DNA from: Pavona decussata
Taxonomy: Eukaryota
Direction: 5' to 3'
Length of the DNA stretch: 64,000 nt
NCBI GenBank assembly: GCA_977016875.1
Contig: CDRNST010000233.1
Coordinates: 930,001-994,000 of the forward strand
The position numbers were made by a program, and so were the translations under genes. The notes beneath the pieces are model-generated. The model searched no databases and was not told where the DNA came from. It was given only the letters and a program-made list of their open reading frames with translations. Shown piece by piece: positions 1 through 64,000 of this stretch. Every line of letters starts with the position of its first letter. Position 1 is the stretch's first letter.

Positions 1-119
1 CAGGAATGGGCATTAAAGGAAAGAAGAGTAATTCATGAAGGAAGAAAGTGCCACAGGTTTGTTAGTCGTAACAGACTAACAAAGTGTCACCCTCGTTAAA
101 CAAAGTTTATTTATTTTAC

Positions 120-150
<31 letters not shown>

Positions 151-291
151 TTTTAAGACTAAGCTTGCAAGCAAAATCTGAATTAACAAAGCTTAAGACA
201 TAAGTTAGGAAAAAATTCCCGCAAGCTTGTAAGTAATTCCTAAAAGATGTCTGAAAACACATGCATTCAGTAAAAACTTCACCTCAGGCCC

Positions 292-481
292 AATAGGTCA
301 TTTTCATGATGGCGTCATTTTACTACAACTACCAGAATTCATTTCCTTTTCCTTTTCAAATGCAAATTTTGTAATCCCAGTAGAGAGCAAAGAACAATAG
401 CTCTAATTAGCATGAGAAAAGAAAAACCAGAAGGATTCTGGTAGTTGTAGTAAAATGACGCCATAGTGAAAATGTCCTATT
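292..481. mobile_element. Palindromic MITE, copy 1
   Basis: Long terminal inverted repeats (aataggtcattttca...ctacaactaccagaat / attctggtagttgtag...tgaaaatgtcctatt). A second copy lies at 19584-19781. Confidence 0.75.
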
Positions 482-705
482 TGACTCGAATAAGTGTTTT
501 CTACAGTACAGTAAAACATTATGTTAGTTTGCTGATTTAGTTTGACTTGTACTTTGTAGTTTAGGGAGCCGTGGGGTACAAATTTTTTTAGTGCAATATT
601 CTTTAACCGAATTTGACTCGAATAAGTGTTTTGTCCAGCAACAGTATTTTAATTCGCTGATTCAGTTTGACTTGTACTTGGTAATTTAGGGAGCAGTGGG
701 GTACA
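479..705. repeat. Imperfect tandem duplication, ~130 bp unit
   Basis: atttgactcgaataagtgtttt...gtttgacttgtact...tagggagc.gtggggtaca occurs twice (~479 and ~612). Confidence 0.7.
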
Positions 706-1505
706 GTGTTTTTGTAATTCCATTTAGTCAGCATAGTGGTGGGATCCAGTAGGACTGCACCTGTTCAAAGTCCTATTTTCACTGGACCTTGATAACCTAC
801 AGCTCCACTGTTTTTAGGGTTGGGATCATTGTTCTGTTGTTCATTCTTTTGTTCTTTCGACCAATAATGTGAGAGGCTGCAGGTCGCCCCGTGCGATCAA
901 GGAGCCTCGGCTGAATCTGAAAAATTTCGGTAAACTCTATTTAGCCTGGGGGGAGGCACATTCCACCGTTTGTAAGTTCGAAAAAACACTATGACAATGA
1001 AACTTAATAAAGGCGTTTATAGAGCGTCCAAAAATTGCTTCCTCTGGTGTCCACAAAATGAGGCGATAGCGTCAAGTGACGTTAAAATTTCGTCAAATGT
1101 TCAGCACAACCGCCAATCTTGGATTTAATTAACACGTCAGAAAACACAAACTGGTTATAAATTTAATAAATAAAGAACGGCTAACTATATTATGCGTGGG
1201 ACTATCCCTGATAAGCTGGGGAAATAATTATTACGGTAATTAATGTACCTAGAAAGTGCACATTAGTGTGATTTTACTTTAATTTCAAGGTATAAGATAA
1301 ACGCTTTGACAATTCCATGATGCAATCTTGTTAACAGCTCAGCCTCTTGTACGTTTTTTTCTAAACAGTCAGACAGGTCAGTGTTTTTTTTTATTTTTTA
1401 GTTCCATCGAAAATATCGTATAGTTCAACTCTACCCGCAAATAGCAAAAGCCAATTGACGCTTTTTGGACAAGTACCTTCTAATTAGACAATGTCTTTTT
1501 ATCAG

Positions 1506-4500
1506 GAATCTTGGTGACAACAATATAAATAACATCTCAAGGGACATTTTTAAAAATCTCAAGGGATTGAGAAAACTGTGAGTACTTTACTCTGTAAGAC
1601 AAGTTTCCTGATATTGTATTGAGAGGACAGAATAGTCTGAAAACTGCCTTTCGGAGACAGGGAAAGGCCCACCTTCAATCCCCCTCCCCACCCGTTTCAT
1701 TCGCTCCTTGTCAGATATTTTTAAGAGCCCAACAAGTCATACTGGAAGCCGGAAAACATACATTGATCAGTATTTAAACTGGAATTAAAGTTAAAACTAA
1801 CTGTGGGTTAGCTTAATCGTACTTTGAACAACTCGGCCCAGATTAATTTGTAAATAATTTCAGGTTTTTAACGAGAAACAAGTTATCTTATTTAGAGGAT
1901 GGACTTCTTCCGAGCAGTACCAGACTTGAACACTTGTGAGTAATTTAAATGATGTACAACTGATCTTATGACAATTGTCGCTTTTGACGTCAGTGCAAAT
2001 CGAACATGACCCTAAAAGGCGCCTAATTAAAGTAAAAGTGTCACGCGAATTTAATGTCATTTCGCTGACAAAAAATTGTTTGTCTGTCAACAGAAATAAA
2101 AGAATAATAATTGCCTAGTTTTGTTATAAATTATCACCCCAGTGTGCAATAAAACTGTCGAAAAGTGCCTCTGGCTAGAATGGAATGGATCGAAACTTGA
2201 AAAATATTAGGCAAACGTTTTTCCAGATCACGCGTTGTTCTTTCATGAATTGAAGTAATTCCTCTCGTTGTTTTAGAATTGTTTTGTAGCTATTTGAAGG
2301 TCTTATTTCACCATTTTAAACAAAATTGGTCAAAAACCCCAACGTGCGCACGCCGTAGTTGGTAACTCAAGTTATCCCAGACATAAACGTGGTTAATTCA
2401 AAAAGACAATACTGGATTGTTAAACTACCGACACTTTTCCAAAACAGAGAACTAAGCAGCAACCAGTTGACAGAGATTCCAGCCAAACTGTTGAGTAACC
2501 TTACATCTATGAATGTTCTGTAAGTATACAATTTACGTGATTTGAAATACGACTTAATAAGTAAACTGGCATTGAATTAATCTGACTGCAACAAATTACC
2601 CTTTATCTTTTGGGCGTAATCGCAGATCAAAGGGTACTGGGCTCTGACTACCGAGCACCTCAGGGACCCCCATCCATATTTGAAACGCTAAAGAACATAC
2701 AAAGAGTAACATTTAGCAAAACGTTATTAAATGAGGCTGGATTCTTTTTATTAATTTTTTGAGCTTTTTAGCGAGAAAACATCTACAAAGTCAGCAGCAA
2801 AAATAACCTGTCGATTTGCAAAAGTTTCTGCTGAACAATCGAAAGTATTTTTTATAAAACATTTTCTCTTTTTAAATCTAGGCTTTCGGCAGTGTTTTCG
2901 TTGAGCGTGCCCTGGAAAAGTTAAGTTTATTTGCGTTCGGTTTGGCACTCGGAAGTGCTATCAAACGCTAAATCGTATATATATAGTGATAGGATAATTA
3001 AAACGCCGTTTAACAAAATACCCGTACCCGTCGACTTGGCCAAGGACCCAGTTGCTGTGCCATGTGGACCGTTCTTCGGCGCAATGAATAATTCAATTTG
3101 AGGAAATCAAAAAGATGACTATATGATACAGAATATAATATTTTCATTAAAAGTTGCATAAATGGTGAATTTGAAAGAAGTACAGAAGGTTCGGGCTGGC
3201 TTAGCCCTTTATCAGTGGTAGTCAAGTGTGATTTGGCTTAGACCGAAATGTCTGAAATTTCTTCAAATTTTGCCACTTCTCGACCAGTTACCTAACGCTT
3301 ATAGCTTTTATATGAGTGCCAAGCAGCTGACGAATATTTTCGTTTTACCTTGGATATTTTCATTGCCTTTCTCGTTATCGTTTGTTTTGTTTGAATTTCA
3401 CGCAGAACGTTGAATGATAATCAACTGAGCAAAATCCCTCAGGAGGTTGGATCGATGACCAATCTACGCCTATTGTGAGTTGAAGGCATATGCTTGTTTG
3501 TATACGAACTTCTCAAACTCATTAATAATTCAAAAGCCAAAGACAAAGGAAATCATGCACCGTGAAGTGTTTGGAAATCTGATGAAAAACTCCTCGTTTT
3601 TGCATCCTTAATTTCTCCTTCAAAATCAGTTTGTTTGAGAAGTTATATCAAACACTCGTCACAGTGTTTCATCACAATATCAAAAACCTCGAAGCTCGTC
3701 AAAAATACTCCGCTACGCGTCGTATTTTCAACTCTCTTCTCGGTGTTTGATATGTGATGAAACACTGGGTCTCGTGTTTGACATATTACTTCAAAATATC
3801 GTTTTTATCTTGAAATATCGCTTACAATAATAACAACGTCAAAAATTAGTTGGTACACTTATCCTTTATACTACACTACTGCACTTTTTTAATTTCATAT
3901 GTAGTTGGATGTAATTTTTTGGCAATGAATAAACCCAATCTGTTTCTGAACCTCTAATAAACAATGACTGTGAATGTTTTTATTTAAGGGACATATCAAG
4001 TAACAAAATAGATCGCATTCCCGTTGGACTGTTTGGAAGCCTAAGTCACCTTAAAGTTTTGTAAGTACTCTGTTCTGGAATGTTAACCCCAACTAGACTT
4101 TCTTTTTTCTAACTTTCTTTTTTCTTCTAGGGCCGGGCGGGGGTGGATTCCGCCATCCCACCTCCATCTCCACTATCAGTTAAAAATATCAGCCATTTCT
4201 CAGCCATCAGCTAAAATTTTTCTCAGCTATCAGTTGTCGGTCGGATCGATCTTAGTTAAACGGTTTACCTCTCACGCAGGTGTTTCGGTTTGTATCGTAT
4301 TACTGGTGTCCCTATCATTAGCCGAACAGTTTCGAGTATCATCCGAGTATTTTCAGAGACATTTCGAGTGGTTCCAATTTCGTTCGAGACTTTGCGAACG
4401 CGGCTTATTATCTTCTGACGATCACACGACTTCTAGAAACAACTGGTGAGGGGCTCCAAGTCATCTTCGGTGACAGCCCAGGTTCCAGGCATTAACGAAA

Positions 4501-5414
4501 CGCAGGCAAACTTTAGGCATCCAGTTAACTGTTTCCGTAACGTTTCTCAGCTAGCAGTTAACAATAAATATTTCGGCCCCTTCTAAGCTATCAGTTAAAT
4601 GAACCCCACTAGACCTTCACAGTAGGTAATAAATGACAAATTTGTATTTGTGTTAATTTTATAATCCACGTGTATTTTTGCAGATCGCTGCAACGGAACA
4701 TGATCAGTTCTATAACAACAGAAACGTTTGCCAACGTAACAGAGCTCGATTTTTTGTAAGTTTGAAATAAAGTGGTTCAGTCGTTTACAGTCCATGTTTT
4801 ATGTTGTATTAATGATGTATTTGGTAGATAGCCTTCTAAACGATCACTTATGCACGAGTATCACTTGCTTCACCAGATATCTTTGTCAAATGCTTTTGCT
4901 TTATAATTATTTGTTTTGCTTTTTTTATATAGTGAAATTGAACTTAGCTACCCAAAGCTAGTTTATAGGCACTCCACTGACTCAGTGATAACGGGAAACA
5001 AATAATCAAATTAAACATAACAGGTTAAAAATCCCAACTGGCAGGAGACAAACCAGCTGGCTTTTTACAAGCCTGACCGACGACGGGCCCAAACCCGCGA
5101 CCTCCGGATTTCAAGTCCAGTTCCCTAACCTTTGCGCCACTTCGCCTCCCATCCGTCTATCTGATACTCACATCAGATATCTTGGTCCGGGAGAAATTCA
5201 AATTCAAATTCAGCTTGACGTATTTTCCTGATCAATGCCAAGGGCTTTTAGCATGTATCCGTTTCCTGCGGACATTATTTTAAATCCCAATTGTTTTTGG
5301 CACTCTTTCCTTTGATTCCATGCCGTTTTCGAAGCTGTCGTCAAACTCGAACAAATACACGACTCCATCAACAATTTGCTGTAACAATATTTTATCGTGT
5401 CTGAATAAACGCTT

Positions 5415-5446
<32 letters not shown>

Positions 5447-8400
5447 GAACCAAGTAGCGAAGTAAACTCACTATGTAAAGGAACTGACCTCCTTATCACA
5501 TACACAATTTTCTCTGAATGTCAATTTCCAGGTTGCTGAATCAAAATCGTCTCAGCAAGATTCCCGACAAAACTTTTGTGAATCTTCAGAAGCTGCGAGT
5601 ACTGTAAGTACTTGAGGGTCACTCCATCCACTTTTCATAATCTAAACGTAACTACAAACTAATTCTACAGATATGTTTTAATTGTTTTAATAGAATGCTC
5701 AGTGACAACAAAATAAACAACGTTGGATCCAAGGCGTTTGTAATAGGCAACTCCAGTATGACAGTGTAAGTATCCAAAACATATTGTAGTAACGACCAAC
5801 TTTTAAAACTTTTCACGGTTTAAGTTTTTCAACTCTAATAGAAAGTTCGATACAATTTCTTTATGAAAAGATACTTGATTCGCACTGCACTGAGAACAGT
5901 TGATTCACAGTCGATGGAAGGTCTCGACGGACTAACCACGAAAATGTAAGTATTTAATGAAGTATTTCAATTAATTAATTATAAGTGTCAATGTATTTAG
6001 CTCAGAGAACTAAATGAGGACCCTCCCCAGCTCGATCCAGGACCACGCTGGTGTTGGAGGCTAGTTTTCGCACGACTGCGCCATCCCTGTTCCCCCAAGT
6101 TGAGTTAAAAATGGATAAGGGGGTTAATTTCTGAAGGAACTACGGTGCTGCATCGATGCAGTGGGGAGTAGAAACGAATGTTTGATTTTATCAAAAAAGT
6201 TGATGAGGTGATTTGACCACGGTAAAGAGATTCGAGTGCTGATGTTTTGAGCGTTAGACTTTCGTCAGAGCGACTACAGACGTTTGCAAGGAGACGCCGG
6301 CAATTTTTTGCCCAGACTCACTGTCAGATTCCAAAAAAACGTCTATGAAAATTCGCTTTGACGAAAGGCTAATGTTCGAAACGTCAACAATCGCCGGCAT
6401 GTCTCGCATCTCTTTACCGTAGCCAAGGTTACGTTCCCAATTCAACTCTGTTGATAAACCCAAACATTTAATTAAAATTGCTTTAGTCAAGTTACGCTCG
6501 TTATGCGTTTGAAGACATTTCTTGTCCAATAAATTCCCCTGGATTGACCTCATGGTGCCATTGTCGTTTCAACCGACTCTAATGGTTTCTCATATTTTAG
6601 GAGCTTACTGTCATGGCGCCTATAAGTTCTCTCATGTGCTTAATTTTGTCCAAACAGATGATGCTAGTTGTGGTACTTCAAGCTTAGAGCCGTGTGAAAT
6701 ATACAAAACGAAATTAAAGGAATAATGGGGGAATGCTTACCTCGATTTAGTTATATAAGTACTCAGATTACTCGCAGAAAACGACATCTAACGCTCTGAA
6801 ACGAAAACATTACGGCCACCCCAGTCAACCCCTGTTCTAAACATTCTTCCTCCTCACACTACATATAATAAGGTCTCCCTCCCGCTGGATAGTATACGTA
6901 GTCAGCTACACCAGAAATTCGTGTCACAAGGTTGTTGTTGGTCTTGATTTGCTCCAAGGAGTTTCTCCGAGAGCTCGATCTTTGGAAATTAACCGAAGTG
7001 AAGCACTGCTGACGTACCGTTTCTTTCTAAAACAAACATTTATTTATTTATTTATTTATTTATTTATTTGTTCTGCAGAACTATGAGTGATGGATACATC
7101 GGTTCTATGGCTTTCATAGGCAAGAATGGTACTTCTGTGCGCTGTAGGCTACAACTGTAAGTAAAGATTATCCAGTTATGGCCGGCCGGTAATTGTACCG
7201 TGCTTTCGTCAAAAATCTGCTTAATCTTAAAACTCTGCTCTTATGAACAGCTTCTAAACCACCAACGGGGTAATTATCAAGTGAATTTTCAAGGAAAGAA
7301 CGATCCACATAATTCAAAACATACTTTACACAAAAAGCTGTTCTTCACAAAATGAAAAAAGTCGAGGATCCTTGCTGTCCTTACTGCACAAATCAGTGGA
7401 GCAAACAGTCACCCACGTTATTTGTATCCTGTCCTATTGCTGTTTCCTTCTGGTCCGACTTCACTGGTTGGTACCAGTGCATTTCCAAAGAAACTCCAAC
7501 TCTAGGCAGGAAAGAAATCGTGTACGGCATCTTGAATAATTGGTCCTCTTGTTCAGTCCTAAACCATCTTATTCTTATTGGTAAATACCGTGACCTAATC
7601 TATTGTAAAGCAATACATAGAGTCAATTTTCGTTTTGCTGATTTTAAAGCGTTATTACATCGATCAAAAGATTGAAACAGAAAAATACATAGTATTCAGC
7701 TAAAACAAATACAGCAGTTTTTACGAAAAATGGGCCAGATTTTTAAATTGACAACTAATTTCAATGTTATTGTTTGTATAGTTTTTTTTTTGTAGCTTAA
7801 TAGTTTGAATTCTTTAAATGAGATTCATTGTAAGCTTTGTTACATGTAATTAACAGTGTAGTATATACGCCTTGTTTTCTCGCACCACTTATATTGTATG
7901 TAATATTTTATACCTCAGCTCTGTAATGTGTGTTTGACTGTTAAATAAAGAACTTCGAAAAAAAAAAAGAACGATCAACAACAAGCTCCTACCGATTATC
8001 TAAGACACACTGTTAATGGACAATGGAAGGGAACGAGACCATCTAATTATATAAGTGCATCAAGTGAGTTTCTGCAGAGATGAAATACACTGAATGTATG
8101 CGTTGCTGCACACTGCAATTTGCTCAGATCTCATTACTTATTCTTTGACAATTTACTCTCTCCTCAAAATTTAGTGGCGTTGGAAACAGTGAAGATGAAT
8201 ATATCAAACTCGGTGATCTTGAAGGCAACACTATGGGCGTCATGCGGAACGCGCTACGACAATCTGGATTCGCAAAGATGTCAACTGATTTTGAATTTTT
8301 TCCTTGTCCTATCGGAACATTTGTCAACTCATCGGTTAAGGATGAGCCAAGTTGCGAAATATGTCCTCCAGGTAAAACATTTTTGTGCTTTTTTTTTTTT

Positions 8401-11400
8401 TTATTTATCCGTCTAAAGACCCATTCATCCATCCATCCATCAATCCACAATGGCGCTGTCTAGAATATACACAGCTCATTAAAAATAAACATCACTGTTT
8501 GCTCTCTTGAATTGTTTTTATAATCTGTGCGTTTTAATTTTTCTCGTTGATTACACATTACTGCTTACTTCAATCCTGGACTTCGTACAATTATTGCTAG
8601 ATTGTTGTCACCTGCTGGGAGCATTAGGATTTTCGTTTTCCGATTTGTCACTGACTGAAAAATCCATCTATCAAAATCTTATTTGTTTTTGCAGGAGGTT
8701 ATTTTGCTGATTCCTTGGCATTCGTTAGTGAAGGATGTAAGAGGTGTCCAAATGGTACTTTTGTTTCCCTTTCTGACAGACCGGGGAAACAAGCAACAGA
8801 TTGCACAGCATGTCCACAAGGTTAGGATGAAATTATACAATAATTTTAGAACACTGTCGAAAATATCAAAGTAGTCCCCTTCAGGTGATTCTCTTCTACA
8901 CAAAAATACTATAAAATGAGTAGATCACCCGCAATGTTTTATCCATTGGGAACACTATAGACGAGAAAAGGTAACACCACACCGAATGGAAAATGAAACG
9001 TATTTAAAAGGTAGAAAAATGGCCATTTGGTTATTTACAGTACAAAGCGTGGCCTATGTCTACCGTTGAACAATACCAAGTTGTCGGGGGAGGAGAACCT
9101 GACTTTGGTAATTCCAGATGATAACCATTAGCCAACCCTCCCCCCTCCCCTCCCATTCCTCTTTGGTGTTCTTATTCAGGAAATGCCTCTAGCTCTTGTG
9201 GCCATGAAAAGATAGCACAGTGTTTTTCCTTAACGTTTATTTGTAATATGTTTCTTGCAAGTCGCAAAACTCAAACGCTTCCCTGTATTTTGCCCAGAAA
9301 GTCTCATCTCACCCCTTCTCTCTTCTTTAACTTCCGGAGTCACCCCAACAGTTACACATTTTGATTTCTATAAAGTGTTCAAAGTAATGCGATTTTAGTT
9401 ACATATAAAAGCATTTATTAAAAACTGGGTCATTGTGTAATGCAATTCCAGGGATTTTAATTGGTTTAGCGGCCATGGTATATGAGCTATAATACCACGT
9501 CCAAGAAATAGAGACCAGTAAAAAGTCTTGTGGTTGTTCTTTCAAAGCAAAATCAGCAAGATCTAGCAATAATTCTTGATTTTTTTAGATAAAACAATTA
9601 ATCTACTAGTTCTTGTTGGGTATGAGCACGAAAATTGTTTCTCAAAGAGATGCGGAAAGCAATTTTCAGGAGCGCCCCATTTTTTCACTCACTCCACTAT
9701 CCCTGAGAAAATCAGACACTACTCGTAATCTGAATGTTACATGTTGGTCTTCCCTTGTCTTTCAAAAGGAACCGACACCAACTCATTTGCCGGGCTTCGA
9801 GCGTGTAATTGTCTCAACGGTTTCTATCGCACTCACATGTTCAAGGGCTGTGAACCCTGTGAAAAAGATGGACTGGAGTGTAAAAATGACTACGCCACGC
9901 TTAAACCGGGATATTGGTGGAAATGGTATAATGACATCTACAAAAGCTACTACCGGAACTTCACTTTAAATCTTCTTGCGCCGAATCCTTCGTTTTACAG
10001 CGACGTGGTTGAATACTCATTCACAATGCCTATGCCTCATGAATGCCCGAGAAAAGAATCTTGCTTGGGTGGTTTGGATTCAAGCTGTAATGAAGGCTAC
10101 GAAGGACCACTCTGTGAGGTTTGTAGCCATAGGTACTATAAGCGGCTTCAGTCGTGCAAGAGGTGTCCATCGAAAGCTTGGATGGCAGGACAATTGACCA
10201 TCATTATAGTTCTGCTATTGATACTTGTTATAGTCGTGGTGTGGACAAGTATAAAGAAGAACAGAGAGAGCAAAAGACGTCCTCTGGTGGACATCATTTT
10301 GGCCAGGCTAAAAATCATCATTGGATTTTATCAAGTCACGTTTGGATTGCTAGAAGCTTTCTCCTTCATTAAGTGGCCAGATTCTCTGTCTGCCATAGCG
10401 AGGTATTCAGAAATGCTTCAACTGAACGTCCTTCAGATTGCTCCCATCCACTGTCTATTCCCGCAACTGAAGGTAGACGCATTCGGAAGTTTGTTCACCA
10501 TCCTGATGATGAACGCTGCAGCTGTTGCATTTGCACTTGCAGCTTATGGAGTGAGACGGTTCATGATCGCACGAAATGGTCAACTGAGCGATGACTCAAA
10601 CGCGAAACAAATTTCTCAGACCAAGGAACTGATCTACAGAAACCTGTTTTTCTTCCTGTTTGTCACGTACCTTAGCACTTGTTCAAAGACTGCAAATGTC
10701 CTCCCGCTTGCTTGCCGTAAGGTTTGTCATGACGAATCCAAAGAAATCTGCTTCAAGTACCTGAAAGCGGACTTCACTGTTGATTGCAATAGCCCAAGAT
10801 ACAAGCGTTTGGTCATCGCGGCATATTGTGCAATAGTCTACATCATCTCCATACCGCTTGCGTCTTACGTGATTCTTTGGAGGCAAAACAGGAAAATCAA
10901 AACGTCGACGGAAAACGAGTCACCACCGATCCAAAACCTTAACAACGAACTAGCAGCAGGTATGCGATTTCTTTCGGAGAATTACACTGCCAGATCGTGG
11001 TATTGGGAACTTGTCGAGACTGTCCGCAAAGTGATATTAACATCTGGTTTGATTCTTGTGGGAGGGGAAAGCAGAGCGTATGTTGGTTTGGCTTGTGTTG
11101 TATCCGGACTCTATGGAATGTTCTTTGCCTACGTGAGACCAGTGGAAGATCCGTTTGAAAACAAACTGATGCTTACATCCCTGGCTGTTACGTTTGTCAA
11201 TTTGGGCATTGGCGCCGTCAGTAAAATCCCCAAAGAGAATGTTCCAGCCTCGATTGACCCGTACGTGGACACAGTAATGTTCAACGTCTTAGTGATTGGA
11301 GCAAACACTCTGGTCATAGGGCTGCTTGTTGGTAAGTACATAGACATGGACCCGTACTAATCTATTACATTTTATGTTTCTAAATAAGATTGGAACATGT

Positions 11401-12772
11401 CCATGTAAGAATGAGATATAAAGGTCGGGACACCGTAAGGGACATGTAACAGGGACATATAGTAGGAACAGGTCCCTTCGTGTGCACTCCATAAATAGGA
11501 GGCACGTTGCAGGGACAAAACGCATGAAAACTCCTGGGGACAGTTTGCAAGAGCAGCACACGATGCGACATTGAACAAAATTTGGGTCACTTTGTCGCCA
11601 CTCAAATTCATACCAGCTGAAATTCATACAGCTTGTAGCGGGGACAACCTTCTGTCCTTTCAACAGGACTTTGTTATTAAAAAAGGGGGACGTGGCGGGA
11701 AGAGGCCAAGGGGAACTGTCTCTGTGACATATCCCCGCTTCATTTCCCTGCTACACGTCCCCACGTCGGTGTTCCGACCTTAATACGAACCTCATTATTT
11801 CATCCTCCTGTTTCTGGAGGCCGGGCAGTCTGTCTGTGGGTAAAATATTGTCTACGTATCAAGTCCATCTCAATCAAAAGTGTAAGAATACATGCTACGT
11901 ACACAGTAATATAAAAAAATTGTATGGTTTTCTTATCATCAATTCGAACCTTTTCTAAGATTTCTACTAAGGTTAACTTAAACACCTTAGCATGTGTACT
12001 ATGTAATTTAATAACATCTTTAAGACCTTTTTCAAGCCCAAATTGTGAGAAATTCAAAACGTTCAATTCTACTCCAGCCTTAGCCAAAAGAGCAAAGCGC
12101 AATTAACATCGAGAGATTATCGAACGCTTGAAAGCTAAGGTAACATGAAATGGGAAGCTAAATAAGATGGTTGTCAATTACACTGTACATCTTGCAATTG
12201 GCTTCCGAACAAAAAATATGAAATGATCGATCGAGTGACTAGCTTTCAAATGAGTCCCAACAGTAATTTGAATTTGCTTTGATTTACTCTTCTGTACTTT
12301 TAAAGCAAAACAAAATTAACTCGCCGGGAGTAGAAATTAAAAGGTCAGTTTTTGGCTTAATATATATTTTTTTATTTCAGTCCAGTACGCTGTCTACCTT
12401 TACCACTTCATAAAAGAATGGCGCAAAAATCCCCAGTGGTCCATGTCCTGTTGCCTGGCAATGCTTCTACCGCTGAACGACTTACAGGGAGAAATTCGGG
12501 GTTTAATGGGAAGGAACGTGATGAGGCAGCAGCTGCAGAGTGGTAGAATAGGCATGCCTTCCGTGACTGGGGCTGTGAGAGAGAGTGGAGCTGTGGACCT
12601 GGCGCTGGAAGAGAGGAACGAAGAGTCCCTTGAGGATCAGGGTCACCATGGCAACAGGCCACATAGTCCACAAATAATCACAAGCCTTGCAGATGCTTCC
12701 GTGACGACCTTTAGTGCGTTATCGCCACTAGTTGTACATTATCAACCGCAAAGACAGAATACTCCATTGTAA
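1506..12772 (+). CDS. LRR + Cys-rich + multi-pass (~9 TM) membrane receptor/channel-like protein, 5'-incomplete, at least 13 exons
   Basis: GT-AG exons joined in frame: 1506-1577, 2448-2519, 3406-3474, 3989-4060, 4684-4755, 5532-5603, 5694-5765, 5871-5945, 7079-7156, 8175-8371, 8695-8820, 9769-11331, 12381-12772 (TAA). The first exons each encode one LRR (e.g. ELSSNQLTEIPAKLLSNLTSMNVL, LLNQNRLSKIPDKTFVNLQKLRVL). These are followed by CP.GTF/CxxCP Cys repeats and hydrophobic helices with KIIIGFYQV, YLKADFTVDC, WYWELVETVRK and RP..DPFEN.L motifs. No start exon was identified. Confidence 0.85.
3639..3792. mobile_element. Palindromic MITE-like element
   Basis: gaagttatatcaaacac...cagtgtttcatcaca is the inverted complement of tgtgatgaaacactg...gtgtttgacatattacttc. 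Confidence 0.6.
5414..5447. repeat. (TTG)n microsatellite
   Basis: Direct reading. Explains the poly-Q pseudo-ORF on the minus strand. Confidence 0.9.
6238..6388. mobile_element. Penelope-like element remnant with two inverted degenerate hammerhead-ribozyme-like cores
   Basis: Minus strand CTGACGA-aagtctaacgctc-AAAAC (6268 downward). Plus strand TTGACGA-aaggctaatgttc-GAAAC-gtc (6358-6385). Confidence 0.5.
7310..7968 (+). mobile_element. 5'-truncated non-LTR retrotransposon (L1/Tx1-like 3' end, zf-RVT-like region) in an intron
   Basis: Degenerate ORF CPYC...LFVSCP....FW...LNHLILIGKY. AATAAA at 7944 and poly(A) at 7958-7968. Flanking target-site duplication aaagaacgatc(c/a)aca at 7295-7309 and 7966-7980. 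Confidence 0.8.
11422..11780. mobile_element. PIF/Harbinger-type MITE
   Basis: TIR AGGTCGGGACAC...GTGTTCCGACCT flanked by TAA on both sides, with internal AGGGACA repeats. Confidence 0.75.
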
Positions 12773-12784
12773 ACAAATGGCAAG

Positions 12785-12892
12785 CAGGTAGGCAGGAAGG
12801 AAGCAGAAAGAAGGAAGGAAGCTACGGGCCGGGAAGGCAGGAAGGAAGGTAGCCGCAAGCAGGCAGTGAAGGAAGGAAAGAAAGAAAGGAAA
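12785..12892. repeat. Purine-rich (GGAA/GGCA)n low-complexity tract just after the stop codon of the LRR-TM gene
   Basis: Direct reading. Confidence 0.8.
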
Positions 12893-13325
12893 GTATCATT
12901 GCGTCCCACGTATAACTAGCTAGGGTGCAAAAAGCACATTTTGGCTCTTTCATCATCACAGGAAACAAGTATTTGTACTGTAATCATCATGAAAGAAATT
13001 TAATTCAATTAAAATTTAGCGTAAAATATAGTTATAAAATAAGATAAGATAAGAAACCTTTATTTCAATAGGGTAACTCCTTCAGTTTTTGTACAAGATT
13101 AAAACTGCTATCCATAGAGGCCCTATATAATAACTAAATTGAGGGGAAATAATAATGATAATTACAAATACTCAGAAATGTTGTTAATTGATGGGTGAGA
13201 ATTTTTTGTACAAATTTGTAAACGCATGACAGTTAAAATTAGGCTGATAGCTTGAAGTCAATCGTTTGCATGTCTCAAGGTTGTGCCACATAAGTGTGGA
13301 ACAATACGCTTTGATTACTATACTG

Positions 13326-13439
13326 CTGGCCCTGGTTTGTCAAAGAGCGGATAACTAAATCCAGCAAATAAAATGTACTCCAACCAAAACACTTTATCCG
13401 CTGAATACAGTTATCCGCTCTTTAAGCAACGGAGGCCAG
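13326..13439. mobile_element. Short palindromic MITE
   Basis: ctggcc...aaagagcggataact / agttatccgctcttt...ggccag inverted repeat. Confidence 0.6.
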
Positions 13440-13976
13440 GCCCATCATCAGCTGGTGGGGTCGACTGGATGTGTGTCAATACAAGTAGCACCAACATTAA
13501 GCTTTCAATATTAATAAAGATTGAATATGAAATTATGAACATCGGCTACACAAAATAGTTTTCGCCGCGATAAAGTATCGAGGACGAACGGACCCCGAAG
13601 GTTCGTTCCCCCCACACACCCTTTTTTCAGATAAAGAGTTAGGAGTATATATATATATATACGAGGATTTTGCCATTACCAAACAAGGGAACTGTCCACA
13701 ATGAAGAGATGTTTGTAAGGACAGGTTCCACTGTAGCATGTATATTGCTAAATACAACGCCACATCAACGTATTCACAATTAGCTACTTGGGTAAAGTTA
13801 TTAGTAAAAGAATGAGTGGATACGTAGGTTAGCGTATGATTGAATTTACGAAAAAATAAAGGAGAAAATTGTGAATGATTATGTAGTCAAGAATTCGTGA
13901 GTGAGCGTTTGGGAGAATTTACAATTTGGTGAATTTATAATTTGTGGGTTATTTCATACGTGTGGGTGTGGACTAA

Positions 13977-14412
13977 AGCCTGGTTTACACGCACGACGCA
14001 AGCATAAGCATAAGCACAAGCACAAGGATGTTTACACGTGCGATAAGCATAAGGTGATAAGGTGACATACGCAAGTGCAGAAGCATAAAAATTTGGCGGC
14101 CGGGCTGCCTTTTGGCGCGAGATTTGATTCCAACATGGCGAACACATGACTAGAATGTACGCTGACAACTTGTCACTGTTTTTCAGTTTCCTTTCCTTGC
14201 GCTTGTGCTTATGCTTGCGTTGTCCCGTTTTACACGTACGACACAACGATGCAAGTACAAGCACAAGCACAAGAGAATGGAAATCGTTCCATTCTCCTGT
14301 GCTTGTCAGTTACGCTTGCGTCGTTGCGTCGTACGTGTAAAGCGGGACGACGCAAGCCTGATAAGCACAAGCACAAGGCGCTTATGCTTGGGTCGTACGT
14401 GTACACCAGGCT
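13977..14412. mobile_element. PIF/Harbinger-type MITE with internal GCATAA/GCACAA repeats
   Basis: TIR AGCCTGGTTTACACG.ACGACGCAAGCATAAGC / GCTTATGCTTGGGTCGTACGTGTACACCAGGCT, TAA target duplication. Confidence 0.8.
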
Positions 14413-14929
14413 TAAATCTCTACAGATTTATGATGGATCAGAGAATTAACTCTGCAGTGTATGTTAAAGCGCTAAAATGAACAAATGAATTTCCCACTGA
14501 TACGCGTTAGCCCCCGTAAGGAAATGGGAGATCACACGAGGCAAAGAAAAATATCCCCGATCAAGACACTGCATGCACTACAGAGTAAGTAAACATTTTA
14601 GCTCCTAGATTAGGTGTGTGACCATTTCGTAACCCACTGTGCTTCGTTCACAATCCACCGTGCATGTTTCTTGTTTATTTTTATATTATTGTAATGTTTT
14701 TGAAACGTGGAAATTAAGCAAACTTGAAAACCTTAACACCAGCCCGCACACGATACTTAAGTGAGGGAACCTATTCAAGTGCAAATCAGTTTTTTTTTAA
14801 ATACATTCCCGAGCAAGAGCTTCCGTTACAGGCTAGCCGGTCCAGTTCATTACCGAGAGCATACTATTGGTCGAAGACTCATCAATCAATACAGAAAGAA
14901 CAAACAACGGTTTACAAATGCTTCCCTGT

Positions 14930-15147
14930 ATCTTACAGTGCGACGCGCCTTACCGTGGCCAGCCAACAAACTTTTTTTTACAAGTTAGCCATAAAATACA
15001 AAACGACATGTTTTCAATAATTCCTTGTTGCATCTCTTGCTTGGCAAGGAGGCGTGACCGTTAACCAAATTCGTGTATCATGATTGGCTAACTTGTTAAA
15101 ACAAAGTTTGTTGTTTGGCCACGGTAAGGCGCGTCGCACTGTAAGAT
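14930..15147. mobile_element. Inverted-repeat element (Tc1/mariner-like MITE)
   Basis: ~60 bp arms atcttacagtgcgacgcgccttaccgtggcca...aagttagcca and its reverse complement at 15084-15147. TA|CAGTG...CACTG|TA termini. Confidence 0.7.
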
Positions 15148-15856
15148 GCTTAATGCAACTGGATCCTGGCCAGTTATCCCGCACTTTATCCCCCCCTAAT
15201 TTCGACATTCATCGGTTTGTGATGATGGGTGTTTGTTTAACACGAGAAAGTGGGCGTTACTGTTATCATTTTACCGCCTTTTTATCGTTCAGTAGACTTT
15301 TCTTCCCCCAAAAAATTAAAGAAGACTGTTGTTAACAAAGTTGTAATAATGCAAAGGACCATACCACGCACAAATAAACTGCTCTGAGTACGTTTCGTTC
15401 AGTGCCGAATCTCTTGTAGTAGAAATGCACGTGCCAGACATCACTTTACGTGTAAATAAACCAAACTGATTGCAGGGCTGACACTACGGCAAAAGGCATT
15501 TTTATCTGGGCCAATATTTCAACCAGTACCACCAGTCTTTTTCAGGGCCAGAGTTACAATGACAGAAAATAACGGGCTCTTAAAAATTTAAATAATTTCG
15601 AACGTAAACATAGCGTTTACAACGATTTTTGACAGCACAGCTGTATATACATGCAGGTGGAAAAGTTTGTTGTGGTTGTCGTCGTCGTCGTCGTCGTTGT
15701 TGTTGCCGTTGTTGTGTCTGCCGCTGCTGCTCCAGCGGTCCTCCAGCGGTTGATAATTTTTTGAGTGGGGACTGGAACAGAAAAAGGAAAGCGGTGAGAG
15801 CACTGGGAACAAAATTTAATTTTGCAGGATTTTGTTGTTCAATTGTTTCATCTATC

Positions 15857-18055
15857 ATGAAGTTTTATGTTCATTTTTGCGGTCCTCAGGAGTTTACCAT
15901 GGTTTTTAAATGGAGTGGCAATGAAAAAGGAAACCTGAAGCAAGTAGTGCAGAAATTTCTGGAGGCTTTTAATGCCAAACATTTGCCTTTGACGAAGCTA
16001 TCCCTCCACAACACCGCTCTCCTGGACAAGAGGAAAACCACTCTGTCACTTGAGAAAGAAGTCAATGCAGTCGTAAAAGATGGTACAGATCTTTTCGTTG
16101 TTGTCAAAACGTTTCCTCACCAGGATGAAAGACAAAAAAATCTTTTGGATTCACCAATGCAGTCCTCTGTTTCTTCACCGCTTCGCCCACTGTCTAAAAA
16201 AGAATCGAAGGCGGGCAAATTCGCCTGTGCCAATTCTCCAACCGCTTCTTCCGAAAAAGAACTCAAGGGCAGTGGATTGGATTCCGCCACTCGTTTTACT
16301 CTTCCACATCTCAAGAAGGTGGGAAGCCTTAGAGAGGCGGCCTGTGTTTGTGCTCAAACCTTACAGGTTGTGGAGAACAACTACTCTGCACTTTCTTGCT
16401 TAGCTGAAATTTACCTGGAAGCAGGACGTCCCAAACTTGCTCTGGAATACATCGAGGCTGCAGTAAAAGTGAACCCCAGTGACCCAAGTTTAAGCTTTAT
16501 CCTTGGCAATTGTCTAGCTGGCGCTGGAAGACTTGAGGAGGCAACAAATGCCTACATAAAATACATGGGTCATTTGGAGGCAACCGGAGCTTCTAAAAGA
16601 CAGATTCACGATGTCCAAGCAGCCATTGCCAAGATTTTTGCTAAAGAAGGAAAAGTCCAAATGGCAAGACAGCTGTTTGCTGATGTGCTTAAAGAAGACG
16701 ACTCCCATGTGGAAAGTTTAAGAGGGTTTGCAATTCACACTGCAGAGAATTCTCAGGAGGATTTACGTGAAGCTATAGCTGTCTTGATGTCTGCGTTGGT
16801 ACATAGCAAAGGCAATCGTGACATTAGAAAACCAGTGGCTGAACTGCTTAGCCGACCAGGTGGGATGTCTGTGTTTGAAAATCAGCTAAGCGACGCTTGG
16901 GAATCATCAGAATCAATGATGTACACTGCTGATATTCTTCGTGAATCAGGAGCCATGAAGCAATCATTAGAGTTAGTGATCCGTGCAGGCCAGCTTTCAC
17001 CATGTGATCCTAGCATCTGCCTGTACCTTGTTCACACTTATGAAATTCTTTATGAGCACAACAAGGCTTTCCTAGCGACACGTGCCTTTATGAACAAGAA
17101 CCTTGCTCTTAAAATTGGAAACATTTCATTCTCACAGATTGTGCCATTCCTGCAGCAGGTCACAGAAGATATTTATTTGTCAATGAGTAATGCACCAGTG
17201 ACAGTTTTTCCAATTTTCAACCATCAGGATGATGTCGGCAAAGCGTTGGACTCTGAGTTTCAGCAGCTTGGACTGTTGTTTACTCTAGTGAAGATCTTGT
17301 TTGTGAAAGGAGCATTGAATTTAGTGGAACCCTTGCTTCCTATTCTTGATAAACTGCATGAAGGTCGTGGTCTGCATCTCACAATTCTGCGAAATGAAGC
17401 TGCATTTTATTCATGCATTAGTCATGTGATGAAGGTCCCTTTTTCACCTTTACCTCAGGATCCAGAGTTCATTTACTTTGCATCAGACAGTCACTGTATT
17501 TCTGCATCATGGAGGTTGATTAATTACAGAGGGAAGCCATGTATCATTCATCCATTACTGGCTACAGGTGTGAAGATCTGGCACATTAGAAAGGAAGGGT
17601 ACTTTTACCCTAAATTTTCCCTCCTGAATGCACTGAAGGCGATTCCAGACAGCTCTGTTGTCATCTTTAACATTGGAGAAATTGATTGCCGAGAAGGTCT
17701 GTTTCAAGCTATAAACAGCTGCAAGTATGACACAATGGAAGAGGCAATTGAGACAGCTGTAGCTATCTACATAAGATTCCTTGAGGAGCAAAAGGAGCAG
17801 CATGATTTTGTGACTTTTGTCCACCCTGTATTTCCAATTTTGGATGAAACAAGGGGAGTAGTGCTGCAGTTCAACGAGAAACTTGAAAAGTGTGTAAGGA
17901 ATTCTGTTGGACTTCACTGGCTGGATCTCCTGGATGAGCTGCTGGTAAATGAGCATTCTGAGTTAAACAGTGAGTACAAACTAGATGGCACTCATGTTCA
18001 TCCAAAGTATGTATCTCTTTTGGAAAAAGCCTTAACAGAAGCTGTGGTGAAGTAG
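15857..18055 (+). CDS. Intronless TPR-repeat protein with C-terminal SGNH/GDSL-hydrolase-like domain and possible N-terminal ubiquitin-like domain (~732 aa)
   Basis: Long open frame. The likely start is the ATG at 15857 (MKFYVHF), just after a TTTTGCAG acceptor-like site. TPR-like helices (ALSCLAEIYLEAGRPKLALEYIEAAVKVNPSD; LGNCLAGAGRLEEATNAY). SGNH-like blocks FASDSH (17477-17494), GEIDC (17675) and DGTH (17984). Confidence 0.85.
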   Translation: MKFYVHFCGPQEFTMVFKWSGNEKGNLKQVVQKFLEAFNAKHLPLTKLSLHNTALLDKRKTTLSLEKEVNAVVKDGTDLFVVVKTFPHQDERQKNLLDSPMQSSVSSPLRPLSKKESKAGKFACANSPTASSEKELKGSGLDSATRFTLPHLKKVGSLREAACVCAQTLQVVENNYSALSCLAEIYLEAGRPKLALEYIEAAVKVNPSDPSLSFILGNCLAGAGRLEEATNAYIKYMGHLEATGASKRQIHDVQAAIAKIFAKEGKVQMARQLFADVLKEDDSHVESLRGFAIHTAENSQEDLREAIAVLMSALVHSKGNRDIRKPVAELLSRPGGMSVFENQLSDAWESSESMMYTADILRESGAMKQSLELVIRAGQLSPCDPSICLYLVHTYEILYEHNKAFLATRAFMNKNLALKIGNISFSQIVPFLQQVTEDIYLSMSNAPVTVFPIFNHQDDVGKALDSEFQQLGLLFTLVKILFVKGALNLVEPLLPILDKLHEGRGLHLTILRNEAAFYSCISHVMKVPFSPLPQDPEFIYFASDSHCISASWRLINYRGKPCIIHPLLATGVKIWHIRKEGYFYPKFSLLNALKAIPDSSVVIFNIGEIDCREGLFQAINSCKYDTMEEAIETAVAIYIRFLEEQKEQHDFVTFVHPVFPILDETRGVVLQFNEKLEKCVRNSVGLHWLDLLDELLVNEHSELNSEYKLDGTHVHPKYVSLLEKALTEAVVK

Positions 18056-19583
18056 TGGTTTTACTATTGAACTACAATATTTATTGTTACTGGTGTTTAT
18101 AAACAACACCTCCAGGTAACATTCCATCACGGTCACTTAAATGTTTCATTAGCAATTCATGTCTTCCTCTTTCATTTGTCTTCTGTTGTTCAGCCAACAA
18201 AGGATCAACAGTTGACTCACAGTCTGCACACCATCAGTCTACCAACTGGCTGTCCACCAAAAGCAATGCTGTCAACTGTCCAGCAGTCAGCGATTAGCTG
18301 AGAGTCAGCTGACTCTTTGCCATTTACTGGGCAACAGATTGCATGACAAACAGTAACCAAAGGGGGGAGGGGGGGGCTGCTGTTTACGACTGCATTTTCC
18401 AGCACAACTTTGTACTCCATCAACTTGAATACTTTGCATGTAGAGCTAAGAGAATGACTGCAATACATTAATTCATTACAAAGTGGTAGGCCACTACCTG
18501 AGATTTCACTGTTTATTATTAACTAGTTGTAGCCAGCTTGCACTTGTGCTGGTACATGTATGTGCTTGTGTCTAGTAGAATTGACTGCACATTTCCTCTT
18601 GTGTGGGGAGGGGGAGTAGGTGGCTCTAGAGGAAACAAGAGCCAGAAAATTTTGAAATCTAGAAACTCATAAATGCAATTTGCAGCCGATTCTGTGTGCA
18701 CCTCCAGTTAAGTGATATTTATGACCAAGTTGTAATAAAGGAGAGTTGCAGCATAATCAAAAGCTATTTCTACTAGTGAAAAAAATTTTCCATTTTGTAA
18801 TACACAGACTTGGATGCCATTTGACTGCCTTGTTGCAGTTAAATTCTTTAATGATAGTTGGTGCACTCACAGTTTTGTGAGAAATTACAACAAAATCATG
18901 TTCATACTTTGTAATGCTGCTTCTCACAACAGTTTGTTTTTTGACTTAGTAACAGCTTGCAGTCTTGCATCTTCATAAAATGTTTTTGCTCTCTCTGACT
19001 TTTGAAAAGGTATTGAAAAAGTCAAATTCACAACCTGCTCCATTTCTGATCTGACGTGAACCTCACTATAAGCTGGCTAAGTGCATTTAATTTTAATTTT
19101 TATTGGAGGGGGGGGGGGATATTACAGTCAAGACTCGCAACTTGCTATGCCAGGAAGTATTTATTTGTTTTAGTTTTTTCAGGTTTTCAACCTCTAACAA
19201 AACAAGTGTCAGGTCTCTTAACACGAGATTCTCATCTCTCAAGACGAGAGTCGCGTCTCGCGAGAGGGTGGTAACTTACTTTGGAGCGATACTGTACTCC
19301 CATGAAATAGAGGGTAATGTAAAACAAAACTTTTTTATTAGAATGGCCCTACTTTTTTTGGAAGGATTATCGTGGTAATGCTATGGAAAACAAATTTAAA
19401 ACTTATTATGCCATGTTTCAGAAGTGTTTTATTTTCATCTGGAAATATACAGTGGTGTCGTGATTGAGACCAAGTATTTCAACAATAGTTGGTGGTTTCT
19501 TTTTACCCTCCCTTTTAGTTGTGCTCAGAATCTTTTTGTTTCATTTTCTTGGCTCCTTGTATTGTTGGTTCAATGTAACGCGG

Positions 19584-19781
19584 ATAGGCCATTTTCATAA
19601 TGGTGCCATTTGACTACAACTTATTTACTACCAGAATTCATTCTGTTTCCTTTTCGAATTCAAATTTTGTACTCCCAGTGGAGAACAAAGAACAATAGCT
19701 CTAATTAGCATGTGAAAACAACAAAAAACTGGAGTATTCTGGTAGTTGTAGTGAAATGATGCCGTTGTGAAAATGTCCTAT
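19584..19781. mobile_element. Palindromic MITE, copy 2 of the 292-481 family
   Basis: Same TIRs and internal sequence (agaacaatagctctaattagcatg) as 292-481. Confidence 0.75.
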
Positions 19782-20212
19782 TGGTGTGTACTAACTAGAG
19801 TGTTTTTATTCCTAATAAATGTTTAATTATATTAAATGTCAAGTTTAATTGTTTTGCGAATTGTATTTGTAAAATTCAGTTGTTTAAAAAAAACCTCGCC
19901 CTCTGCCATCTTATCATCTTACTGTTTTCCTTAAAAATAATTCACTCCAAGTTGTTTCCACTGTTAGACTAACAGTTCCTTTCTGGATAGTTGAGAAGGC
20001 GCACAAAATAGCCAAGTGAATGAGCCTCTCCCCCAGCCCCCCTCCACACATTCACTCCAGTTTTTGGCTCTTTCGTTCCCCTATTTCGTGCAACCTCTCG
20101 ACTATCCAGAAAGGGACTGCTAGCATTATATTCCACTGTCAACCAGTACCATCGCCCGGTTAGCTCAGCTGGTAGAGCACCAAGCTGTAGCTGAGGGAAA
20201 GGACCCACAATA

Positions 20213-20684
20213 CAGTAAAAACCCGCGTGTAAGAACCTAGAAAATTAAGAACCTCCTGGCAGAAATTTGCTACTTTAATACCCCAAAATATAAGAACCTC
20301 TTTAGCCAAAAAAATTCCAACAGGTTCTTATATGCGGGGTTTAACTATTTTATTTATAATATTTTACCAAAAAGGTTGTCTTAAGAGATCAAAAAATTGC
20401 ACAGTGAAACTAAAAATGCACAATGTATGTTAAATGTGAACTGTTGTTATAAAACATTTCGGCTACAATTAAAAGAATGTACCATTTGTATGTAATCTTG
20501 GTCTTGGTTTAAGTGTTCCATGCCTGTATCATCTTGCAGCTCATTACAGTATTTTCTACTCTGTAAAAATTAAGAACCTAATTAAGAACCTACTTAGCCT
20601 AAAATGCCAGTAAGTACCCCAAAATATAAGAACCTGTTTTGCCAAACTCTAAAAAAGTAGGTTCTTAAACGCGGGTTTTTACTG
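20213..20684. mobile_element. Tc1/mariner (pogo-like) MITE
   Basis: TA|CAGTAAAAACCCGCG...CGCGGGTTTTTACTG|TA, with multiple internal TAAGAACCT motifs at both ends. Confidence 0.85.
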
Positions 20685-21483
20685 TATTGCACAATTCAAA
20701 TGAAAAATTAAGACCACTCCTCCCCCCCCCCCCCCCCATATCCCCTCCGCCCCATTTCAGTGATGGAAAAATGCCGCGTCTTGCTATGCGCATGAATTCA
20801 TCATCGATTTGGGGGGAGGGGCATTCAATTGTTTTTGCTCTGTCCAAGATTGCAGGTACCGGTCGTTTCGCTACACTGCAGTTTTAGTCGATTCGATACA
20901 TTGTATTAAACATTGGCATATCTCGAATATTTAAGTTCAATTTACTCCACGTAAATACTGACTGACTTTGATAAGGAGAAATAATCACATTTGTGCCCTT
21001 AACTTTGTAGTGAAACGATGTCTCTCAGTTGCTTTGCGTGGCATCTGATTGTCATGGGGTCACGCGATAAAAAAATCTTGAGCTCATTTGAGGGAGGGGT
21101 GGTTGTGGTGTTTATGAAAATAACGTAGAGTTTACCAATTACTAATAGAAAATGTCCTTTGTTTTTAGCCATTGCAAGGCGCTCAGACAAAATATGCCTT
21201 CAATTACTTAATGAGCCACACGTCATTCACACGGAGTCAGATTCTATCTACGTAATTTCGTTTATTTAAAGTAACAGGATGTTTCTTGGATCGGATAACT
21301 AAATTTTCAATATTTCATATGCTTTGCCTCTGCTTGATAATGTTGATCGAAACATTACAACAGGTTAATTTTTATTTGTTTTTTAAATATTTACGCAGGG
21401 TTGGCATGGCTAGATTTTATCTAGAAATTTCTGTATTTTTTTTCCGATTCATGGTATTAGCTGAGAAGCTTACCCCAGCCAAC

Positions 21484-21653
21484 CTGCCTCGTCCCCTGGT
21501 GCCGAGCAAAAAAAAAAAAAAAAAGGGAGCGCGGGGGTTAATGGGAAGGAAGCGAAACGCGGATGCATCATCAGTCCCACAACGCCACGCGCACCGCGCT
21601 AAATCAATCAATAACAGCACGCGATCAAGGAGCGACCCCTGGGGACGAGGCAG
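21484..21653. mobile_element. Small MITE with 9-bp target-site duplication (Mutator-like)
   Basis: TIR CTGCCTCGTCCCC / GGGGACGAGGCAG, TSD ccagccaac at 21475-21483 and 21654-21662. Related elements at ~43518-43685, ~48057-48104 and ~63310-63357. Confidence 0.75.
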
Positions 21654-24600
21654 CCAGCCAACGCTATTCTATAACCTTGAACGAAACCGCACAACTTGTT
21701 TCGCGAAGTTGCTATGGCTACCATCTAAGATACGTGACTACCCGGGTGCCGGCAACCGAAGGCATGCTGGGTAAATCATGTGTGTACATCACAGCCAATT
21801 CCCCGGCTGCTATTGTCGTTAAAATCGTTCGTTTCAAGAAAATCGAAAGAGGGTAAAATCCCATGTTTATCTAATGGACATAATTATAGTGATTGATTGA
21901 GTTAATCTTGACCCTTTGTTCTGATGCGATGCAGGCGTGGGAACCGTCAGCCGTGCGGAAACATTTCACGCTAAATTTTGAGCAACGTTTTTTATTGAAC
22001 GTTATAGGAGCATTAAGCTAAGAACGTCGTTAATTGCAATTGAGCTTATTTGTCGTGTTTATTTTGTAGGAAATAGTTTACATTGCTAATACGTAATAGA
22101 CATCTACTTAAGTTAGTTCAAAAACTCGGAGTGAAAATTGGCGCTCTTTTGCGGTCATTAACAACGCTCCAAGACTTCAAAGGTATTCTGTAACTTGCTC
22201 TGGAAAAAATATCATGTAGAGAGCAAGGTTGATACAGATCGTAAAAGCTTAAACGTGGAAAATTGTCAGCGTTGTTTGGTTTGGGATGACCTGACTTGTT
22301 TGTGTTATCTATCTAGTGAGTGCTTTCAAACACCCCTGACAACTCCACAACGGTACACGGTGAAATGGGTTAGTTAGCGCAATAAAGCAAATCAATATTC
22401 TTTTGTTGCGAATACAATGGCGTAATGTTTCAGGAAGCTTTTGGAGTTGAAGGCAAACATAAATAAACCGAGGTGGCGTGAGAATTTTCATAAGTCAGTG
22501 CATAGCGATGAAAGGTGAAAATATACACGTACCTAGGATTAGCGCAAAAAAGCGCATGCAAAGCGAAACCAGGCCAAAACTTCTGCTCTAATCTAAACAT
22601 ATTTGCTTTAAGGGTAAGTACGAGGAGTTTATTTGATAGTGTAATCTGTAATCTTAAAAGATTTGACATGATTTCCATCTCAACGCCTGTAACTTGAATA
22701 TCCGATCTTCATTAGTCAGCAACTAAAGTGCGTGTACAGTCAGTGGAGTGAGGTAACCAGAGAAATTCAACAAAAGCTTATTCAGCAGGAATATGAAACT
22801 GTCGTATTTGTTTCAATTTGGCAAATTTCCACGGGAAAAAACTGTTTCAAATGGCAAATTGTAATTTGAAAAGTAGAGGCCTGAGGCGATGCGACGAATC
22901 CAGACCATGCTAAACTGCAAACCTAAAGATGACAAATTTAGGGCGCGATCGGCAGAGACACTTTGAAAACATTGGTGTAGCAGAGAGCCTGGTCTGTTGG
23001 GCCTAGGCTAGGCTGGTTCATGATACCGTTAACTGAACTCAGTAGTAAAACAGAGGTGAACAGTGTTATGACTGGAAGAGTTCGAGTGCACTGGGATACA
23101 GCGCAATCAAATCAAACGATCTATGATTATAACGAGAGCACCTCAATGACCACGTGCAGTTTTAGTAAATATAAAGTTATAGTTCTCGGGTAACCTGGAC
23201 TACGACAAACGGCGAAAATAGCTTTTTCCTTCCTTTTTTTCTGCAATTTGTGCCTCAGTGGACCTCTTTTTAACTGTAAAGTTTGCTGATACACTTACAT
23301 TATGAGTGCAACGTGCGTAAATTGAAGGACTGCGGTTTAGTGTTTAGACAATTGCAAGATCGTTAGGCAACACATCAACAGTTTCTTTAAAAAAAAGAAA
23401 GTCCAGATGGAAAAAATATTTCAATTTTGTTCTCACGTTCATGTTGCATTCTGAGTCCATTAGATTCGATCGTTTTGGGGGGGGGCTAAAGTATATGCCT
23501 TGAGGCACGCTAAAACTGATTACATAATATAAGGACAGCCGAGTCTAGACGTTGACTGCCGGGATCATGATGGTGCATATTTTGTAGCATCCAGAAATGC
23601 TCTCATTTGCTCTATAGATTTATATATGTCAAAGATCTGTCAGAGCGGTCTATATTTACTTCGCCAAATAGGCTTATACATATTGCGAATTTTATGGCAA
23701 TGTTATGATCATACAAGTAATGTGGGTCCCCGAGGTCTGTTTGTTTTGTTTCCACGAGACACAAGCATACGCGCGAGTACAAAAGTGTGTGTAAACACCG
23801 CCCACGAAATGCACGATCAAAGATCATCAAAATGTTCTCATATCTGCAGTGACGATGCCTAGGTTGTACTGGTTCTTATGCACGCGAGATTGCCTTACCA
23901 GTAAAAACCAGACACAAAGGCCTTGAGCCTGAAGCCTGGTTTTCCCTAGCTAACCCTGCAGCCAAGAGCGAGCATAAAGTGAGTGAAAAAGCAGTACTAG
24001 TCCTCAGGCAAAAATAACAAGCGGTTTTTATGGTTTTGTAATTGTCTTAACAGTTTCTGGCCGACCTAACCGCCGTGGCACTACAACACGACCTTTGCGG
24101 ACACTAGACTGACACATAAAGCTTTCGCGGGCCGATGAATTGAAGCAGTAACTTAAGAAGAGAAAAAAAAAGGCCACCAATTATTTGTCTGAGTTCAAAA
24201 AGGTCGGAATATCGTTTGTCCTAATCCAGCTAGCATTGCCTTGGTACCTTACCAGTAACCTTATATTTTGAAGCCCAAGGAAAATGCGGAAATCCTGGGA
24301 TTATTTTAAACGGATATTTGAACAAAAATGAGCGCGTACAAAGGAGATTTCAGCAAACTCCATCCGTTTCCGAAAGTTGTTGTGAATTCTGCCAGTCCGA
24401 TCCGACCTCTAGCTCAGTATTGGCGGTGACAGTGAAAAACTTGGTTTTTAACAATCGATCAAATATTTGCTTGTAATTTTTATGTATTTGTGTTTGCGTT
24501 CGTTTTAACTCGATTAACAGAACTCTGAGAGGCTTAAATCAGTGTTTGCGACCGTGTTTGACAACAAAATATTGTTTTGCGTGTTGCAGAAAACGTTTAT

Positions 24601-26743
24601 TGAGGTTGTGCAGATACGTTGCAGCGGGTAACATGTTTTCTGCAACTTGCAACACCGACAATGTTGCAAAACAACGTCAGCATTGCGTCAGTTGCAAGTT
24701 GCCTATTTCAACGGCGCTGTCTTAAACAAACAAGTCTCCACAGAGCCATACAAATCAACTATTTAAAACGCCAGTTCATAAAATGTTCGATGTTGTGTGA
24801 ACTGCCATCAAGTGACTTACGACACTGAGTTAAATTTTTAAAAGGACTGTATTATAGCACATCACTCCTAGTGGGTAATCATACAGAATTACTCATGATG
24901 ATGTAATTGTCAAGCCCGATAGTCAAGTAGTCAAATGATCCAGTGATTTGATTCTTGATCTTGTTGTTTCCTTAGAAAAGAAACATTTACCTCCCCATAG
25001 TCGGTGTATGATAGTGTACTTATCAGCAAGCCCTTACTAAAACCTGACCAACGCAACAGGGCTGTGCTGCCCTTAGTGGCCTCTATATATTCCCATCCAG
25101 ATGGGGAACAGCAATGCCCCTAGTTGTTTCATGCTGTAATAATAGGGTTAAGATCCAGGCCAAAGGAAAAAAACCAAAAGGGTCTTCAAAATTCCGTTTG
25201 TAATAGTTGTAATCACTGTGAAAATTGCAACTCAAAGTTTATATAAAAAAGAAAGACTAAGTTTTCTGGTCTTTCTCAGTGCAAAATAACATCCGCATGA
25301 TCCAGCGACAATTCTTGGTTGTTTGGCCGCTCTTGGAAGAACGAAATCATGTTTGCGCTTTCTAAATTTCCTAGAGTTTAGAGGTCGTCAAAGTTCATAT
25401 AACAGGCCCGCACGATTGCCAACTAAAGATCCTGACATCTTCAATTGTGGTTAATTTGCCAGTATATCCAAATGTGTAGGTTCGAAGAAGAACATGATTC
25501 ATCAATTTACTCCATGATCTTATTAGCATTTCGTTAGCACTGCGCCATACCCGAATACCAAGCTGAAAGATGAAAATACTGACGCTATAAAATAGTAAAT
25601 GGAGATCCTTCTGACGGTAGCCAGAAAACGCTTACATACTCTCAAAATGTGAAGTCTGGGACCAGCCTTATCAACAAAGTATTTACTGAGGGGAAGTAGT
25701 ACGGGGACTTTTGGTTGTGAAAATGGTGCGACAAACACCTTGAACTGATTTAGTTACAAAATAATTCAAGAACATCAAGAAAACAAGAACAACTCATGAC
25801 CTGCTCTAGTGCCTCTTGGAAACGACAACGCAAGAACTTGGAAACATTTAGCTATAGTCTAACTTTTTTTCAAGTTGCAGTCCATTCTTACCCGGTCCAT
25901 CAATAGTCTTGGCACTCTGGGGTGAAAATCTAAGACTTGAGAAATACTTTTAGGTTTCTGTTGATAAAAACCGTTTTTTACTCCAAACAACAGACACCAA
26001 ATTTCCTTGACGGAAGTTTGGAGTTTTGACAGACGTTTGGAGCATATAGTTTCTGCTTTCCGTAGAGCTTTTGCTCCTATATTTCTAACGGATATACTTT
26101 GTTTCTCTCAGGTAAGCATTTCACCATGATTTCACTCGTCAGCGCAATGGAAGATTTTACAATCAATAAAATGATTAGCGCGGACTAATGGTAATGGCAG
26201 AGAAAAAATCCTCAGATGTTAAACGCAAACTGAGTAGACACGTATCACGTGAGTAAAAATACAGTTGTATCTGTTCTTGTAGCACTGTTCTAGTATATGT
26301 AACAAACATAATGCCATGAAATGGCCACCCTTGTGATCAGATTAGTTGGTCTCTCACAGGAGGTTTTAAATACACTATTTGCGGACTACGAATCGATAAG
26401 AGCTAAGTAGCTTAAACGGAATTAATGCATCACTAAAAAAGGAAGATGGTCATGGTTAAGAAAGAAGGCGTGGTTGTCCTTTTGGCAAAATCATTGGCTC
26501 GAGCAAGCTCTCTGTTTAGCTGTTATGTTTGTCACATGAAAATATTGTAGTTTAACGGGAGTACCCAACGACCCTTTTAGAGAAAATTTATCGTACAATG
26601 CACTAAACACCAGCTGAGTGTCCCCAAGGCAATCTTGCATGGTTAATATTTAACGTTCCTGGGAAAAAATACCCGCTCTTCACTGCCAAAGAGCAAGAAT
26701 ATTAAAAAATCCCAGGTTTAATGGCCTATCTCTCACGAATCTG

Positions 26744-26840
26744 CTATAGCTCAGTGGTGGAGCATCCGTACTGGAGTAATCGGAAGGAGGTCATCTGTGT
26801 TTGACTCCTCTTGGGAAACTCGGTTTTTCCTTTTCCGCCG
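26744..26840 (+). mobile_element. tRNA-derived SINE head (similar remnants at ~20155-20200, ~36090-36140, ~55320-55390)
   Basis: gctatagctcagtggtggagcat (A box) ... gtttgactcc (degenerate B box). No complete cloverleaf. Confidence 0.5.
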
Positions 26841-29366
26841 AGTTACATGCTTGTGTCCGGCTGACTTAAAAATATACGTCTATTAAAACTAGGATAGGGT
26901 GTGGCTGGTAAGTGTCTAGTCAATGAGTTGGCAAAATGCGGCTGAAAGTGGTCTGGTCTAGGGTAAGAGTTACAGAGTTTGAATTGAAATGGGAGCCAGA
27001 GAATAAGCTACTGACAGGGGCTCCTGCTACTGATAAACTAATATCCAGCATCTCATTCATTTTGAGGGGGTATGATAAGCCACCAGCTGTTCATCGTGAA
27101 TTCCTTTGTATTTAATAGTTTATTGAGAAAACAATATGTTCATTATGAAAAACATTAAATGAGACGTCCCCAGCTATCCCCTGTCTATTTAGAATAGAAG
27201 ATCGAGAAAGAAAAGATAAGAAATTAAAAAAAAAAAATCAAGACACAATTTAAAAAATATTTGAAATGCCAGTAACTATTTATAATTACAATTTAAAATG
27301 CTGAAAAGCTGGATTATTTCCAAAACCTTTTCCAGTTGACTTTACAAATTTTATGAGCGTTCTCCTCCGTTCAGTTAGAGAAGGACTAGAATGGATGTCA
27401 TTTCGCAGAGTCGATCACCTGGAGTCGATCTATGCAACATTTCAGCACCATGATTAATCGTCTCTCGTTTAGTTTAATTAGGACTATTGTTTGGTGTATT
27501 CATTCAGAAGGTTTCAAAAGATTTATGCCTTTGGCTAAAAACGTACTATCCAAACAACGGACGAGATGTACTCACTTCCGCAGTTTTTATAGACAGAACC
27601 CAAACTCAGGACAAAGAATTCAAATTGTGTTTTGCAAAAATTCAGAGGAAAATGGCACCACCCGGGTCCAGATCAGTGCTTAATTAAAACCGCCTCATTT
27701 AAATTTCCACTCGATGGGATTTGCCGCAAAATAGAATGAGGACGGCATAATCAATGTAACTGATGCTCAAGGTTGCGCTAGAAAGTTGGGCTACTTTTCT
27801 GCAAATCCATGGCAGGTAGTGTCATCTCGGGATCTGACAAAGGGAGCGAAACAAGTGACGCACATGGGGTGGGGGAGGCGGGGGGAGACAAAAATAAGTA
27901 AATATTTTCCCTATCTCCCAACCCCTCTCACCCCCTCTCCCCCCACGCGTCGCGTCTCTTCGCGCGAGGCAAGTAGTTTCATGCGCGCAGGTGTGTTTCG
28001 CTCGCACTTTGCTATGCCTAAAATAACCGTGATAAGGGACTACTAGTCGTAGTCTAGCCTGCGCCGCAGACAGAATCAGTCGCCGGTATTAGTTATATAA
28101 TGCTTTAAATTATATAATATTATAATTATATTTCCACTAGCAAAGCAAAAATTAAGAGGAAATTGCTCTGTAAGCAAGCTGTTTAAGGCTTTAACTGAAC
28201 GGAAAGAAACTGGACGAGCTGTTCAAATGGATCTTTCCTATTCCTCAGGCCTGTGGTCGGAGAATGGACGTTTATAAGTAAATATACCGTTGGGGTGCAG
28301 TCTGATACCAAAAAGATTATGCGATGAACTGTTAATTTTCAAGATTTGCGGCAACAACAGTAGTCAGGCAACTGATCAGCCATTGGTGAAACAGTATACC
28401 ACTCAGTAAAGTAAGCTAAACATAACAAGGGTGTTCTTGTCGGCTTTATTGAGTGCTAAAGTCAACATTTACTGGCGACTACAAATCGCACCACCCATGA
28501 CGTCATCGATTGGAACGCTGGACTATCTCAAAGTCTGACAAATTTTTGATAGCGTAACGGCGAAGTACAAAGATTTTCTACGCACAACCTTCATGCCTTG
28601 CTTAAATATCGAGAACATTCTGCATGAATTAGTTTGTTCAAGGTACTATTTTCAACGAACTTACCGACTTGCTAAATTTGGAAGCAGTCCTAAAAGTGAT
28701 CAAAATATGAAATGGGGTCAGTAAGTACAGGTGGGGGGATATCGATCGACAACAAAATAAGTTGTCCCTTTGCCGGAATGGCATATTATGTGTGCTGATG
28801 TGTAATGATACCACGTAAAACAGCCAGCATTTCTGCCATCTCATGCACGATGATTTCTAACATTGATTTGTGTTGACTCATAAAGCGGTTGCCGCACTGT
28901 GACGAAGCATCTCACCAGCATTGTCATCCGACGATGACTTTTCCACTTATTTGTGGTTTACCAATTTGTTGTCATTTCCTGTAGTAAAACATCCTGAAGT
29001 CCATTCCTGCCAAACAGTGCGTTATGCGTATGCGGCACACTGTATAGAAAGTACAAGATATGCGGGTTAGTTTAAAGCACGATTATCCCTGTTTTTCGCG
29101 ATTTCATCAAAACCGTTCATATCAGTTCAGTGACTAACACAGTTGGTTCAGGTTATTCCGAAAGAAAGAAGCCGTTATAAACAAACTCTAGATCGCGGGA
29201 TCCAAAGCTGCAGAATTCAACGAATTCGTCGCTTCAAAACATGACACAAATTCCCTACAACTGAAAGTACGTAATGGCAGCTATTTATAAGGTTCCTCCC
29301 CCCTTTTCCTTAAGACCAAAGTCTATACCGCCATTTTTCCATATCCTATTTCAGACTACTGCAACT

Positions 29367-29501
29367 NNNNNNNNNNNNNNNNNNNNNNNNNNNNNNNNNN
29401 NNNNNNNNNNNNNNNNNNNNNNNNNNNNNNNNNNNNNNNNNNNNNNNNNNNNNNNNNNNNNNNNNNNNNNNNNNNNNNNNNNNNNNNNNNNNNNNNNNNN
29501 N
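29367..29501. other. Assembly gap (135 N)
   Basis: Run of n. Confidence 1.
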
Positions 29502-30569
29502 ATTGCTTAAAGTTTACAATGCCCCCTACCCATCTCCCACCTATACCGGACATTCGCGTGAGTAACTTTACTTTCCGAACGCTGTTTCAAAGCAAAAGCA
29601 GAGGCGTAGGCGTTTTGTATTGAATACCATCTTCAGCAGTCCCTTCCTCTATAGCAAAGCTGAGCGAGTAGAGAACTTATTAGAGATTTCTTGCTCTCTG
29701 GCCGATGCTTCCTCCCCTCCCGTTAGGAAGGCCTGATACTCAGGTTAGCAGCGAGCGGGTCACTATTGTCCAATCAACCGGCTCAAAAATTTCAATTCGA
29801 CAGGAAGTGACGGCCATGGATGACGGGCTATTATTTCTAAATTTAAAATTCGTTGAAGCGAAGAAAAGTGACAGCGAAAGTACTTGTTAATAAACATGAA
29901 TAGCTTTTAAGTCGAACGGGGTCTTGATTACTTCTGATTATATACTGGCCGTTAGATTTGTATCAGTCAAATTTCTCTAGATAGATGAACAAAGAGTCGG
30001 CAACTCTTTACTTTTTTTTTTTTTTAGAGATTGGAGCCTTTTTATCTGACTAATAAAAAGGCTGAGCTTCCTTCATTAATTTTCTTTTAAACTGAAGGGG
30101 CGGAAAAGGGTCAATATATTCACTGTCACAAAATGTATTGGACCTGTTAAAAAATAGTTAACGATTTTCTTCATTTGTTTGGCTTTTGTTTCGCGGTTTA
30201 AGCGAATATTGAATAAAACAAAAGTCTGATAAATAAAGCTGAGCAAACTGAAGCCCGAGGAAACGGTAGAAAATAATTTTAATGAATTTATTTAGCCTTC
30301 GAAAATTTGGGATAAAGCCGGGTATAAATATGGAATCGTAGCAACGGTTGTAGGTTGAGCAAAGCTTTTCTACCATTGGTCAGTTCTGCGACTGCATACT
30401 ATAAATCTAGTGTGATTTTTCAAATGAGGCTTTGGTAGAACGTCAGAAAATCTTCGAGAAACGTAACTTTAAAGCAAATAGTAATCAATATATCGACATT
30501 TTACATTAAAAGTTTGTTCAAACTCTTCAACAGCTCTTTCAACACAAACGAACTATTTCTTTGTGTTCC

Positions 30570-31377
30570 CGTGAGAAACTTCGCCTCAGAAACAGCTGAG
30601 CCAAAGCAAAGATTCCCATCTATTAGCAGGCTCCATTGTAGCTCGACCAATCGGGTGAAATCTTCGTCTCTCGAGCTTACAAAAGGCCCACATGTTAGTA
30701 CAAGATGATGAATATGGACATTCCCTCTGGGCCGAGTTGATTCGGCGGCCGGTCGCGTGCGCCCTTTGTTCGATAGCTTCTATTTGTAAATAACTTCCAT
30801 ATATGGTGTGGGTTAATTTTCTCACGAGCCTTGAATTGCCACAAAAGTTCCCACGCTCATCGGCTAACCATCAACTGACTTCCACTTCACATTGTTGTCG
30901 ATGTATTGTTCGCGATTGCATTTCGTCCGCAGCTAGCGGGTTTCCTTCGTTTATAGACACAAACACGGAGTTTTGCCGGGAAACTGTCTACCTTCGCGCT
31001 CAATTTAGAGGCATTTTATTTACCGTCGAATTCTGGATGCTTGCGAAACGGAGTGGATGAAAAACTAAGGTGAAGTGCAGACGACTACGTGAATAAAACA
31101 CGTTGCCAGAGGAAGTTAAGTCAATGGAGTACTAGCTTTGCGGCCAACACTTTTGCGAAAAACCACTTTTCCGTCGAAGAAGTCGAATCACTACTGCCAG
31201 ACGTTCATGATATCGCTTACCTAGTTGACGGAGCGGTTGTAGTTGAAATATTATGCCCCCTACAGTCTTCTGGATGCGAGATTTCCCTATGGTTTATCTG
31301 TTTTAGAACCACTTTCTCCAAAACGTAGTTTATTCGCTCAGGGCACAGACAAATCTGCGGACGCGAAGCTGTGGGAA
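30570..31377. promoter_or_regulatory. Putative RBPJ proximal promoter with four consensus CSL sites (YGTGRGAA)
   Basis: CGTGAGAA 30570-30577 (+), TTCTCACG 30819-30826 (-), TTCCCACG 30848-30855 (-) and TGTGGGAA 31370-31377 (+, immediately before the ATG). Also a CCAAT near 30647 and locally CpG-rich sequence. Confidence 0.6.
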
Positions 31378-31378
31378 T

Positions 31379-42896
<11,518 letters not shown>

Positions 42897-44384
42897 AGGC
42901 TGCGTGAAAAGCCATATTTATATGGAGTCACTGAAGTGTGCGGTTTGACAAGCCTGTTTGCGAAAGGACGCCGGCACTAATGCTTTCACGCCAGCAGTTT
43001 TCTCGAGATTTTTCGAACTATTCGCGAGGAAATTTAAACAAACACTCGTTGACGAAACTTTTGGTCAATGGAGGAATCTTCAAGAACACTTTAGTGCGAG
43101 GAGATTCTTTTTGTAAAGAGATTGTTGAGTTAAATAAGTTCAGTTATATTTGGACGAAACCGACGAAAACACAGCCACAAAATTTTGTGTTAACAACCTC
43201 GAGTGTTGTTTACGAACAACTGTGCAGTTGTTTTATTTTTAAACTAACCATTACCGAACTGTATTTGCAACGTCGATTAAATCTTTCGCAAAGCATCTGA
43301 CCTTGTCATAAAGTATTGTTAACCAATTTGCCACGCCAACGTGATGAGCTGAGCTACATTTCGTTATGGGCTATTCAGCCAACTGACTGAAGCCTATTTT
43401 TGTAATTGTTGTTCTTGTTGTTTTTGGCTAAATGATGGAAAAACACACTAATGACATTGTCAGTGATGTATTTACATAGCGAAAATTCCCTATAAACGGC
43501 TTTTACAAGATGAGCTAAACTCGTCCCCAGGGTCTCATCGCTATTCAAAATGGCGGCAAGAGAAGACTCTGGAAAACGGGATAACAGAAAACCTCCAGTT
43601 GGTATATTTTTAGATCACGTGATCTCCTGTTTAGCATAGTCTTTCTCGCCCCATTCAGAATATTTTGAGGACCCTGGGGACGAGTATGAAACAGAGCTTA
43701 GAGGCAAGGTGGCATGAGATGTTGCCTGGCTCGTACTTAAAAGCCAACGGCAATGGCGTTTTATTTCATTCCATGGAACCGACAATCTGCAAATTTGCAA
43801 GGACGTACTTCCCATGCCACCTTTCAGTCTAGTCAATTGAATTGGCCAACATATTGAGGCGGCCTATCAGCCCCTCGCACATGTCCAAAATTTATGCAAA
43901 ATAGCACGCGCGCGTACCTCACCACAAATTTTCTTTTTCAACTCAGTATACTGATTATTGGAGACTTGGCTCAACATGATCGACATCAGTGGGACCTCAG
44001 TTAAATACGGGATTATAACGAGGGCTAAATTCAACACCATGTGAGACAAGCTCTCGTTTGCAGCGCCTTCAGCTAACACGTTAATTGTTGATCAGTTTGA
44101 ATTGAGCTTTTTGTTGTAAGTTGACCTATTTGTCTAGATTGCATGCTGCTTTTGCTGACATTACTACAGGTTCAATGTTAACTTAAAGATTTGCACAGTC
44201 TAACTGCCCCATGATAGCAAAAGAACATAGTCTAAACTTGAGCTAAAAAGCTAGTTTCAAACAAAGCCAGGATAAACGAAGACGTGGAATAATGGTCAGT
44301 TATTAACCTTGTCCCTTTCCGTTCTTGACTGGGTGATCAGTAAGGCTTTCGGTACGTCAGCAAACGAAATCAAGTGGGACCTTA

Positions 44385-44920
44385 TGAATAGTTACAGGAC
44401 ATCTGCCTTGAGCTAGAAGACGTAGAGGAGATCAGGGAGAGAGTTGGTCTGAGAATTATCGCAAAGAAAACAAAGCCGATAGGCCGAGAAGAGGTAGAAA
44501 GCTTTTTAATAGTATAAGTGGAGCAGATGAAGATGTTCGTTATGTTGAGGCCGAAGTGGAGACCGTCCTCCCCGTCACGAAAGAATATGCTTGATATTTT
44601 CTCTTCTAACATTAAGACGGTATTACTCTACGGGGCAGAGGCTTGGAGGATAACTTAAGTCCTGGTAAATAAGATCCAGGTTTTCGTGAACAAGTGTCTT
44701 AGGAGTATCCTGGGCATTAGATGGCTGAAGAGGATTACCAACGAAGAACCCGGGTGACAGACAGATAAGGAACCTGTGTAGATAGAGTGAAAGCACACGA
44801 CATGGAAGAGGGCGGGGAACACTTTGAGAAAGCCGGAAGGGAACATTGCCAAAAGAGCTCTTGAGTGGAATCCGCTGGGCAAAAGAAAGAGGAGACGTCC
44901 GGTCCAAACGTGGAGGCGTT
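44385..44920 (+). mobile_element. Degenerate RTE-clade LINE fragment (C-terminal part of RT ORF)
   Basis: Stop-interrupted translation IFSSNIKTVLLYGAEAW...IQVFVNKCLRSILGIRW...ITNEE...AKRALEWNPLGKRKRRRP..TWRR, typical of RTE elements. Confidence 0.8.
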
Positions 44921-45458
44921 CCCCTTTGTGAGCGCTACAGGCTGTGCAGGTGTACTGAGTGGCTGCAAAGAAGGCAGCACAGACCGGAAATAGATGGAGG
45001 GCTTTGGTTTCAGCCTTATACCCAGCTGGGAGCTAAGAGAAAGAACTCTCATATATTTACTTGTTTATTATACCCACATTTCCACATGACATTTACATTT
45101 GAGTTCATAACTCGTTACTTGTAATCATTATTCCCGAACTATAAAAGTCTACGAAAAGCGGCACACAAAAGGCGTAAAAAGTTGATGTTAATCCCACAAA
45201 AATCTAAAAAAATGTATTCTAAAAACACTTGGAAGCGTACGCTTAATATAGGTTTCATGACAAAATGGATTAATTTTGGTAACCGCGTTCGCCAAATAGA
45301 GGGCTCAGCACAGTACAGGTTCATTTGGCAGTAAATAACGGTGCCAATTTCGTATCCGCTTAATGGAAGAAGGTGGCCGCTTCATATGGAGCCCGTTTTC
45401 ACTGTAATTATGCACAGAACTGTGCAGTCCATGATATAGTTATTTGAATCTTATGTCT

Positions 45459-48400
45459 TCAGTGATTCACACTTTTGTTGTGACTTCTGACAAGTTCAGC
45501 AAACACTCCATCACTTCTAATCAACGCCTCGGGTTTGTCGAACTCCACCACTCGTCCACCATCAAGAATCAGCACCCTATCATAGTCCATGATGGTGTTG
45601 AGTCGGTGAGCAATAGTCAACACTGTGGAATCTTTGAACTTGTCACGAATGACTTCCTGGATCAGGCGATCGGTCTTGAAATCCACATTAGCAGTTGCCT
45701 CATCCATGATGATGATTTTGCTCTTTTGGACCAGCGCACGAGCCAAACACACCAGCTGCCTCTCACCAACGCTCAAGTTTGATCCGGCTTCTCTCAATTT
45801 AAAGTTGAGCTGTCCTGGGAGATCTTGCACAAGGGTCTTCAACTGCACCTCGTCAAGAGCTGTCCACAGTTCTTCATCCGTATGTTGTGAGAACGGGTCC
45901 ATGTTTCTGTGAAGAGTACCTCCAAAGAGCACCGGATCTTGAGTGATAACAGCCATGGACCGGCGTGCCTCTTGGAGATTGATAGACGCAATGTCAACAC
46001 CATCAATTAAAACCTGCAAAAAAGACCAAAGCGAAGAAATGAATTAATCATTAATAACTTCATTCACATGCCTGAATATTTATCTTTGGTTTGTTTAAAT
46101 ATTGTAAAATACCGACTAATGTGCAGGAGCAGCGTTAATTGTAGCACGTCTCCATCGCACCCTTCGACCTTCGGTGATTCGAGGCTTCTCACTTTTATTT
46201 ATTGAACTTTGCTTTCACTACATTGAGTCCAGTAGGCTTGCACCTGTTCTAAAGCTCTTTCTTCACTGGATCCTGATAACCTTTAGCTCAACTGTTTTTT
46301 TTTTTGAGCCAGGAAGATTGTTCTGTTGTTTGATCTTTTGTACTTTCGACCAATAAAATGAGACGTTGAAAACGTTGCAGGTAACCTCATTGAAGCAAGG
46401 TATTTCCTTGGAGAAGACATTTTACAGCACAATATCTCTAAAACCGCGGCCACCAAACAAAATGCGGGGTATAGCCTTGCGATGGACTAGCATCACAACC
46501 TGGCGTGTGGCAACCAGAATTTTCCATTGAAGTTCCTTATCATCTCAGGTATTTCAATAATACCCAAAATTATCTTGATTCTCCGCGTTTAACTCACCTT
46601 TCCCAAAGGCTCTGGCATGCGAAACAAAGCAGATACCAGAGATGACTTTCCAGCCCCAGTGCGACCCACGACTCCCACTTTTTCCTTACTATGAACACAA
46701 AAGCTGATGTCCTTTAGTACGCAAGGCCCGCCTTCAAAGTACACCAGAGAGAGGTCCCGTACCTCTAAGCTTCCTTCACTTGGCCAGGACCCTGAAGGGT
46801 TGGATTCTGTGCTGTAGCCAGGTTCAGGTTCAATCTCAGTGTATGTCATGACACGTTCGACTGACGTCATCAAGTTTTCTACCTCTGAAGCCATTCTTAC
46901 GCCATATTGAGTTCCGTCCAGTGTTTGAAGCGCGTACGTGAGGGCGAGTCCCGCTAAAGCTGAGGAAAATGACGGTGGCAACAATACATTGTTAACTCAA
47001 TAAGTATCATGATGTCCCTCGATATTATCGCATTGAAACATTAGGGAGTTTTTGGTCTGGTCGATTTGAATTAAGTCAGCTTCCGCAGACGCCAAGCCAC
47101 TCCCGCGCCAAACCACTGAAATAATTATATGACATGTTAAGTACACTTTACCGCGGCTTGGTTTCAAACACCCCACAGACTAAATTCATATACGACAAAT
47201 ACATTTTACTTCATCTTGTTTTAGGATCATTCGTGTCGCGTAACGGCTTTCTTTTCTGTCTCTTCTTTTTGTTTTTTATTCGTTTTCTTTATTTTAGAGC
47301 AGCTATTTAATTTTCACTGAATTTCACTTGACGTCTGGCACCAGATGATGCTAGAAACGAGCCAGCTTGAGAAGGCTGCAGCACGACGTCGGAAACATGC
47401 CTTGATTTCTTACAGAACGTTTTTCTGCGAAATTAATGGTTCTAGTGTTCAGCTAGAGACAGGTACCTAATCATTCTGGTAGTCAGGGAAATGAAGCGTT
47501 TGAAAGGGATAACGCCTTCACCAACTCACCGGGATTTTCTGTGACCAGAATAGCACCAACTGCGACAACCGTGACAAAAACACTGGACAGCAGGTCCAGG
47601 CGAACAGCCAACCAACGATTGCATGACACCACCATAAAGAACGCTTGCGTATTCTCATCCTGATACCTGCCGGTAAAAACACCGTAATGAAACAACGTAC
47701 TGTTACTCCAAATAAAATTCCTTACGAGTTTTTGTACGTAACAAGAGGGATTTAGAAGGAAACGCGCATGACAGAAGTAATAACCAGATCCATTTTTCCC
47801 GCCAATTTCCACGTTTTCTGCCTTTCGCCTATCTTTTAGCGTGTTTTTGTGAAGCTTACGGGATTATTTTACGTGCCACACGCGGGTAGGTTGACGTTTG
47901 CGGTGGAGTACGACTATAAGTACTATGCTTCATACCGTATGGTAAACAATGACACTTTTTATGACTCGAAAAGTAGAATAAGATTCTGAACACTCCGATC
48001 TTCCACAAAATAAAACAAAACTTCTAGGGCGTAAAGGCTACCACAGTAAACCAAATCAACCTCGTTCCCAGGGTGGAAGAGAGAGGACCATGGGAACGAG
48101 GTTGGTACCACATGTTTACTTTGAGGTCAACAAATTGGATAAAGCAATAAAGAAACGCTAAAATGACTTCAAGAGGTCAAAGGAAATGAATAAGTTACGA
48201 CGAAAAACCTTGCCATTCAAAATGTGAGGAAAAGTGGCATCGTTTAGTAGCTTTAACCTTGATATTAACATAAAAAACGTTACGTTTCAGTGATGTCAGC
48301 GCGGGGACTTTTTTCCCACCAGTTCCACACTAAATCAGTATATAAAAGCCATAACACTAACCTTTGGAGTCTCTCTAGAAAAGTCCTGTTCATGTTTGAA

Positions 48401-51400
48401 GAGTGCACTATTTCAAGTCCATTCACCGTTTCCGTGACGTGCGAGTACACAGGACTGCATCTAATGGCCTCGATTCTCTTCAGCTCTCTGGAAGACTTCA
48501 GGAAATATCGCCCGAAATAAACATATATTCCAATAATCGGAAGAAGAGCCAAGAACAACCAGTAATTTGTTGCTGCAGGAACTAAAACGGCAAACAACGA
48601 CAAGAGGCAAAGGATTACAGCATACAGAAATATTTTTGGCAAAACGTCGTCCATACAACCAATATCTTTGGAAAACCGATTCAAAATACGCCCTGCTGGG
48701 TTAGTGTCGAAAAACAGTACAGGAGCTTTGATAGTCGCTTCGGTCATTTTGTTGTGAAGGTTTTCAGCCGCTTTCAGAAGGAGGTAGTAAAAAAAGAAGG
48801 ACGATGTCGCCATGGCAACGATGGACGCAGCCACAAGGCAAGCATGAATGACTTGAGTAATTGGTGCTTTCTGGTCATCACGTGACATCTCCGCCATTTT
48901 GGCCAACCACCAGTTTGGAGCCAGGAGACAAACTGAAACAAAGTTCACGTAGCCAGTAGGTTAGCAAAAATGCATAAATACAATGTATAAATAATGGACT
49001 CTAACAAGTCGATAGCCCTCCTACCGTTGGTTGTTACAATATTGAAACAGCACTGTTGAGAACGTACTCACTGATCCACAGCTTTCATTCAACTATTCCT
49101 GATACGCTCAAGAGTAAGAATCACTATATCACTCGGGGACTCCTTTCCTACACTCAGTAAAAATCCAATCTTTTTGATATGCGCTGGAACATCTGTAATC
49201 GTTGTGTCTAATCAAGGGAATTATTTAGCACTAAACCTGCTTTTAGAAAGCCCTCTTAAAAAGCACTGAAGAAAGAGAACGAAGGACCCAATAGCCACGT
49301 CTTACGTGATGGTGACGTCATGTTGCCCGAGCATGAAATAAAAACAAAAGAAAAGAGAATAAATATGATAGAGATACTGACCTATGAGCCTCCTTGCCCC
49401 TAAAACTGGATGAAGCCTTTCCAAGTCCCCAAGCTTAACATAAAGATTCTTTTATTTGCCTGACCTTACCTTGTGCAAATATCAATAACAATGCGAGGAA
49501 GATTAGCAATGGTACTGATAGACCTTCCTTAAAATATCTCCAATACAGCCCCCAGGTCACCGTGCCAGTTGTCTTATGTTCTTCCGATTCCTTCAAGTCA
49601 AGAACTTTTCCATGGTCAGCTTCGCGGCCAGTTTTGGCTTTGAGCCCAACGATTTCCGGGACCAAGGCGTCATCTCCTTCTAGTTTGAGCAAATCAAGCA
49701 CATCAGTAAACGGCGAGTTGTCTTCGTGGTCCGTATGCCTTTTCCCAGAAGAAACCAGTGAAGGGAATGACCTATTGGAGAGCTCCACGATCCCTTTCTC
49801 ACTACGTTCTTTAACGCTTTCGAGACTTTCTCCAGAGCTTTCAGACTGTTGAAGCTCCTCCTGGCTAATGACTAAACTCTTTTCCAAATCCGAATCACAC
49901 GAAAAAGATTGTTTCTCAAGCCCCTGCTCAATCGCAACAGGCAACATATTTGGTTCATCCGACGTCTTCTCGATCTTTCCTTTCTCACCAACCTTGTTTA
50001 GACTTCTACTCCTTGAGTTCTCAAAATCGTCCGATTCCTCACCCTCTTCCTGGCAAATAATGAAATTCTTTTCCAACATCGGATCACCTGAAAAAGATTC
50101 GGTTTTGTGCCCATTTTCAGACGACTCCTGGGAGATAGATGGTCCATTCAGCGTCTCCTCGATCTTTCCTTTCCCATTTAACTCCTGGTTACTAATCAGC
50201 TCTTGTCTTTCAGACGCTGGAGGAATCATTAAATTCTTTTCCAGCTCCAAATCACTACACAAAGCCTCTTTGCCGTCATGGTCTTCTTGTCCTTTCTCGA
50301 TGGGAGCCGAGACAACAGACGGTTCTTGCGCTAGGGTCTCATTGCTGCCTTCACTCCCTGCACTCTCAGTTTCATTCTCAGAAGGCTCTGATGATAATTC
50401 CACAATTCCTCCAAATGCTCCCTTCGCTTTAAGCTCATCATAGCTTCCCTGGTATGCTACTGAACCCTTTTCAATAACAGCAATACGACTGACATCTTTC
50501 AAATACTGCAGTTGGTGAGTGGCCAACAAACGAATGCGACCCGATAATTCCCCGAGGATGCAACTATCGAATAGTTTCCTTCCCACTTTAGTGTCCACCG
50601 CACTTAGTGGATCGTCGAGTAGGTAAATGTCAGCGTTTGTATACACGGCACGTGCTAGCCCCACCCGTGCTTTTTGTCCTCCACTAAGACTCACTCCACG
50701 CTGTCCAATTTCGGTAAGATCACCTCTGGCAAAATCACTGAGGTCCTTCACCAACCCACAGACATGAACGACTCTTTGGAACCTCTCTTCCTGAAATGGC
50801 AAACCAAACAAAATATTTTCCCTTACGGTTCCCGAAAACACCCAGGGTATTTGAGGTACATAAGCTACTTTCCCGTGAATCGACAATGTTCCTTGACGTA
50901 ACGGTAGTTCCTTAAGAATAGCCGTTAGTAAAGACGATTTTCCACTTCCTACTGCGCCCGTGATCGCTAACATCTCACCTTTACGGATAGTTAACGTTAT
51001 GCCACACAAGGTGTCGGAAAGGTAACTTTGACTCCAAGAACACGTCGCATCAGATATAGAAAGAAAAGGTTGGCTGCTGCTTGGCACACTAATTTGATCA
51101 CTGAGGTTTAATCCGCCAATAGACTGACCTATAAATGCCTCCGATGAAACGTCATAAAAGTTACTAAAGGAAATGTCTTCATTACTCACAGACACTGCAT
51201 CAAAAATAAATGGTTTCAAATTCTTGGCTGAAGGATAGTCTCGTTTTCTGTTATTCTCTTTTTGCTTCGTAATTTTATAATGTACCGCAAGATCATCTTC
51301 AAGATTAACCGATTGCTCTACTAAAGGCGGTCTTTTCTCGTGGTTCTCCACGGTTGGTTCATAGTTTGCATCCTGGACCTTAAGAAAGGCCTGGATTCTG

Positions 51401-54400
51401 TCAAGGGCTACTTTAGCTTCAGCGACCATGTAGACGGACCCACACAAGTTGTTACAAAATATAAAGCGTATCGTTACAAGGCCTAGGAGAAGTGTGAATA
51501 CCATAAAGGAAGAGAAATACGTTCCTGTCAGAGCTAGAGTTGTAACTGCAATAAGAACGGCTAGGGGGAGTGTTGTGTCGAACAAAACAGAAATCATGGA
51601 AATGATGAAGCCTTTGAAGCGAATTACGGTCATCTCTTTTCTGCAAAGAAATTTAGAAAAATAGATATTAGTATAAAAAAAAACTGGATCATCGTATAAT
51701 GCAATTCGATGGATTTGATTGGCTTAGCGACCATGGCATATGAGCCATTATACAATGCCCGAGAAATAACGATAAGATCATTAAATTGTCTCCTGGTTGT
51801 TCTTGCAAAGCAAAATCAACAAGATGAAGCAATATTTCTTGATTGTTTTTAATAAAACAATTATTCCACTCACGGTTGTTGGATATGAGATGATTAATAG
51901 CCAACGAGGCGCTACGTACCTCGTTGGCTATCTATCATTCCACAGTGCAATGCGCGCTCGTGGAATAATTGGTAAATAGCCCTAGTTTGATTTGCCCCCA
52001 TGTCTTTCTCGGACAAAACTGTTATATTTGGTCAAAACTCGAAACAAAACACAAGAAAATCTCGTCACACGCGGGAAAGTGTGTACAAGCAAATCATTGG
52101 TTGACTTGTAATTGGTTGGGAATTTTTTAACCAACCGTTAACGCAAAACCAAACCAAATGTGAAATGACTTTCGAGAGTCAAATGAAAACCGCTTTAAGA
52201 GACAAAGGAAAATAGACGAATTTGCAATTTTCTGCAGTAGGCTTAGGGAGAGTCGGAGTCGTCTTAGAATTTTTTATTAAAGCAAGTTTCTGTAGTGATA
52301 ACGGAATTTTTTCAGTGTCTTAAACCCGAAACCAATTTAATCACTCTAACCAATGAGAACAGACGAAAACAGCGCAGTGAACCAATCAGAACTCAAAGCA
52401 AATATATGAGATGGTGTCAAGCGCGGGAAAACGCGCCTTTCCTTAAACCGATCGATCGGAACCATAGTTGTTGTTTTGTTTCATTTTGTTTTGATTCCTT
52501 TGTTTGGATTGTTTTTCTCATTACCTGCGAAACTCGAACAAAATGTCCCTGAAGTTCCACTCCCAAGCATACATTTTCACTGCTCGTATTCCAGAGATGA
52601 TTTCATTCATCACCACGAGTCGTTTATCTGTGAACGCAGCCGCCTTCTGTCTAAGTTTGGCAGCTTTTCTCGCTATGAAGATTTGCAAGGTGACTAACAG
52701 GAAAAACAGGGATGCACCAACGAACGCTTCCCAGCCAATCAAGTACCACAGGATTACCAAGCTGATTGAAAGTTCCAAAGGCACAGAAAGCACCATTCCC
52801 AGTTGGTTCAAGGACTTTTCCACTTTTTGTGCATCGTTAGAGATTAGGTTGATGATGTTTCCAGATAACTTGGACTCCAGGCCATACCGATTTAGTGAGA
52901 GAACCTAACGGCAAACACAACTTAAAGTCACCAATTCATTTTCACTGTAACCTTTACCATAGCGAAGCATTTTCAGGTACCATAAAGTGTGTTAAATTAT
53001 TGCGATGGCACCCGAAGTTATATGTCTTTATCCTCACAAATGAGTTAGTACATATGAAGAACAGTGACGAGAAAATGCCCGTAAAATAAATAAACAAGAT
53101 GCCCTTAATCGGCATTACACGGAATGCTTAATGTAACCCCATTTATTTCCCATGATACGTTTCGGAGATATTTAAAAACTATCCTCCTTTCTAATGAGAT
53201 TAAATTTAGAGATACAGTTTTTTCGCTTATTTTTATAGTGAACTGTATCCTCCCTTCGCAATTGAAATAATTGAATGGTTTTAAATCAGAGACACTGCGT
53301 GATATTTAATCGTTGTTACTGGGAATCATACCGGGAATAACTCTGCGATAACATCATTAGCCCGCTGAACTGGTCTGGCTTCATCCGCGTTAAATTATTT
53401 GATCTGTTTGTGAAAGCGTCGTTTTTTCGCTGTGAACTCTCCCAATTTCCACCGTTTCAACTTTCGAGTACTATCTAGAAGTTATTATTTCGATTTACCG
53501 CTTGAAAAACGTTTGTTTTCTGTCTGAAAACGGCAGATCAGAGTCTAAAAATTCATACACGTGGCCGCCATTGAATGAAAACAACCTTCTAAATGGTGAT
53601 TTGCATTGACGTCACACAGGTAGAGATGAGTGGTTCCCCTCCCTGGTGATATACGCGCCAAATATTGATTTTGATTGGGCTGTTTATGTTGAAGACAATC
53701 AGAACAATAGATCCCTTCTGGGAGAGGACAGAATTTAATCTAGGTTTAATGAATAAATCAAATGATGATTTGACGTCAGAAAGGAAAGGATGAGTGGGTC
53801 CCCTCTCTCATGATATGTGCCTAAATAATAGATTTTGATTGGGTCGCTTCTGTTGAAGACAATCAGAATAATACATCCCTACTAGGGGAGGACAAATTTT
53901 AAAGCATAAATTAATGTGTCGATTTGTCGATACGACGAAGAAGAAAAAAAAAGATACCCGACCCAAACCTAGACACGGCCTGCCCTGTTGGCATTCCGTG
54001 TAAAAATTGACCAGTTTATTGAAGTGTAAGTGCATTTAACGCAGAGAACTAATTGAGAACACTCTCCATATCGAATTGGAATTTGGAAATGTTGGTTTTT
54101 GAAGAAAGAAAACGGAAGTACCCGGAGAAAAACCTCTCAGAGCAAGAGTGAGAACCAACAACAAACTCAACCCACATATGACGCCAAGTCCGGGATTCGA
54201 AGCAAAGCCACATTGGTGGGAAGCGAGTGTCTTCACCACTGCGCCATTCCTGCGCCCCTGACCCATTGGGACTTACTAAGAGGAAAGCTCTTCTTTGCGT
54301 ATTATTTTACCCTGGGCTTGTTATTTATATTCAAATGTGCTGATTACTGTTAACTGGGAGCATTTGAAAAGCCAAACCGTAAAAATTCCAAACATAAGTC

Positions 54401-56590
54401 CCACCGAAATTACAATGATACAGCACGTTCTAGAACATTCTTGAACATTACACTTCAAGCTTGACAAACAAAGTGACCATCATGCCAAAAATTAGCTCTT
54501 TGTTGTAAATTTTCGAAGCTGAGATCACATGGGCACTTTTTAAGTGCTAATTGCGTCAAACAAATCTCTATCATGTCTAATTTTGTACTGGCTCCTTCAG
54601 ATTAAAAACTGTTCAGAAATGCTTCCAAGATCTTGAAGGAAATTAATACTCAAAAGAGAAGGGGGGGAGGGACGATGGGGAGGGTACAAACATTTTGGAC
54701 CCAAACCCCCGAGCCCTCGTCCCCCCTCCCCCTGCCCTTGTCCCCCCTCCCCCTGCCCATACACACACACACCCCACCTCCAGCTGCCTTAAAAGGTCTG
54801 GAGAAATTGGCAAAACACTTGGAGAGTTCTAAGAGGTGGATGGCAACTACCATTCTGAAGTTTCAGTACCCTAAAAGAGCATGCAAAATAACACTCTCCA
54901 CTGGTTTGGAATATGCTAAAACACATTACTTGTTAACAATAACCATTGTTCTGCAAGGCCAATCTGTTGTAACATTAAACAGACAGCAAAGAATCTTTCC
55001 TGTACTAGTAAGTGAATCAGCCAAATATTTTGACATAGGGTCACTGCAATGATCTCTTATGTGAAAGCAACAAAGTGAGTAAGCTACAAATATTCCTTGC
55101 TGTCTGTTTCACCTTACATATCAGTATGTTGGAATGTTACATATCAATTCACATTGACGTTCATTCATATTCCTGTTGCATATCAATTCAGATAGTTGTT
55201 AGTTGATCCCGAGTGAAATCAGACTTTCCATTTGAGTGAGCGGCCCTAAGATATTAGTGACTGATGTACAGTAATAAGAATAAGCTGTGCTATTTCGTCT
55301 GCTTCTACTGTGAATTCGCTGTTGTGTAGTAGTTGTCAGATCAGCCTTGAATTCAAGAGACCAGGGTTCAAGTCCTCGCCCACAAACCACATTCTCACAC
55401 ATTATGTTATATCTTGCTCTTACACATTTACTTACTATGATTTGTTGGACTTGTAAACCTGACAGCTTCGGATGATGAGTTGGCTCCCCAATTTTGAATT
55501 TAAATTTAGACTGACTTAATGGTTTCTGTGAGAGCGTCAGCCCAACGGGATTTTAGTTCCAGAAAATACCCATAGCCCCCACACCAATGTACAGAAGAGA
55601 TTTGAAATTCCAAGTGGAAGGGGGAGGGATTTAAAGACCAACCAAATTTACAAGCTAGACTTTCCAGAGGGATAGGATGGCCCTGTGTTGTTCCAGAAAA
55701 TATCCATACCCACCCTCATAAGGTTTTTTTTTAACGGGTGGAGGGGGTCCCCCAACCCCCAAGAAATTCCCGTTTAGCATTTATTCATGTTCTTCCAAAA
55801 CTTCTGAATGACATTTGAGGGCATTCATCAGGCTTTCCAGTGATCTTATGTGTGGCCCCTCCCCCCTTAGGCTTTCCAATTATTTTCTGGGCAAGTCGGG
55901 GGAGGGGTGTGGATGATATTTTCAGGACCCATACATTATACACTGGGTGTCAAAATACATAATCACAGTGTGTAGGATTTTGGAATACACCCAATTCACA
56001 TGTCACTCAAAGCCAGTTACTAACAGTAATTTCTTTTCAAGACTGTATTTACTAACTACAAACTTAATTACCTTCTTGTAAACAAGTCCAATTACTGCCA
56101 CCTTCAGCTTCAGAGCCCAGAGCTCTGTAAGGTAGTCATAGTGTTGTGTCGAGAGTGCTTTTATCACACTTGTTACTCCCAAAAGTGCCACATAGATAAA
56201 TGCAAGCGTCATGTCCATATTTGGCCTATCATTTAATGTCTTCAACATAAGCCAAAGACATAAAGGGAGAAAGACAAAGCTCAAAGACCACAGCAATCTC
56301 AAAATAACTATTGCAACACCTGATCTCCAGGGAATAAGCCTGATCAATGCTTTCCATAAATGTGGCTTCTTGTTTTTAAATTGACTCCTTTTCAATTCAT
56401 CCAGCCAGTATTTCTCAGCTTTTTCTATGAGCACCTCAGCTTTGTAATCTTCTAGAAGGGGAAGCAAATCTTTGTCAGTCAGTGGTCGCTTGTTCCCAAG
56501 GCTTAGCACATCTTGTAGCCACCATAGGAACACGATTGAGAACACACTTGCTCCATCTCTGGGATTTTTTGGCTCTGATGTCCTCTCCAT
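45459..56590 (-). CDS. ABCC4: ABCC4/MRP4-like ABC transporter (short ABCC, TMD1-NBD1-TMD2-NBD2), 7 coding exons, ~1564 aa
   Basis: Minus-strand exons 56590-56072, 52904-52525, 51640-49470, 48932-48362, 47666-47530, 46959-46598, 46013-45459 join in frame (4695 nt). Motifs: N-terminal NPRDGASVFS...WW lasso, NEIISGIRAVKMYAWE, Walker A GAVGSGKSS and GRTGAGKSS, signatures LSGGQ and LSVGERQ, LLDDPLSAVD, FFDTNPAGRILNRFSKD, IMDEATANVD, TIAHRL. Exact orthology within ABCC4-like paralogues is not established. Confidence 0.93.
51688..51977. mobile_element. Interspersed non-autonomous repeat, with a related partial copy at ~9430-9620
   Basis: Shared sequence taatgcaattc...attgg.ttagcg.ccatgg.atatgagc...aaagcaaaatca.caagat...aaaacaatta in both loci. 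Confidence 0.65.
53598..53900. repeat. Diverged direct repeat, 164-bp period, in ABCC intron 1
   Basis: TGACGTCA at 53607 and 53771, gattttgattggg at ~53667 and ~53831, tgttgaagacaatcagaa in both units. Confidence 0.75.
54065..54260 (-). mobile_element. tRNA-derived SINE, with a degenerate copy at ~33890-34075
   Basis: Minus strand begins ggcgcaggaatggcgcagtggtgaagacactcgcttcccaccaatgtggc..gcttcgaatcccgg (A-box/B-box tRNA-like head), followed by a non-tRNA body. Confidence 0.7.
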
Positions 56591-56936
56591 GTTTTATTAC
56601 TCTTTCTTATCTTACTCAATTTTTATTCTCATGATGCAAACCATAGAATTGCTGTGAAAAGGAAATGAGTGGCACATGTGCTTAGTGAATATTGACACAA
56701 AACGTTTTCACATAATTTGTGTATTTGATGACTAATTTAAGAATCAATTAAATGTTCTTTCATTTTCTTTTCCTTTATTTTACTTTGCTAGACTTAACAA
56801 TACAGATTTAACAAAAACAAATTTACAAACAAAACAAAGGAAGATGAAAACTGGGTTTACTCTCAAGATTCACAATTGAATGTCCCACTACAAATGTGGG
56901 TCAACAAGAAAGAAAAAAAAAATAAAAGCAATAATA

Positions 56937-57645
56937 ATTATTAGTATATACCACACAAGTGAATAGTGCTTTTCGCGCGCGCTGATTGGCTAGCTCGGAC
57001 GTAATTACCCAAGTACTATTCACCTCCGAGCAGCCGAAGAGAAACAAGATGTCTTCCCGTTTCGCCACGGTCACCTAATAGGAAAATATTTCAATAAAAG
57101 AGACAGCTATTACAAAAAATAAAAAATGGCAACAAAGTTTGGTCTGACAGCATTGCATGGTAAGTTATTTAATCTTTCAAGACCTCATATTCTAAGGCGA
57201 AAAATAAAAATACAATGCATTGTTTGCGAAAACTGTTGAGCACTATAATTTTATTTAATACAATGTAAAGAATGAAACATCTAATGTTTTGCAGTATGGT
57301 TTCAACAACAGGACAAATTTCACACAACAATTAAAGAAAACACACATAGCAACTAAACAAGTGCCTCAAGAAGTTTTATTTGTCCGCAAGAAAGCAAGAT
57401 GCAACTTTCTTCAATAAGAAATCGCTTACCACACGGCGCGCAAGATTTCAAAACTTCCCACCATTTGTCGGTATATTGTCAAAAATAAAGTAATTTTTGG
57501 TCCAATTCTTATTTAGCTTGTGTGGTATATACTAAAACAATTATTCACCTCAGTGTCGGTGAAAGTGATGGATATTTACCTTGCCGCTTTGCGGCTCAGT
57601 AAATATCCGTCAGTATTCACCTCCATCTTGGTAAATAATTGTTAA
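56937..57645. mobile_element. Non-autonomous DNA element with internal inverted repeats
   Basis: ttagtatataccacacaag (56941) and its reverse complement cttgtgtggtatatactaa (~57517), followed by a palindromic tail. Confidence 0.55.
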
Positions 57646-57648
57646 TTA

Positions 57649-57677
57649 TTAATAATAATAATAATAATAATAATAAT

Positions 57678-57718
<41 letters not shown>
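57649..57718. repeat. (AAT)n microsatellite
   Basis: Direct reading. Confidence 0.95.
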
Positions 57719-57719
<1 letters not shown>

Positions 57720-60700
57720 TACTGAGATGTCCTCCATGGAGGCTTTACTGTCAGGTTATGCTATTTTGAAAACAGCAGGAGATTTTGAGACTCTCTCATT
57801 GTCAATGTTCAAGCCCAAGTCAAGTTTGAGCCAGGATCCAACATTTATTTTTGGATTTTCCTCTTCTTTTTAAGTTTTCTGGATTTCATTCTTGTTTACA
57901 TGATGATGTGACAACTGTGGTAAACAGAAAGATTAACTGCCGGGTTTGCAACATATCTTATTATCGATCGTTAGAGCGCTATTACTGCTGCGATTCTCTA
58001 CTTCTGTTAAAAGATATGCGACATCCCCCATTGTCCATAAATTTTCTAAGAAGATTAAGACCTCTATTCCCATACACCTGAAACAGAGATCCCATCTCCG
58101 CACCTGGGAAAATGGGCGATGAAGGAGTATCACCCTGCCACTCAAGCCCCCATCTTGTTGGAATGGAATGCAGCCTATACCCTTTGCAAGCAAAATGTTG
58201 ACAGCCATGTTTTTTTAAGTAAGAATTGTTCATACGATTATGATCCACAATAACTGGATGCATATGGATTCAACATAAAACGGAACTGCTTTATCCGTAG
58301 CCATCAGTTCGAGCTTTAATAAGACAACACTGTCAACCCGTGCTCTAAATCTGACATGAAAGGTTTGTCCGTTAGCTTCGGTGGTATCCATATACGTGGG
58401 CTTCACAAGGCAAAGTGGATAACTAGACAACAACACTCGACAAACCGCTTTCAAGAAAGTGCATGAATGAGGAATTATAGCGGTTAATTTCTTTCAAAAA
58501 ACCTCGACCTACCAACAAATTGACCTCTCGCGATTACGTCTACAGGGAAAATGTTCGAACAGCAGTTGGCGCGTCATTATGAAAGTGAGAATCGCAATCA
58601 AAGATAGCTAGACATAAACGAAACAAAAGGAAAAAAGAAAATAAAAGAAACGGAAGCTGACTCGAACTTGACTGAAGTTGCGTGAATCGTGACTCAGGCC
58701 ACAGCTGATCGCCATAAGCCGATTTATCTCCAAAACACTATTTTTCCTTGAAGGTTCGAGTTATTGGGAGTCAACTGCAGCTGCGTAGTAAAATAAAACT
58801 TTCATTACCTTTCTTGTATTAATCTCCCTTTTCTGCAAGCGGCGGCCATTTTGAACAATTTCGGCTCGGTCCTCTATCTCGAGGAATGGGCCCAAGTTGT
58901 CAGGTTTGGAATTGCTCGGAAATTTCCGTCAACCTAAAACCCATTTTAAAATCGCGCTGACATGGCCAAAATACGGCACAAAAACACTGGCAAGATACCG
59001 AGGAGACAAGGTAAGCCATTTTTTTTTTCAATTCATGCCATTTATTTTCGATTCCAAAACACGTTCGTAAATTCCCATACAAACCCTTATAATTTACGCC
59101 ATTGCGTAACATCGTGACACTCAAATTACAAAGGTCAAAACAAAGGTCTTTATTTTAACGCTCATACAGCTTGGGATACCTGTGGTAAAATGCCTGAGTA
59201 TGGTTCACGTCTGACCGCAGGAAACCGGGGTTCGAGTACTGCCGGTGAACCACATAGTACGTTATATCTTTCAACCCTCTCTTCCCTTCTTATATGCTGT
59301 TCACACCTGTAGTTCATATTGATAAATACAAGCATACCGGAGTACAACTGGACAAATCTACATGGATTTTCAAAATCGATATCAATTTTATATAATGCCT
59401 TAACAATTCTAGTTTAAAAACAAATAAGGTTCATTGCTTCAGTAATGTTTCCGTTCCAAAGTACTGAGCAAATTGTAGGGACAGAGGCGGCGGAGCGTTT
59501 TCAAACATGGGTTGGGGGGGGGGGGGGGGGGGCTCATCGTACAGTGCAATAGCAGGTCTAACATGAGAATTGTTTGGAATTACAAGCGTAAAACTCGTCG
59601 TTTTGACAAGAATTGAAGAAAGCACCCCAGCGAGTTGTGATCGGTCGGTGAAGAAGAAACTGAATATTATCTAATGGAATTCGAATTCTGCCTTGAAATC
59701 TTTACAACTGCAATCTTGGATCTTGTATGTCGCTCAGTCTGTAGTTTTTGAAGCCGCTTTTTACAGATGTAACAAGATGTTGTGAAACAAGATGTAGAAT
59801 GTCCAGAAAACAGATTGTAGACATTAAATGTTCCCCGACCTTGTGCGAACTGTCACCTAATTTTTCGATTGATGAAAGTCAAACAAAACACAACAAATAA
59901 TCGCTCATGTTCTCACTTGCTTGGAAAACCTACCCTGTGTACAGCCGCCCCCTGTAAATAAACATGATATTCTTCCGCACGAGATTTTTATCCGTATTCT
60001 TGACAATATTATTTCTACAAAAAACACGCGAAATACAACTCATTTCACAAGTTCATCTGTTGGGCACACGAAGGTGACGACCGAAGCACACGTTGCCCGC
60101 CACTTATGAAACCCCCGCGAAAATGTCAACCAATTAAAACGAGCTATTTGCATGATGCAATGATCAGAGAGTATCAGCCAATCATATAATTTTGCACGTG
60201 ATTGCTGAACACGATAATCAACGGTCAAGAACAGACGTCTCTCTCCCCGATTTTTCCTGAGGGGAGGGGGCGGCTGTAGACAGGCTAGGCAGCAGAGAAG
60301 AGAAATAGATGGAGGACTTTGATTCCAGCCCTATGCCCAGTTGGGACCTAAGAGAAAGAACCCTCATACTGATTTCGTCGTTTATTATACCCACATTTCC
60401 ACACTTCATTACATTTGAGTTCATAATTCGTTACTTGTAATCATTATTCCCGAACTGCAAAAGTCTACAAAATGCGGCACACAAAAGGAGCAAAAACATT
60501 ATCTTAATCCCACAAAAATCTATGAAATGTATTCTAAAAACACTTAAAGTGTACGCTTAATATAGGTTTCATGACAAAATGGCTAAAGTTTAGTAACCGC
60601 GTCCGCCAAATGGAGGGCACAGCACAGTACAGGTTCATTTTAAAGTAAATTAGGGAGCAAAGCTAGTATCCACTTAATAGAAGAAGGTATTCACTGTAAT

Positions 60701-60750
60701 TATGCACAGATTTGTGCAGTCCATGAGATAGCTTTTTGGATCTTATGTCT

Positions 60751-63700
60751 TCAGTGATTCACACTTTTGTTGTGACTTCTGACAAGTTCAGCAAACACTC
60801 CACCACTTCTTATCAACACCTCGGGTTTGTCGAACTCCACCACTCGTCCACCATCAAGAACCAGCACCCTATCATAGTCCATGATGGTGTTGAGTCGGTG
60901 AGCAATAGTCAACACTGTGGAATCTTTGAACTTGTCACGAATGACTTCCTGGATCAGGCGATCGGTCTTGAAATCCACATTAGCAGTTGCCTCATCCATG
61001 ATGATGATTTTGCTCTTTTGGACCAGCGCACGAGCCAAACACACCAGCTGCCTCTCACCAACGCTCAAGTTTGATCCGGCTTCTCTTAATTTAAAGTTGA
61101 GCTGTCCTGGGAGATCTTGCACGCGCGTCTTCAACTGCACCTCGTCAAGAGCTGTCCAGAGTTCTTCATCCGTATATTGTGAGAACGGGTCCATGTTTCT
61201 GTGAAGAGTACCTCCAAAGAGCACCGGATCTTGAGTGATAACAGCCATGGACCGGCGTGCCTTTTGGAGATTGATAGACGCAATGCCAACACCATCAATT
61301 AAAACCTGCAAAAAAAAACCAAAGCGAGAAATGAATTAATCATAAAATAACTTTATTCACATGCCTGAATATTTATCTTTGGTCTGTTTAAATATTGTAA
61401 AATACCGACTTATGTGCAGGAGCAGCGTTATAGCACGTCTCCATTGCACCCTTCGACCTTCGGTGATTCGAGGCTTCTCACTTTTATTTATTGAACTTTG
61501 CTTTCACTACATTGAGTCCAGTAGACTTGCACCTGCTCTAAAGCTCTATCTTCACTGGATCCTGATAACCTTTAGCTCAACTGTTTTGGAGCCAGGAGGA
61601 TTGTTCTGTTGTTTGATCTTTTGTACTTTCGACCAATAAAATGAGACGTTGAAAACGTTACAGGTAACCTCATTGAAGCAAGATATTTCCTTGGAGAAGA
61701 CATTTTACAGCACAATATCTCTGAGACCGCGGCTACCAAACAAAATGCTGGGGATAGCCTTGGGATGGACTAGCATCAAAACCTGGCGTGTGGCAGCCCG
61801 AATTCCTCAGGTATTTCAATAATACCGAAAATTATCTTGATTCTCTCACCTTTCCCAAAGGCTCTGGCATGCGAAACAAAGCAGATACCAGAGATGACTT
61901 TCCAGCCCCAGTGCGACCCACAACTCCCACTTTTTCCTTACTACGAACACAAAAGCTGATGTCCTTTACTACGTAAGGACCGCCTTCAAAGTACACCAAG
62001 GAGAGGTCGCGTACATCTAAGCTTCCTTCACTTGGCCAGGACCCTGAAGGGCTGGATTCTGTGCTGTAGCCAGGTTCAGGTTCAATCTCAGTGTATGCCA
62101 TGACACGTTCGACTGACGTCATCAAGTTTTCTACCTCTGAAGCCATTCTCACGCCATATTGAGTTTCATCCAGTGTTTGAAGCGCGTACGTGAGGGCGAG
62201 TCCTGCTAAGGCTGAGGAAAATGACGGTGTCAACAACACATTGTTAACTCTTTAAGTGTCATGATGTCCCTCGATATTATCGCATTGGAACATTAGGGAG
62301 TTTTTGGCCTGGTCGATTTGAATTAAGTCAGCTTCCGAAGACGCCAAGCCACTCCCGCGCCAAACCACTGAACAAATCAGTTATATGACATGTTAAGTTC
62401 ACTTTGCCGCGGCTTCGTTTCAAACACCCCACAGACTAAATTCATATACGACTAATACATTTTACTTCATCTTGTTTTAGGATCATTCGTGTCGCGTAAC
62501 GGCTTTCTTTTCTGTCTCTTCTTTTCGTTTTTTATTCGTTTTCTTTATTTTAGAGCAGCTATTTAATTTTCACTGAATTTCACTTGACGTCTGGCACCAG
62601 ATGATGCTAGAAACGAGCCAGCTTGAGAAGGCTGCAGCACGACGTCGGAAACATGCCTTGATTTCTTACAGAACGTTTTTCTGCGAAATTAATGGTTCTA
62701 GTGTTCAGCTAGAAACAGGCACCTAATCATTCTGGTAGTCAGGGAAATGAAGCGTTTGAAAGGGATAACGCCTTCACCAACTCACCGGGATTTTCTGTGA
62801 CCAGAATAGCACCAACTGCGACAACCGTGACAAAAACACTGGACAGCAGGTCTAGGCGAACAGCCAACCAACGATTGCATGACACCACCATAAAGAACGC
62901 TTGCGTATTCTCATCCTGATACCTGCCGGTAAAAACACCGTAATGAAACAACGTACTGTTACTCCAAGTAAAATTCCTTACGAGTTTTTGTACGTAACAA
63001 GAGGGATTTAGAAGGAAATGCGCATGGCAGAAGTAATAACCTGATCCATTTTCCCACCAATTTCCACGTTTTCTGCCTTTCGCCTATCTTTTAGCGTGTT
63101 TGTGAAGCTTACGGGATTATTTCACGTGCCACACGCGGGTAGGTTGACGTTTGCCGTGGAGTACGACTATAAGTATTATGCTTCATACCGTATGGTAAAC
63201 AATGACACTCTTTATGACTCGAAAAGTAGAATAAGATTCTGAACACTCCCATCTTCCTCAAAATAAAACAAAACTTCTAGAGCGTAAAGGCTACCAATGT
63301 AAACCAAATCAACCCCGTTCCCAGGGTGCTAGATAGAGGGCCATGGGAACGAGGTTGGTACCAAATGTTTACTTTGAGGTCAACAAATGGGATAAAGCAA
63401 TAAAGAAACGCTAAAGTGACTTCAAGAGGTCAAAGGAAATGAATAAGTTACAACGAAAAACCTTGCCATTCAAAATGTGAGGAAAAGTCGCATCGTTTAG
63501 TAGCTTTAACCTTGATATTAACATAAAAAAAACGTTACGTTTCAGTGATGTCAGCGCGGGGACTTTTTCCCCACCAGTTCCACACTAAATCAGTATAAAA
63601 AAGCCATAACACTAACCTTTGGAGTCTCTCTAGAAAAGTCCTGTTCATGTTTGAAGAGTGCACTATTTCAAGTCCATTCACCGTTTCCGTGACGTGCGAG

Positions 63701-64000
63701 TACACAGGACTGCATCTAATGGCCTCGATTCTCTTCAGCTCTCTGGAAGACTTCAGGAAATATCGCCCGAAATAAACATATATTCCAATAATCGGAAGAA
63801 GAGCCAAGAACAACCAGTAATTTGTTGCTGCAGGAACCAAAACGGCAAACAACGACAAGAGGCAAAGGATTACAGCAGACAGAAATATTTTTGGCAAAAC
63901 GTCGTCCATACAACCAATATCTCTGGAAAACCGATTCAAAATACGCCCTGCTGGGTTAGTGTCGAAAAACAGTACAGGAGCTTTGATAGTCGCTTCGGTC
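60751..64000 (-). CDS. ABCC4: Second ABCC4-like gene, tandem duplicate; only the 3' part is in the window
   Basis: Exons >64000-63617, 62922-62786, 62211-61850, 61305-60751. The three complete exons have the same lengths as in the 45459-56590 copy and near-identical sequence, and the introns are also near-identical. Frames are intact in the visible part. Confidence 0.9.

Follow-up and report, generated by a model that had tools for sequence, protein, structure and literature searches.

Conserved CSL binding sites upstream of the single CSL gene of a stony coral point to putative autoregulation

Results

A single CSL gene behind a 13-kb intergenic region

The window analysed here, a 64-kb stretch of the Pavona decussata genome, carries a gene for the DNA-binding protein CSL (Su(H)/RBPJ) and, upstream of it on the same strand, a TPR-repeat gene (Table 1). 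The CSL exons were examined singly and by reference, not as a joined spliced model. Exon by exon, they match the Pfam domains LAG1-DNAbind, BTD and TIG_SUH in that order, with E-values down to 2.7e-13, and the top PDB matches of the exon pieces are RBPJ, Su(H) and LAG-1. Across the 602-Mb genome, BTD matches fall in this gene alone, which indicates that the genome has a single CSL gene. Between exon 1 and the first exons with Pfam matches lies a block at 33616-33824 that is 74-81% identical in all relatives and has one open frame, rich in Pro/Ser and in acidic residues; it is probably CSL exon 2.

The 5' leader contains a short upstream open reading frame (uORF). Its start codon lies at -122 to -127 in all ten species compared, the encoded peptide begins MPPT(V/A/S), and its length is usually 17 codons, with 14 or 7 in some species. 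The conservation of this uORF suggests translational control of CSL dosage. It also implies that transcription begins upstream of 31253. A start near 30890 is our guess, suggested by where conservation ends on the 3' side, by an Inr-like TCACATT and by the Hes promoters described below, in which the last CSL site stands shortly 5' of a TATA box. A start upstream of sites S2 and S3 would place both of these in the 5' leader.

Table 1. Positions in the window of the genes, exons, CSL sites and conserved block discussed in the text
Feature	Position	Strand	Details
TPR-repeat gene	15629-18055	+	intronless 808-codon ORF, faint Pfam TPR matches, syntenic in L013
D1, distal CSL site	21936-21943	+	CGTGGGAA; orthologous L013:4065, L012:1644, L022:1185
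D2, distal CSL site	22477-22484	+	CGTGAGAA; orthologous L013:4627, L012:2206, L022:1715
Conserved non-coding block	30530-30950	.	~400 bp, 430-850 bp before CSL ATG
S1, proximal CSL site	30570-30577	+	CGTGAGAA, exact consensus match
Weak RTGGGAA site	30613-30619	-	TTCCCAT on +, ATGGGAA on -
S2, proximal CSL site	30819-30826	-	CGTGAGAA; + strand TTCTCACG
S3, proximal CSL site	30848-30855	-	CGTGGGAA; + strand TTCCCACG
Upstream ORF, 5' leader	31253-31306	+	17 codons, conserved uATG
Fourth site	31370-31377	+	TGTGGGAA, 9 nt 5' of ATG
CSL coding exon 1	31379-31646	+	ATG 31379, 268 nt, GTGAGT donor at 31647
Remaining CSL coding exons	33616-42896	+	Pfam, PDB matches, conserved exon blocks in relatives
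Pfam LAG1-DNAbind	35730-36035	+	exon-piece match
Pfam BTD	39005-39172, 39686-39868, 40362-40583	+	exon-piece matches
Pfam TIG_SUH	42069-42194, 42606-42896	+	exon-piece matches

A cluster of CSL sites far beyond chance

Four exact matches to YGTGRGAA (S1, S2, S3 and the fourth site at 31370) precede the start codon of this single-copy gene, as established by a reading of positions 30300-31900 and a scan of the whole window. A preliminary description of this DNA had listed the same four sites and had placed three of them in the class CGTGRGAA; both statements hold, with S1-S3 matching that class exactly. The distal sites D1 and D2, discussed below, belong to it too. A run of Ns interrupts the window near 29.3-29.5 kb.

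The rarity of the cluster was gauged from whole-genome counts, Poisson arithmetic, a count of close pairs and Markov simulations. The window holds 15 YGTGRGAA sites against 8.7 expected from shuffles. Genome-wide, YGTGRGAA occurs 71,803 times in 602 Mb (1 per 8.4 kb; 67,601 for the reversed control) and CGTGRGAA 25,973 times (1 per 23 kb; 25,734 for the control), and counts so near those of the reversed controls indicate that the motif is without general enrichment. For a fixed stretch of 810 bp, the Poisson probability is 3.4e-6 for at least four YGTGRGAA and 6.9e-6 for at least three CGTGRGAA. S1-S3 span 286 bp, and in a 602-Mb genome one expects to find three CGTGRGAA so close together (within 290 bp) about twice. 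In Markov-1 simulations of 64-kb sequences, four YGTGRGAA fell within 800 bp in 1 of 1000 runs, and three CGTGRGAA within 280 bp in 0 of 1000. S2 and S3 form one of 74 directly oriented pairs genome-wide with a gap of 6-36 nt; most of these pairs are satellite or transposon copies, and by a reading of the list ~18 look unique. By these measures, a group of four such sites within the 0.8 kb that precede the CSL gene is far beyond chance.

Many CSL targets, though not all, have a head-to-head pair of sites with a spacer of 15-17 bp (SPS). The proximal block contains no SPS pair at up to two mismatches, and the sole candidate in the window adjoins D1, with a 19-nt spacer and two mismatches. A scan of the CSL and Hes promoters gave no convincing pair either, in agreement with the earlier remark that the sites are not arranged in this way.

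The proximal sites S1-S3 recur in every orthologous locus

With exon 1 as the sole query, database searches returned 14 short proteins that are 69-84% identical; one more, at 55%, came from a profile search. The contigs encoding them, from ENA, Logan and JGI, provided the orthologous loci L001-L013, L022 and L023, and a DNA pattern derived from the proximal block retrieved five further metagenome contigs (L024-L028). Exon 1 has the same start and the same donor in all orthologous loci, and L013 shares the upstream TPR-repeat gene, which shows that the loci are syntenic.

The taxa compared are well separated. Identity between the window and its relatives at four-fold degenerate sites of the CSL exons is 44-63%, or ~0.6-1.0 substitutions per site, so that synonymous sites are near saturation. 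More than ~1 kb upstream of the gene, the DNA of the window and its relatives is mostly unalignable.

S1-S3 recur in every fetched locus (at least 11 taxa) at the same position, on the same strand and with the same spacing, at offsets of ~-800, -550 and -520 from the ATG. S1 has one mismatch (CGTGTGAA) in two lineages, L010 and the clade of L024/L025/L027/L028. In S2, 8/8 columns are invariant in 10 species, and the site is present in the five metagenome contigs as well; it lies within the longest invariant run of the block, the 15-nt GTTAATTTTCTCACG. S3 is likewise invariant in 8/8 columns and present in every locus, and its invariant run is exactly the 8-mer, with variable flanks. Fully invariant windows of eight columns number 22 of 367 in the block (10 species), with S2 and S3 among them. 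The most distant species is L012, whose exon 1 is 55% identical; its 20 kb contain only five YGTGRGAA sites, each of them orthologous to one of S1-S3, D1 and D2.

The two other sites named in the preliminary description, which had asked for an alignment of orthologous upstream regions, have a different history. The site at 31370 is exact in the window only; L001 has GGTGGGAA there, and the others have TTGGAAA or GTGGAAA. The weak site at 30613 is invariant in 4/7 columns, most species reading ATGAGAA or ATGAAAA. Both are probably lineage-specific chance matches, to judge from the alignment; of the sites listed there, S1-S3 are conserved and 31370 and 30613 are not.

The proximal block behaves as cis-regulatory DNA

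S1-S3 lie in a non-coding block that is 79-86% identical to its counterparts in relatives, with 54% of columns invariant among 10 species. The block is single copy in the genome, which rules out an origin as a repeat or transposon. A coding exon was likewise rejected: there is no 3-nt periodicity (51/60/53 variable columns by phase) and no conserved open reading frame, and 1-nt indels occur. A conserved RNA fold fared no better, with an alifold covariation term of +0.98 and compensatory pairs at 4/94, and a search of positions 30000-31700 found no Rfam family, only a sub-threshold match to a bacterial sRNA (E = 0.47). Single copy and devoid of Rfam, codon or fold signal, the block behaves as cis-regulatory DNA.

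Conservation in the block is not specific to the 8-mers, since their flanks are strongly conserved too; only S3 and D1 are exact islands of conservation. Further invariant runs in the block, as long as the CSL sites or longer, are CCATATATGG, TATTTGTAAATA and GGTCGCGTGC. The first of these (30797-30806, 12 nt before S2) we take to be a perfect CArG box (SRF/MADS). The second (30781-30792) is presumably forkhead-like, and the third (30751-30760) contains what we regard as a class-C Hes-type CGCGTG, through which Hes proteins could feed back on CSL. We also read two ATTGT motifs at 30889-30910 as Sox-like. A CCAAT box at 30647 and a CAGCTG are invariant as well.

A conserved distal module

The preliminary description had called the YGTGRGAA sites elsewhere in the window scattered. 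This does not apply to the two at 21936 and 22477, which form a conserved distal module (D1 and D2) ~9 kb upstream of the CSL gene, retained in four lineages. Their spacing is 541 bp in the window, 562 bp in both L013 and L012, and 530 bp in L022. D1 is an invariant 8-bp island amid poorly aligned sequence, whereas D2 closes, on the 3' side, a conserved sub-block of ~110 bp (22376-22494). In L023, which represents the L002/L023 lineage, a search of 10 kb did not reveal the distal module, and a third distal site in the window, at 23430 (-), has no positional counterpart in relatives.

In the 13.3 kb between the TPR-repeat gene and CSL, 0.57 CGTGRGAA sites are expected and six occur (P = 3e-5). 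The distal module lies 3.9 kb past the 3' end of the TPR-repeat gene at 18055, and could serve that gene instead of CSL. A further conserved non-coding block, at 26080-26310, ~5.2 kb before the CSL ATG, aligns to L001, L004, L006/L022, L007 and L013 at 62-87% identity and contains no exact CSL site.

Hes promoters of the same genome carry the same sites

Hes genes are textbook CSL targets, canonically Notch-dependent, and served as a positive control. The genome has eight Hairy_orange loci, all of which were fetched. A bHLH exon can be recognised in six of these Hes genes, and each of the six has 2-4 CGTGRGAA sites within ~1.1 kb upstream. Taken together, the seven promoters (six Hes and CSL) hold 23 CGTGRGAA in 8.4 kb, where ~0.4 are expected from permuted words that keep the CpG. 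In gene orientation, six of the seven (CSL and five of the six Hes) start with one distal + site and continue with two or three - sites closer to the gene. The Hes promoters are partly paralogous, so this common order does not amount to six independent observations and is suggestive only.

The CSL promoter thus resembles the Hes promoters of this genome in having clustered CGTGRGAA within ~1 kb and no classical SPS pair. It differs in two respects. Eight Hes sites follow a CCAAT box at a fixed spacer of 12 nt, as CCAAT-N12-TTCYCACG (L014, L016, L017, L018, L021), and in L016, L017 and L018 a TATA box follows the most proximal CSL site after 8-15 nt. Both features are missing from the CSL promoter.

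Two side observations concern these sites. S3 and the proximal site of HesB (L014) share the 13-nt string TTCCCACGCTCAT (window 30848-30860), which may reflect an extended site preference or a coincidence. Genome-wide there are 158 occurrences of the composite CCAAT-N12-TTCYCACG, compared with 19 of its reversed control. Most of the 158 fall in a family of dispersed repeats (L029-L036) whose members are 76-92% identical across 0.6-1.6 kb and have the composite close to one end, indicating that a mobile element carries a CSL composite like that of the Hes promoters.

Discussion

So, does the coral CSL gene respond to its own product? We consider it rather probable that the gene is controlled by CSL through the proximal block and the distal enhancer, in a Notch-dependent feedback. 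The block at 30530-30950 would be the proximal promoter or enhancer of the single CSL gene, and the module ~9 kb upstream a distal enhancer within the same 13-kb intergenic region, with S1-S3 and D1-D2 as five high-affinity CSL sites kept intact by selection. CSL protein is predicted to bind S1-S3, and probably the distal module too, which would make the gene a Notch/CSL target like Hes and its transcription dependent on CSL. Together with the Notch intracellular domain and Mastermind, CSL would raise its own expression in signal-receiving cells, a positive feedback like that of the fly socket cell and of worm lag-1; when there is no signal, bound CSL could keep expression low. The CArG, forkhead-like, CCAAT, CAGCTG, CGCGTG and CATTGT motifs would act as local-activator inputs. 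What we infer from the sequence is that CSL occupies the sites, that the loop depends on Notch and has a given sign, and that the distal module belongs to CSL.

The preliminary description had proposed that the gene is a direct target of its own product. The conservation of S1-S3, D1 and D2 and the presence of clusters of the same 8-mers at Hes genes lend this strong, though indirect, support, and the sites at 31370 and 30613, being lineage-specific, drop out of the case. A direct CSL input to the gene is well supported by sequence.

The Notch dependence of that input is a separate matter. CSL might bind the sites independently of Notch and act as a constitutive activator or repressor of its own level, for example in a dosage-buffering negative autoregulation. 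In both the fly socket cell and the ADF neurons of the worm, CSL has functions that do not require Notch (PMC3390367, PMC8289040); SPS dimer sites are absent here, and the conserved uORF points to tight dosage control. We nevertheless hold this unlikely, given that Hes genes, which are canonical Notch-dependent targets, share both the site class and the site order, and that the pathway up-regulates its own components in Nematostella (PMC13370024).

A reading without any CSL input would have the block kept by other factors (SRF/MADS, forkhead, NF-Y, bHLH, Sox), its CGTGRGAA words being bound by another protein or conserved merely as pieces of composite sites. Against it stand three exact high-affinity words in 290 bp, an arrangement expected about twice per 602 Mb, two more conserved words in the distal module, one of which, D1, is an 8-bp island on its own, the coincidence of the S3 invariant run with the exact 8-mer, and the dense packing of Hes promoters with the same words. 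The conservation of the whole block, in which CCATATATGG, TATTTGTAAATA and GGTCGCGTGC form invariant runs of equal or greater length, speaks in its favour, and on balance we think it quite improbable.

It is very improbable that the block is conserved as a transcript, be it a structured 5' leader, an alternative exon or a non-coding RNA, with the motif matches incidental. The leader does reach at least 31253, and the CCAAT box at 30647 fits a start inside the block, but the lack of an Rfam match, covariation, codon periodicity and a conserved open reading frame, and the 1-nt indels, argue otherwise. A functionless chance cluster, for which one may cite the lineage-specific site among the four and a test made post hoc (the sites were sought once the gene had been recognised), is effectively refuted by a rarity of 3e-6 to 7e-6 per fixed stretch, combined with the invariance of sites between taxa that are almost saturated at synonymous positions.

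The preferred reading, autoregulation by CSL, has counterparts elsewhere. To our knowledge, the only cases of CSL autoregulation so far are a fly enhancer and worm lag-1, the latter being reportedly, in work by Luo, Underwood and Greenwald in 2020, a direct positive target of its own product in LIN-12/Notch cell-fate decisions. The fly enhancer ASE5 has five high-affinity Su(H) sites in 0.4 kb just downstream of Su(H), and it maintains autoregulation while needing other inputs (PMC3390367). It has in common with the coral element a compact layout next to the gene for CSL and several unpaired high-affinity sites; local-activator motifs between its sites are required for it to maintain Su(H) transcription (PMC3390367). 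The two differ in position, the fly enhancer lying just downstream of the gene and the coral sites upstream, three of them proximal and two ~9 kb off, and in partner motifs, which are Vvl/POU and box A in the fly and CArG, forkhead-like, CCAAT and E-box in the coral. They share no known sequence homology, and the function of the coral element is predicted from its sequence. For C. elegans, PMC8289040 cites the positive autoregulation of lag-1, and the likeness is that of a CSL gene serving as its own direct positive target, which for the coral is a proposal. The site consensus differs: worm studies use RTGGGAA and YGTGGGAA (PMC8289040), whereas the conserved coral sites are all CGTGRGAA. The coral element is thus predicted to be a further case of a kind of CSL autoregulation already known from fly and worm.

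The preliminary description had gone further and suggested that the loop could predate bilaterians. This does not follow from the comparison. Because the fly element is downstream of Su(H) and nothing so far ties it to the coral element by descent, an independent origin of the coral and bilaterian loops is at least as likely. It is possible, though doubtful, that the two-module circuit is fixed across stony corals and perhaps anthozoans, and that self-activation of CSL by Notch was present in the cnidarian-bilaterian ancestor. If so, canonical CSL-dependent transcription would be under strong selection in cnidarians, and Notch-driven CSL self-activation would be ancestral rather than separately invented in flies and worms.

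It is disputed whether Notch signalling in cnidarians runs through the canonical, CSL-dependent branch (PMC4335385 versus bioRxiv 10.1101/2021.02.09.430419 and PMC13370024). In Nematostella, Hes genes were unchanged after SuH knockdown, canonical signalling in early neurogenesis was doubted, and a non-canonical Notch route was argued to be ancestral (PMC4335385). In Hydra, the RBPJ motif is over-represented in the promoters of Notch-responsive genes that recover fast, and NICD activates the HyHes promoter (bioRxiv 10.1101/2021.02.09.430419). According to a 2026 study of Nematostella, Notch signalling up-regulates components of its own pathway, SuH and Notch are expressed together, and knocking down SuH gives the same phenotype as the inhibitor (PMC13370024). 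In the literature that we searched, CSL sites had not been described at the CSL gene of any cnidarian.

In this dispute, the invariant CSL sites at the coral CSL gene constitute sequence-level evidence of selection on DNA binding by CSL in cnidarians, to which the Hes promoters with the same exact sites add. The 400-bp block with its three 8-mers is a small and precisely defined element for direct tests, and a cnidarian case would show whether the CSL loop is a recurrent design or an old one.
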